64,000 nt of DNA from an uncultured Haloferula sp. (GTDB taxonomy: Bacteria > Verrucomicrobiota > Verrucomicrobiia > Verrucomicrobiales > Akkermansiaceae), in the NCBI GenBank assembly GCA_965652295.1, contig CBFGTS010000019.1, positions 1 to 64,000 of the forward strand, given 5' to 3'. A model generated the notes under the pieces. That model searched no databases. It was not told where the DNA came from and was given only the letters and a program-made list of their open reading frames with translations. Positions 1 to 64,000 of the stretch are shown here, one piece after another; within the stretch, counting starts at the first letter, position 1; each line of letters opens with the position of its first letter. Both the position numbers and the translations under genes were made by a program.

Positions 1-324
1 CGGAAGACAGCCGCGGCTGGCCCCTCTGGTCCGAGGTGGGCGGAACATACAAGAGGCGGAGATTTACGGAAATCATCGAGAAATCCGGGACGTTCCGGCT
101 CAGTGGCCTCCGTCTTCCTCAGTTCCTCAGTGTCCAGAAGAATACCTGTCCCACCGGGAACAGCCTCGAAGGATTCTGGCGAAGACCGCTGAACGGGACC
201 CCATCGGCGTTCATCCCCTGTACCTGCGGTTCTTGCCCTGCCGAGCTTGAGGGCCTTGAAGCGCAAACCCTCCTCCGCCGCCTTGCAAGTCCATGGACCC
301 GGCGCATGTTAGCCGATCGCCGTC

Positions 325-1593
325 ATGGAACCGCCCGACGATCTCACCCAGGCCACTGAAACCCTGAAGTCACTCGGCATCGCGCTGGGGCTGGGTTTGC
401 TCGTCGGGCTGGAGCGGGAGTGGGCGAACAAGCGGATGGCGGGCATCCGGACCTTTCCGCTGGTGACCCTGTTCGGAGGGCTGTGCGTGGTGATCGCGCA
501 AAGCTTCGGCGGCTGGATCGTCGCGGCGGGCGTGCTGGCCTGCGTCACGATGCTGGTGCTTTCCAATCTGGCGAAATGGAGGGAGCCGGAAGGTGCGGGC
601 GTGGGGCTGACCAGCGAGATGGCGCTGCTGGTGATGTTCGCGGTGGGCGTGATTTGCGTGATGCATCACTGGATGGAGGCGATGGTGATCTCCGGCGTGG
701 TGATGGTGCTGCTCCATGGGAAATCGAGGATGCACGGATGGGTCGACCGTTTCGGCCCGGGCGAGCTGCGGGAGATCGCGCGTCTGGTCTTGATCGGCCT
801 GGTGATCCTGCCGCTGCTTCCCAATGAAGACATGGGCTACCTCGACGTCATCAACCCTTTCAAGGTGTGGATGATGGTGGTGTTGATCGTGGCGATCAGC
901 CTGTCGGCTTATCTCGCGTCGAAATTCATCGGCGGACAGAAGGGCGCGCTGCTTTCCGGAGTTCTGGGAGGGTTGATCTCGAGCACTGCGACCACGGCGG
1001 GGGCGTCGAGACGGGCGAGTGCGGCCCCGGATTCGTCGCGGGCATGCGCCTTCATCGTGGTGGTGGCCACCGCGATCGTGTTCGCGCGGGTGATGGTGGA
1101 GGTGGTCGCCGCCGGCGGTGCCGAAGGGCGGCCGATGCTGTGGCCGTTGGGGATCATGTTCGTCTGGAGCGCGTTGGTTTCCGCGGCGATGGCGTGGAAG
1201 GGGACCGGCGATGCGGGGATGGAAACCAGCGAGGAAGCCCCGTCCGAGCTGAAAGCGGCCATCGTTTTCGCTCTGCTCTATGTGGCGGTGCTGCTGGGCG
1301 TGGCGTATGCGAAGGACCAGCTCGGCCAGGGAGCGCTCTACGGTGTGGCCGCGATCTCGGGGCTGACGGACATGGATGCGATCACTCTTTCCACCTCGCA
1401 GCTCGTCGCCGGAGGAAACGTGGAACCGGCGCAAGGCTGGCGGGTCATCCTGCTGGGCGGCCTGTCGAACATGATCTTCAAGCTTGGAATGGTGGCGGTG
1501 CTTGGAACCCGCAAGATGCTGGGGCCGGTGTTGATCGGCTTCGGTGCGATCGGTGGTGGGGCGGCGGCGTTGTGGATCCTCTGGCCGAAGTAG
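325..1593 (+). CDS. MgtC/SapB-family membrane protein with C-terminal DUF4010 domain
   Basis: N-terminal LGLGLLVGLERE...AGIRTF...GLTSE motif; C-terminal GGLISSTATT and SGLTDMDAIT motifs; many hydrophobic helices. Confidence 0.85.
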   Translation: MEPPDDLTQATETLKSLGIALGLGLLVGLEREWANKRMAGIRTFPLVTLFGGLCVVIAQSFGGWIVAAGVLACVTMLVLSNLAKWREPEGAGVGLTSEMALLVMFAVGVICVMHHWMEAMVISGVVMVLLHGKSRMHGWVDRFGPGELREIARLVLIGLVILPLLPNEDMGYLDVINPFKVWMMVVLIVAISLSAYLASKFIGGQKGALLSGVLGGLISSTATTAGASRRASAAPDSSRACAFIVVVATAIVFARVMVEVVAAGGAEGRPMLWPLGIMFVWSALVSAAMAWKGTGDAGMETSEEAPSELKAAIVFALLYVAVLLGVAYAKDQLGQGALYGVAAISGLTDMDAITLSTSQLVAGGNVEPAQGWRVILLGGLSNMIFKLGMVAVLGTRKMLGPVLIGFGAIGGGAAALWILWPK

Positions 1594-1649
1594 ACGAACC
1601 GGGCGAGGTCGCAAACGACGCGCCAAGCGGGATGTCCCGCCAAAAGGAG

Positions 1650-1668
1650 CACAGGCATCTTGCCTGTG
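1650..1668. repeat. REP-like palindrome CACAGGCA-TCT-TGCCTGTG; a second hairpin GCGGGA-TG-TCCCGC at 1627-1640
   Basis: Perfect 8-bp inverted repeat just downstream of the MgtC-family stop; resembles intergenic REP-type palindromes of PVC bacteria. Confidence 0.45.
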
Positions 1669-2143
1669 AACCCCGGCAGCCCGTCACCTCTCCAACCCAC
1701 CTAAAATCCAAACCGCCTCCTTCCCCACCCACCGCGCGCCAGCGCCACTCCATCTCCATTCGCCCCGCCAGGACGGTATGAACCGGGCACATCGGTAGCA
1801 CCTTGGGCTGGGGGCATGCTCTGGAAAAACCGTGTTACCGGTGGGGTTTGGCCAGGCTCGGATTGAAATCCTTCGCCAAAGCGGCGTAGTCTGGAGGCCG
1901 GGAATTCGGAGAAGCGGTTCGAGGGTGGGGCTGCGGAGGTCGGGCGAGAGAGCTCGCGGTGTCGACGGGTAAACGCATTGTCAGCCCGGGCCTCCGCGGT
2001 CGCGCCGCCGGAAGAGATCGAAGGAGTTCATCGGTCGTGGTCCACGGGGGCGTCCGACACCTGGTCGTTTGACAAGCCTCCGACAGCGTCGAAGCTCCGC
2101 CTGAGAAACGCCATCCGGTGAGAATGGCGGGTTTCCTCCCTTG

Positions 2144-2476
2144 ATGAGACGCTCCGAAAATCCGACGCCCGTTCCGGCCGTGATCCCCTGGGTCATCGCC
2201 CTGATGGTTTGCGTCGGGTGGTCGGCGTGGGCTCAGGCGCGGGGCACGGTCGATGCCGGGACCCGGCCGGAATGCGGGCTTTCCCAAAATGTGGACGATG
2301 GCGGGGTGCAGGGAAGCCTGCCGGCGCGGCCTCTGCCGATGCGCGATGTTCCGATGACGGGGTTCTCCCGGGTAGCGATCCCTGAAGTTCGGCTCGGGAT
2401 GGAAGTGCGGTCGGAAATGCCGCCCTTCCATCTGCGGCCGAAGAGCCTGAGGAGCCGGGCCCCGCCACGCGGTTGA
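2144..2476 (+). CDS. Putative translation-arrest leader peptide (signal peptide + C-terminal RAPP), 110 aa, upstream of secA paralogue
   Basis: MRR n-region, hydrophobic AVIPWVIALMVCVGWSA, AWA/AQA cleavage-like site; ends ...KSLRSRAPPRG* with RAPP codons at 2456-2467; co-oriented with secA. Confidence 0.65.
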   Translation: MRRSENPTPVPAVIPWVIALMVCVGWSAWAQARGTVDAGTRPECGLSQNVDDGGVQGSLPARPLPMRDVPMTGFSRVAIPEVRLGMEVRSEMPPFHLRPKSLRSRAPPRG

Positions 2477-2677
2477 AATGGAGAACGCCGGCGCTTTGAC
2501 AGCCGGTCCGGCCGCTTTGCGGTCCATGTCATCCCACCCCATGACCTCCGGGCACCCGGGGTCTTTCCCGTTTCCCTGTCCGCTCCGTCTTCGGACGCCG
2601 GGCCCCTTTTCCATTCACACCATTCCTATCATGATTCTTCTGAATTCCGTCCCGAAACCTTCAGCCCCCACCCGGCC

Positions 2678-5224
2678 ATGATCGCCCGTTTTTTCCCTGC
2701 CTTCGTTGGAAAAAACGAGCGTGAGCTGGCGCGGATCCGCCCGCTGGTTTCACGCATCAACCGCCTCGAGGAAACCCTGCACAGCGAGCCGGACGAGGCT
2801 CTTCGCCGTCGTGTGGACGAGTGGCGCGGCCAGCTCGGCGGATGGGAGGCCGACGATGAATCTGCCGCCGTCGCCCGCGCCCGCTACCTCGAGAAAATCC
2901 TGCCAGAGGCATTCGCGGTGGTGAAAAACGCGGCCCGCAGGATGAGCGGACGCGAGGTCGAGGTGTGCGGACAGAACATGCTCTGGAACATGGTGCATTT
3001 CGACGTCCAGCTCGTCGGCGGCATTGCGATCCACCGCGGTCTGATCGCGGAAATGCAAACCGGAGAAGGCAAGACGCTGGTCGCCACGCTGCCCGTCTTC
3101 CTCAACGCGCTGACCGGCCTCGGCGTCCACGTGGTGACGGTGAACGACTACCTGGCACGCCGCGACTCGGAATGGATGGGTGAGCTTTTCCGTTTTCTCG
3201 GTCTGACCGTGGGCTGCCTGCAGAACGACCAGGATCCGGAAGTACGGCGTGAGCAGTACCAGTGCGACATCACCTACGGCACGAACTCGGAATTCGGCTT
3301 CGATTACCTGCGCGACAACGGCATCGCCCATACCGCGGCCGAGCAGGTACAGCGCGGCCACTACTTCGCGATCATCGACGAGGTGGACTCGATCCTGATC
3401 GACGAGGCCCGCACGCCGCTGATCATCACGGTCCCCGGAAACGACGCGGCCGGTCCTTTCGTGCGGAACAAGCCCGCCGTCGCCCGCCTGGTCCGCAAGC
3501 AGACGGACCTCTGCAACGGCTTCGCCAGCGAGGCCAAACGACTCATCGGAGCCGGCGATATGGCCGCGGCGGGGGTCGAGCTGCTGAAATTGAAGCTCGG
3601 CCAGCCTCGGCACCGCCAGTTCCTGCGATTGATGGAGCAGCCCGAGCTGCGGCGGTTGGTGGACAAGACCGAACTCGCTTTCCATCGCGGCCGCTCCGGA
3701 CGGACCCTCGTCCAACTCAAGGAGGAGTTGTACTTCTCCATCATCGAGAAGGACCGCGATGCCGCTCTCTCCGAAAAGGGGCGGTGTTTCCTCTCACCCG
3801 ACGATCCGGACGCCTTCACCGTGCCCGAGCTGGAACCGGATGCAACCGAGGTCGAGCGAATGAACTTCGGCGCACGGGCCGGAGAGATCCATGCGATCTC
3901 GCAGTTGTTGAAGGCCTATTGTCTGCACGAGCGCGACGTCCATTACGTCGTCCGCGGAGGCAAAGTGACGATCATCGACGAGAGCACCGGCCGGGAAATG
4001 CCGGGCCGGCGGTGGTCGGACGGCCTGCACCAGGCGGTTGAGGCGAAGGAAGGCGTGAAGATCGAAAGCGAGAACCGCACCTGCGCGACGATCACCATCC
4101 AGAACTACTTCCGGCTCTACGATAAACTGGCAGGCATGACCGGCACGGCGGAGACCGAGTCGGCGGAATTTCACGACATCTACCGGCTCGACGTGCTGCC
4201 GGTCCCGACTCACCGGCCGAACATCCGGATCGACGGAAACGACTGCCTTTTCCGAACGCGGGCGGAGAAGTTCCAGGCAGCGGTGGAGAAAATCCGGAGA
4301 GTTCATGGAACCGGCCAGCCGGTGCTGGTCGGCACCGCCTCGGTCGAGTCATCCGAAACGCTATCGCGCCTGCTGAAGCGGGCGAAGATCCCGCACACGG
4401 TGCTCAATGCGAAGAATCACGAGCAGGAGGCGGCGATTGTGACGAGAGCCGGAGAGAAGGGGGCGGTTACCGTTTCCACCAACATGGCCGGCCGCGGCAC
4501 GGACATCAAACTGGGTGAAGGCGTGGCCGAACTCGGAGGGCTTTTCGTGATCGGGACCGAGCGTCACACCTCACGACGGGTGGACCGCCAGCTCCGTGGC
4601 CGGTGCTCCCGCCAGGGCGACCCGGGGTGTGCGCAGTTCTTCCTTTCGCTGGAGGACGACTTGATGCGCCACCACGCCGCGCCGAACCGGATGGCGGCGA
4701 TGATCGAGGAGTTCGCGGCCCGATCGCGAACGCTGACCGGCGGATCGTTGGGAAAACTCATCGAGGAAGCGCAGCAGCGCGTCGAACAGCACGGCTACAA
4801 GATCCGCAAGCAGGTGCTGGATTTCGACGACGTGATGAACCTCCAGCGGAGCATCGTTTACGGCTATCGAAACGAGGTGCTGCATGCGACGGACATGCGC
4901 GAGGTGGTGCGGGAAATCCTGGCCGTGGATGAAGTACGGCGAACAGCGTACGAAGAGCGCGTCGCCGCGTTGCCGGCGGAAATGCTGGCAGCGATCGAAC
5001 GGGCGGCGGTGCTCCAGGCGATCGACTGGCACTGGCAGAACCACCTCGATGACATGGAGGATCTTCGCGAGGGCGTTTACTTGCGCTCGCAAGGCCAGAA
5101 GGACCCGCTGGTGGAGTATAAGAACGAAGGCTACACGCTGTTTTCCGGATTGATGGAGGCAATCCGGGAGACGTCCGCCCGGAACCTCGAACGGGTGGCG
5201 GGACGAGTGCGGGGGGTGGTTTGA
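2678..5224 (+). CDS. secA: Preprotein translocase ATPase SecA, probably a second, shortened paralogue (848 aa)
   Basis: EMQTGEGKT, VTVNDYLARRD, IDEVDSILIDEARTPLII, GMTGTA, TNMAGRGTDIKL, QLRGRCSRQGDPG, QKDPLVEYK motifs; no C-terminal CxC...CC/H zinc motif. Confidence 0.95.
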   Translation: MIARFFPAFVGKNERELARIRPLVSRINRLEETLHSEPDEALRRRVDEWRGQLGGWEADDESAAVARARYLEKILPEAFAVVKNAARRMSGREVEVCGQNMLWNMVHFDVQLVGGIAIHRGLIAEMQTGEGKTLVATLPVFLNALTGLGVHVVTVNDYLARRDSEWMGELFRFLGLTVGCLQNDQDPEVRREQYQCDITYGTNSEFGFDYLRDNGIAHTAAEQVQRGHYFAIIDEVDSILIDEARTPLIITVPGNDAAGPFVRNKPAVARLVRKQTDLCNGFASEAKRLIGAGDMAAAGVELLKLKLGQPRHRQFLRLMEQPELRRLVDKTELAFHRGRSGRTLVQLKEELYFSIIEKDRDAALSEKGRCFLSPDDPDAFTVPELEPDATEVERMNFGARAGEIHAISQLLKAYCLHERDVHYVVRGGKVTIIDESTGREMPGRRWSDGLHQAVEAKEGVKIESENRTCATITIQNYFRLYDKLAGMTGTAETESAEFHDIYRLDVLPVPTHRPNIRIDGNDCLFRTRAEKFQAAVEKIRRVHGTGQPVLVGTASVESSETLSRLLKRAKIPHTVLNAKNHEQEAAIVTRAGEKGAVTVSTNMAGRGTDIKLGEGVAELGGLFVIGTERHTSRRVDRQLRGRCSRQGDPGCAQFFLSLEDDLMRHHAAPNRMAAMIEEFAARSRTLTGGSLGKLIEEAQQRVEQHGYKIRKQVLDFDDVMNLQRSIVYGYRNEVLHATDMREVVREILAVDEVRRTAYEERVAALPAEMLAAIERAAVLQAIDWHWQNHLDDMEDLREGVYLRSQGQKDPLVEYKNEGYTLFSGLMEAIRETSARNLERVAGRVRGVV

Positions 5225-5256
5225 TACTCCGGAGTAAAAAGGCCTGCTTTACCCGA

Positions 5257-6333
5257 TCATGGCTGCGGGGCGATGGCGGGCCAGCCGTCGTCCCAGAAGA
5301 TCTCGCGGATGCGGAGCTTGGCCTTGCCCGCGTCCTTGAGGTCGTAGGCGTGGAAGACGAGGTAGTCCTGGCCTTCGAAGGTATAGGCTGCGGGGTGCCC
5401 GGTGGCCGCCCAGTCCTCGCCATCGCCGGCAGAGACGAGGGTGCCGCCGCCGCGGACCATGCGCTTGCCTTCCTTGTCGAGGTAAGGCCCGCGGATGTCC
5501 TTCGCGCGACCGACGACGACCTTGTAGGTGCTGTTGACTCCCTGGCAGCAGCGGTCCCAGGAAGCGAAGAGATAATACAGGCCGTCCTTCCTGAAGATGA
5601 AAGGTGCCTCGATCGAGCCGCTCTTCATGGCCTTGTTGCGGGCGAGTTGCTCCGGGGTGTAGAGCGCGTCGTAGTCGAGTTCCGGGTTGGCGGAATCGCC
5701 CGCATCGCGCTCGTCCACGGCGAAGTCGCGCTGGCGCGAAGCGATGGTGTGCCATTCCGCCCCCGGTCCGGTGACAATACCGAGGAGGTCGGGCTGCATT
5801 TTCACTAGCTTCAGGCCGGTCCAGAACGATCCGAAGCTCATCCAGGGCGTGCCGTTTTCATCGAAGGCGAGGTTGGGATCGATCGCGTTCCAGAGGTCGC
5901 GGCCGGGCACCGACTGGACGACGATGCCGTGGTCCTTCCATCCGAAATCAGGGCTTTTGGGATCGAGCGTGACATTGGTGGCCACGGCGATGGCCGAAGT
6001 ATTCCGGCCGAAAGCGGAGACGGAGTAGTAGAGGTAGAAAGTGCCGTCGTGTTCGTGGATATCGGGAGCCCAGATGTTGCCATCGAAGCCCGGCGCGATG
6101 CCCTTCACCCAAGCCGGGGTTTCGGCGAAAACAGGTTTCTCCTCCTGCCACGAGTGGAGGTCGGTCGAGGATTTCACCCGGATGCCGGGTCCGGTGTAGA
6201 ACAGGTAATAGGTATCGCCCTCCTTCGCGATGACCGGATCGTGCGCCTCCACGGACCGATCCTGGGCGGTTGAGACGAGAGGGGTGAAAACAAGCAGGGA
6301 GGTGAGGAGTGCCAGTGGGTTTCGGGTTTTCAT
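5257..6333 (-). CDS. Secreted GH43 endo-1,5-alpha-L-arabinanase-like enzyme
   Basis: Signal peptide MKTRNPLALL; AHDP, WAPD, NAIDP, SFGSFW, IEAP, CC, GHP motifs. Confidence 0.88.
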   Translation of the reverse strand: MKTRNPLALLTSLLVFTPLVSTAQDRSVEAHDPVIAKEGDTYYLFYTGPGIRVKSSTDLHSWQEEKPVFAETPAWVKGIAPGFDGNIWAPDIHEHDGTFYLYYSVSAFGRNTSAIAVATNVTLDPKSPDFGWKDHGIVVQSVPGRDLWNAIDPNLAFDENGTPWMSFGSFWTGLKLVKMQPDLLGIVTGPGAEWHTIASRQRDFAVDERDAGDSANPELDYDALYTPEQLARNKAMKSGSIEAPFIFRKDGLYYLFASWDRCCQGVNSTYKVVVGRAKDIRGPYLDKEGKRMVRGGGTLVSAGDGEDWAATGHPAAYTFEGQDYLVFHAYDLKDAGKAKLRIREIFWDDGWPAIAPQP

Positions 6334-6392
6334 TTCCCCGTGGCTACGCGAGAGAGGCGCGTTTGTCAGGCAGCGATTCCTATCGGGATGAT

Positions 6393-6770
6393 CTACGTCT
6401 GCTTTCGATAGGGCACGACGACATCCTGCAACATTCCGAAATGCTTCGCATTCAGAGTGACGAGAGCGAGATGGTGTTGGGAGGCCGTGGCGGCGATCAT
6501 GCAATCCGCCAATCCGCAACCCATCAAAGTTCGGTAGTCGCGGCGAAACAGCCCAGCCACTTCGGCGATTTCCTCCGTCAGCGGAAGCACGGTGAGAGCG
6601 GAAAGGGTGGTGGTCAGTTTGGTTCTCTCCTGGCTTTCCCTCACTCCTTGGTAGAGTTCGGCAACGGTGACCGACGAGATATGGAGATGGTCGAGGTTTT
6701 GCTCCAGGAATTCAATCGCTTCGGCCCGTCCGCGGAGGAAATCGATCAAGACATCGGTATCGACGAGCAT
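6393..6770 (-). CDS. vapC: PIN-domain toxin (VapC family)
   Basis: LVDTDVLID, SSVTVAEL, LADCMIAATA, LVTLNAKHF PIN motifs. Confidence 0.9.
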   Translation of the reverse strand: MLVDTDVLIDFLRGRAEAIEFLEQNLDHLHISSVTVAELYQGVRESQERTKLTTTLSALTVLPLTEEIAEVAGLFRRDYRTLMGCGLADCMIAATASQHHLALVTLNAKHFGMLQDVVVPYRKQT

Positions 6771-6773
6771 GGC

Positions 6774-7004
6774 TTAAAAGCGGTCGAACTCTGCGCGGAT
6801 TTCCCGGAGGTCAAGATCCTCTCGATCGCTCCAGATACCGCATGCGGCGCGAAACCGGCCGAGCCGGTCCTGGGGACCCAAGCGTTGGAGATACTGGTCG
6901 ATCGCTTCCCGGATGACCTCGCTCTGCTTGCGTCCGGTGGTTCTCGCGACCCTCGCCACGCCTTGGACTTCGGCAGGGGTAAGGTAGATTTGCGTCCGGT
7001 TCAT
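6774..7004 (-). CDS. vapB: Ribbon-helix-helix (CopG-like) antitoxin
   Basis: RTQIYL beta strand, SEVIREAIDQYL helix, GIWSDRED tail; immediately upstream of the PIN toxin. Confidence 0.85.
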   Translation of the reverse strand: MNRTQIYLTPAEVQGVARVARTTGRKQSEVIREAIDQYLQRLGPQDRLGRFRAACGIWSDREDLDLREIRAEFDRF

Positions 7005-7019
7005 ACATCATGATGTATG
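7002..7019. promoter_or_regulatory. Perfect 18-bp palindrome CATACATCATGATGTATG, likely vapBC autorepression operator
   Basis: Self-complementary 18-mer overlapping the antitoxin start codon. Confidence 0.7.
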
Positions 7020-7097
7020 TCGATGAGGCGGTTCCGTCAAGAGCGGGAAAGAGAACTCCCCGCCCTCCTCGCAAACCAGAAGGTTCGCACCACTGCT

Positions 7098-8492
7098 TTA
7101 CCTCGCGGCGACGAGGTCGTAGCCGCGCCAGTCGTGGATGGTCACATCGGCGAATTCACCGACGGGGATGGCCTCATCGACGTGGACGGAGCCATCGATT
7201 TCCGGGGCGTCCCACTCGGTGCGGCCGACGCCGGGTTGCTCGACGAGGACGCGGACCTTTTTCCCGACCTGCTCCTGGTTGAGCTCGGCGGCGATGCGCT
7301 GGAGCTCGGCCATGGCACGGGACCAGCGGCTCTTGCGGGTCATGTGGTGGATCTGCCCGGCCATCTTGTAGGCCGGGGTGCCTTCTTCCTTGGAGTATTG
7401 GAAAACGCCGGCGCGCTCGAAGCGGAATTCACGGATGAACTCGAGGAGTTCCTCGAAGTCCTCTTCCGTTTCGCCGGGGAATCCTACGATGAACGTCGTA
7501 CGAATGCCGAGGCCGGGGATGCCGGCGCGCATCCGGCGGAGGAGGTTGCGGATGTAGTCGCCGTCGGTCTTCCGCTTCATGACCGTGAGCATGCGGTCGG
7601 AGATGTGCTGGAGCGGGATATCGACATATTTGGCGACCTTGTCGCACCCGGCGATGGTGGCGATGAGTTCGTCGGACCAGTGCGCGGGATGGGTGTAGAG
7701 GAGGCGGATCCAGAAGTCGCCTTCGATCTCGTTCAGCTCGCGCAGCAGCGAGGCGAGGGACTCGCCGCGGGTGGAATCGACGGGCGAGTTGGGGTTCGGG
7801 CGCCGGCCCTCCCACTTGTCCATGCCGAAGTAGGTGGTGTCCTGGGAGATGAGGTTGATCTCCTTCACGCCGGCGGCGACGAGATCCTTCACTTCGCGGA
7901 CCACGCTTTCCTGGGTCCGCGAGCGGTGCATGCCGCGGATTTTCGGGATGATGCAGAAGGTGCAGGTGTGGTTGCAGCCCTCGGCGATCTTGACGTAGGC
8001 GGAGTGGTCGGGCGTGAGGCGCCAGCGCGGGGTGTTGTAGTCGGGGACGTATTTCGGCTTGAGGGTGACGAAATCGCGCTCGTCATCGGTGGCGACGCCC
8101 TCGTCCTTCTGCGGGGCGGGCTTCTTGCCGACGAGGCCTTCGATGATCGGGGCGACCTTGGTGATCTGGTCGAGCCCGATGAAGGCATCCACCTCGGGCA
8201 TGATGCCGGGCAGTTCTTTGGCGAAGCGCTGCGAGAGGCAGCCGGCGACGATGATTTTCTGTTTGGCGCGATCCGGGTCCTCGGTGCGGGCGTTGGCGGC
8301 ACCGAAAATGGCATCGATAGACTCCTGCTTCGCCATGTCGATGAACGAGCAGGTGTTGACGATGAGGACGTCGGCCAGCTCGGCGTCCGGGGTGAGAGCC
8401 ATGCCGGCTTGTGCCAGGTGACCCATCATGACTTCGGAGTCGATGAGGTTCTTGGCGCAGCCGAGGGAAATGAGACCGACGGTGGTGGACAT
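7098..8492 (-). CDS. rimO: Ribosomal protein S12 methylthiotransferase RimO
   Basis: LGCAKNLIDSE, NTCSFI, AGCL, radical-SAM CNHTCTFC, DAPEIDG TRAM domain. Confidence 0.95.
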   Translation of the reverse strand: MSTTVGLISLGCAKNLIDSEVMMGHLAQAGMALTPDAELADVLIVNTCSFIDMAKQESIDAIFGAANARTEDPDRAKQKIIVAGCLSQRFAKELPGIMPEVDAFIGLDQITKVAPIIEGLVGKKPAPQKDEGVATDDERDFVTLKPKYVPDYNTPRWRLTPDHSAYVKIAEGCNHTCTFCIIPKIRGMHRSRTQESVVREVKDLVAAGVKEINLISQDTTYFGMDKWEGRRPNPNSPVDSTRGESLASLLRELNEIEGDFWIRLLYTHPAHWSDELIATIAGCDKVAKYVDIPLQHISDRMLTVMKRKTDGDYIRNLLRRMRAGIPGLGIRTTFIVGFPGETEEDFEELLEFIREFRFERAGVFQYSKEEGTPAYKMAGQIHHMTRKSRWSRAMAELQRIAAELNQEQVGKKVRVLVEQPGVGRTEWDAPEIDGSVHVDEAIPVGEFADVTIHDWRGYDLVAAR

Positions 8493-8500
8493 GGCGCGGG

Positions 8501-9175
8501 TCAATTGGCGAGCTGGACGACCTCGTCAAGGATGAGTTCGTCGCCGGGCTCGGGCTTGATTTCGCCAAATTGGGTGACGGGGTTGGCGATGGCGCCCTCG
8601 AGGGTGACCTCGCCGACGCGGAGTTTGCCAAGGATGCCGCCGTTCCGCCGGATGGCGAGGACGGAGCCGGACTGGACGTTCTCGGTGCTGACGACATCGA
8701 GCACGGCGAAGTCGCCGAAATTCGGGTCGGACTGCCACTGGGCGACGCGGGCGATGAGCATGGCGTCGTTGATGACGCGGGAGCGGCGGGCGGCTTTGTC
8801 GCGGCTCTCGGCGGTGCGGCCGGTGAGGAACTGGGCCTCGTCTTCGGCGCGCTTGGCGTCGAGTTCGGCTTCCACGGCCTGGGCTTCGAGTTGCTTGAGG
8901 CGGGCTTCGATTTCCTCGCTGCTCTGCTCGGCCTCCTGGCGGGTGACGAGGTCGGTGCCGGAGGGGGTCTGGGCGGCCTCCTGGAGGGTGCGGCGTTCCT
9001 TTTCGGAGCGCAGCCGCTCGATCTCCTGTTCCATTTCGGAAAGGGTGCGCCGCATCTCGGCCAGATCGTCGGCGGGGGCATCCTTCATGCCCGAGTTCAT
9101 TTTTCCGACGAAGGCGATCAGCGCGCCGAGGATGAGCGCGAGCGTGGCTCCGAGCAGAATCTTGAGCGTATCCAT
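8501..9175 (-). CDS. Membrane-anchored coiled-coil protein with C-terminal beta domain
   Basis: N-terminal TM helix, long E/A/R-rich coiled coil, beta-rich end (FAVLDV...GDELIL). Confidence 0.65.
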   Translation of the reverse strand: MDTLKILLGATLALILGALIAFVGKMNSGMKDAPADDLAEMRRTLSEMEQEIERLRSEKERRTLQEAAQTPSGTDLVTRQEAEQSSEEIEARLKQLEAQAVEAELDAKRAEDEAQFLTGRTAESRDKAARRSRVINDAMLIARVAQWQSDPNFGDFAVLDVVSTENVQSGSVLAIRRNGGILGKLRVGEVTLEGAIANPVTQFGEIKPEPGDELILDEVVQLAN

Positions 9176-9250
9176 GGCGCGGAGAGTGGTCGGGCCGTTG
9201 GCGGATGTCAACGGGCCCGGAGGGCCCGAAATTCCGGCCGAAGTGCTTTT

Positions 9251-10555
9251 TCACCGGCGCCAGCCACCGCCACGACCGCTCATCACGCGGAGCTGGGCGT
9301 CGGGCGAGAGCCCGCTGTTCTGGAGCCATTGGAGCGCGGCCTGCGGATCCCGGCGGAGGTAGGCTTGCCCTGCCTGGACCATCGATCGCTCCCGCATGCC
9401 CGGGTCGGCGATATCCTGCGCCCATGCCAGAGCCGTCGGCGGGTCGTTCCAGGCGTAGCCGCGGGCGAATCCGCTGACGGCGGCATCGCGCTCCGGGCCG
9501 GGAGCCATGCCGGCGAGGTGCTGGGCGGCGGCTTCGGGATCGCGGTCCTCCCAGTTTCCGAAAGCTTCGTTGAGACCGGCGTTCTTGGCGTCGCCGGCGG
9601 GGAGGCTGGAAATCCAGCTCACGGCGGTCTCCGGTTCGTCCTCCGCCCATTCGTCACCGATCTCGGCGATGGCGGAGGCGGCAAATTCCTGGTCGGCGAA
9701 TTGTTCCACCCAGGCGGCTGCTGCGGCGGGATCCTCGCGCACGTAGCTATCGACCACCCGGCGCATGGCGGCACCTTTCTGAGCCCCGTCCGGGAGCGAT
9801 TCCACCCAGTGGGACGCGGTTTCGTGGCCTCCATCGCGCAGGGCTTCGTTGGCCACTTCCCACATCAGGCGCTGGGCGTGGCGCTCATCGTCCCCGCCGA
9901 GGCGCATCGCAGTTTGCGTGGCGAGACTGAGGTCGGAATCGGCCAGGCCGGAAATGAGGTCGCGCTCCAGGTTGCGCCGTTGTCCTTCGAGTTCGGGCGG
10001 CAGTTGATCGAGCATCGCGATAGCTGCGGCGGGATTCGCCGCCGCCCAGCCACTGAAGGCCGCACCGAGGTCGTTCTCATCGCTGGTCATCGCGAAATCG
10101 AACGCTTCTTTCCCGGCGATGGCTCCCCAGGCGTAGTTGAAGTCCCGCCATTCCTCGCCCTGGGCCCCGAGCGCGACGAGCTGCTCGCGGATATCGACGG
10201 CGTTCTCGGCAGTCATGTTTTCCAGTAGCTTGGCGAAGGCGAGACGACGGGTCAGCGGATTGGGACTGCGAAGCGCTTGCTCGATCACGGCGTCGAGGCT
10301 GGCACCATCCACCGAGTAGCTACCGAAGAGCTTCAGCAAGGGGCTGTCTCCCTGATCGGTCCGGCGTTTTCCGGCGGCGCGGGAGGCAACGTCATCGCCG
10401 GACCCACCTGCGATCCGGCTTGGCACGCGGTCCGCGGCAGCCTGGGCGGCGGCGACTTCTTCGGCGGTAGGAGCACCGGCCTGCGAGCCGACGAAAAACG
10501 CGGCGCCAGCGGCGACCGCCCAGCCGAGGTGAATGGAGAGGGACTTGGCAGACAT
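9251..10555 (-). CDS. Secreted alpha-helical repeat (HEAT-like) protein
   Basis: Signal/TM segment, then repeated DPxAAxxWxxxLPxG units. Confidence 0.7.
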   Translation of the reverse strand: MSAKSLSIHLGWAVAAGAAFFVGSQAGAPTAEEVAAAQAAADRVPSRIAGGSGDDVASRAAGKRRTDQGDSPLLKLFGSYSVDGASLDAVIEQALRSPNPLTRRLAFAKLLENMTAENAVDIREQLVALGAQGEEWRDFNYAWGAIAGKEAFDFAMTSDENDLGAAFSGWAAANPAAAIAMLDQLPPELEGQRRNLERDLISGLADSDLSLATQTAMRLGGDDERHAQRLMWEVANEALRDGGHETASHWVESLPDGAQKGAAMRRVVDSYVREDPAAAAAWVEQFADQEFAASAIAEIGDEWAEDEPETAVSWISSLPAGDAKNAGLNEAFGNWEDRDPEAAAQHLAGMAPGPERDAAVSGFARGYAWNDPPTALAWAQDIADPGMRERSMVQAGQAYLRRDPQAALQWLQNSGLSPDAQLRVMSGRGGGWRR

Positions 10556-10628
10556 CTTGGAAAAATCGGGCTGTTTTGGTGATGACGCAAACGCCGCGCC
10601 CGGTCTTTCGCGGGAAAGGGCCGGATTT

Positions 10629-11381
10629 TCACGACTTGCTCAGAAGTCGAACCGAGATGCGCTGCCAGTAGTCGCGGTCTTTTTTCCAATAGAAGGCAGC
10701 CGCCCATGGATCGAGAGCCGTACCGGTGCGGATTTCTTCGCCGGCAACCAGGGTTTCGTTCAGGCTGTCCGGCGTGGTCACCGATCGCACTTCGGGAAAA
10801 GCCCGCCGGAACGCGGAACGCATTCTCGTCTGGAGCCGGCGGTGGCCGGGGCCGGTGACGAGGTTGGCCAGAAGCAGACCGCCGGGGGCGATCAGCGGGC
10901 GCAGGACCTCGATGAGTCGCTCGGGCTTCCGCTCGGGCCGGAAAACATCCTCCTCGCCCGCCAGATAACAGTCGTCGATGACGATGTCGTATTGCCGGCG
11001 GCAGCTGGCAGCCCATTCGTAGGCGTCGGCGATGTGGATGCGCGCTCCGGTTTCCTCAAGCCGCATGTGATCGCGGGCGAGATCGACGATCTCGGGATCG
11101 AGGTCCACCGCGGTGAGTTCGGCGTCTGGCAGGAGGTGCCGGAGGATCCGGAGCGTGGTACCCCCCGCGAGGCCGAGCATCAGGATGGATCGCGGCGGCC
11201 CATCGGGCCGGAGGAGGGCGGCAGCGGCCAGATTATCCCAAGCCAGACCGGTGAGAAAACGGTCGCGGTGCCACCAGGCGTGGACGGCACCGGCCACGCG
11301 GAATTCACAGGAGGCGGAGGCTTTCCAGATCTCAAGGTCCTGGAATGCGGTGCTTGTGGTGGTGATGCGTTTCAGCCCCAT
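10629..11381 (-). CDS. Class I SAM-dependent methyltransferase, spermidine-synthase-like
   Basis: LMLGLAGGT, AVDLDPEIV, IADAY, YDIVIDDCY, PGGLLLAN. Confidence 0.8.
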   Translation of the reverse strand: MGLKRITTTSTAFQDLEIWKASASCEFRVAGAVHAWWHRDRFLTGLAWDNLAAAALLRPDGPPRSILMLGLAGGTTLRILRHLLPDAELTAVDLDPEIVDLARDHMRLEETGARIHIADAYEWAASCRRQYDIVIDDCYLAGEEDVFRPERKPERLIEVLRPLIAPGGLLLANLVTGPGHRRLQTRMRSAFRRAFPEVRSVTTPDSLNETLVAGEEIRTGTALDPWAAAFYWKKDRDYWQRISVRLLSKS

Positions 11382-11523
11382 TTCGGCGACCCTTGCAGGA
11401 TCAGGCGGAAGGTCGATGCCATTCGTGGGGGCGGAGGAAGATCCTTAAGAAAACCCGATTGTTACGCGATCGCGTTAGTTAATTAATCCGTTTCAAAACA
11501 TTGTTGCTTAAGGAGTTAGGTGG

Positions 11524-11931
11524 ATGCATGGATTTTGCATGCCCTTTGTGACGGAGTTATCCCCCCTGGCTTCGCTCGAGGCGGCACGACCGGTTTTCCT
11601 CATCTTGATGGGGCTTTCGATCGTGGCGATCTCTTGGCGATTGGTGAAGCGTGTGTCCGGTTGGCCGGCGCGGGTTCTGATGTCTGGAGCGCTGCTTCTG
11701 GCGTTCGGCTATTCGCTGATTCTGCCGATGTATGAGGTCGGAGTGTTGGTGAAGCCGTCGATGGTGCCGTTCTCCTCGGGAGCGGACGTGACCCGGATGA
11801 TGGGATGGGAAGTGGCCAAGGCTTTTGCGATGAACGGCGGCTGGCTGTTGTTCGGCCTCGGGCTGTTTCTGATTTCCCGCTCCCCGCTGCCTCCCCGCCG
11901 TCCTGTGAACTTCACCGTCGTCCGTCCATGA
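11524..11931 (+). CDS. Small 3-TM membrane protein (start uncertain)
   Basis: Three hydrophobic segments; stop overlaps next start (ATGA at 11928-11931). Confidence 0.6.
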   Translation: MHGFCMPFVTELSPLASLEAARPVFLILMGLSIVAISWRLVKRVSGWPARVLMSGALLLAFGYSLILPMYEVGVLVKPSMVPFSSGADVTRMMGWEVAKAFAMNGGWLLFGLGLFLISRSPLPPRRPVNFTVVRP

Positions 11932-12284
11932 TCGCCGCCCTTTTCGAGATTCTCCTGAATCAGTCATTCCTGCTCGATGCCGCCGGCTTGGCGGGTATCG
12001 GACTTGTGGCGGTGGGTGCCATCCAGCTGGCCCACCGCTATCACTCGATCAACGCGCCCCTGATGACTTGGGGAGCTGTGACGCTCATCCTCGGTCGTCT
12101 CGGGATTCTGGCTTACCAGAGTCTGGCAACCAGTTCGTTGTTCCTCGAAGCTCCCCGTTGGCTCGTCTCGATGGCGCTCAATGTTCCCGTCGGCTTGCTG
12201 ACGCTGGGAGTCGGCTTGGTGGTGGCCGGGTTCTGGCTCCATGAGCGGGAGGTCGAGGCTCGGTTCGCTCCGCCGGTGGCTTGA
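11928..12284 (+). CDS. Small 3-TM membrane protein
   Basis: MIAALFEILLN...; three hydrophobic segments; translationally coupled to previous ORF. Confidence 0.6.
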   Translation: MIAALFEILLNQSFLLDAAGLAGIGLVAVGAIQLAHRYHSINAPLMTWGAVTLILGRLGILAYQSLATSSLFLEAPRWLVSMALNVPVGLLTLGVGLVVAGFWLHEREVEARFAPPVA

Positions 12285-12391
12285 AGGTCCGGATGCCGAT
12301 CGGCACGCTCTTGGGCAGGATCGGAAGGAATTTACGTAAAAGCACGCAGTTTCGGATTGCCGTGTCTTCTCGCCCCCGCTAACAGCCCTCC

Positions 12392-12480
12392 AGACGTGAA
12401 CGTCCTGCATGGCGTTCACGTGTGTGTTAGCTAATCCCCCCTGGCGCGGCCCGATTCTTCGGGTCGCGCCTCATTTTTCT
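12392..12480 (+). ncRNA. Candidate small RNA or structured 3' UTR
   Basis: TTGCCG-17-TAACAG promoter-like (12357-12385), 9-bp hairpin ACGTGAACG/CGTTCACGT, unpaired linker, terminator. Confidence 0.35.
12443..12480 (+). terminator. Intrinsic terminator
   Basis: 12-bp stem GGCGCGGCCCGA/TCGGGTCGCGCC, loop TTCT, followed by TCATTTTTCT. Confidence 0.75.
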
Positions 12481-12493
12481 GCACGCGGCGCGC

Positions 12494-13033
12494 CTACGGA
12501 AGTTTCTCGGCGAAGTCGACGGCATTGGTTTCCGCCAAGCTGCGGGGAACCATCCAATGGGTGGAGGCGTCGAGCTTCCCTCCGGAGCCGAGGGGGCGGG
12601 CGTGGAAGCGGGCGAAGCTGCGGCCTTCGGGAGTCAGGATTTCACCGTGGAAAGCCACGCCGGACACGACTCCTACGGCCGGGCCGAGGGTGCCTTGGAG
12701 CTTGGCTTGGGATCGGGTGAAAACCTGGACGGGAGCGCCGGTGCCATCGCTCAAACGCGCCTTCAGATGAAGGGTGCGGGGTCCGGGTTCGCCGGTGAGG
12801 CGGTAGCGCTTTGAAAACACGCTGCGGAGGGCGGACTGGTAGTCGGCGGCGAGCTGCTCGGCGATGAGCGGGTTGGCGGTGGGTTCGATCGAGATCTCGA
12901 TCGGCTCGATGATCAGGGAATCGTATCCCGTCTCCGGAGGCAGGCCGGGGCCTGCAGGAGAAGGCGCGCAGGAGGGCATGGAAACGAGGGCGGCGATGAG
13001 GCCGAGGTTGGCGAGCAAGAGGCGGCGTTTCAT
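12494..13033 (-). CDS. Lipoprotein, DUF3313-like
   Basis: MKRR + hydrophobic stretch + PSC lipobox-like; [20 protein letters not shown] segment. Confidence 0.6.
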
Positions 13034-13133
13034 GAATCCAACAGATAGAACGAAGCCGTTCGCGCGGCTCGTTCACACGAGTAGCGCGATTCGCGGGATG
13101 GACAAGCGGCTCCGCTCTGGTTTCCCTGCCGGG

Positions 13134-13904
13134 GTGCTCGCGAAACGCATCATCCCCTGCCTCGACGTGACCGACGGCCGCGTGGTCAAGGGCGTCAATT
13201 TCGTGGATCTCATCGACGCCGGCGACCCGGTGGAGTGCGCCATGGCCTACAATGAACAACAGGCCGACGAGCTGGTGTTTCTCGACATCACAGCGTCCTC
13301 GGACGAACGCGCGACGATGGTCGACGTGGTCCGCCGCACGGCGGAGCATTGTTTCATCCCGCTGACGGTGGGCGGCGGCATCCGCACGGTGGAGAACATG
13401 CGCGAGATGCTGCTGGCCGGAGCCGACAAAGTCGGGGTGAACACGGCGGCGGTGAAAAACCCGGGGCTGGTGGACGCGGGCGCCAAGGCTTTCGGTTCCC
13501 AATGCGTGGTGGTGGCGATCGATGCCAAGCGCGAGGGACCGGGGAAATGGGGCGTCTACACCCACGGCGGACGGACGCCGGTGGGTCTGGACGCGGTGGA
13601 GTGGGCGAAGGAAGTGTGGCGGCGCGGCGCGGGCGAAATCCTGCTGACCAGCATGGATTGCGACGGCACGAAGGCGGGATATGACTGTGAGCTGACCGCG
13701 GCGGTGTCCGAGGCCGTTGGCATTCCCGTGATCGCGAGCGGCGGTGCGGGGAACCTCGATCACATGGTCGAGGTCCTGGAGCGCGGCAAGGCGGACGCCG
13801 TTCTGGCGGCGAGTATTTTCCACTTCGGCACCCATACGGTCGGCGAGGCCAAAAGGCACTTCGCGGCACGGGGCATCCCGGTACGTCCCCAAGTCGACGG
13901 CTGA
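13134..13904 (+). CDS. hisF: Imidazole glycerol phosphate synthase cyclase subunit HisF
   Basis: [56 protein letters not shown] start. Confidence 0.97.
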
Positions 13905-14665
13905 TGAAACGCGTCTTCCTGATCCTGCTGCTCGGTGGAACGCTGGGAGCGGGCTGGATGTTCCGCGATGGGATCGGCGCTGCGTGGGGCAAAGGGCTGG
14001 CCGCCATCGAAATCGGAACCCCGCCACGCAGGCCCGATCCCCGCGCCTACGAAGTCGCGAAGTCCGAGGCCGAGCGCTGGCGCAGGGACCTGGAAAAGCG
14101 CTACCGGGCTGCTCCGAGCGAGGCGGATCGGCGCGAAGTGCTGAAGGAAGCCGCCTTGTTTCTCGACGCGATACTGCCCGATCTGATGAGCTGCTGGCTG
14201 GGCACGCCATGGGATTACAACGGCACGGCGGAGGGACCGGGGGAAGCGCCGATCGCCTGCGGCTACTTCGTTGCGACGGTGCTGCGGGACGCCGGCTTCA
14301 GGCTCGATCGCTACCAGCTCGCGCGGCAGCCTTCGCAGTCGATTCTGCGCACCTTTGTTCCCCGGCAGGCGATGATGCTGAGGGTCGGAGTGGAGTATGA
14401 TGAGTTCGCCGACGAACTCCACCAGCTGGCACCCGGGGTGAGGATCGTCGGGCTGGACACGCACGTCGGGTTCCTGATCGTGCGGCCGGAAGGCTTCCAT
14501 TTCGTCCACTCCTCCGGCTCGGAGCCGTGGTGCGTGGTGGATGAAACCCGGGCCCGCGCGGAAGTGCTGCGTCGCTCGAACTACCGCGTTCACGGGAGCC
14601 TGACCAGCGATCCGGAGATCGCGCGGAGATGGCTGCTGGGGGAGAAGTTCGACGCGCCACGCTAA
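13904..14665 (+). CDS. Secreted protein with NlpC/P60-like (papain-fold) catalytic motifs
   Basis: WLGTPWDYNG...IACGYFVATVLRDAG, THVGFL, FVHSS; signal peptide; start overlaps hisF stop. Confidence 0.6.
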   Translation: MKRVFLILLLGGTLGAGWMFRDGIGAAWGKGLAAIEIGTPPRRPDPRAYEVAKSEAERWRRDLEKRYRAAPSEADRREVLKEAALFLDAILPDLMSCWLGTPWDYNGTAEGPGEAPIACGYFVATVLRDAGFRLDRYQLARQPSQSILRTFVPRQAMMLRVGVEYDEFADELHQLAPGVRIVGLDTHVGFLIVRPEGFHFVHSSGSEPWCVVDETRARAEVLRRSNYRVHGSLTSDPEIARRWLLGEKFDAPR

Positions 14666-14801
14666 GGCCTGCGGTGCCCCGCCCTTTTGGACAGGTGCGG
14701 CCGCGGAGCCTTGCCTACAGGCTCTTCGAGCGCTTTAGGCTACGGGTCACTGCTGCGCAATTGCAGGAGAACCATCCCTCAATCGATCTGGAGCAAACCG
14801 T

Positions 14802-15506
14802 ATGAAAAACATCCTCAGCATGGCCGCGAGCCTGGCGCTCGCGGCGACAAACACCGCATCAGCCGTGACGATCGTGGACAACTTCAACTCCGGAGTCGGC
14901 GGGACCACGGTCGTGATCCTCGACAACGTGGGCGGGGGCAGCAACGCGTTCAGTTGGGACACCAGCGACGGAACCGCGAGGTTCGTCACGACGAGCGTGC
15001 ATTCCACGAGTGTCGAGCAGACCGCGACGACCTACGCCGGGTTCTCGCTGGCCATCGGCGAAGAGCTGCAAGTGGACGTGGGGAGCACCCCGGGCGGCAG
15101 CCAGGACATCGGGCTCTACGTCGGCGGCGTTGTCCCGACGGTGGGAGTGCGCTCAACGTATGTGAACATCTACGTCCGCAATAACGGCGAAGTCTACAGC
15201 CGCGGCTTTGATGGCACGACCGAACTCGGTCTCGTGGGTGGAGCCACGGTCACCCTCGACAAGCTCTTCATCGCGCGAACGGACACCAATGACTACGAGC
15301 TGGGTTACTACGATGGCGGCACGCGCAACATCGTGAGCATCCGGACCGGGCTGACCAACAATGACGCCGACTCGATCGGCCTCTACACGGACGTCCGTGC
15401 GACGGGCACGCTGCGTGCCGTGGACAATCTGGTCATCGTGCCCGAACCCTCGCTCGCTTTGCTCGGTGGCCTCGGCGTGCTCGGCCTTCTGCGCCGCCGT
15501 CGGTAA
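14802..15506 (+). CDS. PEP-CTERM sorting-domain protein
   Basis: Signal peptide; ends VPEPSLALLGGLGVLGLLRRRR. Confidence 0.92.
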   Translation: MKNILSMAASLALAATNTASAVTIVDNFNSGVGGTTVVILDNVGGGSNAFSWDTSDGTARFVTTSVHSTSVEQTATTYAGFSLAIGEELQVDVGSTPGGSQDIGLYVGGVVPTVGVRSTYVNIYVRNNGEVYSRGFDGTTELGLVGGATVTLDKLFIARTDTNDYELGYYDGGTRNIVSIRTGLTNNDADSIGLYTDVRATGTLRAVDNLVIVPEPSLALLGGLGVLGLLRRRR

Positions 15507-15535
15507 TCTCCGCGTCTCCGAGATTTCTTCCCCCG

Positions 15536-15570
15536 AGGAGTGTCTTGTAATGAGGCACTCCTTTCCTTTG
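15536..15570 (+). terminator. Probable terminator hairpin after PEP-CTERM gene
   Basis: AGGAGTGTCTT/GAGGCACTCCT stem followed by TTCCTTTG. Confidence 0.55.
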
Positions 15571-15615
15571 TCAGGGCAGGAACTCCCGCCGAACCGTCAG
15601 GCCCGGTGCTCCGTA

Positions 15616-16503
15616 TCAGCCCGCAGCGATGTCCCGGACCAAGGTCTCGACCCGGTTGGCAGAGCTTTCCTCGCCTTCCTCGCGGAGAAACTGGCAGTAG
15701 TTTTCCGAGACGGCCTCAAGATCCGGCAGGTAGGCGCGACCGAGGTCCTCATAGATCGCCATCGCCTTTTCAAAGTGGCGGCGGGCCCACGAGCGGTCGC
15801 CTGTCTGAAGCAGGGCGAGGGCGAGGTTGTTGTGGGACTGGGCGGTATCCGGATGGCGGTCGCCGAGAGCCTTGCGGCGGGCCTCCAGGGCCATCATGTG
15901 CATCTCCCGCGCCTGTTCGTAGTAGCCGGAGGAAAGGTAGAGGGCGCCGAGGTTGTTGGAAACGGTGGCGGTTTCCTCGTGATCCGGCCCGAGGGCCTTG
16001 TGGCAGAGCTCCAGGGCCTTGAGGAAATAGGTTTCGGCGTCATCGAAGTTCCCCTCCTTCTTCATCACGTAGGCCAGGTTGTTGGCCATGAGGATGACGT
16101 CCAGCGGTGCGGGCGGTTCGGCCCGCTCGAAGAGCTCAAGGGATTTCCTCCACAAATCGGCGGCGCGCTGCGGGCGGCCCATTTCGTCGTGAAGCGCGCC
16201 GTAGGTGGCGTGAAGGCGTGCCATCTGCAGCACGCGATCGTCGCGGTTGTCGAGCTGGTCGATCGCCTGCTTGTAGTCCTCCTGGGCTTCCTCCATGCGC
16301 CGCAGGGAGCGGTAAAGTTCGGCCCGGAGTTCGAGGGCACCGACGAAATCATCCACCGTTGCGGGGTCCGAGCTGAGGAGCTGTTGGGCCTTTTCGACAG
16401 CGGCGGAAGCGGCGTGGACCGCTTCGTCGTAGTTTTTTTCGGCGAGAAGGCGCTCGACCCGTTCGCTCAGGATTTGCAGGAGGCTGTGGGTGGGTGTTTC
16501 CAT
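15616..16503 (-). CDS. Tetratricopeptide repeat protein (kinesin-light-chain-like TPRs)
   Basis: LGPDHEETATVSNNLGALY and LGDRHPDTAQSHNNLALAL repeats. Confidence 0.85.
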   Translation of the reverse strand: METPTHSLLQILSERVERLLAEKNYDEAVHAASAAVEKAQQLLSSDPATVDDFVGALELRAELYRSLRRMEEAQEDYKQAIDQLDNRDDRVLQMARLHATYGALHDEMGRPQRAADLWRKSLELFERAEPPAPLDVILMANNLAYVMKKEGNFDDAETYFLKALELCHKALGPDHEETATVSNNLGALYLSSGYYEQAREMHMMALEARRKALGDRHPDTAQSHNNLALALLQTGDRSWARRHFEKAMAIYEDLGRAYLPDLEAVSENYCQFLREEGEESSANRVETLVRDIAAG

Positions 16504-16528
16504 GGGCCCAATGGGAGAAATATAGGAA

Positions 16529-17104
16529 CTAGCTACGGTGGGAATCCCCATCTGGAAAGGGCAAACTCCGTCCCGGGGCCAAAGACGCGAGCAACGTGTC
16601 CCGTTGGTGGGGCAGCCCGCCGAGCGCCTCACGCAGAACGGTTTCCGCAAGCTTGCCAGGGGCGGCCAAGCCCAACAGCCGGGCCAGCTCGTTTTCGAAA
16701 TGGCGGAGCGCCTTTGAGGAGGCTCCGGCGTCGTTCACGTGGTCCAGCGCGCGGCGCAGCAGATCGTGCAGCTCGGGCTCCGGATGGTCGCGCTCCACCG
16801 CATGATCGAGCAGTCGGCAAAAATACGCGGCCAGCAAGGTGGCGGGGTAATTCCCGCGGATGGCCGCCCGCAGCGATCCGGGTGTGGCCTCGCGCAGCGT
16901 GTGGAGGTCGCCCGTGCGCGAGGGCACCCATTGAAGCGCGCAGGAGAAAAAGAGATCGAGCCGCCCGGCGAAGGGGCTTTTCGGCCGGCGGGCACCCTTG
17001 GCCACGGTTTTGATGAGCCCGGCATCGGCGGTGAACCAGTGGACGATGACGCTCGTTTCGGTCAACGGCGTGAGCCGTGTGATGATGCCTTCTGATTGCT
17101 CCAT
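16529..17104 (-). CDS. recO: DNA repair protein RecO
   Basis: ETSVIVHWFTADAGLIKTVAKGARRPKSPFAGRLDLF OB-fold. Confidence 0.88.
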   Translation of the reverse strand: MEQSEGIITRLTPLTETSVIVHWFTADAGLIKTVAKGARRPKSPFAGRLDLFFSCALQWVPSRTGDLHTLREATPGSLRAAIRGNYPATLLAAYFCRLLDHAVERDHPEPELHDLLRRALDHVNDAGASSKALRHFENELARLLGLAAPGKLAETVLREALGGLPHQRDTLLASLAPGRSLPFPDGDSHRS

Positions 17105-17115
17105 GGCGGGGAAAC

Positions 17116-18174
17116 TCAGATCGGTGCGTCAGACTGAGCGGGCGGCGGGGCCGGTTCGTAGGAGGGCAGCGGTTCGACCAGGTTCGCGGGCAGGGGGAAA
17201 CGCTTTTCGTAAATCCGGGGCGCGATCTCGGCGCTTTCGGCGTAGGCGTCCTTCACCATTTCGAGCTTGGCATCGAGGTTGTCGATATGGTGCAGCGCCA
17301 TCGCCTCGGGAGTGCGCGGGAGGGTCGGCGAGCCGAATTCATACTGACCATGGTGCGCGGCTACGAGGTGGAGCAGGTGCAGCCGGACATGGTCGCTCGC
17401 CGGCTCCTCGGTCAGCCAGGAGGCGGCTTCGGGCGAGTCCAGAAGGTCGTGCCAGAGTTTGTTCACCAGCTCGATCCCAAGCGGGATGTGGCCGAGCATT
17501 TCGCCATAAAGCGTCTGGCCCTGGGTGAATCCGGTTTCCGGGTAGGGGTTTTCCCAGAGCTTCCCGCAGTCGTGAAAAAGCACGCCAGCGAGCATGAGAT
17601 CGCGGTTCAGTTCGGTGTAAACGCCGCAGATCGCCTCCGCCGCCCGCATCATTTGGGCGACGTGCTCGACGAGGCCGCCGCGGCGGGCGTGGTGGTTTTT
17701 CCGGGCCGCGGCGGTGCGACGGAACCGCGGTCCGAACTCCTCGACGAAACGCCGGGTCAGGGCGGCGAGGCGGGGGTCGCGGATCGTGGAAAGCAGCGCG
17801 GTGATGGTTTCCCAAGCGAACTGCTGACGGGCGCGGGTCGAGGGATCGCCGGCGTAGAAGATTTCGAGATCGTCGCCCTCCAACCGCTGCCACTGGAGGT
17901 TGGCGGCGTTGAGCCCGAACTGGCTCTGGGTCCACTCGGCATCGAGCCGCAGCGCGGTGCCGTCCTTGATGCCGGAGCAAGCTTCGAAGAGCGGGGCGTC
18001 CGACCAGGCATTGAGCGGGAAGCTGCCGGTCGAGTCGGCAAAAGTGACCACGAGGTAAGGCTTGCCGGTCTTGGTCTGGCGCTCGCTGCGGCACTGGAGC
18101 TCGACGTCCACGGTGAAGCGCTGCGGCGATTCTCCGGCCTGTTGTTTTAACTCGGTGACATTGAGAAAATTCAT
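17116..18174 (-). CDS. OB-fold + HD-domain 3'-5' exoribonuclease, YhaM family
   Basis: TKTGKPYL OB fold; AARKNHHARRGGLVEH, LFHDCGK, GHI, AHHG, HHIDNLDAK. Confidence 0.88.
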   Translation of the reverse strand: MNFLNVTELKQQAGESPQRFTVDVELQCRSERQTKTGKPYLVVTFADSTGSFPLNAWSDAPLFEACSGIKDGTALRLDAEWTQSQFGLNAANLQWQRLEGDDLEIFYAGDPSTRARQQFAWETITALLSTIRDPRLAALTRRFVEEFGPRFRRTAAARKNHHARRGGLVEHVAQMMRAAEAICGVYTELNRDLMLAGVLFHDCGKLWENPYPETGFTQGQTLYGEMLGHIPLGIELVNKLWHDLLDSPEAASWLTEEPASDHVRLHLLHLVAAHHGQYEFGSPTLPRTPEAMALHHIDNLDAKLEMVKDAYAESAEIAPRIYEKRFPLPANLVEPLPSYEPAPPPAQSDAPI

Positions 18175-18360
18175 GCCCGCGAGCATCCATGCGGAAAGGA
18201 GGGAGTCGAGCTTCTCTCCGCCTGCACACCGATTCGTGTTTGGTGAAGCGGAGTATCCGACTGCTGAAGTTCGACGTATCCCGACGCCTCTTCCACGACC
18301 GTTCCATTGGCCCCCTTTCTTCTTGATGATACATGAATTTGAATCAACTCTCTCCGTACC

Positions 18361-19023
18361 ATGCAACCATCCACCACAGGCACTCTTCTCTCTATGATGG
18401 CCGTGCTGGCCACCTTTTCCGTGGCTCAAGCTGACTACCTTGTTAGCGGCAGCGGCACCCTGACGCTTTCTGGAGGAGCAAATTCCCTGGGTCTGGATGG
18501 GGCTCAATTTGTGGTCCAGGCTTATTTCCCCGAAGGGGTTTACACGGATGACAGTGGCTACCCGGTCGCGGTGGGGGATCCCTCCCGGACATTTCTGGAG
18601 ATCAGCGGTGCCACCAATCCTGCTTACAACGGAACTTTCAGCCACTATTCAGGATCCACGCCACCGACCTACTTCCCCACCACCTCGGGTTTGGCGGGGG
18701 GCGGGGACGATCTCTTCAATCTCTATTTCGATCTGGGTCTCAACGAGGCTTTCGTCGGCCTCGGTCTGGATACCGTTCCGACTCCGACCGGCTCCTCGGT
18801 GACCGTCGGAGACACCATCGAGTTGTCCCATTTTAGTGATGGAGGTTCGATCATTCCTCGAAGCGTCTCGAACGAAACCTACTTTACCACCGGCTTCGGC
18901 GTCGGGACCGACTCCAGCTACGATATAAGCAGCGGCGTCATCACCACCGCCCTTGTGCCGGAGCCGTCGACGCTGACGATGGCAGGGGTGGGACTGCTTG
19001 CCTGTTTCCGGCGGCGACGCTGA
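18361..19023 (+). CDS. PEP-CTERM sorting-domain protein
   Basis: Signal peptide; ends VPEPSTLTMAGVGLLACFRRRR. Confidence 0.92.
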   Translation: MQPSTTGTLLSMMAVLATFSVAQADYLVSGSGTLTLSGGANSLGLDGAQFVVQAYFPEGVYTDDSGYPVAVGDPSRTFLEISGATNPAYNGTFSHYSGSTPPTYFPTTSGLAGGGDDLFNLYFDLGLNEAFVGLGLDTVPTPTGSSVTVGDTIELSHFSDGGSIIPRSVSNETYFTTGFGVGTDSSYDISSGVITTALVPEPSTLTMAGVGLLACFRRRR

Positions 19024-19025
19024 GG

Positions 19026-20495
19026 TCACCTGCGGCGCTCTTTCCAATCGCGGAAGGCCCCGCCGAGATGGTGGAGGGTGTCGCTGGCGATGCAGGATTC
19101 GTGGCTTTGGCCGCCGTGGGTGATGGCGCGCTCGGCAGCGCGGCCACAAAGCCAGGCGGCGAGCATGGCGGCATCAGCCGGTGGAATCCCGGCGGCGAGC
19201 AGGGCACCGCAGACGCCGGCGAGGACGTCGCCCTGGCCACCGCTGGCCATGCCGGGGTGGCCGGTGGGGTTGATGCGGAGATCGCCTCCGGGCGCGGCGA
19301 TGACGGTGCGCGCGCCTTTGAGAAGAAGAGTGCAGGGATGGCGCTCGACGAAGTGGGCGGCGGCTTCGAGGCGGGGAAGCTGGGCGAGGTCGGGGGCCAG
19401 ACGGGCGAACTCGCCGGGGTGAGGGGTGATGAGGTGGTGAGGGCCGAGGAGATCGGCGGCAGATTCGGCGGCGAGCAGATTGAGAGCGTCGGCGTCGAGC
19501 ACCAGCGGCACTTCGGTTTCAGCAATGCCGGTCAGCAGGGCTTCGCACTGCGGAGGCGTCATTTCCCCGAGGCCGGGGCCGATGACGCGGGCATCCGCGC
19601 GTTCGGAGAATGCGGAGTCGATGCGAGAGCCGAGACGTCGGGTCATGATTTCCGGCGGCGGCTGGGCCGGGTTCCCGGGGTCGAGGAAAAGCGTGACCAG
19701 CCCGGCTCCGCCGCGAAGCGCGCCGGTGGCGCAGAGGACGGCCGCGCCGCTCATGTTCGGAGAGCCGGCGAGCACGGCGACACGTCCGGCATCGCCCTTG
19801 TGAAAGGAGTGGGGGCGCGGGGGCGGGAGATCCGGGAAACCCTCGGGAAACGCCCAGCGCGGAGCCCGTCCGGCAGGCGCGGGCAGATCCGGAAGCGGGA
19901 CATGGAAGAGCTGGCCGATCCGATCCGCCGCGGCATCGGCATGGAGGCCTTTTTTCGGCACGCCGACGGTGATCGTGAGGTCGGCGGTGACCGCGCCGCT
20001 GCCGCTGGTGCCTTCGTCGGTGTGGAGTCCGGAAGGAAGGTCGATCGCCACGACCCAGGCTCCGCGCTGCCGCAGGGCCGCGATTTCCCTGCTCAGGGAA
20101 AGCAAGGGCTCGCGCAGTTCGCCGGTGGCACCGATGCCGAGCAGGCCGTCCAGCACCAGCAGGGGGCTGCTGCCTTCGGGCACTCCGGTTCCCGGGATCA
20201 GGCCGGCGCGCCGGACTCGCTGGCGGGTGAGCACGCTCCACTGGACTTCCGGGTGCGAGGCGCGGAGCGCGACCGCCCAACCGCGGGCCCGCAGGTGCTC
20301 CAGCACGACCACCGCGTCGCCGCCGTTGTTGCCTTTCCCGATGAAAGCGACGGCGCGTCCGGGCTGCGGAAAATAATCGAGCAGGCGTGCCGCGATCCCG
20401 GCGGCGGCCCGGTCCATCAGGTCACCGGGAGCCACTCCCGACGAAAATGCGGACGTCTCCAACGCCCGCATTTCATCCGCTGTGACCCAAGCCAT
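19026..20495 (-). CDS. nnr: Bifunctional NAD(P)H-hydrate epimerase/dehydratase
   Basis: GKGNNGGDA, DGLLGIG, IDLPSG, HKGDAG, GPGLG, LDADAL, TPHPGEF, GGQGDVLAG. Confidence 0.93.
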   Translation of the reverse strand: MAWVTADEMRALETSAFSSGVAPGDLMDRAAAGIAARLLDYFPQPGRAVAFIGKGNNGGDAVVVLEHLRARGWAVALRASHPEVQWSVLTRQRVRRAGLIPGTGVPEGSSPLLVLDGLLGIGATGELREPLLSLSREIAALRQRGAWVVAIDLPSGLHTDEGTSGSGAVTADLTITVGVPKKGLHADAAADRIGQLFHVPLPDLPAPAGRAPRWAFPEGFPDLPPPRPHSFHKGDAGRVAVLAGSPNMSGAAVLCATGALRGGAGLVTLFLDPGNPAQPPPEIMTRRLGSRIDSAFSERADARVIGPGLGEMTPPQCEALLTGIAETEVPLVLDADALNLLAAESAADLLGPHHLITPHPGEFARLAPDLAQLPRLEAAAHFVERHPCTLLLKGARTVIAAPGGDLRINPTGHPGMASGGQGDVLAGVCGALLAAGIPPADAAMLAAWLCGRAAERAITHGGQSHESCIASDTLHHLGGAFRDWKERRR

Positions 20496-20542
20496 GCTGC
20501 GACTCTATCGTCAGCCGCGCCGGGCAGCAATGACGCTGTGAA

Positions 20543-21145
20543 CTACAGGCGTTTGTAGCGATCGACGCCATCGGCCATGCCTTCGGCCAACGCTTGCCGC
20601 CACCAGGCGGACTTCATCCGCGAGCGTTCGGTCGGGTTGCTGACGAATCCGCATTCAACCAGAATGGCGGGGCAGGTGTTGTGGCGGATCACGTAGAAGC
20701 GGGCGAACTTCACGCCACGGTTGGTGGTGCGGACCTTGCGCATCATCCCGTTGTGGACCTGCGCGGCGAGGTTGTAGCTGTCGCCGTTGTTGTAAAAGGT
20801 CTCCAGTCCCGAGACGCCCTGCTTCCACGTGTAGTTGTAGTGGACGCTGATGAAAATCGCGTTGGAGTACTGCTTGGTGATGCGGACGCGCTCGGGCAGG
20901 GAAATGAAGTAGTCGCTGCGGCGGGTCATCACCGTGCGGTAGCCGCGCTTGCGCAGCTCGTTTTCAAGACGGGCAGAGGTGTCGAGTGCCAGATGTTTTT
21001 CGTACACGAGGCCCCACTGGCCTCCCTTGTCGTGGCCTCCGTGACCGGGATCGATCACGACGGTCCGGAAGGATCTCGCTTGGGCGGCGCCGGTCAGGAG
21101 CGCCAGCACCGCCGCCAAGGCGGAAAGTCGGAGCAGAGTCTTCAT
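20543..21145 (-). CDS. N-acetylmuramoyl-L-alanine amidase (Amidase_3)
   Basis: VIDPGHGGHDKG, EK, FISVHYN, PAILVECGFVSN. Confidence 0.92.
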   Translation of the reverse strand: MKTLLRLSALAAVLALLTGAAQARSFRTVVIDPGHGGHDKGGQWGLVYEKHLALDTSARLENELRKRGYRTVMTRRSDYFISLPERVRITKQYSNAIFISVHYNYTWKQGVSGLETFYNNGDSYNLAAQVHNGMMRKVRTTNRGVKFARFYVIRHNTCPAILVECGFVSNPTERSRMKSAWWRQALAEGMADGVDRYKRL

Positions 21146-21235
21146 GATGGTTAAGTTTTAAAGAAGGTTCAGATTTATTAAAAACTTTCCGGCTTTTGTA
21201 AAGGAATTCGTGGGATTCGGTTGAATAAAACTGGC

Positions 21236-22108
21236 TCATTCGTAGAGGAAGGCAGGGCGATCCGAGGCCTTCCTGCTCCGCTTCTGCGCTTCTTCGGCCT
21301 CCTTGGGATCGTAGAGCTTTCCTCCAAGGGCTCTGATGCTGCCGTCCTTCATTTGCGCCAGCACCGGGTCGCTGGCCAGCGGCTGGTAAAGATCTCGGCC
21401 GAGGAAGCGTCCATCCGGGGCGATCCGGGCGTGGCCCCAGAACTTGGGCGTCATCATGTAGAGGACGTGCATGTTCAGAGAGGAGTCGACCGACACGGAA
21501 GGCTTTCGCAGCATCAGGACATCGCCCAGGAAATGGGTCCGGAGGATCTTGCCCGTTTTCGCGTCAGCGATCTGGGCGAAGAGCTGGTTGCGGCGATCGT
21601 TGTTGAACTGGATGAGCCGGAACTCGTTCTGGCGCCCGCGCTGGCCGGGAACGCCGACAACCTGTTTCCAGTAGGGCAGGGCGGAGTTGACGGTGAAAAG
21701 GTGGCGATTGGACTGGAAGCCGTCGGTGCGCTGGCTGGGGAGGCGGACGATGGCGTAGACGGAGAAATTGCCGAGCTCGTCGATCGGATAGAGCTGGGCG
21801 AGGTCGACGGTGCGGACGATGGCCTTGCCGGAGGGGATGCGAACGGTGCCGAAGGCGGGACGGGCCATCGGACTGAGGGGCACGCCGCGGTTCGAGTTGA
21901 CGATGAAATCAATCCAGTTCGATTCCCTGGTGCCCTGGAAAGCCAGCTCGCGGCCGGAGAAGTTGGTGATCGTCACGTTCACCGGCACCGATTCGCCGGC
22001 GAGGAAGTTGTTCTTCTGAAACCGGAGCTCGACGGTGACCTGCGCACGCGCCGCCCCGGCCATTGCGAGGAGGAGGAAAAAGAGGGAAAGCCAGCGAGGG
22101 TTTGTCAT
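21236..22108 (-). CDS. Secreted hypothetical protein (Ig-like N-terminal half)
   Basis: Signal peptide; GESVPVNVTITNFSG beta pattern. Confidence 0.7.
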   Translation of the reverse strand: MTNPRWLSLFFLLLAMAGAARAQVTVELRFQKNNFLAGESVPVNVTITNFSGRELAFQGTRESNWIDFIVNSNRGVPLSPMARPAFGTVRIPSGKAIVRTVDLAQLYPIDELGNFSVYAIVRLPSQRTDGFQSNRHLFTVNSALPYWKQVVGVPGQRGRQNEFRLIQFNNDRRNQLFAQIADAKTGKILRTHFLGDVLMLRKPSVSVDSSLNMHVLYMMTPKFWGHARIAPDGRFLGRDLYQPLASDPVLAQMKDGSIRALGGKLYDPKEAEEAQKRSRKASDRPAFLYE

Positions 22109-22234
22109 TCGGCAGCCAGCCGTATCGGGATCACCCCGGCGCGTCAATCCAACGGATTTCCGCGGGAATGGATCGGCATCGACCGGGCTTGGGTCGCCCG
22201 CCTTGGCGTGCCCGCGTGGCGCTGCGGGTGCTCC

Positions 22235-25444
<3,210 letters not shown>

Positions 25445-25731
25445 GGTGGGACGGGACGTTTTCAGCCGCGGAACGGGGTGCGGCTAAATTTCTGGGTGTT
25501 TCGCAGGGGTTCGCAGGGATGTAAAGGGGAAGCCGGGGGAAATGGGATGGCGGAAAGGCAGGGGCGGCTTTTCTGGTGGTGGAAATCACAGGAAAGCACC
25601 CCGCGAAGAAGGATCCCCGCTCCATTTGACGGCACTTCGGATGGCCCGGAGATCCTCTTCTGCATCCAGCGTGCCCAAGGTGGCCTCCGAAGAAACGCTT
25701 CTTCGCAAAATTCCGCTTCTAACCGGTTGAC

Positions 25732-25747
25732 TTGACTGATTAGTCAA
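25732..25747. promoter_or_regulatory. TetR operator-like inverted repeat TTGACT-GATT-AGTCAA
   Basis: 6-4-6 inverted repeat, extended by AACCGG/CCGGTT, 15 bp upstream of the TetR start. Confidence 0.65.
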
Positions 25748-25762
25748 CTACCGGTTTCCCCC

Positions 25763-26386
25763 GTGCCGCCGGTGAGTCAAGCCCGTGCCCGATTGCTCGA
25801 TGCGATGCTCGAAGCGATGTGGGAGCGCAGTTACGCTGCGATTTCCGTGGATGCCATCTGCGAGCGGGCCGGCGTGCGCAAGGGCAGCTTCTACCACTTT
25901 TTCCCCTCGAAATGTGCGCTCGCGATCGCCGCACTGGAGCACAAGTGGAAGACCGAGGCGGCGACCTGCCTCGACGAGATTTTCCATCCGGAGCACCCTC
26001 CTCTCCAGCGTCTGAACCGGGTGGTGGTGTTCTGGTATGAGAAAGCCTGCGCCTGCCGGAAGGAGCACGGCCGCGTCCTGGGATGCCCGTATTTCAACAT
26101 CGCCAGCGAGACCGCCGGGGTGGAGCCGGAGCTCTCGGAAATGGCGCGGCGCATCCTCGATCGCTTCCAGAACCGCCTCGAACAGACGCTGCGTGAGGCC
26201 AACGATCTCGGCGAGCTGACCCTGGCCGATCCCGCCGCCACCGCCTCCTGCCTGTTTTTCCTACTCGAAGGCTGCTCGACCCAGGCCCGGATCCACGACG
26301 ACCCGGAGCGCCTGCGCCAACTCCCGTCGGCGATCGGCAGCCTGCTTGGCATCGACTTTCCGCCTCTGCCCGAGGCCGTTTCCTAG
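25763..26386 (+). CDS. TetR-family regulator (NemR-like, Cys-rich)
   Basis: HTH SVDAICERAGVRKGSFYHFFPSK; GCP motif. Confidence 0.9.
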   Translation: MPPVSQARARLLDAMLEAMWERSYAAISVDAICERAGVRKGSFYHFFPSKCALAIAALEHKWKTEAATCLDEIFHPEHPPLQRLNRVVVFWYEKACACRKEHGRVLGCPYFNIASETAGVEPELSEMARRILDRFQNRLEQTLREANDLGELTLADPAATASCLFFLLEGCSTQARIHDDPERLRQLPSAIGSLLGIDFPPLPEAVS

Positions 26387-26400
26387 ATCCCACACCCATT

Positions 26401-27624
26401 ATGTCCGCATCCCGCTCATCCCTGGCCTGGCTCGCGATCCTCGCGCTGCTCGGCGTGACCTCGTATTTTGGCTGGAAAGCTCTCCGCGACGCCCAACCCG
26501 AGTCCGCCGGTGGCCCCGGAGGAGGAGGTTTCCCGCCCAGCACGGTGATCATCAAGCCGGCGGAGAAACGGAAGGTCGTTGAAATCCTCGAAGTGACCGG
26601 TTCATTGCGCGCCGTCCGCCGGTCGGAGGTTGCCGCGCTCGAATCCTCCGCGATTTCCGCACTGGAGGTCGATGAAGGCGATCGGGTGAAAAAAGGCCAG
26701 CTCATCGCCCGCCTCGATCCCCGCCGCCTCGAAGCGCAGATCCAGGAAGCGCGGGCCACGCTTACCGCCGCCCGCGCCGAGCTGGCCCAGCGCGAAGCCG
26801 AAAGCGAGCGCGCCGTCCTTGATGAGGAGATGATGCGGGACCTGTGGGACGATCGCGCCGTGGCCGAGCGCGAGTATCTCGACAGCCTGCGCGAAATGAA
26901 GGTCGCCGAGGCCCGCGCCAACGCCGCTCACGAAGCGATCGCCGCTGCGGAAAAGCGCCTGGAGCTGCTGGAGGTACGGCAAGGCGACCTGGAAGTGAAA
27001 GCTCCCTTCGATGGCCAGGTCGTCGAGCGCCATGCCGAACTCGGTGAGTGGCTCAGCGAGGGCTCTCCCGTCGTGACCCTCATCTCCACCGGCGAAGTCG
27101 AGGCGTGGCTGCAGCTTCCCGAGCGGCACGTCGGCCTGTTGCGCGAGGCCTCGCCGGATGCCGTGGAGCTGACCATTGCCGGCCATCGCGGGGCGATCCA
27201 GGCCGACCGCCTTTCGCTCGTCCCGGACGTCGATGGCCGCTCGCGGAGATTCAACCTCATCGCCCACATCCCGGATCCGGACAATGTGCTCACTCCCGGC
27301 GCTTCGGTCCGCGCCAGCGTTCCCCTCGGGCACCCCGAGGAGCGGTTGGTGGTCGCCTCGGATGCGGTGATGCAGGGATTTGACGGAAACTACGTCTGGA
27401 TCACCGAGCCCGCAGGCGAAGGTCCGCCGATGCCGAAGAAGGTGCCGGTGGAAATCGCCTTCGAGCGCGATGGCCAGGCCGTCCTTGCCGGCACCACCCT
27501 CGATGCGGGTGCGCCGGTCATCGTCGAGGGCAACGAGCGCCTTTTCCCCGGGACGCCGCTCGATCCGCATCCTTGGTCCGAAACCCGCGCCATCAAAGCC
27601 GAAGCCCAAGCTCCCAACCCGTGA
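26401..27624 (+). CDS. RND efflux membrane fusion protein
   Basis: TM anchor, VDEGDRVKKGQLIARLD, coiled coil, VKAPFDGQV. Confidence 0.92.
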   Translation: MSASRSSLAWLAILALLGVTSYFGWKALRDAQPESAGGPGGGGFPPSTVIIKPAEKRKVVEILEVTGSLRAVRRSEVAALESSAISALEVDEGDRVKKGQLIARLDPRRLEAQIQEARATLTAARAELAQREAESERAVLDEEMMRDLWDDRAVAEREYLDSLREMKVAEARANAAHEAIAAAEKRLELLEVRQGDLEVKAPFDGQVVERHAELGEWLSEGSPVVTLISTGEVEAWLQLPERHVGLLREASPDAVELTIAGHRGAIQADRLSLVPDVDGRSRRFNLIAHIPDPDNVLTPGASVRASVPLGHPEERLVVASDAVMQGFDGNYVWITEPAGEGPPMPKKVPVEIAFERDGQAVLAGTTLDAGAPVIVEGNERLFPGTPLDPHPWSETRAIKAEAQAPNP

Positions 27625-30600
27625 AATCACTCATCGAATTTCTGCTCAAGCAGCCGATCACGATCGCCGTCGGCACTCTGCTCGCCATTTTCACCGGCAT
27701 CCTCGCGATCACGCGGGTGCCGGTGCAGATGACGCCGGAGGTGTCCTCGGTCGTCATCGCCGTCACCACCAACTGGGAAAACGCCTCGGCCGAAGAGATC
27801 GAGTCGGACGTCATCGAGGAACAGGAGCGCGTGCTCGGCGAGGTCACCGGCCTGACGTCAATGATCTCCACCAGTGCCGCAGGCCAGGGAACGATCCGTC
27901 TTGAGTTCGAGACCGGCACCGACATTTCCAAGGCTCAGGAGGAAGTCCTGCAAAAGCTCGACGAGGTCCCCGGTTACCCCGACGGCATCCTGCAGCCGGT
28001 CGTTGAGGACATCGATCCGGAGTCCGCCGACTACATCGCGTGGATCGGCTTGTTCTCCACCGACCCGGCGTTCAGCACCGCCAAGCTCTACGATTTCATG
28101 GACCGCACCATGAAGCCGCAGTTCGAGCGCATTCCCGGCATCAGCCAGGTCGGCGTGCGCGGAGCGACAGCTTCGGAACTGCAAGTGGTCGTCGCTCCCA
28201 CCGCGCTCGCCCAGCGCGGCATCACCTTCGCCCAGCTCCGCCAGGGCATCACCGCGGCCAACGCCAACTTCTCCGGCGGCAAGATCGAGCAGGGCAAGCG
28301 CGACTTCCGCATCCGCGCGACCGGCCGCTTCGATACGCCGGAGGCCGCCGCGGAAATGATGATCTTCCGCGACGAGGCGGGGCCGGTCTACCTCGGCGAC
28401 GTCGCCACCATCCGCAACGCATGGAAAGAACCGACCTCCTGGGTCCGCTCTCGCGGGCAACGTGGAGCCTTCTTCAATTTCCAGCTCCAGCGCGGCGCGA
28501 ACCTGCTGGAAACCATGCAGATGCTCAACGCGCAGGTCGCCGACTTCAACAAGCCCGGCGGCTTGCTTGAGGAGAAGGCCCGCCAGCTCGGGCTCGATGG
28601 TACCCTCGAGCTGGTTCAGACCTATGACTCCTCGACCTACGTCGTGGATGCGTTCGCTCTGGTCCGCTCGAACCTCGTCCTAGGCGGCATCCTCGCCACC
28701 ATCACGCTGCTGTTCTTCCTGCGCAGCCTTCGCGCGGTCGGCATCATCGCCATCGCCATTCCGGTCTCGACCATCGCCTCCTTCACCGTGCTGGTGATGC
28801 TCGGGCGCTCGATCAACATCATCTCGCTCGCCGGCCTCGCCTTCGCGATCGGCATGGTCGTCGACAACTCGATCGTCGTCATCGAGAACATCTTCCGTCA
28901 CCTTGAGATGGGGAAAAAACCTTTCGTCGCCGCGCGCGATGGCACCATCGAGGTTGGCGGCGCGGTCCTGGCATCGACTCTGACGACGGTCGTCGTTTTC
29001 GCGCCCATCCTCATGATCGAGGAGCAGGCGGGTCAGCTCTTCCGCGACATCGCGCTGGCGATCATGGCTGCGGTGAGCCTGTCATTCATTGTTTCCCTGA
29101 CCGTCATCCCGACCGCCGCGGGGAAATGGCTGACGCCGCAGCGCAAGGACGGTGGTCCCTCGGCGTTCGACCGGGCGTTCGGCTCGCGCTTCTTCCGCAT
29201 CCTCGGTGCGCCGTTTCGCCCCCTCGGCATCCTGTTCGAGAAAATGCCGGACATGACGGCGAACGCCGTTTCATGGATCACCGCCACCTGGGCGCGCCGA
29301 CTGACGATCATCGGCTCGTTTACCGTGATTACGATCGTCGGGACCAAGGTGCTGCTGCCTCCGCTCGACTACCTGCCGCAGGGCAACCGCAACCTCGTCT
29401 TCGGCCTGCTTTTCCCACCACCCGGTTACAACCTCGAGTCGCTCTCGAAGATGGGCGAGCGCATTGAAGAAAGCATCCGCCCGCTGTGGGACGCCACCGA
29501 GGACAAGTATGGCATCGAAACCCGGCTCAACGGCGGCGACTCCTCTCCTGTCGACAACCGCCAGCCGGTACCCCTGATGGACGGCTCGGGGAAGATGGTG
29601 ACTCCGCCGGCTCTGGAGAACTACTTCCTCGTCTCGTTCGAGGGGCGCATGTTCCACGGTGGGATCTCGGCGGACAAAAAGCGCGTTGCCGACCTGATCC
29701 CCGCGTTCCAAGGTGCCACCTCCGGCACGGCCACGCCGGATACCTTCTCCATCGCGCTGCAGATGCCGCTCTTTCGCGTCGGCGGATCTACGGGATCTGC
29801 CGTACAGATCGACCTGCGTGGTGCCAACCTGGACGACGTTTCCGGTGCGGCGGCGGCGATGATGGGAGCGTTGCGGCAGCAGATGCCGGCTGGTTCGAAC
29901 GTCAAGTCGGAGCCACCGAATTTCATGTTTCCCGTGGACGAAATGCGGATCGTTCCGAACGACGCCCGCCTCCGCGAGCTGGACATGACCCGCTCCGACC
30001 TCGGGATGGCCATCCAGGCCGGCGGCGATGGGATGGTGCTTTTCCGCGACTATGAACAGAACGGCGAGCTGAAGGACATCAAGATCCTCATCGAGCGCGG
30101 TGAGGGCGAGCAGCCGCTCGACAAGCTCCTCGACATGCCGCTGGCCACACCGAGCGGCGCGATCGTCGACCTCCGCTCGATCGCCGAACTCCAGCGCGTC
30201 CGCGGTCCCGATCAGATCCGTCACGTCGATCGCAAGCGCTCGGTCACGCTCGAACTCACCCCGCCCCCAGGCCAACCTCTGGAAACCGTCATTGAAGACG
30301 TCAACGGACTGATCGAGGGCATGCGGTCCGGCGGCGCGATCCCGCCGGGGGTCGACGTCTCCCTCGCAGGCTCCGCCGGCAAACTGGCGGAGATCAAGAA
30401 CTCGCTGCTCGGCGATGGCACGCTGGTCGGCACCGTGGCCAGCTCGTTGTTCCTCGCCTTCATCGTGATCTACCTGCTGATGGTCGTGCTTTTCCAGAGC
30501 TGGTCGTATCCGCTGGTCATCATGCTCAGCGTGCCGCTGGCCACGTTCGGCGGATTCCTCGGGCTCGCCATGGTCCACTCCTGGAGCAAGCTGGACCGCT

Positions 30601-31001
30601 ACATGCCCGTCCAGAACCTCGACATGCTCACCATCCTCGGCTTCGTCATCCTCGCCGGGGTGGTGGTGAACAACGCCATCCTCATCGTCCACCAGGCGCT
30701 CAATTTCGAATCGGAGGGCTACAAGCCGCTCGATGCCGTCGTCGAAAGCGTCCGCAGCCGCGTGCGTCCGATCCTGATGTCCACCCTGACCTCCGTCGGC
30801 GGCATGTTGCCGCTGGTCCTGATGCCCGGCTCCGGTTCGGAGCTCTACCGCGGCCTCGGCGCGGTGGTCGTGGGCGGTCTGACGGTCAGCACGATCTTCA
30901 CCCTCTTCCTCGTGCCCGCCGTGCTGAGCGTGATCTTCGCGCTGAAGGACCGCGAGACGATTCCGTCCGAGGCTCCCGCCGCCGAACCTGCCAAAGCCTG
31001 A
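27621..31001 (+). CDS. RND efflux permease (AcrB-like)
   Basis: GMVVDNSIVVIENI, GVVVNNAIL, RVRPILMST; GTG start overlapping MFP stop. Confidence 0.95.
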   Translation: MKSLIEFLLKQPITIAVGTLLAIFTGILAITRVPVQMTPEVSSVVIAVTTNWENASAEEIESDVIEEQERVLGEVTGLTSMISTSAAGQGTIRLEFETGTDISKAQEEVLQKLDEVPGYPDGILQPVVEDIDPESADYIAWIGLFSTDPAFSTAKLYDFMDRTMKPQFERIPGISQVGVRGATASELQVVVAPTALAQRGITFAQLRQGITAANANFSGGKIEQGKRDFRIRATGRFDTPEAAAEMMIFRDEAGPVYLGDVATIRNAWKEPTSWVRSRGQRGAFFNFQLQRGANLLETMQMLNAQVADFNKPGGLLEEKARQLGLDGTLELVQTYDSSTYVVDAFALVRSNLVLGGILATITLLFFLRSLRAVGIIAIAIPVSTIASFTVLVMLGRSINIISLAGLAFAIGMVVDNSIVVIENIFRHLEMGKKPFVAARDGTIEVGGAVLASTLTTVVVFAPILMIEEQAGQLFRDIALAIMAAVSLSFIVSLTVIPTAAGKWLTPQRKDGGPSAFDRAFGSRFFRILGAPFRPLGILFEKMPDMTANAVSWITATWARRLTIIGSFTVITIVGTKVLLPPLDYLPQGNRNLVFGLLFPPPGYNLESLSKMGERIEESIRPLWDATEDKYGIETRLNGGDSSPVDNRQPVPLMDGSGKMVTPPALENYFLVSFEGRMFHGGISADKKRVADLIPAFQGATSGTATPDTFSIALQMPLFRVGGSTGSAVQIDLRGANLDDVSGAAAAMMGALRQQMPAGSNVKSEPPNFMFPVDEMRIVPNDARLRELDMTRSDLGMAIQAGGDGMVLFRDYEQNGELKDIKILIERGEGEQPLDKLLDMPLATPSGAIVDLRSIAELQRVRGPDQIRHVDRKRSVTLELTPPPGQPLETVIEDVNGLIEGMRSGGAIPPGVDVSLAGSAGKLAEIKNSLLGDGTLVGTVASSLFLAFIVIYLLMVVLFQSWSYPLVIMLSVPLATFGGFLGLAMVHSWSKLDRYMPVQNLDMLTILGFVILAGVVVNNAILIVHQALNFESEGYKPLDAVVESVRSRVRPILMSTLTSVGGMLPLVLMPGSGSELYRGLGAVVVGGLTVSTIFTLFLVPAVLSVIFALKDRETIPSEAPAAEPAKA

Positions 31002-31015
31002 ACCTTCCCTTTCCC

Positions 31016-32386
31016 GTGAAATTTACGATTGTTACCGTATTTCTTGCCGCCTTCGTCACGGGTTGTGCCGTGGGCCCGGATCATGAGATCCCGCCGGAGA
31101 AACTGGAGGCCTCGTTCAAACACGCCGGCTTCACTCCCCCACCCGCGGCCGGTTCGTGGTGGTCGATGTTCGGCGATGCCGAGCTGGCCCGACTGATGAA
31201 GCTGGCCGATGAAAACAACCCCGGCGGCCGTGCCGCGCTCGCCCGCTACGACCAGGCGCGGGCGGCGCTCGGTCTCGCGGCGGCGGATGCGTTTCCCGCC
31301 ATCACCGGCGATGCCTACGCCCAACGCCAGGGCGACAGCGGGAACAGCAACTTTTCCTCCGGCACCTACAACGACTACCGCGCCGCACTGAATCTTTCGT
31401 GGGAGATCGACCTCTGGGGTCGCGTCCGGCGTCAGATCGGCGTCGCCCGCGCGCAGGAGCAGGCCGCCCGTTACGACTATCAGGGAGCCATCCTCTCGCT
31501 CCGCGGTGAGGTGGCCCGGGCCTACATCTCATTGCGTTTCACCGATGCGGAAATCGCCCTGCTGGAGGAAACCGCCGCGCTCCGCGAAAAGGCGCGCGAG
31601 CTGATGAACCGCCGCTTCGAGGGTGGCGCGAGCAGCCGGATCGATTACGAACGCGCCGTGACCGAGCACCAGAGCGTGCTGGCCGAGCTGCAGCAGCTCC
31701 GCGCCCAGCGGACGCGATATGAGAACGCCTTGGCCTATCTCGCCGGACGCAGCGCCTCGGGCTTCCACCTCGCTTCATCGGGGCGCACACCGCGTGTTCC
31801 CGGACCTGTCGCCTCGGTGCCCTCCGAACTGCTGCGCCGTCGTCCGGACATCGCCGCCGCGGAACGCCGTCTCGCCGCGGCCAGCGAAGGCATCGGCCTC
31901 ACCATCGCCAGCTATCTCCCGCGCCTCACGCTCAATGGCAGCGCCGGTGTGCAGGCACTCAACGCCAGCAAGCTTTTCGATTCCGGATCGGAACTCTGGT
32001 CCCTGGGACCGCAGCTGAGCGTGCCGATTTTCCAAGGCGGTCAGCTCGGCTCCGACCGCAAACGCGCCGAAGCAGTCTACCGCGAAGCGCTCGAAAATTA
32101 CCGCGATACCCTACTCACCGCCGTGCGCGAGGCCGATGACTCACTGGCCGATGCCCACCATTTGGCGAAAGCCGCCGCCGCCCGCAGCACCGGTGCCGCC
32201 AGCGCCGAGAAGGCCGCGGAACTGACCCGTCAACGCTACGAGCGCGGAATCACCGACTACTTCGAGGTCGTCGATGCCGAGCGCACCGCCCTGACGGAAC
32301 AGCGTGCCGCGCTCTCCGTCGATCTCGCCCGCGCCCTCGCCGCCACCCGCCTGATCCAGGCCCTCGGCGGCGGCTGGGAGCGGTGA
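31016..32386 (+). CDS. Outer-membrane efflux lipoprotein (OprM/NodT family)
   Basis: VTGC lipobox, WEIDLWGRVRR, PSELLRRRPDIAAAERRL, ALGGGW. Confidence 0.93.
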   Translation: MKFTIVTVFLAAFVTGCAVGPDHEIPPEKLEASFKHAGFTPPPAAGSWWSMFGDAELARLMKLADENNPGGRAALARYDQARAALGLAAADAFPAITGDAYAQRQGDSGNSNFSSGTYNDYRAALNLSWEIDLWGRVRRQIGVARAQEQAARYDYQGAILSLRGEVARAYISLRFTDAEIALLEETAALREKARELMNRRFEGGASSRIDYERAVTEHQSVLAELQQLRAQRTRYENALAYLAGRSASGFHLASSGRTPRVPGPVASVPSELLRRRPDIAAAERRLAAASEGIGLTIASYLPRLTLNGSAGVQALNASKLFDSGSELWSLGPQLSVPIFQGGQLGSDRKRAEAVYREALENYRDTLLTAVREADDSLADAHHLAKAAAARSTGAASAEKAAELTRQRYERGITDYFEVVDAERTALTEQRAALSVDLARALAATRLIQALGGGWER

Positions 32387-32566
32387 GGTCGACCGCCTGC
32401 CCGGGAAAAATTTGAGATTGGGTGCTGGCCGAGGTCTGCCAGGTCGCCGACGGCGAGCTGGCTCAAGAGGGCTTGAAAGCAAACGTGGTATCGGCCTGAA
32501 ACGAGTCAACTCGATCGACCAGCACATTTCACTCGCCCCTGCTTCTCCACAGGCTATGCGTTCGTC

Positions 32567-33043
32567 ATGGTCCTCAAAGCCACGGCTCCGCTTCTCCTCT
32601 GCCTGACCATGGGATCCCACGGGGCGCTGGTCGGCTTGGCCCCGCAACAGGGAACATCCGGTCTGGGTGAGGGATTGGAGGCCGTCCCGACCTTCGCAGC
32701 CCCCCTCAATTTCGATTACCCCTTCCCGAACCTGGTATTCCTCCCTGGAAGCGAGGCTTTCAGGGTCAACGGAACCACACTCTCGTGGGTCAGCGAAACT
32801 TTCGGTCAGCAGGATCCTTCCTCCGCCACATCGTGGCTTGCCGACCTCTCCGAGGGCAACGAGCCGCTTTCGACTGGGGAGTGGGGAGAACGCCCCGGCG
32901 GGGGCGGACCCCAAACCGGAGACGACAACAACACGGGCGGTGGCACCACCTCCGGCTTCGATCCGGCCTCCACTGTTCCTGAGCCCTCGTCCCTCCTTTT
33001 TACCGCGATTGCCTTTGCCTGCTCCAGACGCCGCCGACGCTGA
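32567..33043 (+). CDS. Short PEP-CTERM protein with Gly/Thr-rich linker
   Basis: Ends VPEPSSLLFTAIAFACSRRRRR; N-terminal hydrophobic segment. Confidence 0.75.
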   Translation: MVLKATAPLLLCLTMGSHGALVGLAPQQGTSGLGEGLEAVPTFAAPLNFDYPFPNLVFLPGSEAFRVNGTTLSWVSETFGQQDPSSATSWLADLSEGNEPLSTGEWGERPGGGGPQTGDDNNTGGGTTSGFDPASTVPEPSSLLFTAIAFACSRRRRR

Positions 33044-33196
33044 AGCAGGATCGAGCTGGACCACCGGCGTGACCGCGACGTGTTCCTCAACCAGCTCTTC
33101 GCCCATCATCGCGGGCCGTTCCTCCGCGGCCGCCTACGCTGCGACGTCGGCTGGTCACAGCGATTCGCCCCCGCTGACAGCCCCTGCCTGAGGCCA

Positions 33197-35323
33197 TCAA
33201 TCGCCTGAGCTACGGGTCTTGTAAGCGTCCGGGTAGTAGGATTTGAGGAAATCCCTCACCCGCATCATCCCGACGAAATAGTCGTGGAAGCCACCATAGA
33301 AGAAGAGGGTATCTTCGGTTTCATCGTAAAGATAGGCGGTGCCGAAATTCGGACCTTCATACCAAGTGCCTTCCTTCGATACGGGGGCGTCGGGAAGGGT
33401 CCCAAGCTTGAGTAGTTTCCATGGCTCCCTGCCGTCATAGATGGCGCTGATGTTGCTGGGTTCGGAAGCCCCGGTGTAGCCATCGAAGGTGCAAGCGCAG
33501 ACCGCGGTTAGGATGTTGCCGTCGGGCAGGACGAAGGCGGAGCCCAAGGCATTGCCTTTCTCACCCCAGAAGTCATCCCGTGGCGGAAGGATGGGCTCGG
33601 GGTCGGCCAGTACCCAATCAGTCAGCGTGTTGGAAAGAAGCACGACCGTGTGAGGCTTCGGGTCGTCCTCCCAGTTCTCGCAATAGCCGATGAACCGATA
33701 GTCTTTTCCCCGATGGCGGATCGGGGAGAGTTCGGAATGGCGCTCGGTGTCGATGAATTCCTGGATCCGGTTGTTTCCATGAATGTCCCCGAGGTTTTTC
33801 CCGGTTTCCTCCCACTCGACGAATTGGCTGGATTCATTCGCTCTCCACCAGGGCTGATTGGCGCTGCCTCCGGTAATCCACACTTTTCCATCACCGAAGG
33901 GATCCCGAACGATATTCATGTCACCGGTGCATTTGAGGAGCTCATCATTGAGGCGGGTCCAATTCACCCCGTCGTCCGAGGTGGCGGTGCCATGAAAGGT
34001 GTCGTGACCGAATTTCCGCCAAACCATGTAGAACTTGCCGTCAGTGCCCTTCCAGACCGCGGGATTGCAGACATCGCTGGCGAGGACGGGTTCCTTTTTC
34101 CATTCCCATCTGAAGTTCCAGTCATCGAGCGTGGGATCGAACTTCACCTGGGCGAACTTCGAGGGCCCACCACTGCTGATCAGCAGCGGGCGGCGGGCGG
34201 CGGGGAGGTCGATGACGGTGCGGAAACTGGTGATGTTCTTGCCGGCTGAATCGTTCAGATAAACGATCATGCCATTGGAGAAGGGCGACCAGTCCACGCG
34301 CACCTGATAGGGAGTGCCCACCTCGAGCTTCCAGTCCTGCTCCTCGGGTTTGCGGGGGTGCGAATGGATCAACTTCAGCTCACCACCCATCGTTTTCCGA
34401 TAGGCTTCGAGCGCGTTCTTTTCTGGATTGAGGACGACGTAGGAAGCTCTCTCGCCGTCCTTGGAAGCGAAACCGATACCGGGCCGCGATTTCTCTCCGT
34501 CGGCAATGACACTCACCGTGAGGGATGCCTGGGCCATGGTCCGCCATTCGCCACCGGTGTCCGTCTTGTTGATGTAGACCCCGGGCGTCACCGCGTAGGC
34601 AGGGCCCGCATCGGGGGAAACCATGAACGAGGTGCTTCCGGCAGTTCGGACTTCCATCTTCTCGGATTTCCAGTGCTTCAGCCCGTCGCTGAAGTCATCC
34701 GTGAAGCCAGTGGCCGGCACGCCCCAAGCCTCGGTCGCCTGCGGTTCGTCATCCACCTCGTCGAGCCTCAGGGACATGTCCGTGGCCCGGTTTTCGAGAA
34801 CGGTGGACTTGAGGAACGTGAAGGTGCTCAGGTTGACGAGCGCGGAACGGGTGTAACCGCGAAAAACAAGGTAGATGTCGCGAACTCCTGCCTGGGAGTT
34901 GTCCACGTTGACGGCGACATTTTCCCACGTCTGCCAATCCCCCGTGCTGTCGAATTCCGCCACCCCGAGCAGCGGTCCGTCTTCCCGATCGAGCCGGACC
35001 TCGATTTCTCCGGCGCGCACGGTGGCAAAACGGGCTTTGAAGGCCGCCACCCCGCTGTCGAAATCATATGCTTTGTAAACGACCCATTCCCCGTTGTGGA
35101 TCCCGGCCAGATTCTCCCCCCCTTCGGAGCAAGTCTCGGTGCTGATGTCCCCCGATTTCCCGTCGAAATCCGTGGCGCGGATCGGGCTCAGCGGATTGTT
35201 GGCCGCCATCACCTGCATGCAGGTGGACAGAAAAACCCCCATAACTCCTCGGGCGACCCGAAAGGAAGCCGGTCGCTTGACACCTCGATGCTTGGGCGAC
35301 TCTACATTGCTCATTCTTTTCAT
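33197..35323 (-). CDS. CBM6 + beta-sandwich + five-bladed beta-propeller glycoside hydrolase-like protein (start uncertain)
   Basis: CBM6 motifs (IHNGEWVVY, EVRLDREDGPLLG, TGDWQTW, DIYLVF); C-terminal CNPAVWK, TSDDGVNW, FFYGG propeller motifs. Confidence 0.75.
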   Translation of the reverse strand: MKRMSNVESPKHRGVKRPASFRVARGVMGVFLSTCMQVMAANNPLSPIRATDFDGKSGDISTETCSEGGENLAGIHNGEWVVYKAYDFDSGVAAFKARFATVRAGEIEVRLDREDGPLLGVAEFDSTGDWQTWENVAVNVDNSQAGVRDIYLVFRGYTRSALVNLSTFTFLKSTVLENRATDMSLRLDEVDDEPQATEAWGVPATGFTDDFSDGLKHWKSEKMEVRTAGSTSFMVSPDAGPAYAVTPGVYINKTDTGGEWRTMAQASLTVSVIADGEKSRPGIGFASKDGERASYVVLNPEKNALEAYRKTMGGELKLIHSHPRKPEEQDWKLEVGTPYQVRVDWSPFSNGMIVYLNDSAGKNITSFRTVIDLPAARRPLLISSGGPSKFAQVKFDPTLDDWNFRWEWKKEPVLASDVCNPAVWKGTDGKFYMVWRKFGHDTFHGTATSDDGVNWTRLNDELLKCTGDMNIVRDPFGDGKVWITGGSANQPWWRANESSQFVEWEETGKNLGDIHGNNRIQEFIDTERHSELSPIRHRGKDYRFIGYCENWEDDPKPHTVVLLSNTLTDWVLADPEPILPPRDDFWGEKGNALGSAFVLPDGNILTAVCACTFDGYTGASEPSNISAIYDGREPWKLLKLGTLPDAPVSKEGTWYEGPNFGTAYLYDETEDTLFFYGGFHDYFVGMMRVRDFLKSYYPDAYKTRSSGD

Positions 35324-35427
35324 AAATTATTCTGACTCAAAACATGCGATCCCTTGGAGCATCCACGAGTTTACTGGGGCCGCCGGCGGTTGTGGTTCAA
35401 GGTGGAGGCAAGGGGTCCGGGACGCGC

Positions 35428-35640
35428 TCATTCCACAAGCTCGAGACGATAGAACGCCTGCCCGGTAGGTGCGTTGCTATTCGTGAAAGTGCCTGAAGTC
35501 AGTCCGCGCTCAAGATGGAGTATCGCCAGCGGGCGTTCCCCTGAAACAGGCGCGCACTCCGTGAGTTTGGATTTGGGCATGGATAGCAATGTTCCGACAG
35601 CATCCCAAGTTAGCAAAACTCCAGAAAAAAGTTGGCCACT
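35428..35640 (-). pseudogene. Remnant encoding a C-terminal domain of a large secreted protein (...SGTFTNSNAPTGQAFYRLELVE)
   Basis: C-terminus resembles that of 56543-59173 (GTWTDPEPLDGKAFYRVTLSE); no signal peptide or convincing start; upstream frame runs into the PepSY gene. Confidence 0.5.
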
Positions 35641-35741
35641 TCCCGACGATCGCAATGCCTGCAACAAGCAGGCTCCCCACATAAACCGCGGATCTTTGCA
35701 GATAATTCGTGCCCGCTCCAACTCCGCTGCTCGATGGAGGC

Positions 35742-36821
35742 TCAAGGCCGCTTTCTCCGCCGCTGCCACCAGATGCTCATCCCGCTGATGCAGAGGAGAC
35801 CCGGGGCGAGGCCGGCGGCGGCCCAGAGGGTCTTGGAGACGGGGCCTCCGAAGTTTCCGAAATGCAGTGGCTCGAAGGCGTCTTCGATCTGCGCCCACGC
35901 GCCTTGGCTGGTGAGGTCGTGGGCGGAAAGGAAGTCGCCGGTTTTCGAATCGAACGAGACGTGGGAGCCGTGCGGGCTGCGGAACCAGGCGGAGCCTTCG
36001 TGACGGCCCCACAAGGTGAACGGTCCGCCGGGTGCCCAGGGGAAGGAGATGTAATGGGTCTCAAAGCCGTCCAAGTGCTCGCGCGCTTTCTCGGGTAGGG
36101 CGGCCACGTCGAAGTCGGCGGCAAAGAGCTTTTCGTGAAACAGAACCTCGTCGGTTGGCTCTTCGTGCGGGTGGAGGATGTCCTCGACCAGATGCGAAAG
36201 GTTCCACCACGCACCGGTGAAGCCGAGCAGGAGGTTGAACGGCACCGACCAGACTCCGACGAGGCGATGGAAATCGCCGCTGAGCATGCGGAAGCTGGAT
36301 TTCCACCGCAGGCGGAAAACCGACTTCCAGAAACGGCGGTAGAGGTAGAGCCCGGAAATTCCGAGAAAACACAGCGCCACGCCGAGGAGGCCGGTGATGG
36401 CGAGGCCGATGTGATGCAGGAAAAACTCCATGTGCAGTTCCAGCAGCCAGCCTTTGAAGGTTGAGTGGTGATCGAGCGGATGGCTCAGGACCTTTCCGCG
36501 GTAGGGATCCACCGTCGCGTAGTGCCAGTCGCGGGTGCCGAATGGCATGACGAAGACACCGTCGGCGGCGCGGGGATCATCGCGATGGAAATCCCACCCG
36601 GTCACGGCGTGCTGCGGCAGGGCGGCTTCGACCGCGGCGACGAGTTCATTCAGCGAGCGGCGACCCTCCGGCGTGGGTTCGACGCGGGTCTCCGCCGGGC
36701 GGATGAGCGCGTCGATTTCCTCGTGAAACACCAGCAGGCTGCCGCTGAGCCCGATCACGAGCAGGCCGAGCCCCGCGAGGAGCCCGGCCATGGAATGCAT
36801 GCGCCAAAAGAGTTTTCTCAC
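35742..36821 (-). CDS. PepSY-associated TM helix protein (iron-uptake associated)
   Basis: WRMHSMAG, GLSGSLLVFHEEID, LELH, DFHRLVG, PLHFGNFGG. Confidence 0.9.
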   Translation of the reverse strand: MRKLFWRMHSMAGLLAGLGLLVIGLSGSLLVFHEEIDALIRPAETRVEPTPEGRRSLNELVAAVEAALPQHAVTGWDFHRDDPRAADGVFVMPFGTRDWHYATVDPYRGKVLSHPLDHHSTFKGWLLELHMEFFLHHIGLAITGLLGVALCFLGISGLYLYRRFWKSVFRLRWKSSFRMLSGDFHRLVGVWSVPFNLLLGFTGAWWNLSHLVEDILHPHEEPTDEVLFHEKLFAADFDVAALPEKAREHLDGFETHYISFPWAPGGPFTLWGRHEGSAWFRSPHGSHVSFDSKTGDFLSAHDLTSQGAWAQIEDAFEPLHFGNFGGPVSKTLWAAAGLAPGLLCISGMSIWWQRRRKRP

Positions 36822-36825
36822 GGCA

Positions 36826-39021
36826 TCAGAACTCGCAGGTCGCGGAGAACATCAGCGTACGGGGCGCGCCGACGGTCAGGTAGCCGGCGCCGGGAAAACC
36901 GCCGGCGGAGGCCCAGTAGTCGTCGTCCGCCACGTTTTCCACCCGCGCACGGAGGGTGAGCAGCTGACCGCCGGAGAGCTCGGTGGTGTAGCGCGCGCCC
37001 AGATCGAGACGGGTCCACGAGGGAACCTTCTGCGTATTGGCGGCGTCGGCGTATTGGGAGGTGGTGTGGAGGATGCGGCCATCAAGTGTGACGCCGGGAA
37101 GAAACGGCAGATCCCATTCGCCGGTGAGGTTCACTTGGGCGGTGGGCGAACCAATCTGATCGGTGCCGAACTTTTCGGTATCGAGGAAACTCACGCCACC
37201 CAGCAGGCGGAGGCCCTCGATGGGCTCGCCGAAGGCGGTGATCTCGAGGCCCCGGTAACGCTGGTCGCGGATTTCTTCGTAAATGCCCGCGGAGTTCACG
37301 CCGGCGATCGGTTTTTCACTCTGGAAGACGCCGATGGAGCCGCCGAAGCAATCGAAGTCGAACTTCACCCCGGCTTCGATCTGCTCGGTGACATAGGGAT
37401 CGAGTGCCTGGCCGGCATTGATGATCGGCACGCCGCCTGAGGCCGCGGGAGCGATGTCGCCCTTGGTGAGGCCCTCGATGTAGTTCACGTAGGTCGCGAA
37501 CTCCGGGGTGATCTGATAGAGGATGCCGCCGACCGGCGTGAGTTCGCTGCGCGAATAGCCGGAGGTGAGCGCGCCGGTGTTGTAGTCGAAGCTGTGGGTC
37601 TCGATGTTCTGGTAACGCAGGCCGCCGATCAGGATCAGGCGGTCGTCGAACATCGAAAGCATGTCCGCCGCGGCGAAGCTCGAGGTGCGGGTGCGCTCGG
37701 TCATGAGCGGCGCACCGAGGTTCCCGCCGACGAAGAAGTTGGCCGGCGGCGGCGTGACGGGGCTGGGGAAATAGAGATTTCCCGGGAACCCGGCGAAGTT
37801 GGAGAAGGCGTAGGCGTTCTTTGACTCCAGCTCGTAGGCAGTGGCGGAGAAAGTCGGACGGTGGCGGATCGGGCCGGTGGTGACATCGCCGCGGATGCCG
37901 ACCTCGCCGGTGATGATCGAGTCCTCGCGGACGTTGTCGAAGCGGTAGGAACTGGTGGTGCCATTGATCGCGGTGACCGTCGGGTTGGCGAAGGTGTTGT
38001 CCTCGTCGCCCACGCGCCCACCGAAGGCCGCCCACGCGGTCCAGCAGTCGTTGAGATCGAACTCGCCACGGATCACGCCGAAGAGATCGCTTTCATCCGA
38101 GTAGGTCCACGGCTGGGCGATGCTGCGGGAGGCGGAAGGCGCGGGCAGGATCGGTACGCCGGCACCGAAGGTGACGCTCGGCTGGGTGGCGTCGCGCCGC
38201 AGGTCCTGATAACCCAAGTCGGCGGAGAGGCGGAAGCGGTCGCCGCGCCAGTCGAGCCCGAAGGCCGCGAGTCCGAGGCCGATCGACTCTCCGTCGACCG
38301 CCGTGTCACCATCCCGCAGCACGCCGTTGAAGCGCACGCCCAGCTGTCCGTCGGCGAAGCGCTGGCTGAGATCCATGGCCCCATAGGCCTGGCCGCCGCT
38401 CTGGATGCCGGTGGTCAGCTCATACAGCGGCTCGTTTCCAGCACGCTTCGGCAGGACGTTCACCGTGCCGCCGAGGCTGCTGCCGCCAGGTGCGGCACCA
38501 TTCAAAAAAGCATTCGCTCCGCGGAAAACCTCGACCCGCTCGACGAGCTCGGCCGCGAGGTACTGGCGCGGCAGCAGTCCGTAGAGGCCGTTGTAGGTCA
38601 TGTCGTCGGAATAGACCGGCAGGCCGCGCAGCAGATAGACCTGCTGGAAATTTCCGAACCCCCGGGCCACGCGGATCGCCGGGTCATTGAGAAGCACGTC
38701 GCCCACGCTCTGCGCCTGCTGGTTCTCGATGAGTTCCTCGGTGTAGCTGGTCGAGTTGAACGGCGTCTCCATGTAATCGAGGGAGCCGAAGATCCCCACC
38801 CGCCCGCCGCGCGCCACCTGACCGCCGGCATAAGCTTCGCTCAGGCCTTCCGCGCCGGCGTCGGCGCTGGCAGTGATCACCAGGGCATCGAGCTCCTGCT
38901 CCACCGGTGGTTCATCGGTCCCCTGCCCCAAGGCAAGGCCGGTGGAAAGCGCGGTAAGTCCCAGCCACCAGCGGCGGGAAACGGGCGACATCGAAAGGAC
39001 GAAGGATGAGCGTGGGTTCAT
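36826..39021 (-). CDS. TonB-dependent siderophore receptor (FcuA/FatA-like)
   Basis: TonB box LDALVITAS, YAGGQVARGGRVG, ERVEVFRGANA plug motif, C-terminal Phe. Confidence 0.92.
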   Translation of the reverse strand: MNPRSSFVLSMSPVSRRWWLGLTALSTGLALGQGTDEPPVEQELDALVITASADAGAEGLSEAYAGGQVARGGRVGIFGSLDYMETPFNSTSYTEELIENQQAQSVGDVLLNDPAIRVARGFGNFQQVYLLRGLPVYSDDMTYNGLYGLLPRQYLAAELVERVEVFRGANAFLNGAAPGGSSLGGTVNVLPKRAGNEPLYELTTGIQSGGQAYGAMDLSQRFADGQLGVRFNGVLRDGDTAVDGESIGLGLAAFGLDWRGDRFRLSADLGYQDLRRDATQPSVTFGAGVPILPAPSASRSIAQPWTYSDESDLFGVIRGEFDLNDCWTAWAAFGGRVGDEDNTFANPTVTAINGTTSSYRFDNVREDSIITGEVGIRGDVTTGPIRHRPTFSATAYELESKNAYAFSNFAGFPGNLYFPSPVTPPPANFFVGGNLGAPLMTERTRTSSFAAADMLSMFDDRLILIGGLRYQNIETHSFDYNTGALTSGYSRSELTPVGGILYQITPEFATYVNYIEGLTKGDIAPAASGGVPIINAGQALDPYVTEQIEAGVKFDFDCFGGSIGVFQSEKPIAGVNSAGIYEEIRDQRYRGLEITAFGEPIEGLRLLGGVSFLDTEKFGTDQIGSPTAQVNLTGEWDLPFLPGVTLDGRILHTTSQYADAANTQKVPSWTRLDLGARYTTELSGGQLLTLRARVENVADDDYWASAGGFPGAGYLTVGAPRTLMFSATCEF

Positions 39022-39036
39022 GGGTTGAATCGTTGT

Positions 39037-39051
39037 TGCGACGCAGTCGCA
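39037..39051. promoter_or_regulatory. 7-1-7 inverted repeat TGCGACG-C-AGTCGCA, candidate Fur-family box
   Basis: 6/7 matched arms 15 bp upstream of the siderophore receptor start. Confidence 0.5.
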
Positions 39052-39110
39052 GGAACTGCCATGCACTGGCAGGCGGGTGTGTGTCAACGTTTGGGCGTGA
39101 ACCGCCCGGG

Positions 39111-40118
39111 TCATTCCTCCGGCGGCGCGACCTCCGGCCAGCCGTCCGCGGACCAGTGGAGCGGCATCACCCCGAGGGTTGCGCGGCCCTCCATGCGGTC
39201 GTCGGCCTCGAAGTGACAACTGAACCAGTTTTTGCCGTCTTTTTCGACGATCCCGGCGTGGCCGGGGCCGGTCAGCGGGCCGATTTTCATCTCCAGCACC
39301 ATCGTGCCGCCGCCGTCCATCAGCGGTGTGCCGTCCCGGGCGAGATAGGGGCCGGTGAGCTTGTCGCTGCGGCCGACCTGGATGTGATAGGTGCTCTGGT
39401 CCCCCCGGCAGCAATCGCCCCGGTTGATGAAGAGGTAGTAGTGACCCTTGCGTTGGTAGAGGTAGGCCGCCTCGATCGGGACGCCCCCCGCCAGGGGAAT
39501 CATCGGCTCGTCCGGATGCAGCCGTTTGCCGGTGGCGGGATCCAGCTCGACCAGTTTCAGGCCGCTCCATTGCGAACCAAAGGCAAGCCACAGGCGATCG
39601 TCGTCATCCAGGAAAATGGCAGGATCGATCGTGTTGAAATCGCCGCCGTCCCGCGAGCGCACCACCTCGCCTTGATCGGTCCAGCCGAACTCCGGGTCAT
39701 CCGGGTCGAGCGTCGGCGAGGTCGCCAAACCAATGGCCGAGTCCATTTTCCCGAAACTCGAAACGGAGTAATACAGCAGGTAGCGACCGTCCACCTGCAT
39801 GACGTCCGGTGCCCAATAAACTCCCCGGTTCTCCGGCACCGCTTCCGAGATCCACTCAGGCGGTGAATCAAAGACCGGCGGCCCTTCCTTCCAAGTGATG
39901 AGGTCGTCGGAGTGGAGCGAAGGCACGCCGCGGCCGGTGTAGAAAACCCAGTAGTGATCGCCGCAGCGGACGATCGTCGAAGGGTCGCGCGCCGTCACGC
40001 CGCGGCTGGCCGTTTCCTCCAAAGGACCACCCGGGGTGGCGGCGGCCAGGAGCAGCGTGGTCGCCGGGATCAGGAAAAGCGTGGCACGAAGGAAGGAAAG
40101 CGTGGGCTGGAGCATCAT
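39111..40118 (-). CDS. Secreted GH43 arabinanase-like enzyme (paralogue of 5257-6333)
   Basis: ARDPS, YWAPD, NTIDP, FGSQW, IEAA, GDCCRG, GPGH. Confidence 0.88.
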   Translation of the reverse strand: MMLQPTLSFLRATLFLIPATTLLLAAATPGGPLEETASRGVTARDPSTIVRCGDHYWVFYTGRGVPSLHSDDLITWKEGPPVFDSPPEWISEAVPENRGVYWAPDVMQVDGRYLLYYSVSSFGKMDSAIGLATSPTLDPDDPEFGWTDQGEVVRSRDGGDFNTIDPAIFLDDDDRLWLAFGSQWSGLKLVELDPATGKRLHPDEPMIPLAGGVPIEAAYLYQRKGHYYLFINRGDCCRGDQSTYHIQVGRSDKLTGPYLARDGTPLMDGGGTMVLEMKIGPLTGPGHAGIVEKDGKNWFSCHFEADDRMEGRATLGVMPLHWSADGWPEVAPPEE

Positions 40119-40172
40119 GGGAGTCCTTGGCTTACCTTGGTCGCCGCACCCATCTTTCCGCGCCCTTGGGGC

Positions 40173-40245
40173 AAAAAAGAGGGGCCGCGCACTCACGCGG
40201 CCCCTATAGTGTCATGAAATTTGTTCCGGGGTTGCCCCTTCGGAT
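40173..40245 (-). ncRNA. Candidate small RNA copy 1 (~73 nt)
   Basis: Promoter upstream; 5' hairpin with GCAA loop; UUUCAUGACA linker; terminator stem + U-tract; diverged copy about 510 bp away. Confidence 0.65.
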
Positions 40246-40251
40246 GAGGGA

Positions 40252-40299
40252 AAGATGACGGGCTTTGGGAGGTCTGTCATGTCCCTACTTTTTGGGACA
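40252..40299 (-). promoter_or_regulatory. Promoter (-35 ATGACA, 17 bp, -10 CATCTT) with abutting TGTCCC-N8-GGGACA palindrome
   Basis: Elements and spacing conserved in copy 2 while the spacer sequence has diverged. Confidence 0.6.
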
Positions 40300-40317
40300 C
40301 GGCGGGGAAGGAGGCGC

Positions 40318-40551
40318 TCACTTCGCTTCGCCCGGTGGGAGGGTGCGTCCGACGACCGGCGGGCTACCGGGGAGGATCCCCGAGGAGGGATCGCCGGAGG
40401 TGCTGGTTTCGATGACCGCCAGTGCGTCCCGGAGCTTGGTGGCGAGGGTTTCCACGAGGTAGTCGTTGGCTGTGGCGGGCAAGCTCCGGCGGCCCAAGGC
40501 AGCGATGAGGATTTCGATCTCGGCGGGGGTGAGAGGAACGGGTGTGGTCAT
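40318..40551 (-). CDS. Small hypothetical protein (77 aa) between the two sRNA cassettes
   Basis: MTTPVPLTPAEIEILIAALGRR...; purine-rich AAGGAAAGG directly before ATG; amphipathic helices. Confidence 0.45.
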   Translation of the reverse strand: MTTPVPLTPAEIEILIAALGRRSLPATANDYLVETLATKLRDALAVIETSTSGDPSSGILPGSPPVVGRTLPPGEAK

Positions 40552-40682
40552 CCTTTCCTTCCGCACCTGACATGCCACCGCCCGGGACACCCGCCTACGG
40601 GCCGAACCTCCTTTTTTCACCCGCGCGTGCCGCGCACTCTGCATCCGCGCCACAGCGGGAGGGTGCAAGCTGCTCCGAAAGC

Positions 40683-40754
40683 AAAAAAATGGGGGCCGCG
40701 CACTCGCGCGGCCCCCGGTTGTCATGAAACTATTACCGGGGTCGCCCCGCGGAT
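40683..40754 (-). ncRNA. Candidate small RNA copy 2 (~72 nt)
   Basis: 5' hairpin with GCGA loop; UUUCAUGACA linker; terminator GGGGGCCGCGC-GAGU-GCGCGGCCCCC + U7. Confidence 0.65.
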
Positions 40755-40760
40755 GCTTGG

Positions 40761-40808
40761 AGAATGCGAAATATCTCGAAACCTGTCATGTCACTATTTC
40801 GGGGGACA
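40761..40808 (-). promoter_or_regulatory. Promoter (-35 ATGACA, 17 bp, -10 CATTCT) with abutting TGTCAC-N8-GGGACA near-palindrome
   Basis: Same architecture as 40252-40299. Confidence 0.6.
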
Positions 40809-40921
40809 CGCCGGAGCGCGACGGCCTCTTCATTGGAGGATTGTAAAGCTCATCGGCTTGCGGAGTATCCTCCGCGCAGAGGAGATTCCGGACCGTCGGA
40901 TCTCCTTGCCTTGCTCCCCCC

Positions 40922-43057
40922 ATGGCCAGCCGGTTCCCATTCCGCCTCCCTCCCGTGCCCTTTCTTGCGCTTGCTCTCGCACTGGGGCTCGCGGTGGCGG
41001 TGGTGTCGACCTGGCTGGCATTGCAGCCGGGATGGCTGGGCCTTCGGCTTAGGTGGACGGAAGAAGGGGCGCGGGTCGAGCGGGCGGTCGGGCCGGCGGC
41101 GGAGGTGCCTGTCGGAACGGTGGTGACGGAGATCGAGGGAGGCGGAGAGCGGTTGGAATTCGAGGCGCTTGATTTCGTGACGGAGCCGGACGGGATGATG
41201 GGGGACTACGGAACTTACCGTGTCTTTCTCGGGAGGCTGGACCGGCTGGCGGAAATCCAATCGGCGGAGCGAGTGAGTCTCGGCACGGACGGGCGTCGTT
41301 TGGAAATCCGACCCGCCCGGCGGGGGCGTCCATGGACGGACCTGCCGCCGGATTTCTGGGTGCAGGTGACGGTGGGGCTGGTCGCTTGGCTGGTCTCGGC
41401 GGCGGTGTTCGTTTTCCGTCCTGCGGACACCAGCGCGCGGTACTTGCTGCTGAGCGGGGCCGCGACGTTGCTGTTCGCCCCGGCGGCGGCCATTTACACG
41501 ACGCGGGAGCTGGGGATGGACGGCCGGGTGGTGCAGTGGGCAAGCGACTTGAATTTCCTCGGAGGCAGCCTGTTCGCGGCGAGCTTCGTGGGGCTGTTGC
41601 TCTACTATCCGCGGGCGATCGCGCCGCGCTGGGTGGGACGGGCGGTGGTCGCGCTGTTCGTGCTGTGGTTCGGCTTGCAGCAGGTGGAGGTGTTCGAATC
41701 GATGACCTTCGCCCGGCGCTTTCTGGTGATGCTGGCGGTGGTGGCGACCTTCGCGCTGGCGGGGGTGCATTGGTTTCAAACGCGACGCGACCCGGTCGAG
41801 CGTGCGGCGCTGCAGTGGTTCCTGCTTTCGTGGCTGCTGGGCACCGGGTTGTTTGCGGTGCTGATCCTGCTGCCGCAGATGTTCGGGGTGGATACCTCGC
41901 CGGTGCAGGGGTACGCATTCCTGCTCTTCCTGCTGGTGTATGGCGGGCTGGCTTTCGGGATCCTGAGGTTCCGGTTGTTCGAGCTGGGGGCATGGTGGCG
42001 GAGGATCGTCGCCTGGGCGGCGACGGCCCTGGTGCTGGTGTTGCTGGATCTGCTGTTTGTGGGAGGGCTGAACCTGTCCTCCGAGGTTTCCCTGGCACTG
42101 GCGGTGGTGATTTCCGGAATGCTGTGGCTGCCGCTGAGGGGCTTGATCTGGGAACGCCTTGCAGGACGGAACGGCGGGACACGGAACGCACGCTTCAGTG
42201 AGCTGCTGGAGGTGGCATTGGCATCGCGGGACGAGGCGGCAGCAAAGTGGCAGGCAGTCTGGCAAGGCGTGTTCGATCCGTTGCGGATCGAGCGCTCCGA
42301 CGAACCGGCCGGGATTCACGGAAATGGTCTGGCGCTGGTGGTACCCCGGGTGAGGGCGCTGGACGGGCTGCGGCTGGAATATGCGCGTGCGGGACGGGAT
42401 TTGTTTTCACCCCGCGATGCGGAAACAGCCCGGGAGATGGTCGACATGCTGCGACATGCCATGGAAAGCGTATCGGCCTATCGAAAGGGTGTGGAAGAAG
42501 AACGCGGGAGGATTGCGCGGGACGTGCACGACAATGTTGGAGCGCAGCTCCTCTCCGCGCTGCACAGCCGCGAGGCGGCGGGAAAGGACGAGCAGATCCG
42601 ACGGACTCTGACCGGGCTGCGGGAGATGATCCGCGACGCCCAGCCGGAGGCGGCGGAGGTGGGCGAGGTGCTGGCAGACCTGCGGTTCGAAACCTGCGAG
42701 CGCCTTGCGGCGAGCGGTCACGAACTTGATTGGGAGGAGGAGGAAGGGATGAGAGGCGGCCTGACACCGGCGACGGTCCATGCCCTGCGCTCGGTCGTGC
42801 GGGAGGCGGTGAGCAACGTGATCCGCCATGCCGGGGCCGGGACGGTGAAGGTCCGGGTGCGGCAAAACCACGGAATGCTGGACCTGGTCCTGACCGACGA
42901 CGGCCGGGGTTTCACCGCCGGCACGGACGCCTTTGGAAACGGTCTTGCCAACATGCGGATGCGCGTCGAAGAGCTTGGAGGTCGTTTCGCTGTGGAAAGC
43001 GGACCAGCGGGGACACGGGTGCGGGTGAGCCTCACCATCAGCCCGGCAGAGAACTGA
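40922..43057 (+). CDS. Membrane sensor histidine kinase (PDZ-like periplasmic region, multi-TM, HisKA_3/NarX-type)
   Basis: ERGRIARDVHDNVGAQL H-box, EAVSNVIRHA, DDGRGF, GNGLANM. Confidence 0.92.
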   Translation: MASRFPFRLPPVPFLALALALGLAVAVVSTWLALQPGWLGLRLRWTEEGARVERAVGPAAEVPVGTVVTEIEGGGERLEFEALDFVTEPDGMMGDYGTYRVFLGRLDRLAEIQSAERVSLGTDGRRLEIRPARRGRPWTDLPPDFWVQVTVGLVAWLVSAAVFVFRPADTSARYLLLSGAATLLFAPAAAIYTTRELGMDGRVVQWASDLNFLGGSLFAASFVGLLLYYPRAIAPRWVGRAVVALFVLWFGLQQVEVFESMTFARRFLVMLAVVATFALAGVHWFQTRRDPVERAALQWFLLSWLLGTGLFAVLILLPQMFGVDTSPVQGYAFLLFLLVYGGLAFGILRFRLFELGAWWRRIVAWAATALVLVLLDLLFVGGLNLSSEVSLALAVVISGMLWLPLRGLIWERLAGRNGGTRNARFSELLEVALASRDEAAAKWQAVWQGVFDPLRIERSDEPAGIHGNGLALVVPRVRALDGLRLEYARAGRDLFSPRDAETAREMVDMLRHAMESVSAYRKGVEEERGRIARDVHDNVGAQLLSALHSREAAGKDEQIRRTLTGLREMIRDAQPEAAEVGEVLADLRFETCERLAASGHELDWEEEEGMRGGLTPATVHALRSVVREAVSNVIRHAGAGTVKVRVRQNHGMLDLVLTDDGRGFTAGTDAFGNGLANMRMRVEELGGRFAVESGPAGTRVRVSLTISPAEN

Positions 43058-43066
43058 CATGCTGAC

Positions 43067-43696
43067 ATGGAAAGCGCATTGATCGTCGAAGACCTCGAAG
43101 AAACCCGCGATTGGCTTGCGGAGGTCGTACGGATGAAGTTTCCGGGCTGTCGGATTGATCTGGCGGCGACGCTTGGGGAAGGGAGAAAAGCGATTCAAGC
43201 CGGGTGCTTCGACCTCGCATTGATCGACATCGGTCTGCCGGACGGCTCCGGGCTCGATCTACTGCGGGAGTTGCACCTGAAAGCCCCCGGGACGCGCTGC
43301 GTGGTGACCACGATCATGGGAGATGATGCCATGATCGTTTCCGCACTGGCCGCGGGCGCGGCGGGGTATTTGTTGAAGGAACAGACGGCCGAGCAGGTGG
43401 GTCGGCATCTGGCGCAACTGGCCGAGGGCGAACCGGTGCTCTCCCCTTCGGTGGCACGACGTTTGATGGATCATTTCCGGCTCACCGGTCCTACCCGAGA
43501 AGGTGCGGAGAAGCTGACCGCACGCGAAATGGAAACGCTGGCGCTGATTGCCCGGGGATACCGCAACCGTGAGGTTGCGGAACGTCTGGGGGTGGCCCCA
43601 TGCACGGTGGCCAGCCATGTGAAATCGATCTATGCCAAGCTGGGCATCACGTCGCGCGCGGAGGCTTCGTGGCACGCGACGCGGCTCGGCCTTTGA
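43067..43696 (+). CDS. NarL/LuxR-family response regulator
   Basis: LIVED, LIDIGLPDGSG, GYLLK, LTAREMETL...TVASHVKSIYAKL HTH. Confidence 0.93.
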   Translation: MESALIVEDLEETRDWLAEVVRMKFPGCRIDLAATLGEGRKAIQAGCFDLALIDIGLPDGSGLDLLRELHLKAPGTRCVVTTIMGDDAMIVSALAAGAAGYLLKEQTAEQVGRHLAQLAEGEPVLSPSVARRLMDHFRLTGPTREGAEKLTAREMETLALIARGYRNREVAERLGVAPCTVASHVKSIYAKLGITSRAEASWHATRLGL

Positions 43697-43794
43697 CGAT
43701 CTCTCCGCCGGCTCCGGTTTTGACCATTGGCAGCCCGGAAAGGACCGGGCATGCTGACAGCGGAAAGCGAGACGGGGCTTTTCGACCGAAATTC

Positions 43795-44427
43795 ATGAAT
43801 CAATCCGAGCGAAGCGCGTCCAAGGAGAACCCGGTGGCCGGTGACGAACCGGATGACACCGAGTGGGTGCTGCGCGCTCGGGAGGGCGACGCGGCGGCCT
43901 ACGATGTGCTGGTGACCCGGCACCGGGGACGCGTTTTCGCCATGATCCGCCAAATGGTCAAAAATGAAGCCGACGCCTGGGACCTCGCCCAAGAGGTCTT
44001 CATCAAGGCGTGGAAGGCGCTGCCCCGGTTCGAAGCCAAGGCGAAATTCTCGACCTGGCTTTACCGGATCACGCACAACACCGTATACGACTGGCTGCGC
44101 CGCAAGCGCCCCGAGGCGGGCGGTGAGCTGAATGACGAGATTTTCGGCGAGGAAAGGATCGATCCCGCCTCGCTGACCACTCCCTCCACCGACCGCCGCC
44201 CGGACGATGCGCTGGTCGCCGACGAGCTGCGGGGGAAAATCGAAGCCGCGCTGGCCAGGCTTTCCCCCGAACACCGCGAAGCCGTGGTGCTGAAAGATGT
44301 GAACGGCCTCGCGTATAAAGAGATCGCCGAAGTGATGGATTGCTCCATCGGCACGGTGATGAGCCGACTTTTCTACGCCCGCAAGAAACTCCAATCGATG
44401 CTGCAAGATGAATACGAAGCCCGATGA
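43795..44427 (+). CDS. ECF RNA polymerase sigma factor (RpoE/SigW-like)
   Basis: DLAQEVFIKAW, KFSTWLYRI, YKEIAEVMDCSIGTVMSRLFYAR. Confidence 0.93.
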   Translation: MNQSERSASKENPVAGDEPDDTEWVLRAREGDAAAYDVLVTRHRGRVFAMIRQMVKNEADAWDLAQEVFIKAWKALPRFEAKAKFSTWLYRITHNTVYDWLRRKRPEAGGELNDEIFGEERIDPASLTTPSTDRRPDDALVADELRGKIEAALARLSPEHREAVVLKDVNGLAYKEIAEVMDCSIGTVMSRLFYARKKLQSMLQDEYEAR

Positions 44428-44953
44428 TGAAATCCTGGCCCTGTGGGTCGAGGACGAGCTGGAGGCGTCCCGTGCCGCGGACGTCGATGCCTGGGCCCAG
44501 GGGCAACCGGAGTGGCTGGCGCATCGCGAGGTTGCCCGGGAAACCAAGGCCTTGTTCGGGCAAGCCGGACTGCCCGTTCAGGACGTACCTTACGGTGAGT
44601 TTTTCAATGCCCGCATCCAGCGCGAAATCGCCGAGCCCCAGGTGCCCGCCGCCGTGGTGTCCGCGCGAAGGAAGACAGGCTGGCTGGTGCCGGCGACGGC
44701 CGCCGCGGGCATCGCGCTGGGCTTCTGGGCTGGCCGCGGAGCAGGACCTGAAGCCGATGCAACTCCGCCTCCTGTCGCGGAGATGGCACCGGTGCTTTAT
44801 ACGCCTGAACAAGGGGTCGACGCGGAACTCGTCACCGTGGGGGACGCCACCGTGATCGTGCTCGATGGTGTGCACGCCATTCCCGACTCCTGGGAGCTGC
44901 CGGAAACGGCCGCGTACAAAGAATCCATTCTGCCGATCGCTCACAGCCGATGA
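44408..44953 (+). CDS. Putative anti-sigma factor
   Basis: Overlaps ECF gene; N-terminal LALWVEDEL helix, single TM, short periplasmic domain. Confidence 0.7.
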   Translation: MNTKPDDEILALWVEDELEASRAADVDAWAQGQPEWLAHREVARETKALFGQAGLPVQDVPYGEFFNARIQREIAEPQVPAAVVSARRKTGWLVPATAAAGIALGFWAGRGAGPEADATPPPVAEMAPVLYTPEQGVDAELVTVGDATVIVLDGVHAIPDSWELPETAAYKESILPIAHSR

Positions 44954-45441
44954 CCCGCCGCCTTTTGCTGGGGCTGCTATGGGCCCTTTCCGGACTGCCG
45001 CTCGCCGCCAAAGATGCCGGCCGCGAAGTGGTCGGGCGCGTCCGGGTCGAGGTGTATTTCGCGACTCAAGGGGATCCGGCCGCGGCAGGCGAACGCGCCG
45101 GTCCCGCATCAGAAGCGGTGGTGAGCCGTTTCAAATCCCAGAAGGCGCTGGATTTCGCCCACTACCGTCGTCTCGGCGGTGAGGTGAAACCGATCTACCG
45201 TAGCTACGAGAACTGGGCGCAGCCGATCGCTGGCAGCGACGAAATCCTCTGCCGTTTCGAAGTGGAGTCGCGTCTCCCAGAAGACGGGCTGCGTCTCGAT
45301 CTGGAGCTGTGGTTGAGCCGCAAGAAAATCCTGAAGTCCGGCGTGGTGCTGGCCACCGGCAGGCCCTTCTACGTTTTGGGGCCGGAATGGCGCGGCGGAC
45401 GATTGATCATCTCCGTCGAGCTTGTTCCCAAGGCCTCCTGA
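44950..45441 (+). CDS. Secreted hypothetical protein
   Basis: Signal peptide; ATGA overlap with anti-sigma stop. Confidence 0.65.
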   Translation: MTRRLLLGLLWALSGLPLAAKDAGREVVGRVRVEVYFATQGDPAAAGERAGPASEAVVSRFKSQKALDFAHYRRLGGEVKPIYRSYENWAQPIAGSDEILCRFEVESRLPEDGLRLDLELWLSRKKILKSGVVLATGRPFYVLGPEWRGGRLIISVELVPKAS

Positions 45442-45458
45442 TGCATAGTTCCGCCACG

Positions 45459-46154
45459 ATGAAAGCCCGGCTCTCCCTGTTCCTCACGCTGCTTCTGACC
45501 GCTGCCGCCCACGCCGCGAAGCTGACCTTCGAGGACCCCGTGAAGGAAGTCACCGCGGAGCTGAATGATCGCGAGATCACGATCGACTTTCCTTTTTCCA
45601 ACAAGTCGGACGAAGCCGTGACCATTCAGCGCTACGAGGCTGCCTGCACCTGTACCTCGGTGAAAGTGAAGGGCGGGAAGATGCGCTACGAACCGGGCGA
45701 GGAAGGGGTGATCCGCACCGTGTTCGACATCGGCAACTTCATCGGCGACACCAGCAAGGCCATTCAGCTCTGGGTCGAGGGCGACTCGGTGGCCCGACCC
45801 TCGGTCATCCTGCAGGCGAAGATCCACATCCCGGTGCTCGTCGAAGTGGAGCCGAAAACCCTGCGTTGGGAACCTGAGGACGCGCCCGAGGTGAAAACGA
45901 TCGTGGTCACCATGCATCAGGATGATCCGATCCAGGTGATCGGGGTGGGCTGCAGCAACGAAAGCTTCACCACGGAGCTGAAAACCCTTGAGGCAGGCAA
46001 GCGCTACGAGATCGACGTGAAACCGACCGCGACCGACACCCCGGCGCTGGGCATCATCACCATTCAGACGGACTGCGAGGTGGCGCGCCACGCCAACCAG
46101 CGGGCATTCGCCATGGTCCGGAAACTGCCCAAGGTTCCGGGTAAGGGGAATTGA
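45459..46154 (+). CDS. DUF1573-domain secreted protein
   Basis: FPFSNKSDEAVTI...AACTCT...YEPGEEG. Confidence 0.8.
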   Translation: MKARLSLFLTLLLTAAAHAAKLTFEDPVKEVTAELNDREITIDFPFSNKSDEAVTIQRYEAACTCTSVKVKGGKMRYEPGEEGVIRTVFDIGNFIGDTSKAIQLWVEGDSVARPSVILQAKIHIPVLVEVEPKTLRWEPEDAPEVKTIVVTMHQDDPIQVIGVGCSNESFTTELKTLEAGKRYEIDVKPTATDTPALGIITIQTDCEVARHANQRAFAMVRKLPKVPGKGN

Positions 46155-46630
46155 TGAGGATCGCCCACGAGATGACAGCGATCGTCGCCGCCGCTGCGAT
46201 CGCTTCCGGGATCCACTGGATGGCGGAGGGGCGGCCGAGCGGCATCCCCGCTGAAGAGCTTGCCCGTACGCCGTTGCGCGAGGGGGAAGTCGAGTGGTCC
46301 ACCCTTCGCGCCGAAGGGCTCGACGGAGTCCTCTTCATCGACGCCCGGCGGGCGGAAGAATGGCAGCGCGATGGGCTGAAGGACTCGATCAACATCACCC
46401 CGCTGAGCGACCTCGATCTCGTCGAGCAGCTCGCCCCTCACATCGATGCCTTGGCCTCCGCCCGCCGGATCGTCGTTTACTGTGGCGACCTTCACTGCGG
46501 GCTCAGTCACGAGCTTGCCGAGCGGCTGAAAGCGGAGTTTTCCGAACTCATGGCCGGTGAACCCTCGGTACTTCATGGCGGGATGACCGCGTTGAAGGAA
46601 GCCGGCGTGGTGCCTCAGCCCGGTTCCTGA
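46154..46630 (+). CDS. Membrane-anchored rhodanese-like protein
   Basis: FIDARRAEEW, IVVYCGDLHCGLS, LHGGMTAL. Confidence 0.8.
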   Translation: MRIAHEMTAIVAAAAIASGIHWMAEGRPSGIPAEELARTPLREGEVEWSTLRAEGLDGVLFIDARRAEEWQRDGLKDSINITPLSDLDLVEQLAPHIDALASARRIVVYCGDLHCGLSHELAERLKAEFSELMAGEPSVLHGGMTALKEAGVVPQPGS

Positions 46631-46726
46631 TGGAGGCGCATGCCTCGTTCAGGAAACACCAGAAAAGCGATCGGCCGCCTCCTTGCGGAAGCGGCCGATG
46701 GCGAAAAGGGAATGGGTGGGAAACGA

Positions 46727-47122
<396 letters not shown>

Positions 47123-47226
47123 TCACGGAAATTTTTGAAATTTCCTGACTCTAGGCCTACCCCTTCGCAATGGCGAGAGGAAATCCAGCCAGCTCTAACT
47201 TTTCCGCCGTATGGGCCCGCCGCCTC

Positions 47227-48672
47227 TCAGGCTTGGTCCGGAGGGTCGGAAAGGGTTTCGACCTTGAGCGTCATCCCATCCTCCAGAACCCGCACCGCAC
47301 TGCCTGCCGGGATGAGGCCATGGCGGGAAACGGCGTCGCGTTTCCGGCCGGCCACCATGACCGTGCCGGAGGGCCGCAGGTCGGTGAGCGCCTCCCCGGT
47401 CATCCCAGCCAGGCCGCTCTCTGCGGCGGCGTCGGGCGCGGCTCCGGCGGGCAGGCTCTTGAGAGCTACCAGGGACCGGAGCATGGGAATGTCCGGCAGG
47501 AAACGGCCGAGCAGCAGGACGAACGCCAGTGAACCCAGCAGGCCGAGCGAGAGGTAGAGCCCGGGTTTCACCAGCAATTCATCGAGCGCGTAGATCACGC
47601 CGTCGCCCTCGCTGGCGCGGTCGAAGTCGACGCGGTCGGCCATGGCGAACCAAAGGGAACCGAGCACCAGCAACCCGCCGACGATTCCGGCAATGCCGCC
47701 GGGCAGGACGAAGAACTCGAGGATGATCAGGACGATGCCGAGAACGAACACCGCCATGAGTTCGTAGCCGGCGAGGTTGCCGGCGACGTTGTTGCCGAAG
47801 AAGAAGAGCCCGAAGGCGAGGAGGGCGACAGCCCCGCCGATGCCGAAACCCGGGGCCTTCATCTCGAAGTAAGCCGCGCCGAGGCCGATGGCGATGAGCA
47901 GCGGCGACCAAGCCGCGAGGTGCCAGGCGATGCGCTCGAAGCCGGTCGGCTCGGGCGTGACGGTCGGGACCCCCTGCAGGCTCTCCTTTTCCAGCACCTC
48001 CTCCAAGCTGCCGGCGAGGCCATCGGCGAACAGAGGCTTGCCATCGAATTCCTGCACCGCTTCGGAAGCGGTGAGGTTGAGCAGAGCCCCCTTGGGAACG
48101 GTGACGTCGCCAAAGGTGCGCGTGTCGTCTTCATCGATGATCATCATCGCCCTCAGCACTTCGAAATTCCGGCCCTTCTGCTCGGCGATCGATCGCATGG
48201 TGGCCTCGAAGGCGCTTTCCAACTTGGCGCGCATGACCTTGTCGATCTCCCCCATCGAGTTGACGAGGGCGGCGGAGCCGACGGTCGTGCCGGGGGCCAT
48301 GTAGATGGCATCGGCGGCGAAGGCGATCAGCGCGCCGGCGGAGAGGGCCTCGCGCTCGACCCAGGCGATCAGGGGGATTTCGAGCTTGGCGAAATCGTCC
48401 ATGATCAGGTCCCGCGTGTCGAACGCCAGCCCGCCGGGCGTGTCGATCCGCAGCACCACGGCCCGTGCGCCTTCCTCTTCGGCGCGATCGAGCGTGCGTT
48501 GCCAGAAACGGAACGACTGCTTGTTGATCAGGTCGTCCTGGCCGATCGGGATGACGACGACCTTCCCTTCCAGCGAACTTTCGCTGGAACGTCCGAGCAG
48601 GTTTCGCTCCGGGGCCTCGTCCTGGGCGAAGGCGACGACGTACGAGAAAAGCAGTAGGAAAAGAGCGCGCAC
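47227..48672 (-). CDS. nfeD: Long NfeD-family protein (ClpP-like domain + TM + OB fold)
   Basis: IDTPGGL, ALSAGALIA, EMKAPGFG, ALTDLRPSGTV. Confidence 0.88.
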   Translation of the reverse strand: MRALFLLLFSYVVAFAQDEAPERNLLGRSSESSLEGKVVVIPIGQDDLINKQSFRFWQRTLDRAEEEGARAVVLRIDTPGGLAFDTRDLIMDDFAKLEIPLIAWVEREALSAGALIAFAADAIYMAPGTTVGSAALVNSMGEIDKVMRAKLESAFEATMRSIAEQKGRNFEVLRAMMIIDEDDTRTFGDVTVPKGALLNLTASEAVQEFDGKPLFADGLAGSLEEVLEKESLQGVPTVTPEPTGFERIAWHLAAWSPLLIAIGLGAAYFEMKAPGFGIGGAVALLAFGLFFFGNNVAGNLAGYELMAVFVLGIVLIILEFFVLPGGIAGIVGGLLVLGSLWFAMADRVDFDRASEGDGVIYALDELLVKPGLYLSLGLLGSLAFVLLLGRFLPDIPMLRSLVALKSLPAGAAPDAAAESGLAGMTGEALTDLRPSGTVMVAGRKRDAVSRHGLIPAGSAVRVLEDGMTLKVETLSDPPDQA

Positions 48673-48676
48673 GGGA

Positions 48677-49153
48677 TCAGTCGGGAAAGGTTTCGAACGG
48701 CTCGGGCTTCAGCGCGGCGGGCGCGCCGAGGATTTCGGTGAGGAGCATCGCATTGCGGGCGGCGCGGGGTGAGCGGAGAAGGCGATCGACTTCCGCGCGG
48801 TGCGAGGTGCGCCGGCGACGGCGGGTGCGGATCTCAAACGCGTGGGCAAGCTGGATTTCCTCGCGGCTCGGCTCCTTGACCGTCGGCAGCCGTGGCGGCG
48901 GCGCGGGAGCGGGCTGGTAGGCTTTGACCGGTTTCGGCGCGGCGGGCGGCTGCCAGGGCACGGGCGGTGGCAGCGTCTCGACCTGCCGCCGCCAGATCAC
49001 CTCGCGCTCCTCCTCGGTGAAGACCTGCTCCTCGTCGGTTTCCTTTTTCGAGAAGATCTTGTCCTTCAGGCCGCTGAGCAGCGAGAGAATCACGATGACC
49101 AGAAGGCCGATCGCGTCACCGGGGAGGTCGGAGATGTCGAAGGCGAGGCACAT
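48677..49153 (-). CDS. Single-TM Pro-rich protein (YqfB-like)
   Basis: N-terminal TM; C-terminal ARNAMLLTEILGAPAAL; coupled to floA stop. Confidence 0.65.
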   Translation of the reverse strand: MCLAFDISDLPGDAIGLLVIVILSLLSGLKDKIFSKKETDEEQVFTEEEREVIWRRQVETLPPPVPWQPPAAPKPVKAYQPAPAPPPRLPTVKEPSREEIQLAHAFEIRTRRRRRTSHRAEVDRLLRSPRAARNAMLLTEILGAPAALKPEPFETFPD

Positions 49154-50193
49154 CAGCCCTGGGCGTTGTGATCGGGGCCTTCATCGCCGGCGATCGATTC
49201 GCGCATGTCGGTATCTGCCACGATGTTCCGATAGCGGGTGTAGTCCATGACGCCGAGGTTGCCGGAGCGGAATGCCTCGGCGATCGCCTGTGGGACAAGG
49301 GCTTCGGCTTCGACGACCTTGGCACGCATCTCCTGGGTGCGGGCGGCCATCTCCTGTTCCACCGCCACGGCGGCGGCGCGGCGCATTTCGGCCTTGGCTT
49401 GGGCGACGCGCTTGTCGGCTTCCGCCTGTTCGGTCTGGAGGCGGGCACCGATGTTATCGGCCACGTCGACATCGGCGATGTCGATGGAAAGAATCTCGAA
49501 TGCGGTCGAGGCGTCGACCCCCTTCTCCAGCACGAGCTTGGAAATCGCATCCGGGTTCTCGAGCACGCGCTTGTAGCTTTCGGCCGAGCCGACGGAGGTG
49601 ACGATGCCCTCGCCGACGCGGGCGATGATGGTTTCCTCGGTGGCACCGCCGATGAAGGAGTCGAGGTTGGTGCGGACGGTGACGCGGGCGCGGACGTTGA
49701 CGGCGATGCCATCGCGGGCGACGGCGGTGATCTTGGAAACGCCGGCTTCGGGGTTGGGGCAGTCGATGACCTTCGGATTGATCGAGGTGCGGACGGCCTC
49801 CAGCACGGTTTTTGTGGTGCCTTTCACGGCGAGGTCGATGGCGCAAGCGCGGTCGAAGGACAGTGCGATGCCGGCCTTGTCGGCGGCGATCAGGGCGAGC
49901 ACGACGTTTTCCACGTCGCCGCCAGCGAGGTAGTGGGCTTCCAGCGTCTCCGCCGTGAAGGGCAGGCCGGCTTTCACCGCGGTGATCCGGGCATCGACGA
50001 TCCGGCTGAAGGGGACCTTCCGCAGGAACATCCCGATGAGCAGTCCCCACGAAACGGGCGCGTTCGACAGCTTGGCGCGTAACCAGGTCTTGAAAAACAT
50101 GGTGATCACCAGGGCGGCGATCGCCAGCAGGATGATCACGACGACGAGCAGGACGAGCGAACCGGTTTCGCCCACGGCGAGGAGGGGTTTCAT
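49153..50193 (-). CDS. floA: Flotillin-like protein FloA (YqfA family)
   Basis: [56 protein letters not shown]. Confidence 0.93.
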
Positions 50194-50279
50194 GCGGCCA
50201 CCCTAGTCGGGATGAAGCACGGTGCAATGCTGATGGGCTTGTAAACCCGACAGCGGGCTCCGTCGGTGGCGCACCTCCC

Positions 50280-50624
50280 TCACTTCCCGGCTTCCGCCCA
50301 CAGGAGCTGCGTGCCGGGTTCCCATTCAAGGCCCCAGTCGCGGATCGATTCGAGGATCGGCCGCAGCGACCAACCTTTCTCCGTCAGCCGGTAGATGAAG
50401 CGCTTGCCGCCGTCGGTCGCCGGCACCTTTTCCGCGAGTCCGGCCTCAATCAGCCGCGCCAGGCGGTCGCTGAGGATGTTCGTCGGGATGCCTTCCGGGG
50501 AACCCGCGAAATCCTTGAAGCGCGAGCTGCCCAGCATCAGGTCGCGGATGACCAACAGCGTCCAGCGGTCGCCGAAAAGATCCAGCGCGCAGGAAACCGG
50601 GCAGGGCGAACGTCGCTCAGGCAT
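50280..50624 (-). CDS. HxlR-family transcriptional regulator
   Basis: RSPCPVSCALDLFGDRWTLLVIRDL, GIPTNILSDRL, YRLTEKG. Confidence 0.92.
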   Translation of the reverse strand: MPERRSPCPVSCALDLFGDRWTLLVIRDLMLGSSRFKDFAGSPEGIPTNILSDRLARLIEAGLAEKVPATDGGKRFIYRLTEKGWSLRPILESIRDWGLEWEPGTQLLWAEAGK

Positions 50625-50669
50625 ACGGTGATGCTTTCACAGCATCGCTTGCGTTTCAAAAGCATTGTT

Positions 50670-50686
50670 ACTTGCAAAATGCAAGT
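50670..50686. promoter_or_regulatory. HxlR operator-like inverted repeat ACTTGCA-AAA-TGCAAGT
   Basis: Perfect 7-3-7 repeat in the divergent hxlR/dinB gap; weaker GCTT-N9-AAGC copy at 50647-50663. Confidence 0.7.
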
Positions 50687-50706
50687 TTTAAGGGTTTCTT
50701 CCGCCC

Positions 50707-51285
50707 ATGTCGAATGAGCCGCAACTCGCCGCGCCCGGTGCGGGACTTCCCTGGGTGGAGCTTTTCATCGGACGCTTCTTGTTTCGGCGCTCGCTGAAAC
50801 AGCGGAGCCGTGAGGACTTCGAGCTGCGTTTCGGGCGGGAGCGGGAGGCGATTCGAAAGCGACTTGGTGAGGTCCCGGCGGAACGGCGCGGCGAGCGGGT
50901 CTTGATTCCACGGGTCCGGGGGCTCGAGGACAGCAGCCGGTTCTGGTCGGCTTGGATGACGCTCGACCACCTCCGCATCTGCAACGACGCCTTCGCCGGA
51001 GTCATCACGGCGCTCGCCGCGGGGCGGGTGCCGCCCGGGAAAGCCAGCACGGCGGATGTGAAACCTTCGCCCACGGCGGGCGCGGAGTCGGAGGAAGCCT
51101 TTGAACGGAGCTGCGACGCACTGATCACCGCGGCCGCGGCGGTGCCGGATCTCGCCACGAAAGCGCGCTACGAGCACCCATGGTTCGGCCCGCTCGATGC
51201 CGCGGGCTGGCATGCTCTGGGTGCGCTCCACCTCGGGATCCACCGTGGACAGATCGAGCGCATCGGCGAAGCTCTGCGGCGATGA
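50707..51285 (+). CDS. DinB-superfamily protein
   Basis: WSAWMTLDHL, HPWFGPLDAAGW, HLGIHRGQI. Confidence 0.82.
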   Translation: MSNEPQLAAPGAGLPWVELFIGRFLFRRSLKQRSREDFELRFGREREAIRKRLGEVPAERRGERVLIPRVRGLEDSSRFWSAWMTLDHLRICNDAFAGVITALAAGRVPPGKASTADVKPSPTAGAESEEAFERSCDALITAAAAVPDLATKARYEHPWFGPLDAAGWHALGALHLGIHRGQIERIGEALRR

Positions 51286-52664
51286 GCCGCGCGATGTCCC
51301 TGACGACCGATCCGATTCCGCGGCTGATTTGGCGGATCGCCCTGCCGATGAGCATCGGCATGTTTTTCAACACGATGTTCAACGTCGTGGACACGCTCTG
51401 CGCCGGCTGGCTCGGCACCGAGGCCTTGGCGGCGTTGTCCCTTTCGTTTCCCGTGTTTTTCGTGGTCATGGCCACCGGCAGCGGCCTCAGCCAGGGCACC
51501 ACGGCGTTGATGGCGAACTACCTCGGTGGCGGACGCGGCGATGAGGCGCGCCACGTTTTCGCCCAGTCGCTGCTGCTCTCCCTGGGGGCCGGAGTCGTGC
51601 TCTCGGCGGTGGGTCTCGCGGTTTCCCCCGCGGTTTTCCGCCTGCTCGGTGCGGAGGGCGGATATCTGGAAACGGTGCTGGCCTACATGCGGCCGATCCT
51701 CATCGGCAGCGTGTTCATCCTGTTGCCGATGGCCCTGAACGCCGCGCTGATGGCTTCCGGCGAGACGCGGCATTTCCGCAATTTCCTCATCGGCGGCTTC
51801 GTCGCGAACTGTGCGCTGAACCCCGTGCTGATGTGGGGTCTCGGTCCGTTTCCCGAAATGGGAGTGGGCGGGTTGGCGCTTTCCACCGTGCTGATTCAGG
51901 TCGGCGGCGTGGCGTTTCTCGGTTGGCAGGCGTGGAAATCTCCGGCCGGTGACGGCTTGCGGGTTCACCATTTCAAGCCGGATCCCGCCGTGCTCCGAGC
52001 CATCGCCGGGCAAGGGGTGCCCGCGGCCCTGAATATGCTGACGATCGCGCTCGGAATCTTTGTGATCACCTGGTTCGTGCAGCGCTTTGGCAAGGACGCC
52101 GTGGCGGCGATCGGAGTCGCCACCCGGATCGAGCAGATCGTGCTGCTACCCACGCTCGGTCTGAACTCGGCGGTCCTGAGCATCGTCGGCCAGAGCCACG
52201 GGGCTGGCCTGCCACAACGGGTGCGCGAGACGTGGCTGACGGCCGTCAAGGCCGGGGCCGTGCTCATGCTCGCGTGTGGCGCGCTGGTCTGGTTGCTGCG
52301 CGAGCCTGCGATGCGGCTCTTCACCCCGGATGAAACCGTGATCGGCCACGGCTCCGACTATCTCCTCACCTCGGCCGTCACTCTGGCGGCTTATCCGACC
52401 ATCTTCATTACCGTCTTCGCCATGCAGGGGGTGAAGCGCCCGGGATACGGCCTATGGCTCGGGCTTTACCGCCAGCTTTTAGCTCCCGTGCTGGTCTTTC
52501 ACGCCCTCGCCTTCGGCCTCGGTTGGGGTCTCTGGGGCGTGTGGTGGGGCATCACCTTCGTCACCTGGAGCGCAGCGCTGTTCTCGATCTACTGGGGATG
52601 GCGTAGGTTTCAGGGGCCGGACCCTGATCGCCGGACGGGCCGGGATCGGCCGGATTCCCGTTGA
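51282..52664 (+). CDS. MATE-family efflux transporter
   Basis: IWRIALPMSIGM, NVVDT, ANCALNPVL, IVGQSHGAG; about 12 TM. Confidence 0.92.
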   Translation: MSRAMSLTTDPIPRLIWRIALPMSIGMFFNTMFNVVDTLCAGWLGTEALAALSLSFPVFFVVMATGSGLSQGTTALMANYLGGGRGDEARHVFAQSLLLSLGAGVVLSAVGLAVSPAVFRLLGAEGGYLETVLAYMRPILIGSVFILLPMALNAALMASGETRHFRNFLIGGFVANCALNPVLMWGLGPFPEMGVGGLALSTVLIQVGGVAFLGWQAWKSPAGDGLRVHHFKPDPAVLRAIAGQGVPAALNMLTIALGIFVITWFVQRFGKDAVAAIGVATRIEQIVLLPTLGLNSAVLSIVGQSHGAGLPQRVRETWLTAVKAGAVLMLACGALVWLLREPAMRLFTPDETVIGHGSDYLLTSAVTLAAYPTIFITVFAMQGVKRPGYGLWLGLYRQLLAPVLVFHALAFGLGWGLWGVWWGITFVTWSAALFSIYWGWRRFQGPDPDRRTGRDRPDSR

Positions 52665-52746
52665 AGCGGTCTGGAGGTCCCGCGTCATCGTCAGTTCGGC
52701 GGGTTTCTCCTTGTGACCCATCTAAGAAGACGGGACTTTCCGACTC

Positions 52747-53444
52747 ATGCGTCATCCGGTGATCGTTACCGTTGCGGTCGGACTTCTCGCCTTTGCCGCG
52801 GGCTATTCGGTGGCGAAGCCAATCCGGTTTCCTCAAACCCAGACAGCAACTCTCCCCGTCCCGCTTCCCAGCGGCAGGCGGAGCATCGCAACGACGGTGG
52901 AAAGATAGTTGAGCGAGCCGCCACCACGGAGGAGCGGCATTTTCAGGTTTCCACGCGGCAGCTGGAAGCCATCCTCGAAATGGGAATGTCGGATCCGGTG
53001 GCGTATCTCGATGAGATGGGCCTGACGCAGGATCAGATCCGGCAACTTGGTTCGAACGAACTCTGGCAGCGGATGGAGGCAGAGAGCCAGGCGCTGCGGC
53101 TCAAGCATGCCAGCCGATCGGAGGACTCGGAAGGACTTTGCATCGAGATCTCCCCGTATGTGGGCGAGCGTCTCCAATGGCTTCAGAAGGTCGAGAGCGA
53201 GGTTCGAAACATCGTTGATGATGAAAGAACCCCGATCATTGCCCGCGCTCTCGTCGCGCGAAGTGGCCATCTTCAGCGGGGCCTCCTACCCCAGAAGATC
53301 CGTTTCAGGGAGCATTCCGGCGAGCCCTACTTGAGCGAAATCATGCTCGGAACCGATGGCAGCGTCTTCAGGGAAGATGTTCACCGGGTTACTGACGCCG
53401 ACCGACGCGATTGGGGGCACTTGCTTGAGCTTCCCGCGGAGTAG
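52747..53444 (+). pseudogene. Frameshifted secreted hypothetical protein
   Basis: ATG 52747 gives signal peptide MRHPVIVTVAVGLLAFAAGYSVA but stops at 52906-52908; the globular body is in the 52713-53444 frame. Confidence 0.55.
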
Positions 53445-53513
53445 CTCCCTCACCCGAAAGGATCACAGGGTTTTGACTGACTGGGGAATCGTCCGGCAGG
53501 TAGCTTGCACGGG

Positions 53514-55064
53514 ATGAAACGCATGCCCTTGCTCTTTCTGCTCCTTTCCGGACTCGCCACGGCTGCGCCGCGAAAGCCGGACCTGCTGGTGATCCTCGCC
53601 GACGACCTCGGATGGTCGGATCTCGGCTGTTACGGCGGTGAGATCGAGACCCCGGCGATCGACTCACTCGCTTCGAACGGCCTCCGCTTCCGGCAGTTCT
53701 ACAATGGCGCACGCTGCTGCCCCACCCGCGCCTCGCTGCTGACCGGACTCTACCCCCATCAGGCGGGCATGGGTGGAATGGTCGATTCCGGCGACGGCAA
53801 ACCTGGTCCCTACCAAGGCTATCTCAACGACCGCTGCGTGACCCTTGCCGAGGCGCTGCGACCCGCCGGCTACCGGACGCTGCACGCGGGGAAATGGCAT
53901 GTCGGTGAAAAACGGCCGAACTGGCCGGTGGACCGGGGATTCGACCGTTTCTACGGCCTGATCTCCGGCGCGATGAACTACTACGATATCCGTAAAGGCA
54001 AGAAGCCCGGCATCCACCGCGTGTTCGCCATTGATGGCGAGGAACACCTGCCCGAGTCCGGTCCGGAATTCTATGCCACCGACGCTTTCACCGACCACGC
54101 CCTGCGGATGCTCGACGAAACACCGGAAGAGCAGCCGTTTTGCCTCTATCTCGCCTACACCGCCCCGCACTGGCCGCTGCATGCGCCGGAGGAGCTGATC
54201 CGGAAATACGAGCCGGTCTATCGCAGCGGTTGGGACGGCGTCCGCAAGGAGCGGCATCGGCGACTCATCGAGCTGGGGCTTCTACCGGAGGGCACGCCGC
54301 TCACCCCGGGCGAGCAGGAAGACTGGGATGCGCTGGACGAGGAACAGAAGCACGAGATGGCGCGCAAGCTCGCGACCCACGCCGCCATGGTGGAGCGGAT
54401 GGATTGGAACATCGGCCGTGTCCTCGGCCGCCTCCGCGCCCTGGACCGCCTCGACAACACGCTGGTCGTCTTCCTTTCCGACAACGGCGCCTCCGCCGAG
54501 GAAGGTGCGCTCGGCCAGAATTTCCGACCGGATCTCGACGGTCCGATCGGCAGCGTCAATTCCTACCAGAGCTTTGGTCGCTCCGGCGCGAGCGTGAGCA
54601 ATACCCCGCTGCGCAAATTCAAGAAACACACCCAGGAGGGCGGCATCCGCACTCCGTTCATCGTGCACTGGCCGGAGGGCCTGAAAAGCAAAGCCGGAAG
54701 CTTCACCAACGCCGTCGGCCACGTCATCGACCTGATGCCGACCTTCTGCGAGGCCGCCGGGGCGGAGTACCCGGAAACCGTCAATGGCCGGTCCATCCGA
54801 CCGATGGAAGGACGCTCCCTGATGCCCGTGTTTGAGACCGGTAACGGAAAACCCCGGAAACTGGGGTGGGAACACATGGGCCACGCTGCTTGGCGGGATG
54901 GAGACATGAAGCTGGTGCGCCCCGAAGCGGACGCGCCTTGGGAACTCTACGATCTCGCGAAGGATCCGCTCGAACTGCGTGATCTGGCCGAGGACCAGCC
55001 GGACCGAGTGAAGGCGTTGTCGCGAGCCTGGGCCGAGTGGGCCGGACGTGTCGGAGCGGGATGA
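53514..55064 (+). CDS. Arylsulfatase (S1 formylglycine-dependent sulfatase)
   Basis: ILADDLGWSD, CCPTRASLLTG, GKWHVG, APHWP, SDNG, WELYDLAKDP. Confidence 0.95.
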   Translation: MKRMPLLFLLLSGLATAAPRKPDLLVILADDLGWSDLGCYGGEIETPAIDSLASNGLRFRQFYNGARCCPTRASLLTGLYPHQAGMGGMVDSGDGKPGPYQGYLNDRCVTLAEALRPAGYRTLHAGKWHVGEKRPNWPVDRGFDRFYGLISGAMNYYDIRKGKKPGIHRVFAIDGEEHLPESGPEFYATDAFTDHALRMLDETPEEQPFCLYLAYTAPHWPLHAPEELIRKYEPVYRSGWDGVRKERHRRLIELGLLPEGTPLTPGEQEDWDALDEEQKHEMARKLATHAAMVERMDWNIGRVLGRLRALDRLDNTLVVFLSDNGASAEEGALGQNFRPDLDGPIGSVNSYQSFGRSGASVSNTPLRKFKKHTQEGGIRTPFIVHWPEGLKSKAGSFTNAVGHVIDLMPTFCEAAGAEYPETVNGRSIRPMEGRSLMPVFETGNGKPRKLGWEHMGHAAWRDGDMKLVRPEADAPWELYDLAKDPLELRDLAEDQPDRVKALSRAWAEWAGRVGAG

Positions 55065-55162
55065 CGCCCGAAACACACGCCGTCGGGCTTTGAAGTGTTG
55101 CCGGCATTCGTTAACTTTCGTTAATCGTCTGCCCGGGCATCAGCACCGGTGCCTCTGACATC

Positions 55163-56476
55163 GTGAAACCTTCCCCGATTTCCTTCCTCCTCCTGCCATG
55201 GCTGGCCGCCGCGGCGGAGCCCCATCACGCGGACGACGCCCACCACCACGTCCACCCGGCCGAGACGGGAGGAAGCCCGCATCACCCGCACCTCGATTTC
55301 AAGGAAGAGGCCGATGCCTGGTTCCACTTCCATCCCCACCTGTCGGCGGCCGTTGCCTTCGGCGGATCGACTTCGGAGAAAAACCTGGCTCTCACCCGTG
55401 GTGCTCACGCCCCCGTCGACGATGGCTTCAACCTCCAAGGCATCGAGGTCGGTGCCGTGACCGAGTTCGGCCGCGCGCTCTCGCTCCACACCCACTACAA
55501 CCTCTTCTGGGATCGCTACGACCACTGGGACGGCGAGCTGGAGGAAGCCTTCTTCGCGCTTTCCATGCCCGGCGGCGTATCATGGCGGGCCGGACAGTTT
55601 TTCACTCCGATCGGCCATGAGAACACCCTTCACCTGCACGATCGCGATTTCGTCGAGCCGCCCATCTCCTTGATCCGCCTGCTGGGTGAGGAAGGTCTCG
55701 TCACCCAGGGGGCCGACCTCGCCTTCCACCTCGACGGTCCGGGGGAACGGACGATCCTCCGCTTCGGCTACGGCAACTCCCGTAGCCACAGCCACGGAGA
55801 CGTCCGCGAAGCGCGGCGCGACGCCTATTTTGAGGCGCTCGAACACGCCGCCGAGGAGGACCATGAGGAAGAGGAAGACCACGAGCACGAGGAAGAAGAG
55901 CACCACCATTCGCACGGCTTGGCCGGTGGAGGTGGCGTTTACGATCCCGACGCCTCCTACCTCAGTGACGGTTATTTCTTCACCCGTCTCGAAAGCGACC
56001 TATCCGGTTTGCCCTTCAACCAGGCCGGTGTTTCCGCGGCCATCGGTGAAAACGGCTTTGGCCGCACGACTTGGCTGATCGCCTGCGATCTCTACGGGGA
56101 TTTCGAAATGCTCGGCCGTCCCGCCTGGTGGCGCAGCGAGGCGTGGTATCGGAACGTGGCCGCCTATGATGCCGCGGGAGGAGCGGGTGAGTTCGATGAG
56201 ACCGGCATCTACGCTTCGCTTGGGCTGGAGTTTGTCGAGGACTGGACCGCCGCCGCCCGCCTCGAGTGGGCCTCGGGCAACCGCCTCGTCGGCAACGAAC
56301 GCCGCATCCGCGCCAGCGCCAACGTCGGTCATCGGTTCGGACTCGCCCAGGCCGCCGACCTCCACACCCGCTTGCAGTATTCCTTCGACGATCTCGGCGG
56401 CTACGGCACCGAACATTCGGTATGGCTCCAGGTCGTGCTGAACCTCGGAGCGGCGGAGCACGGCCACGATCATTGA
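55163..56476 (+). CDS. His-rich outer-membrane beta-barrel protein, probably Zn/Ni/Co uptake related
   Basis: Signal peptide; GFNLQGIEV, LEEAF, AGQFFTPIGHENTLHLHD; His/Glu-rich loop; ends LGAAEHGHDH. Confidence 0.7.
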   Translation: MKPSPISFLLLPWLAAAAEPHHADDAHHHVHPAETGGSPHHPHLDFKEEADAWFHFHPHLSAAVAFGGSTSEKNLALTRGAHAPVDDGFNLQGIEVGAVTEFGRALSLHTHYNLFWDRYDHWDGELEEAFFALSMPGGVSWRAGQFFTPIGHENTLHLHDRDFVEPPISLIRLLGEEGLVTQGADLAFHLDGPGERTILRFGYGNSRSHSHGDVREARRDAYFEALEHAAEEDHEEEEDHEHEEEEHHHSHGLAGGGGVYDPDASYLSDGYFFTRLESDLSGLPFNQAGVSAAIGENGFGRTTWLIACDLYGDFEMLGRPAWWRSEAWYRNVAAYDAAGGAGEFDETGIYASLGLEFVEDWTAAARLEWASGNRLVGNERRIRASANVGHRFGLAQAADLHTRLQYSFDDLGGYGTEHSVWLQVVLNLGAAEHGHDH

Positions 56477-56542
56477 GACGAACGAGCGGATGCCGGAAGC
56501 TACCGACATCCGCCCTGCACCACGAATCGTACCCTGGAAAAC

Positions 56543-59173
56543 CTATTCGCTCAGGGTGACGCGATAGAATGCCTTGCCGTCGAGAGGCTCGGGGTCGGTC
56601 CACGTCCCGGCCGATCCATCCGCCGTCACGGTTCCGACCTCTTCCCAAGCCGCCAGATTCTCGCTGCGTTCGATCACGAATGTGAGTCCGTCTGCTGCCG
56701 GAAATCCGATTTCGTGAGCAGCCGAGATCGTGGCCGCGAACCTGGAAGAGGGATCGGAGGGAATCAGCCCGAGCAGGAACTCGGCACGATTGCTCGTCAG
56801 GTCTCCATCGAAGTCTGCCGAAGGCACCTCATCGAGAGAGCCGAAATAGGTCATCTCCCATTCGTCGGGAAGACCATCGCCATCCGAATCTCCCTCCACC
56901 ACTCCGGCGGCGAGAAACATTGTGGACTCGATGACCTCGGGCACGATCCGGACTTCATCGATGGATCCACCGAAAGGATCGGCATCGGCGCCATTCCATT
57001 TCCCAAGACCGATGACCCACGGCGCGACGATCCCGGAGTAGTCGTAGAACGCCCCGGAAATGACGACGCTTCCTTCCGGCACGTAGCTGGCATCCCCGGG
57101 TGCCTTCACCCACAGCTTCAGCTCGGTGGCGGAAGCCGTGACAGCCACCGAATACCACTCCCCTGCGGTCAGCGGCCGGTTGCCGATGATCTCCCGTGCG
57201 ACACCGGATCCATCCACCATGCCCGTGCTGAGATAGCCGTCAGGCCGGAGCTTGATCGCGAACGGCGGCTGACCTCCCACCGGGTTGCCGTTTTTCCCGA
57301 TCACCACCTGCCAGAGACCCAGAGCATCCGCCTTGAATGAAGCCTCGATCGTGAACTCTTCGAAGACATAGGAATTCAGCATCACTCCAGAAGAGGTGTA
57401 GATGTTATCCGTCACGAAGAGGTTTCCTCCATCTCTGGTGAAGGCGAGAGAGGCGGTATTCGTGTCTCCGCTCAGGGGGACGGTGGGAAACGGGAGGTCG
57501 GTTTGATAGACGGGTGAGGTGTAGTCGCGCCAGGTCATCATGTGGTTTCCCACGCCCGATGAGTCGAGCACGGTGTTGGGCTGGTTTCCACCGCTGTTGT
57601 CACCCACGGGGACGAGGCCCTCGGTGCGCTCCTCGAATCGCCAGTAGGCGAGGGCCGCGGGGTGGGAGTCCTCGTCCTGAGGGTTGGTTCCCGCACCGTA
57701 CTCGGCACTGTTGGGATAGCCATCGGCATCCGGATCGTCCCCGCCGGCGTACTTCGCGATGATCACTTCGAGCGACTCGCCCGGCATGCCGAACCACTTC
57801 ACTTCCCAACCGTCCGGCAGGCCATCGCCCGCGCCGGAATCGTCATCGTCGGGAGAGGAAATTTGATCCGTGGGGTCGGTCTCTGCGAAGAACTCCTCCT
57901 CATTGTCATAGAGATCGCCGTCGGTATCTTCGTCCGGATCACACAAATTGATTGCCTCGAAGTAGAATACTTCCCAGCCGTCATTGATCCCGTCGGAATC
58001 CTCGTCAGGATAACTGAACATGCTTGTGGGATCCGAAAACGCGGCGTATTCCGATTCGTTCGAGTTGTAATCATTGTCAGGATCGCCCTCCGCGGTTTCG
58101 TCCAGATCAAAAAAATACGCGAGTTCCCAGCCGTCGTTCAGCCCATCGGAGTCGTCGTCCGGATAGGAATCCTCGTCGTCCGGATCCGAGCCCGCCTGAT
58201 ATTCCATCAGGTTGGAGGCGAAGTCGAAATCCGCGTCGCCGCTGGGAAGCTCGTCGAGATTTCCGAAGTTCGCCATCTCCCACGCGTCCGGCAGGCCGTC
58301 TTTGTCGGAATCCCCGGTGATCACCGTGAGCACGCCCGTCCGTTCGTCGAACTGATAATCGCCTGCCGACGAGGTCCAGAACCCATCGACTTCCGTGAAT
58401 CCGGTGATTTGGAAGGTTTCTCTGAAAGACGCGGAGAGAGTCGCGAGGTCGACCAGCACCCAGCTGTCCCCGATGACGGTCGAGGCGGCCGAGAGATCGA
58501 GTTCAAAGGTTCCATCGAAGACCGCGGTGCCCGTGCCCAGGATGCCTTGGTTCACGCCGGGTGCTCCGCATGCGAATGTCATCGTCGCTGTTTCCGCCAG
58601 GGCCAGGGCTCCATTTGGACCGACCATCACGTTGCCATCCAGCATCACTGCCCCGGCAAAAGTGGTGAGGTATCCATTGCCCCCGGAGGAAAGGACCGTG
58701 AGCCCGCCCGCGCCGGAGATTTCCGACAGGATGGTCACCGGTCCCTGGCGGGCGTCCACCGTGGAATCCGCCGGGACATTCACCGTCCCATCGAGCGTGA
58801 ACACGTCCGCAAAGCCACTCGCATGGTCGATCAGTCCGCCGTCGAGAATCAGCGGATCGAACGTGATCACACCGGTGTTTCCGGTGCCCTTGAAGAGCAT
58901 TCCGCCGCCGCTTTGCAGCGTGAGCGAGTCTCCGGCAAAAACATGGCTGGCCCCATCCGGAGGCGTCCGCAGGCTCAGGATGGCGACGAAGTAATCATTC
59001 CCCGGCGAGGGTGCCGCCGAGGGAAGCCAGTTCCCGGCGGTGTCGAAGGAACTCGAGCCAATGGTGTCACCGGCGTTGAGGTTCACGGTTTCCGCACCGG
59101 CAGGAGCGGCAAGCAGGAGACCGGGCACCAGCCACCGGCAGCCTTTTGAAAGCAAAGTTGAGACATTCATCAT
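56543..59173 (-). CDS. Large secreted protein: beta-helix-like N-terminus, Asp-rich Ca-binding (DxDxDG) repeats, LamG domain, C-terminal ...FYRV domain
   Basis: Repeated DSDxDGLPDxWExxYF...DxDxD..N..EY.AGTDP units; AYWRFEE...GEWYSVAVT...FGGSIDEVRI. Confidence 0.82.
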   Translation of the reverse strand: MMNVSTLLSKGCRWLVPGLLLAAPAGAETVNLNAGDTIGSSSFDTAGNWLPSAAPSPGNDYFVAILSLRTPPDGASHVFAGDSLTLQSGGGMLFKGTGNTGVITFDPLILDGGLIDHASGFADVFTLDGTVNVPADSTVDARQGPVTILSEISGAGGLTVLSSGGNGYLTTFAGAVMLDGNVMVGPNGALALAETATMTFACGAPGVNQGILGTGTAVFDGTFELDLSAASTVIGDSWVLVDLATLSASFRETFQITGFTEVDGFWTSSAGDYQFDERTGVLTVITGDSDKDGLPDAWEMANFGNLDELPSGDADFDFASNLMEYQAGSDPDDEDSYPDDDSDGLNDGWELAYFFDLDETAEGDPDNDYNSNESEYAAFSDPTSMFSYPDEDSDGINDGWEVFYFEAINLCDPDEDTDGDLYDNEEEFFAETDPTDQISSPDDDDSGAGDGLPDGWEVKWFGMPGESLEVIIAKYAGGDDPDADGYPNSAEYGAGTNPQDEDSHPAALAYWRFEERTEGLVPVGDNSGGNQPNTVLDSSGVGNHMMTWRDYTSPVYQTDLPFPTVPLSGDTNTASLAFTRDGGNLFVTDNIYTSSGVMLNSYVFEEFTIEASFKADALGLWQVVIGKNGNPVGGQPPFAIKLRPDGYLSTGMVDGSGVAREIIGNRPLTAGEWYSVAVTASATELKLWVKAPGDASYVPEGSVVISGAFYDYSGIVAPWVIGLGKWNGADADPFGGSIDEVRIVPEVIESTMFLAAGVVEGDSDGDGLPDEWEMTYFGSLDEVPSADFDGDLTSNRAEFLLGLIPSDPSSRFAATISAAHEIGFPAADGLTFVIERSENLAAWEEVGTVTADGSAGTWTDPEPLDGKAFYRVTLSE

Positions 59174-59431
59174 GCCACGGGCAAGCATGGCGGGTGCCCG
59201 CAAACCCGGCGGAATCCAGCAGGATTCCACGTCGCGAGGAAAGTGGTGGAGCGATTGGCGGATTCCCGGGAGCAGGCTGGAGAATCCGCCGGTTTTCTTC
59301 TCACCGCATGAGCGCCCGCGGGAAGTGCGGGAGAGGCGGATGAAAACTTCTCATCGGGGGCGCAGCGGCGTTTGAAGCCGGGAGAATGCCGGGCCCCGAT
59401 CTACTAGGTTTCCAGCAGCCCTGTGCCGCTA

Positions 59432-60385
59432 CTACTCCGCCGGCTCGATGCCTTCCGTCGTTTGCACGATGCGCTTGAGGTGGCCGTCCGGCTCGTATTG
59501 GAGTTCCTCGATGCACACGGATCGACGGAAGCTGCCACCGGTGTTCGGGTGCTGCATCGCGCCGTTGTGGTAGAAGAAGTAGTCCTTCCCTTTGAACTCG
59601 ATGATCCCTTGGTGGATCGTATTGCTGTTGCCCGCGACCTCGGCAAGCAGGCCAACATGCTTCCACGGGCCTTCAAGGCTCTTCGATACCGAGTAGGCAC
59701 ACTTCTCCGGGAAGCCGGTGGCGTAGCTGAGGTAATAGAGGTCGCCCTTTTTGTGAATCCACGGCGCTTCGGTGAAGCCCCTCACTTCCTCGTCCGGGAT
59801 GACATGAATTTCCCCTTCGAGCTCGATCATGTTGTCCTTGAGCTTCGCCCAGTAGCACTTCTGGTTTCCCCAGAAAAGCCAGGCCTGATCATCGTCGTCG
59901 ATCCACACGGTAGGGTCGATGTCGTCCCAGCTGATCTTCGTGGCCGTGGTCATGTCATTGGTGACGAGGGCCTTGCCGATCGCGTCTTTGAACGGCCCGG
60001 TCGGGTTGTCCGCCACCGCCACGCCGATCGCCTTTCCGTGGTGCTTACCGTCGTGCTGGACGGTGGCAAAGAAGTAATACTTCCCGCCGCGTTCGATCAC
60101 CTGTGAAGCCCAAGCGTCGCCCACCGCCCACTTGAAATCGGTCGGCTTCAAAGGCGATCCCTCGTTCTTCCAGGTCACGAGGTCCTTCGAGGAGAAGCAC
60201 AACCAGCGGAACATCCGGTAGTTCTCGTTCTCCTTCGCCTCGTCCTGACCGCAGTAGAGATAGACGGTATCGCCGACCACCAGCGGCGCGGGATCGGCGG
60301 TGAAGACTTCGGTGATCACAGGGTTCCCCGCTTGGGCGGCGGATGCGAGCAGGCAGGAAACGAGAACGAGAACCTGGTGTTTCAT
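59432..60385 (-). CDS. Secreted GH43 glycoside hydrolase (xylosidase/arabinofuranosidase type)
   Basis: FTADPAP, AWASQ, DIDPTV, FTEAPW, TIHQG. Confidence 0.9.
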   Translation of the reverse strand: MKHQVLVLVSCLLASAAQAGNPVITEVFTADPAPLVVGDTVYLYCGQDEAKENENYRMFRWLCFSSKDLVTWKNEGSPLKPTDFKWAVGDAWASQVIERGGKYYFFATVQHDGKHHGKAIGVAVADNPTGPFKDAIGKALVTNDMTTATKISWDDIDPTVWIDDDDQAWLFWGNQKCYWAKLKDNMIELEGEIHVIPDEEVRGFTEAPWIHKKGDLYYLSYATGFPEKCAYSVSKSLEGPWKHVGLLAEVAGNSNTIHQGIIEFKGKDYFFYHNGAMQHPNTGGSFRRSVCIEELQYEPDGHLKRIVQTTEGIEPAE

Positions 60386-60402
60386 GGGTTCAAGGAATGG
60401 AA

Positions 60403-62220
60403 TTACTTGGCGGGGATCGTGACGCCTTCGGTGCCGGGCTCGAAGCTGCGGTCGAGCGGGTCCATCGGCAGGATCCGCCCTTTGTCGTCGAACTTCATCT
60501 CGACGATTGCGACCTGCCGCTTGTAGCCGCTGCCGCCGGGAACGGCGTGGCGGTGGTAGGCAACGAACCAACGGTCGGTGCCGGGAACATTGACCACGCC
60601 GTGATGCGCGGTGGCCACGGCATTGCCGTTCTTCTGCAGAACGATGAAATCGCCCTCAGGATACTCCACCGGCCCGACGGGCGAGTCCGACCACGCCCAG
60701 CCCACTCGATAGTTCGGCGAGCGGGCGTCGTCGATCGACCACATGAAGTAGTATTTCCCGTGACGCTTGAAGACCACGATGCCCTCGCGGAAGTCACGCA
60801 GCGGGATCTCCACCGGATCACCGTCGAGCGTGATCATGTCCTCCTTGAGCTTGAAGACCTGGCAGAGGTTCCCGTTTCCGAAATAGAGGTAGGCTTGGCC
60901 GTCATCGTCGATGAAGGCGTGTGGGTCGATGGTGTTGGTGTTGATCTTGCCCCCGCGGACCAGCAACGGCTTGCCGAGCGCATCCTTGAACGGTCCGGTT
61001 GGCGAGTCCCCCACCGCGACGCCGATCTTCCCGTCGCCACAGAAGTAGAAATAGTATTTCCCGTTCCGCTCGATGCAGTCCGGTGCCCAGGCCTTGACGT
61101 CGGCCCACTCGATGTCGTTGCGCAGGTCGAGGAAGACATTCTCCTTTTTCCAATCGACGAGGTTTTTCGATGACCAGACGGCGAATTCGTAGGTGTTCCA
61201 GTTCGGCCGGTCCGAAGTCGGGTACATGTAGTAGGTATCGCCGAAAGCCCGGATCGAGGGGTCGGCGGTGAACTCGCTCAAAGCAGGCTTCGGCACCGAC
61301 TCGATGATCTCCTTTTCCTCCTCCCTGAGTCCTTCCAAGATCTCGGCGGAAATGGGAAGAATCGAACCGTGACGCTGGCCGTTGACCACGTTGACAAAGG
61401 GCGTGACGTCCTTCCATTCCTTCAGGTCGGAGGAGCGGCGGGCACCGTAGCGGTGGTTGACGTAATAGTCGAAATAGACGGTTGCCTCGTCATCGATCAC
61501 CACCGCCGCCGGGCCTTCGGCACGTTCCTTTTCCAGAACCGGCTCATCAAGGAGACGGTACGGCCCGAGCGGCTTGTCGGCGATCGCCGTGCGGATCGCA
61601 CCCCAGATTTCCTTCGGTTGGTCGTCGGTTTCCTTGAGGAAAATCACATACTTCCCCTTCATCTCGACCATGGTGGTGTCGATGTTGTTGAAGCCGGGAT
61701 CGAAGAAGATCTTCGGCGTGGTGAAGGTCTCGAAGTCCTTTGTCAGCACGTGCCAGGCGCGGTGCTGCGCGCCGTCTTTTCCGACCATCGGCACGGCGGA
61801 CGACCAGACGATCAGGTAGCTCTGTTCCGCTTCCAGCCAGTAGAGTTCCGGAGCCCAGGTGGTTTCGACTCCTTTGAGGTCCTCGGTGAGCGGCAGGAAC
61901 TTCTGCTTCGACCACTCAAGGAGATCCTTCGACGTGGCGTAGCCGATCCCCTTGTCGTGCCAGCCGCTGGTCCACACCATGTGAAAGAGCCCGTCAGGTC
62001 CTTTGAGGATATGGGGGTCGCGCATCAGCTTCGAGCCGACTTCGGGCTTCAGGAAAACCCGTTTCAGCTCGGTCCAGTCCATCGCATCACGGCTGTAGGC
62101 GAGGTGCAGGCCATCGCCGTTATCCCGGAAAGAGGTGAAAAGGTAACCGGCCGGATCCTCCGCCGACAGGGTACCCGGAAGGAGGAGGGACAATGATAGG
62201 AGCGCGGAAAGTCGTTTCAT
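60403..62220 (-). CDS. Secreted protein with two tandem GH43 domains
   Basis: Domain 1 MRDPH/WAPE/NIDT/AEGP/RHG; domain 2 TADPS/WAPD/TIDP/FREG/AHH. Confidence 0.88.
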   Translation of the reverse strand: MKRLSALLSLSLLLPGTLSAEDPAGYLFTSFRDNGDGLHLAYSRDAMDWTELKRVFLKPEVGSKLMRDPHILKGPDGLFHMVWTSGWHDKGIGYATSKDLLEWSKQKFLPLTEDLKGVETTWAPELYWLEAEQSYLIVWSSAVPMVGKDGAQHRAWHVLTKDFETFTTPKIFFDPGFNNIDTTMVEMKGKYVIFLKETDDQPKEIWGAIRTAIADKPLGPYRLLDEPVLEKERAEGPAAVVIDDEATVYFDYYVNHRYGARRSSDLKEWKDVTPFVNVVNGQRHGSILPISAEILEGLREEEKEIIESVPKPALSEFTADPSIRAFGDTYYMYPTSDRPNWNTYEFAVWSSKNLVDWKKENVFLDLRNDIEWADVKAWAPDCIERNGKYYFYFCGDGKIGVAVGDSPTGPFKDALGKPLLVRGGKINTNTIDPHAFIDDDGQAYLYFGNGNLCQVFKLKEDMITLDGDPVEIPLRDFREGIVVFKRHGKYYFMWSIDDARSPNYRVGWAWSDSPVGPVEYPEGDFIVLQKNGNAVATAHHGVVNVPGTDRWFVAYHRHAVPGGSGYKRQVAIVEMKFDDKGRILPMDPLDRSFEPGTEGVTIPAK

Positions 62221-62308
62221 GAGCTTGGGATGGGGCAACCATGAATCGTTTCCCGCGGACAAGGCTATGCGTTTCCCGACATGTTTCCGTCGTTTTCTTC
62301 CCCGACCG

Positions 62309-62584
62309 TCACCTCCGGAACCGCAACTCGCGGCGCAGGCTTTCCACCTCGCGCATCAGGGTGGCGACCATCCGGATGGCCGCCCAGTTCATGCGATGCT
62401 CCCGGCGCAGGGTCTCCAGGTGCCGCAACAAGCGGATGGCCTCCTCGTCGAAAAGCCATCCCTGCGCCGGCTGGACCAAGCCCTGCCGGCAATAGAAGAC
62501 GATCTTCCGCCGCTCCGTCCCGGTCAGGCGGACCACCGTATCCATCGAGTGCAGAGCATGCGGATCAGGTTCGTAGCGCTTCAT
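62309..62584 (-). CDS. cbpM: Chaperone modulator CbpM-like (MerR-type HTH)
   Basis: YCRQGLVQP, WLFDEEAIRLLRHLETLRREHRMN; directly downstream of cbpA. Confidence 0.7.
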   Translation of the reverse strand: MKRYEPDPHALHSMDTVVRLTGTERRKIVFYCRQGLVQPAQGWLFDEEAIRLLRHLETLRREHRMNWAAIRMVATLMREVESLRRELRFRR

Positions 62585-62585
62585 T

Positions 62586-63533
62586 TCAGCTCTCCCTGGG
62601 TTGGAATTTGGAAACCTCGCCGAGCCGTTTCCACAGCTCGCGCTCCTCGTCCGTAGCGGTCTCCGGCACGTCGATCGAAAGCACGACGTAGAGGTCGCCC
62701 GCCGACCCTTTCCGCGGCAGTCCGTAGCCCTTCAACCGCAACTGGTCGCCCGCCCGGGTGCCCGGTGGCACCTTGACCTGCACCGATTTCCCGCCCGGCA
62801 ACGTAAACGAGCCGGTGGTTCCCAGCACCGCCTCCCACGGGGCCAGGACCAGGTCGCGGAACAGGTCGTGCCCGTGGACTCGGAAATCCGGATCCGCCGC
62901 CAGCCGCACCCGCAGATAGAGATCGCCGGCCGGACCGCCGCCGCTTCCTTCGCCGCCGTGGCCCGGCACCCGCAGCCGCTGGCCCTCGCGGATGCCGGCC
63001 GGGATGCGCACTTGAACTTCCTCGACGTTCGCCTGCCCGGTGCGCGGATCGACCCGCCGCAGCGAGATCGTCCGCACCGATCCGTTCATCGCCTCGTGCA
63101 GCGTGACCATGAGGTCGCCCTCCACGTCGTGCCCCCGCGCACCGGCCGCGGTCCTGCGGAAACCTTGGGCGCCGTGGCTGAAGCCGCCGCCGAAATAGCG
63201 TTCGAAGAAGTCGCTGAAGCCGGTGCCGCCGAACTCGAACTCGAAGCCCTCCGCCCCACCGCCGCCGGTCCAACCCGCGCCACCCGGCGGCATCCCGCCG
63301 GGTTGGTTCCAGTGTGCTCCCAGAGCGTCATACCGCTTCCGCTTCTCCGGATCGCCGAGCACTTCGTACGCTTCGTTGATCTCTTTGAACTTCGCCTCCG
63401 ACCCCGCTTTGTCTTTGGCCACATCCGGGTGGTGCTGGCGGGCGAGCCGGCGAAAGGCCTTCTTGATCGCCGCCTCATCCGCATCCCGGGGCACGCCGAG
63501 AATGTCATAGTAGTCCTTGAACTCGACCGACAT
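62586..63533 (-). CDS. cbpA: DnaJ-class chaperone CbpA (J domain + C-terminal domain, no zinc finger)
   Basis: DYYDILGV, HPD, FKEINEAYEVL, GFSDFF, GDLY, PWEAVLG. Confidence 0.88.
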   Translation of the reverse strand: MSVEFKDYYDILGVPRDADEAAIKKAFRRLARQHHPDVAKDKAGSEAKFKEINEAYEVLGDPEKRKRYDALGAHWNQPGGMPPGGAGWTGGGGAEGFEFEFGGTGFSDFFERYFGGGFSHGAQGFRRTAAGARGHDVEGDLMVTLHEAMNGSVRTISLRRVDPRTGQANVEEVQVRIPAGIREGQRLRVPGHGGEGSGGGPAGDLYLRVRLAADPDFRVHGHDLFRDLVLAPWEAVLGTTGSFTLPGGKSVQVKVPPGTRAGDQLRLKGYGLPRKGSAGDLYVVLSIDVPETATDEERELWKRLGEVSKFQPRES

Positions 63534-63666
63534 GGCTTTGTTCCCACTCATCGCACAAACCCCGGCGCTTGTCTAACGACCGGCCCGTCACCCCCCTCCG
63601 CCGATCGGATGTGAAGAAACGGCTTCTCCCGGCCTCGCCTCGCCGGCATGCTCCAGACTCCATCCC

Positions 63667-64000
63667 ATGTTCATCGGCACTCACGCTCTCCTGCCTGTTG
63701 CAGTCGCACTTGCATGGGACGATTCACGGCTTGGTGCCGGGCGCGGTGAGACCTTCCCGGCGTGGTCCCTGCCGGCCTTCGCCGTCTTCGGCGCCCTGCC
63801 GGATCTCTGTTCCCCTCACCTTTCGCTGGAGGCGCGTTACACCAGCCTTTCGCACACGCTTCTTTTCCTCGGCATCCTGGTCCCGGTGGTGATCGCCCTC
63901 GCCCGTCTCTTCCCAAAAGGCTCCCGTCTCCTCGTGGGACTCGGTGCCTGGTCAGCCGCCGTGCTTCACCTCGCGGCCGATGCTATTTCGGGCGGGATTC
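63667..64000 (+). CDS. Metal-dependent hydrolase, YdjM-like (runs off window end)
   Basis: MFIGTHALL, GALPDL, SLSHTLL, LHLAADAISGGI; absent from ORF track because it has no stop in the window. Confidence 0.75.
   Translation, partial: MFIGTHALLPVAVALAWDDSRLGAGRGETFPAWSLPAFAVFGALPDLCSPHLSLEARYTSLSHTLLFLGILVPVVIALARLFPKGSRLLVGLGAWSAAVLHLAADAISGGI

Follow-up and report, generated by a model that had tools for sequence, protein, structure and literature searches.

The 64,000-nucleotide stretch of Haloferula DNA analysed here (the window) carries a short upstream open reading frame (uORF) that, judging from its sequence, probably encodes an export monitor. Ribosomes would stall at a RAPP motif near the C-terminus of this leader, pulling by the Sec machinery would release them, and a persistent stall would turn on a trimmed second secA gene (secA2) located downstream. 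This regulator class is itself established. The family is not newly discovered either, because one member was published earlier as an untested candidate (PMC10987492). The features of the locus are as follows.

2068..2096, + strand: predicted sigma-70-type promoter, TTTGACA-N16-GAAGCT (from locus comparison)
2144..2476, + strand: uORF of 110 amino acids, candidate RAPP arrest peptide of the uA_RQH type (translation, comparison)
2180..2239, + strand: hydrophobic N-terminal helix (residues 13–32) with a conserved I-P-W, predicted signal peptide or signal anchor (hydropathy, AlphaFold)
2432..2461, + strand: 30 nucleotides 5' of the predicted P-site codon, G-rich in the family, best local partner of the C/U-rich secA2 start
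2456..2467, + strand: R105-A106-P107-P108 motif, predicted stall site (R, P and P in 48 of 48 loci, A in 46 of 48)
2477..2677, + strand: 201-nucleotide intergenic leader without a Shine-Dalgarno (SD) sequence; the 5' part tends to fold, the 3' part is C/U-rich and G-poor
2678..5224, + strand: second secA, 848 amino acids (profile matches, alignment)

Translation of positions 2144 to 2476 confirmed the 110-residue ORF reported in the initial annotation, with RAPP two codons ahead of the stop (R-G-stop follows directly). Its reported orientation and 201-nucleotide distance from secA likewise agree with a secA ATG at 2678 on the same strand. Pro107, predicted to occupy the P site, is encoded by nucleotides 2462–2464, and Pro108, predicted for the A site, by 2465–2467. 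The Sec-type signal sequence noted earlier stands as a hydrophobic N-terminal helix, with a Kyte-Doolittle 13-residue mean of 2.53 at residues 13–25 (family median 2.65) and a single AlphaFold helix at residues 13–32; its kind, signal or anchor, is a prediction. AlphaFold yields no further structure (pTM 0.23), and a folded secreted domain was rejected on this basis. The linker once described as low-complexity is instead variable, with an entropy of 3.82 bits versus a median of 3.92 for SecA windows. As had also been claimed, the leader has no evident likeness to SecM outside the motif: the FxxxxWIxxxxGIRAGP pattern is absent from the column profile, and the ORF has zero matches in Pfam and NCBIfam. 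Genome-wide, RAPP occurs within the last 12 residues of 40 of 46,814 stop-to-stop segments of at least 50 residues. The window ORF is the sole ORF of 60–260 residues in 4.37 Mb that combines a hydrophobic N-terminus with a C-terminal RAPP or RGPP (RAPP 1, RGPP 0; control motifs AAPP 6, AGPP 3).

The initial annotation had made its reading depend on conservation of the motif upstream of secA paralogues, and such conservation was found. At 48 loci from six genera, the same secA paralogue is immediately preceded by a homologue of the leader; the motif there reads RAPP 46 times, REPP once and RSPP once, leaving R, P and P invariant. The first 21 of these loci were located by synteny and not by motif profile; one profile hit, G403 (L100), proved false and was removed before the count of 48, and the homologues L099 and L146 were counted separately. 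The invariant residues are each written with three to five synonymous codons (for the arginine among 21 loci, CGG, CGC, CGT, AGG and AGA), and mean pairwise identity of the leaders is 33%, with the middle part about 25% identical across the family. Values of dN/dS were 0.19–0.79 in all 26 leader pairs that exceed 50% identity, drawn from 210 pairs and none including the window's own ORF. Family ORFs encode 110–117 residues, end in R-x-P-P plus 2–8 residues and lie 146–348 nucleotides upstream of the secA paralogue. All 41 database homologues, which were profile-selected, end in RAPP, and those named include Haloferula chungangensis, which makes the family experimentally accessible.

Among 81 aligned leader sequences, I14, P15 and W16 are at least 90% conserved, and no conserved Cys or His is present. 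The helix-to-stall spacer spans 75–81 residues, and the W-to-R distance of 88–93 residues is exactly 90 in 27 of 44 leaders. The spacer is thus nearly fixed, whereas that of published Sec monitors varies widely. The n-region has a net charge of zero or below in 23 of 48 leaders and so is not typically basic. A lipoprotein signal was rejected because lipobox-like sequences occur in only 11 of 48.

The leader accompanies the paralogue specifically. No RAPP-type leader ORF was found at 25 housekeeping secA loci (sets of 10, two with short flanks, and 15), and the leader is present in 45 of the 53 genomes that have two strong secA matches. Outside the family, the leader profile matched 0 of 277 genomes in a phylum sample and 1 of 215 in an order sample. 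Among 50 homologous loci read, secA follows at 48; the exceptions are L099, located before uspA-like and mrpA genes, and L146, whose contig ends without a recognisable secA downstream. Flanking genes vary (25 clusters in 30 upstream flanks, 39 in 45 downstream flanks), and no conserved substrate gene or secY2 adjoins the loci among the flanks examined. Because the neighbouring genes differ, the conserved unit is promoter-uORF-secA2. The occurrence of the leader and its RAPP next to secA2 is not due to chance.

The window secA is a paralogue because the genome has another, housekeeping-type secA (C2:139846-142767, 55% identical to the window copy), a result consistent with the proposal of a back-up SecA. 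The window protein keeps Walker A (126–133), DEVD (234–237), motif VI, PPXD and scaffold. Missing from it are a 58-residue lineage insert, the zinc-finger tail at the C-terminus and, at junction 748/749, about 54 residues of the helical wing domain. An assembly artefact was rejected as the source of these deletions because contigs from two independent runs, X4 and X3, span both junctions; locus L002 has both deletions as well. Family-wide, the duplicated SecA has often lost its C-terminal tail, and the window copy has also lost most of the wing domain. In the SecA tree, the copies that follow a uORF group as a single clade (FastTree support 1.0; 47 full-length copies plus one without a uORF, L110), placed among the family's own housekeeping copies. 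The genome (G000) encodes one SecY and no second secY.

The window SecA2 scores above the general secA cut-offs and below those for accessory SecA2 proteins (TIGR03714, 634 versus 930 bits; TIGR04221, 557 versus 725; TIGR04397, 749 versus 1085; NF012136, 584 versus 1100). Mycobacterium tuberculosis SecA2 likewise has a shortened wing domain and no C-terminal tail, as described in the available part of PMC7503281, and has one SecY to serve; the window protein can be aligned to 4UAQ as a single block spanning the wing (407–832 to 303–725). However, the window SecA2 falls below the SecA2 cut-offs and appears to have arisen within its own family's secA tree, and thus is not an orthologue of the mycobacterial protein. 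The shared trimming would be convergent.

The published member is an orphan in the list of Fujiwara et al. 2024, uA_RQH_Verrucomicrobiales from Haloferula sp002304315 (PMC10987492, supplementary file 9 row 875). It and the window leader are of the same family. Compared by eye, it is a 114-residue ORF with an I-P-W hydrophobic segment and Q-G-R-A-P-P plus five residues, and it precedes a secA with a paralogue-type rather than housekeeping-type N-terminus. In the available parts of that source it is a single orphan absent from the peptides named as tested, compared with 48 loci in six genera here, and those parts say nothing about a link to duplicated secA, a promoter or a spacer. New here are a family instead of an orphan, its tie to a duplicated and often tail-less SecA, the nearly fixed length and the SD-less spacer.

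The traits that define RQH peptides are present in the window leader. It is a small same-strand uORF upstream of secA with no function assigned by Pfam or NCBIfam, and it has an N-terminal secretion signal or transmembrane segment (hydropathy, predicted helix 13–32). Its C-terminal RAPP-like motif is kept among homologues (46 RAPP, 1 REPP, 1 RSPP), and the signal-to-motif spacer exceeds 30 residues (75–81). By the rule in the consulted part of Fujiwara 2024, more than two members in one order, the group is no orphan (48 loci). Eight uA_RQH groups in this source lie upstream of secA, including uA_RQH_Opitutales (RAPS), with some rows preceding SecA2-annotated genes. These groups share with the window leader a signal or transmembrane segment, a spacer above 30 residues, a C-terminal RAPP-like motif and the downstream secA; the likeness of the uA_RQH_Opitutales rows, judged by eye, is the motif alone.

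Other known arrest peptides resemble the leader in part. ApdA, ApdP and ApcA (Sakiyama 2021; Morici 2024) share the RAPP core, the prolines predicted in the P and A sites and the position before a secondary paralogue, but the genes that follow them are secDF2 or yidC2, in Actinobacteria and Alphaproteobacteria, and not secA, and their residues upstream of the motif differ. E. coli SecM shares a signal-bearing leader before secA, an R-A-x-P stall and the feedback logic. However, SecM governs a sole, essential secA via an SD-hiding hairpin, whereas the window leader precedes a spare copy with no SD and, in the family, a spacer of 146–348 nucleotides. Indeed, a SecM-type hairpin opened by the stall was not found in this family (0 of 48 loci with an SD; footprint effect of 0.15 kcal/mol by equilibrium folding). 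CruR of Bordetella (DUF2946) shares a RAPP uORF, a long intergenic region and a switch other than SD masking, but it senses copper via CXXC and precedes a TonB-dependent transporter, while the window family has no conserved CXXC and no DUF2946 or other Pfam match.

A stock consensus scan of the window locus gave no promoter and no plus-strand terminator, and the promoter emerged from comparison alone. TTTGACA-N16-GAnnnT is present in 21 of 21 same-genus loci, 50–91 nucleotides ahead of the uORF ATG, and TTGACA-N16-nAnnnT in 40 of 48 loci; 16 is the commonest promoter spacing in the genome (26 sites versus 6–14 for other spacings). No SD precedes secA2 at any of the 48 loci, and a crude genome-wide estimate based on first-ATG starts gives SD sequences at 12.0% versus 13.7% at internal ATGs. 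C exceeds G across the last 90 nucleotides of the spacer (38–47 of 48 loci per 30-nucleotide window). C/U-rich start regions precede housekeeping secA too; the G-poor stretch extends further before secA2. Intrinsic terminators, predicted in 24 of 48 spacers versus 17–23 in five shuffles, were dismissed as no signal.

We propose that one promoter, whose motif is conserved, would serve both the leader and secA2, and that the leader is translated, as codon-level selection suggests. Ribosomes would stall with Pro107 in the P site, as expected from ApdA, ApdP and the RQH peptides; every RQH candidate assayed in vitro arrested ribosomes of B. subtilis, according to the available text of PMC10987492. 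Translocation would then pull the N-terminal helix and free the stall, the 75–81-residue spacer being well above the 30 residues needed. At the weakest step, a stalled and a queued ribosome might together cover the G-rich stretch before RAPP, freeing the C/U-rich, SD-less secA2 start. Finally, SecA2 could act on the only SecY, either as a specialised motor or as a back-up. That ribosomes stall on the window leader, that pulling frees them and that control runs in this direction is what we infer. In this Gram-negative, single-SecY lineage, the target of the monitor appears to be a spare and trimmed SecA, a logic already known for yidC2 and secDF2, whereas SecM controls an essential secA. MifM, VemP, ApcA, ApdA and ApdP each precede secondary paralogues (PMC7897499, in part).

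The SD-less secA2 raises the question of how a stalled ribosome can control a gene 200 nucleotides away with nothing to unmask. Unmasking of the start by a single ribosome was rejected, as a footprint of -13..+17 had a mean effect of 0.15 kcal/mol in equilibrium folding of 48 loci, exceeded 1 kcal/mol at 9, acted in the opposite direction at 13 and was no better than a control footprint. Because no locus has an SD and one footprint leaves the start closed, SecM-style unmasking is not directly transferable. The 30 nucleotides before the P site are G-rich (C-G of -0.137; the 30 after are neutral) and pair with the secA2 start at -15.6 kcal/mol, versus -8.2 to -12.7 for 14 other windows. Covering -60..+17 cuts the opening cost by a mean of 1.7 kcal/mol versus 0.47 mid-ORF (p 0.016, with kin not independent). 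This queue effect was indistinguishable from that of shuffled heads (0.94, p 0.11) or non-cognate heads (1.17, p 0.42), and cognate pairs of pre-RAPP segment and start bind no better than non-cognate pairs. At the window locus itself there was no effect (8.8 versus 9.2 kcal/mol), and no covariation was found between the pre-RAPP segment and the secA2 start region. The long helix of a 7-sequence consensus was discarded, as both of its arms fall within coding sequence and just one pair varies on both sides; a 4-sequence consensus including the window has no stable fold (-1.94 kcal/mol).

For the coupling step, we lean slightly towards RNA refolding under a ribosome queue over Rho-dependent attenuation. 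A switch in which the same sensor governs Rho-dependent termination in the long leader, as with CruR, instead of secA2 translation start is a possibility of lower probability. It is compatible with every proposed step through release of the stall and competes with the queue step only. The SD-less spacer of 146–348 nucleotides, its C excess over the last 90 nucleotides with a longer G-poor stretch than before housekeeping secA, the negative single-footprint test, the two rho-like genes in the genome (497 and 417 bits, below the 509 cut-off) and the precedent of a RAPP uORF (PMC9426467, in part) are in keeping with it. However, the C>G bubble of CruR begins inside the uORF, whereas here the 30 nucleotides before the P site are G-rich and the next 30 neutral. 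In the window family the C>G stretch is found at the distal end of the spacer, away from the stall, so that a stalled ribosome would not cover the C-rich part; housekeeping secA is also preceded by C/U-rich starts.

The remaining alternatives concern what the leader senses or does. That it is an arrest peptide sensing a non-SecA cue, such as membrane insertion (SRP/YidC), membrane energisation or a partner of the I-P-W helix, is rather unlikely. Its narrow spacer-length range, as in MifM, the conserved sequence within the hydrophobic segment, the non-basic n-region and the one homologue before a uspA-like/mrpA antiporter operon point this way. Yet SignalP 6 assigned a signal peptide to the published homologue (PMC10987492, in part), secA follows 48 of 50 homologous loci (all except L099 and L146), no conserved Cys or His is available for a ligand, and the 75–81-residue spacer is close to that of short SecM (71) and above that of MifM (54). 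It is very improbable that the ORF is a spurious frame or encodes an ordinary small protein, secreted or in the membrane, whose RAPP is incidental. The motif alone is often insufficient for stalling, and the opposite strand has an open frame across the region as well, but 46 of 48 loci retain RAPP through synonymous changes while the middle part is about 25% identical, the motif is always 2–8 codons from the stop, and AlphaFold predicts no fold. RAPP is, moreover, depleted in Verrucomicrobiota proteomes (mean bias 0.15; PMC12992588 source table, in part). We consider it unlikely that the stall is mainly constitutive and serves to hold the mRNA at the translocon for SecA2 synthesis beside SecYEG, with regulation secondary. 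The folding tests gave no clear RNA switch, and the window SecA2 is without the tail said to contact the ribosome in other SecAs (PMC7503281, in part); however, tethering leaves unexplained why the spare copy alone has a leader (0 of 25 housekeeping loci), and tested relatives regulate expression.

Tethering of mRNA at the translocon is a role that has been proposed for SecM.

Genus g3 has a separate secA duplication with a different, non-RAPP leader, which is signal-bearing and ends in (I/L)(I/L)(P/S)Y(D/E/H)x(L/V)(R/H)P(H/R/C)-stop. We tentatively raise a wider possibility, that secA was duplicated twice independently in one bacterial family and that each spare copy has its own export-sensing leader. 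One would be of the RAPP type, controlling an SD-less, progressively trimmed SecA over 150–350 nucleotides by a non-SecM route (queue or Rho), and the g3 leader would carry a new arrest motif.

The one-row orphan has thus grown into a family of 48 loci that includes natural weak-motif variants. Both REPP and RSPP are substitutions that partly retain arrest in ApdP, according to the available part of PMC12992588; the same two sequences are also the two natural variants among the 48 leaders.

Translation of the window recovered the ORF that the initial annotation had placed 201 nt upstream of secA: 110 amino acids long, hydrophobic at its N terminus and carrying a RAPP motif close to its end. 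This leader ORF occupies positions 2144-2476 and has a hydrophobic stretch at residues 13-26, and its R105-A-P-P108 motif (nucleotides 2456-2467) is followed by two residues and a stop codon. The start of secA follows at 2678, after a 201-nt gap. Analysis of the leader's linker did not bear out its description as low-complexity. AlphaFold (81-sequence alignment) predicts a helix at residues 13-32 and no other structure (pTM 0.23). A scan of the source genome (G000; 4.37 Mb, 98% complete) yielded this leader as the sole small ORF combining a hydrophobic N terminus with a C-terminal RAPP or RGPP.

Conservation within the genus emerged from synteny: 61 genomes were searched with SecA and the upstream regions were then read. 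The paralogue is present in 20 of 34 same-genus relatives, and an ORF of 110-114 amino acids ending in R-x-P-P lies upstream of it in 20/20 of these as well as in the window. The proposed conservation of the leader upstream of secA paralogues is upheld at 48 loci family-wide, this set among them. The 21 same-genus leaders (20 RAPP, 1 REPP) share a mean identity of only 33%, with M1, W16, R105, P107 and P108 invariant and Arg105 encoded by five codons drawn from the CGN and AGR boxes. Values of dN/dS were 0.19-0.79 in all 26 pairs (out of 210) more than 50% identical; the window ORF, which shares 49% identity with its closest relative, is in none of these pairs. The promoter-like sequence TTTGACA-N16-GAnnnT occurs 50-91 nt upstream of the leader at 21/21 same-genus loci, and 16 is the preferred promoter spacing in G000. 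In this genome TTGACA-N16-nAnnnT is enriched (26 sites versus 6-14 at other spacers) and is likely the housekeeping promoter form. No such ORF was found upstream of housekeeping secA at 25 loci examined. We conclude that the leader is real and conserved, that it is very likely an arrest peptide, and that it probably monitors export for a spare SecA.

The source genome carries a second, housekeeping-type secA on contig C2 (1056 amino acids, usual zinc-finger tail, 55% identical to the window copy), and the window secA is therefore a spare copy; there is one secY. Walker A and DE-D are kept in 48/48 paralogues, motif VI in 47/48 (the remaining one is cut by a contig end), and the C-x-C-G-S-G zinc finger in 11/48. 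The window SecA2 lacks the tail, a 58-amino-acid N-terminal lineage insert and ~54 amino acids mapping to the helical wing domain, and both deletion junctions are spanned by independent contigs. In its shortened wing and absent tail it resembles M. tuberculosis SecA2 (PMC7503281), but unlike the accessory SecA2 families it scores below all SecA2 cut-offs.

A leader profile matched 50/401 genomes of the bacterial family. All 29 matches outside the genus were read: 27 lie directly upstream of the paralogue, one is L099, and one (L100, outside the 48) was judged false on reading its locus. The total, which excludes L099, is 48 loci in six genera (46 RAPP, 1 REPP, 1 RSPP), with leader-to-secA2 spacers of 146-348 nt and differing flanking genes between relatives. 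A leader is present in 45/53 genomes with two strong secA matches; the other eight comprise one leaderless clade member (L110, G338), five genomes of another genus (g3) with an independent second copy and two with housekeeping-like pairs, and leaderless paralogues may be undercounted because only some single-copy genomes were classified. In the SecA tree, from which truncated L032 was excluded, the 47 full-length leader-bearing copies and L110 form one clade (support 1.0). Beyond the family, the profile matched 0/277 genomes of a phylum sample, and a larger profile matched 1/215 of an order sample. This match, L146:1501-1845 (G051:C20), comes from another family and is clearly homologous (E 6e-17); in the 390 nt up to the contig end, no secA start was recognised. 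A protein database search gave 41 homologues. Every one has the RAPP ending, and two are named from Haloferula.

Several loci depart from this pattern. Upstream of the leaderless L110 secA (G338:C8), another ORF, resembling by eye a Y-family DNA polymerase C terminus, ends at 171 nt. L099:367-723 (G276:C5) is a weak homologue (E 1e-4) ending in GRAPP plus five residues, ~240 nt before a universal-stress-protein (uspA-like) gene and mrpA; one secA was seen in G276, and the leader was possibly reused for an ion antiporter operon. The natural REPP and RSPP variants, L003:4086-4415(-) and L097:373-705(+), may be weaker-acting forms of the leader or errors in the sequence. Next to the window secA2, the flanking MgtC/DUF4010 membrane protein gene (325-1593, +) and endo-1,5-alpha-L-arabinanase-like GH43 gene (5257-6333, -) are absent from the relatives' flanks examined. 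Beyond them, a 76-amino-acid ORF followed by a 125-amino-acid ORF resembling by eye a PIN-domain protein (6393-7004, -) is likely a VapBC-type toxin-antitoxin pair.

An mRNA-tethering role has been proposed for SecM. The chemistry of the RAPP-type stall has been described (PMC10951233). Replacing the motif's Ala by Ser or Glu in ApdP leaves arrest partly intact (PMC12992588); the REPP and RSPP leaders carry these substitutions. The RQH family of arrest-peptide candidates is defined in PMC10987492, whose supplementary file 9 has four Verrucomicrobiae rows. Three are Opitutales (uA_RQH_Opitutales; RAPS in both of the rows whose motif was read). The fourth, from Haloferula (uA_RQH_Verrucomicrobiales; orphan TRUE, signal 1-25, RAPP at 106), shows by eye the hallmarks of the 48-locus family and is absent from the tested peptides named in section 7 of that paper. 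No report of this family's size or tie to a second secA was found in a literature search with thin coverage of subscription titles; supplementary file 10 of PMC12992588 may list more members.

How a stall would act on secA2 was considered in terms of mRNA refolding and Rho. Shine-Dalgarno sequences were found upstream of secA2 at 0/48 loci and of housekeeping secA at 0/20, and the start regions of both are C/U-rich. In G000, first-ATG starts show no enrichment of Shine-Dalgarno motifs, and SD-independent initiation is likely in this genome. In folding of the 48 loci, one ribosome footprint at the predicted P site (Pro107 codon; 2462-2464 in the window) shifts the start-region opening cost by 0.15 kcal/mol on average, by >1 kcal/mol at 9/48 and in the wrong direction at 13/48. 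The start region has its best local pairing partner in the G-rich 30 nt that precede the P site, and cognate and non-cognate pairings of this segment did not differ. Queue-like cover from -60 to +17 gave 1.7 kcal/mol versus 0.47 for a mid-ORF segment (p 0.016), a value not distinguishable from shuffled (0.94) or non-cognate heads (1.17); no such effect was seen at the window's own locus. Folding of the first 90 nt after the leader stop is slightly more stable than that of shuffled sequences (mean z -1.36 versus -0.25 mid-ORF). As for termination, terminator-like sites in the spacers are no more frequent than expected by chance, and the excess of C over G lies mainly close to the secA2 start. 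Two rho-like genes (C10:120345-121574 and C11:128630-129727 of G000) score just below the TIGR00767 cut-off. Refolding is slightly favoured over Rho.

The second secA of g3, of the same bacterial family, is an independent duplication (support 1.0), and a different leader lies 130-150 nt upstream of it in 4/5 genomes; the fifth clade member, L039, has no such leader.

Leaders upstream of the second secA in g3
L113:3382-3936, minus strand, g3 leader
L111:3394-3900, minus strand, g3 leader
L116:529-990, plus strand, g3 leader
L112:567-1001, plus strand, g3 leader

The three complete ones have 145-185 amino acids and are hydrophobic at the N terminus; the fourth is cut by the end of its contig. 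Their conserved non-RAPP tail, (I/L)(I/L)(P/S)Y(D/E/H)x(L/V)(R/H)P(H/R/C)-stop, is a candidate new arrest motif, a lead from four sequences. A profile of this type matches only the same 4/154 genomes plus three near-identical database proteins, and the type is not among the Verrucomicrobiae rows of supplementary file 9 (PMC10987492). Two further g3 genomes, G361 and G393 (loci L123-L126), each carry two housekeeping-like secA copies with no leader seen, pairs that may reflect recent duplication or mixed bins.

Follow-up and report, generated by a model that had tools for sequence, protein, structure and literature searches.

A response regulator-linked family of sibling small RNAs in Haloferula and Luteolibacter predicted to pair with the start codon of a TIGR02597-like gene

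Introduction

Several described small RNA (sRNA) systems resemble the one reported here. The Qrr RNAs of Vibrio need σ54 and Hfq; qrr1 lies beside the gene of its regulator, as does the third copy of the present family, and the other qrr genes are dispersed. According to the sections of the literature cited, the csRNAs of Streptococcus (ccnA–E, CiaRH regulon) occur as 2–6 sibling copies, tandem and dispersed, in a host without Hfq; a response-regulator box defines their promoters, an unpaired anti-AUG region lies between two stem-loops, and repression is additive (PMC3091779, PMC4507080). FopS of Bacteroides thetaiotaomicron pairs with start codons on surface operons (PMC11697453, in the part cited). 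In the relevant part of PMC4211561, Qrr1–5 of the LuxO regulon are response-regulator-activated siblings that repress by pairing, and OmrA and OmrB of E. coli are tandem siblings that, under a two-component system, repress envelope proteins.

Here we describe an apparently undescribed family of predicted sRNA genes in Haloferula and Luteolibacter bacteria. Like the csRNAs, it has tandem and dispersed siblings, a promoter that a response-regulator box is predicted to define, a host without an Hfq match, a predicted dose effect, and an anti-AUG linker between two stem-loops, predicted to be fully open in the first copy and about half unpaired across the family. By contrast, CiaR recognizes a direct repeat, NTTAAG-N5-TTTAAG, whereas all 117 cassettes collected here carry an inverted repeat for a NarL-type regulator; the csRNAs, as described in the cited sections, have an anti-Shine-Dalgarno stretch, of which the conserved core here, an 8-mer only, has none; and the present family belongs to another phylum, has no Rfam match and has one conserved target visible by co-variation. 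In the cited account of FopS, the seed is the single-stranded 5′ end with the terminator right behind it, the promoters are canonical with no known regulator, and many SusC genes are targets. The seed described here is internal, behind a predicted hairpin in 117 of 117 cassettes, a response-regulator box is predicted, there is one TIGR02597-like target, and Rfam gives no match. Unlike Qrr, the family has a σ70-type promoter (−35/17/−10), no Hfq match, a Response_reg + GerE regulator, a secreted protein rather than a master regulator as target, and no conserved complement at the regulator's own start. OmrA and OmrB, as far as the cited section describes them, differ in binding Hfq, in their conserved 5′ and 3′ ends and in their OmpR-family regulator, and they have no sequence match here. 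Sequence alone yielded the RNA and its target together with a likely activator and a likely sensor; the family is predicted to work like the csRNAs, FopS and Qrr, but it belongs to none of them. It bears on sRNA repression in bacteria that have no Hfq and rarely use Shine-Dalgarno sequences, and on the co-evolution of sRNA–target pairs, and it offers a first handle on TIGR02597-like proteins. Searches in the main texts of the open-access literature found no regulatory small RNA described for these bacteria and no paper on this RNA.

Two predicted sRNA cassettes in the window

The window, that is, the whole 64,000-nt stretch of uncultured Haloferula sp. DNA analysed, contains two diverged direct repeats on the minus strand, about 510 nt apart. 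An earlier note had pointed them out, and the RNA sequences that it gave for both copies, the base-pair differences between these, the promoter spacers of 17 nt and the 6-nt gap from −10 to +1 were read back from the minus strand as described. Absent from its description were a 20-bp palindromic regulator box upstream of each promoter and the link of this box to a response regulator (RR).

All features of both cassettes lie on the minus strand. In copy 2, the box (TGTCCC-N8-GTGACA, 40789–40808), centred at −44.5, is a predicted RR site. It overlaps a predicted σ70-type promoter at 40761–40789, comprising the −35 element ATGACA (40789–40784), 17 nt and the −10 element CATTCT (40766–40761). The predicted sRNA of ~71 nt (40684–40754) consists of a 5′ hairpin, a seed linker and a terminator. 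Its seed, UUUCAUGAC, occupies 40721–40729 and, counting its flank, is perfectly complementary over 10 nt to the start of the target gene (C10:180420); the intrinsic terminator (40684–40716) has an 11-bp stem (40716–40691) followed by a U run. Copy 1 has its box (TGTCCC-N8-GGGACA) at 40280–40299, again centred at −44.5, and a predicted promoter at 40252–40280, with ATGACA at 40280–40275, 17 nt and CATCTT at 40257–40252. The sRNA of ~73 nt (40173–40245) is predicted from fold and conservation; its seed, also UUUCAUGAC, at 40211–40219 is a 9-nt perfect complement to the target start, and its terminator (40173–40205) has an 11-bp stem (40205–40180) and a U run. In both copies, the palindrome, TGTCCC-N8-G(G/T)GACA, ends on the base with which the putative −35 element begins.

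In the predicted folds of copies 1 and 2, a linker joins a 5′ hairpin to an 11-bp terminator; against 200 shuffles, the folding z-scores are −4.05 and −3.76, respectively. A terminator caller called both intrinsic terminators. The seed of copy 1 is predicted to be single-stranded, with a probability of being unpaired of 0.92–0.99. A scanner for consensus σ70 promoters called none at either copy; the two promoters are predicted to be weak σ70 matches, for which the evidence is their conservation.

Between the copies lies a 77-codon ORF (40318–40551, minus strand) preceded by a purine-rich stretch. It is 71% identical to an ORF in one relative, which there too precedes an sRNA copy; 23 synonymous and 21 non-synonymous codon changes separate the two over 73 codons. 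The ORF had no Pfam or NCBIfam match. It is probably a small gene outside the RNA family.

Range and anatomy of the RNA family

The full pattern of box and seed has exactly three matches in the 4.37-Mb genome to which the window belongs (98% complete). Thus, the earlier proposal of siblings held but its count of two did not: a third copy is located on another contig (C2:25576–25700), directly behind a gene encoding a Response_reg + GerE (NarL/FixJ-type) protein. A reversed control pattern had no match in 61 genomes. The box pattern occurred in 22 of 34 genomes of the same genus and in none of 26 others. With a looser pattern, matches were found in 25 of 30 own-genus genomes and 29 of 68 genomes of a sister genus; the remaining 202 genomes of the taxonomic family yielded three single matches, in other genera. 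Searching related genomes with a covariance model of the RNA, as the earlier note had suggested, gave 1–7 model matches per genome. An order-wide search with the model found weak terminator matches, lacking box and seed, in three genomes outside the taxonomic family, and no weak match outside the two genera had a box.

The claim that these RNAs form a multicopy sibling family assignable to no known RNA family was likewise supported. Scanning the window and six loci with Rfam covariance models gave no match at gathering score; the same holds for the models of csRNA, FopS, Qrr and OmrA-B. The best weak match, ctRNA_pGA1, scored 24.6 bits as against the 45 needed and covers essentially the terminator.

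We collected cassettes by their box rather than by their seed. This yielded 131 boxes, 117 of them with a called terminator; of the other 14, five are cassettes overlooked by the terminator caller. The set of 117, which includes paralogues and close kin, has the palindrome TGTCCC-N8-GGGACA upstream throughout. The core UUCAUGAC is exact in 96 of the 117 cassettes. It forms an island of 1.6–1.9 bits per position between flanks of at most 0.8 bits, and the conserved island is the 8-mer core only. This core sits 22–30 nt ahead of the terminator loop in 115 cassettes, and the seed lies 22–70 nt from +1. The conserved promoter geometry proposed for copies 1 and 2 extends to the family: the letters of the spacer vary and its length is kept, and in the −10 element A is present in 111 and T in 102 of the 117. 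All 10 terminator pairs show double-sided changes and 98.9% of the cells are paired, in an alignment that was fitted to the model and of which 7 of 97 rows are antisense. A 5′ hairpin is predicted in every cassette; RNAalifold found no 5′ stem common to the family. The GNRA loops of copies 1 and 2 differ in the way that had been noted, but as a family feature they fell away, being present in 22 of 117 cassettes. On average, about half of the seed is predicted to be unpaired. The predicted RNAs are 71–90 nt long, and some copies carry duplicated hairpins or motifs. The cassettes have a predicted promoter and a terminator of their own and no conserved ORF: beyond the internal AUG, the reading frame varies from copy to copy.

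Predicted regulator of the cassettes

In 71 of 80 loci from relatives, the box is found within 900 nt behind the RR gene, often in tandem copies. The RR is 79–95% identical across 80 named records. Most of these records are Haloferula, Luteolibacter and Akkermansiaceae bins, and the system can accordingly be assigned to the Verrucomicrobiota. In a weight-matrix scan of the own genome, the three sRNA boxes were the only strong sites, and no wider protein-coding RR regulon was found. Two genomes without the RR (E ≤ 1e-80; G001 and G031) are also without a cassette, and G011, in which the closest RR is only 61% identical, has no cassette. In 55 of the 80 loci, a HisKA_3 membrane kinase with a periplasmic galactose-binding-like domain is encoded directly upstream of the RR; the orthologue of this sensor in the own genome is at C4:254426–256759. 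A dyad centred at −44.5 is compatible with class II activation by NarL-type dimers. From the position of the box and its co-occurrence with the RR gene, we infer that the RR binds and activates there. The RR's own start has no conserved seed complement.

Two further candidates were considered in the window. A membrane HisKA_3 kinase and a NarL-type RR are encoded at 40922–43696 on the plus strand, divergent from copy 2. This pair is probably not the regulator: it stands beside no other fetched copy. A GH43 gene near the window copies was found beside no other fetched copy either.

The fixed place behind the RR gene bears on the possibility that the cassettes are non-functional repeated DNA, either REP- or MITE-like or orphan promoter–terminator units, whose complementarity to an mRNA is an inherited coincidence. 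It would fit this explanation that the promoters are weak matches, that the cassettes are known here purely as sequence, and that a REP-like family in the own genome also contains the seed complement. REP and MITE elements, however, exist in many dispersed near-identical copies, as against three copies in this genome, and in 71 of the 80 loci from relatives a cassette occupies that fixed position. Preserved promoter spacing between varying spacer letters and a covarying terminator also speak against mere repeats. We consider this explanation highly improbable.

Boxes resembling the RR site were seen in other settings. In G014, G012 and G019 (L014, L029 and L018), they belong to a REP-like repeat, GGAG-TGTCGCC...GGCGACATGA. 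Others stand before genes in G001, G025, G028 and G011. Within G001 C1:472000–545000 (L002, L025, L423), TGTCAC/TGTCCC-N8-GTGACA palindromes are clustered before genes, in the absence of the RR; these are probably sites of a paralogous regulator.

Seed–start complementarity and co-variation

One gene, encoding a TIGR02597-like secreted protein, has a start, GUC-AUG-AA, to which the conserved core is complementary. In the own genome, this start is at C10:180420, and its perfect complement to copies 3, 2 and 1 is 11, 10 and 9 nt long, respectively. The suggestion that the linker is directed against a start codon has gained a named target, with whose start the seed co-varies. The target is not unique in the own genome: among 3296 called starts, 4, 6 and 17 equal its pairing length for copies 3, 2 and 1, respectively. 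A duplex-energy ranking within this genome missed the target because the gene caller had skipped the gene, and the start-codon statistics accordingly rest on rough gene calls; the ranking favoured a norB-like gene, a PBP gene, argF and uppP, which were then rejected for lack of conservation. The own target start is predicted to be partly structured (probability unpaired 0.35–0.80 at −4 to +2).

The target family was first spotted at four loci by a seed-complement filter: over the fetched loci, four genes of one family start GTC-ATG-AAA, and one of them passes the TIGR02597 cut-off. Further members were gathered by protein searches that took no account of the start context; these placed the main member in 75 genomes, 54 of which also have the sRNA. 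The main member was picked by N-terminus and score; five without a placeable Met were dropped and seven paralogues set aside. In 46 of the 54 genomes with sRNA, positions −3 to −1 read GTC. For comparison, the own genome has GTC ahead of 80 of its 2818 ATG starts, and of 20 homologues from other families a single one has it.

Across the 54 genomes, the longest perfect complement over the start averaged 9.9 nt for cognate pairs versus 8.5 nt when genomes were shuffled (0 of 20,000 permutations), a significance that is overstated because the permutations treat kin as independent. The control genes PBP, argF and uppP showed no cognate excess (2571–7781 of 10,000), and the target in the same genomes as the controls did (16–21 of 10,000). 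The behaviour of the controls is a further point against inherited coincidence. Watson–Crick matches occur in all 54 genomes at −1, in 53 at −2 and in 53 at −3; at −4 they occur in 40, with 22.6 expected. Pairing spans 8–13 nt across target positions −5 to +7, and the duplex would cover the AUG itself in nearly all genomes.

Since kin are not independent, the firmer count is that of changes on the RR tree. On this tree of 52 genomes, the context has departed from GTC on four separate occasions, and every time the seed matches the new context: GTA with UUUCAUUAC (G004 and G030; GUA/UUAC), ATC with UUCAUGAUU (G199 and G248; AUC/UGAU), GTT with AUAACAGGA (G205 and G234; GUU/UAAC) and ATT with UUUCAUAA (G206; AUU/CAUAA). 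To these four lineage changes the firm count adds register shifts in G207 and X131. In G207, letters have been lost from the seed and the duplex, of 11 nt, is shifted upstream. As evidence for a trans-acting sRNA, this natural compensation between seed and target, present in four lineages, is unusually clear. The natural seed variants are also ready-made specificity controls, which makes the system directly testable in cultured Haloferula or Luteolibacter.

Individual genomes extend this picture. Pairing covers at least 13 nt in G078, and in G078 and G259 an sRNA copy adjoins the target. In G262, G264 and G265, the target context is ATT and no cassette follows the RR gene. The sRNAs of these genomes were found elsewhere via the box, only after the target contexts had been read; they carry UUUCAUAA and pair over 10, 10 and 8 nt, respectively, with the target start. 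As in G206, these three genomes have a second 9-nt pairing site at about −33. In addition, an RR box stands in the leader of the target gene itself (L439, L430, L422), which suggests direct transcriptional control alongside the sRNA. G251 is an exception, with the context ACC-AUG-AAC and only 6 nt paired. A seed-type start context is also retained in G001, G011 and G031, for which the searches gave no sRNA. The context can thus be kept in the absence of the RNA, which may reflect recent loss, an assembly gap or another constraint.

A second pairing site was considered as a general feature and rejected: the family-wide excess is small (5.96 versus 5.54; 15 of 20,000) and clear only in the AUU lineage. 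In the own genome, 9 nt pair between the 5′ end of copy 1 and the target leader. We also discarded the ideas that the core mimics a sense AUG, serves as a kissing palindrome or encodes a small peptide, since variants such as UUCAUUAC and UUCAUAAC break the sense AUG and the palindrome and keep the pairing.

The co-variation also helps to judge whether the RNAs are decoys of the CsrB/RsmY kind, titrating an RNA-binding protein that recognizes UUCAUGAC, with further copies adding sites. An RR regulon that appears to consist of sRNA genes only, the 1–7 model matches per genome, the duplicated hairpins or motifs of some copies and the RRM proteins encoded in the genome are all in keeping with such a role. 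A decoy should nevertheless resemble an mRNA site rather than complement it, and here the motif and the mRNA letters complementary to it have changed together, in lineages separate from one another. CsrB/RsmY RNAs carry repeated GGA loops and have CsrA or RsmA as partner; the present RNAs have one conserved motif, which co-varies with an mRNA, and no CsrA match was found in the own genome. We therefore give a decoy function very little credence.

Of 49 genomes, 20 have a second palindrome, GTGAC-N6-GTCAC, in the leader of the target gene; in the own genome, it lies ~75 nt upstream of the C10:180420 start (L389). It may be the site of another regulator, or an RNA hairpin.

Target protein and its locus

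The own target protein has 323 residues and, read by eye, a signal-peptide-like start. It is 14–38% identical to its homologues, among which the leader and N-terminus are conserved, and the GC3 of its gene is 0.55, as against a genome median of 0.82. NCBIfam gave no TIGR02597 match for it. Relatives that share its leader and N-terminus reach 181 and 240.6 bits, and another scores only 31.4; an Atlas neighbour of the target is named TIGR02597 at 0.97. Because relatives score and the own protein does not, we call it TIGR02597-like. Of 201 genomes from the order, 109 encode such proteins, and searches in the main texts of the open-access literature found no paper naming TIGR02597. The protein had no Pfam match. 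Its AlphaFold model is mostly β (pLDDT 79.5); Foldseek found no match to the model at E ≤ 0.001, and in the VIA fold comparison the best Z of 7.8, with an rmsd of 2.2 over 69 residues, was to a common barrel.

The target gene is followed by a PEP-CTERM gene. In three of three relatives mapped (G026, G017 and G005), the order is target, PEP-CTERM gene, sensor kinase, RR and 2–3 sRNAs, on one strand behind a pfkB-type kinase gene. In G016, G024 and G029, the target and sRNAs lie within about 9 kb of each other, and in the own genome the parts of the locus are scattered over four contigs. Judging by its signal-peptide-like N-terminus and its PEP-CTERM neighbour, the target probably is a variable protein of the cell surface; that it is an S-layer protein is only a possibility.

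Proposed mechanism

That the core changes in step with the target start across dozens of genomes makes it likely that the RNAs block translation of the target. We propose that RR-activated, trans-acting sibling sRNAs pair over the AUG of the TIGR02597-like mRNA and thereby block translation initiation, a reading to which we assign a probability of roughly 0.8. The sensor kinase (C4:254426–256759) would phosphorylate the RR encoded on C2 directly upstream of copy 3. An RR dimer, judging by position and co-occurrence, would then bind TGTCCC-N8-GGGACA at −44.5 and activate the weak σ70 promoter. Transcription would yield an RNA of 71–90 nt in which the 5′ hairpin and terminator are predicted to flank an exposed seed. 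As the co-variation implies, this seed would pair with the target mRNA (C10:180420) over 8–13 nt between positions −5 and +7, and covering the AUG would repress translation. Extra sRNA copies likely add dose. The host would achieve this with little use of Shine-Dalgarno sequences and without Hfq, CsrA or ProQ: these three had no match in the own 98%-complete genome, and GGAG is present in 4.6% of its leaders. Four RRM_1 genes are encoded. The commonest start context is C-ATG-AAA (199 of 2817); like the GGAG figure, this count rests on rough gene calls, in which the target gene was skipped.

Alternatively, the pairing may be real and its outcome other than steric repression of one gene: recruitment or exclusion of an RNase or RRM protein, stabilization of the mRNA, or an abundant mRNA acting as a sponge that determines how much free sRNA is left for other C-AUG-AA starts. 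The frequency of C-ATG-AAA would allow many weak secondary targets, and the genome has its four RRM genes. For Bacteroides, the cited part of PMC11697453 describes an RRM protein, RbpB, that counteracts FopS. A further point is the 15-nt complement of copy 3 to a norB-like gene; this gene turned up in just 2 of 35 genomes and lacks the context in the second, and the contexts of PBP, argF and uppP are not conserved. Moreover, the predicted duplex includes the AUG in almost every genome, and the RR box in the target leader of three genomes fits two arms that both act on the target gene. We judge a different outcome unlikely.

A broader reading would join these elements into a self-contained surface-coat circuit. 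The kinase, with its carbohydrate-binding-like sensor domains, would read the cell surface, and the whole output of the RR would be dose-scaled sibling RNAs. These would shut off the main hypervariable coat protein, perhaps an unrecognized verrucomicrobial S-layer or coat and possibly a phage receptor, by start-codon pairing alone, independently of Shine-Dalgarno sequences, Hfq, CsrA and ProQ. In one lineage, rewiring to a two-site duplex and an RR box in the target leader would make a feed-forward loop. We offer this circuit as a speculation that is doubtful as a whole; repression at the AUG of the TIGR02597-like gene is the reading we favour.

Other complementary starts and repeats

Several further starts were considered. 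Exact complements at the PBP, argF and uppP starts occur in 1, 3 and 3 of 30 genomes, respectively, and we rejected these genes as conserved targets. The norB-like gene was likewise set aside; its count of two among 35 genomes was obtained with a 45-residue query, and its 15-nt complement to copy 3 is present in the own genome only. The first 45 residues of its product (L141/L142; G000 C3:150857, and G027) are identical in two species and were not detected in the other 33 genomes, which suggests recent transfer. The starts of msrA and msrB (L148, L149), cox3 (L152) and a globin gene (L164) in the own genome are complementary to the seed, exactly or with wobble pairs, and these genes are possible species-specific secondary targets.

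At L049 (G080), a seed-like word and a terminator, without a box, lie directly behind a gene that we take to be an L28 ribosomal protein gene. In the own genome, a REP-like family, GTGG-CATGACCGTCCCGGTCATG-AA, has 45 matches with at most two mismatches on many contigs (e.g. C13:31683 and C9:74631). The repeats often form inverted pairs, and the seed complement lies inside the repeat's own hairpin.
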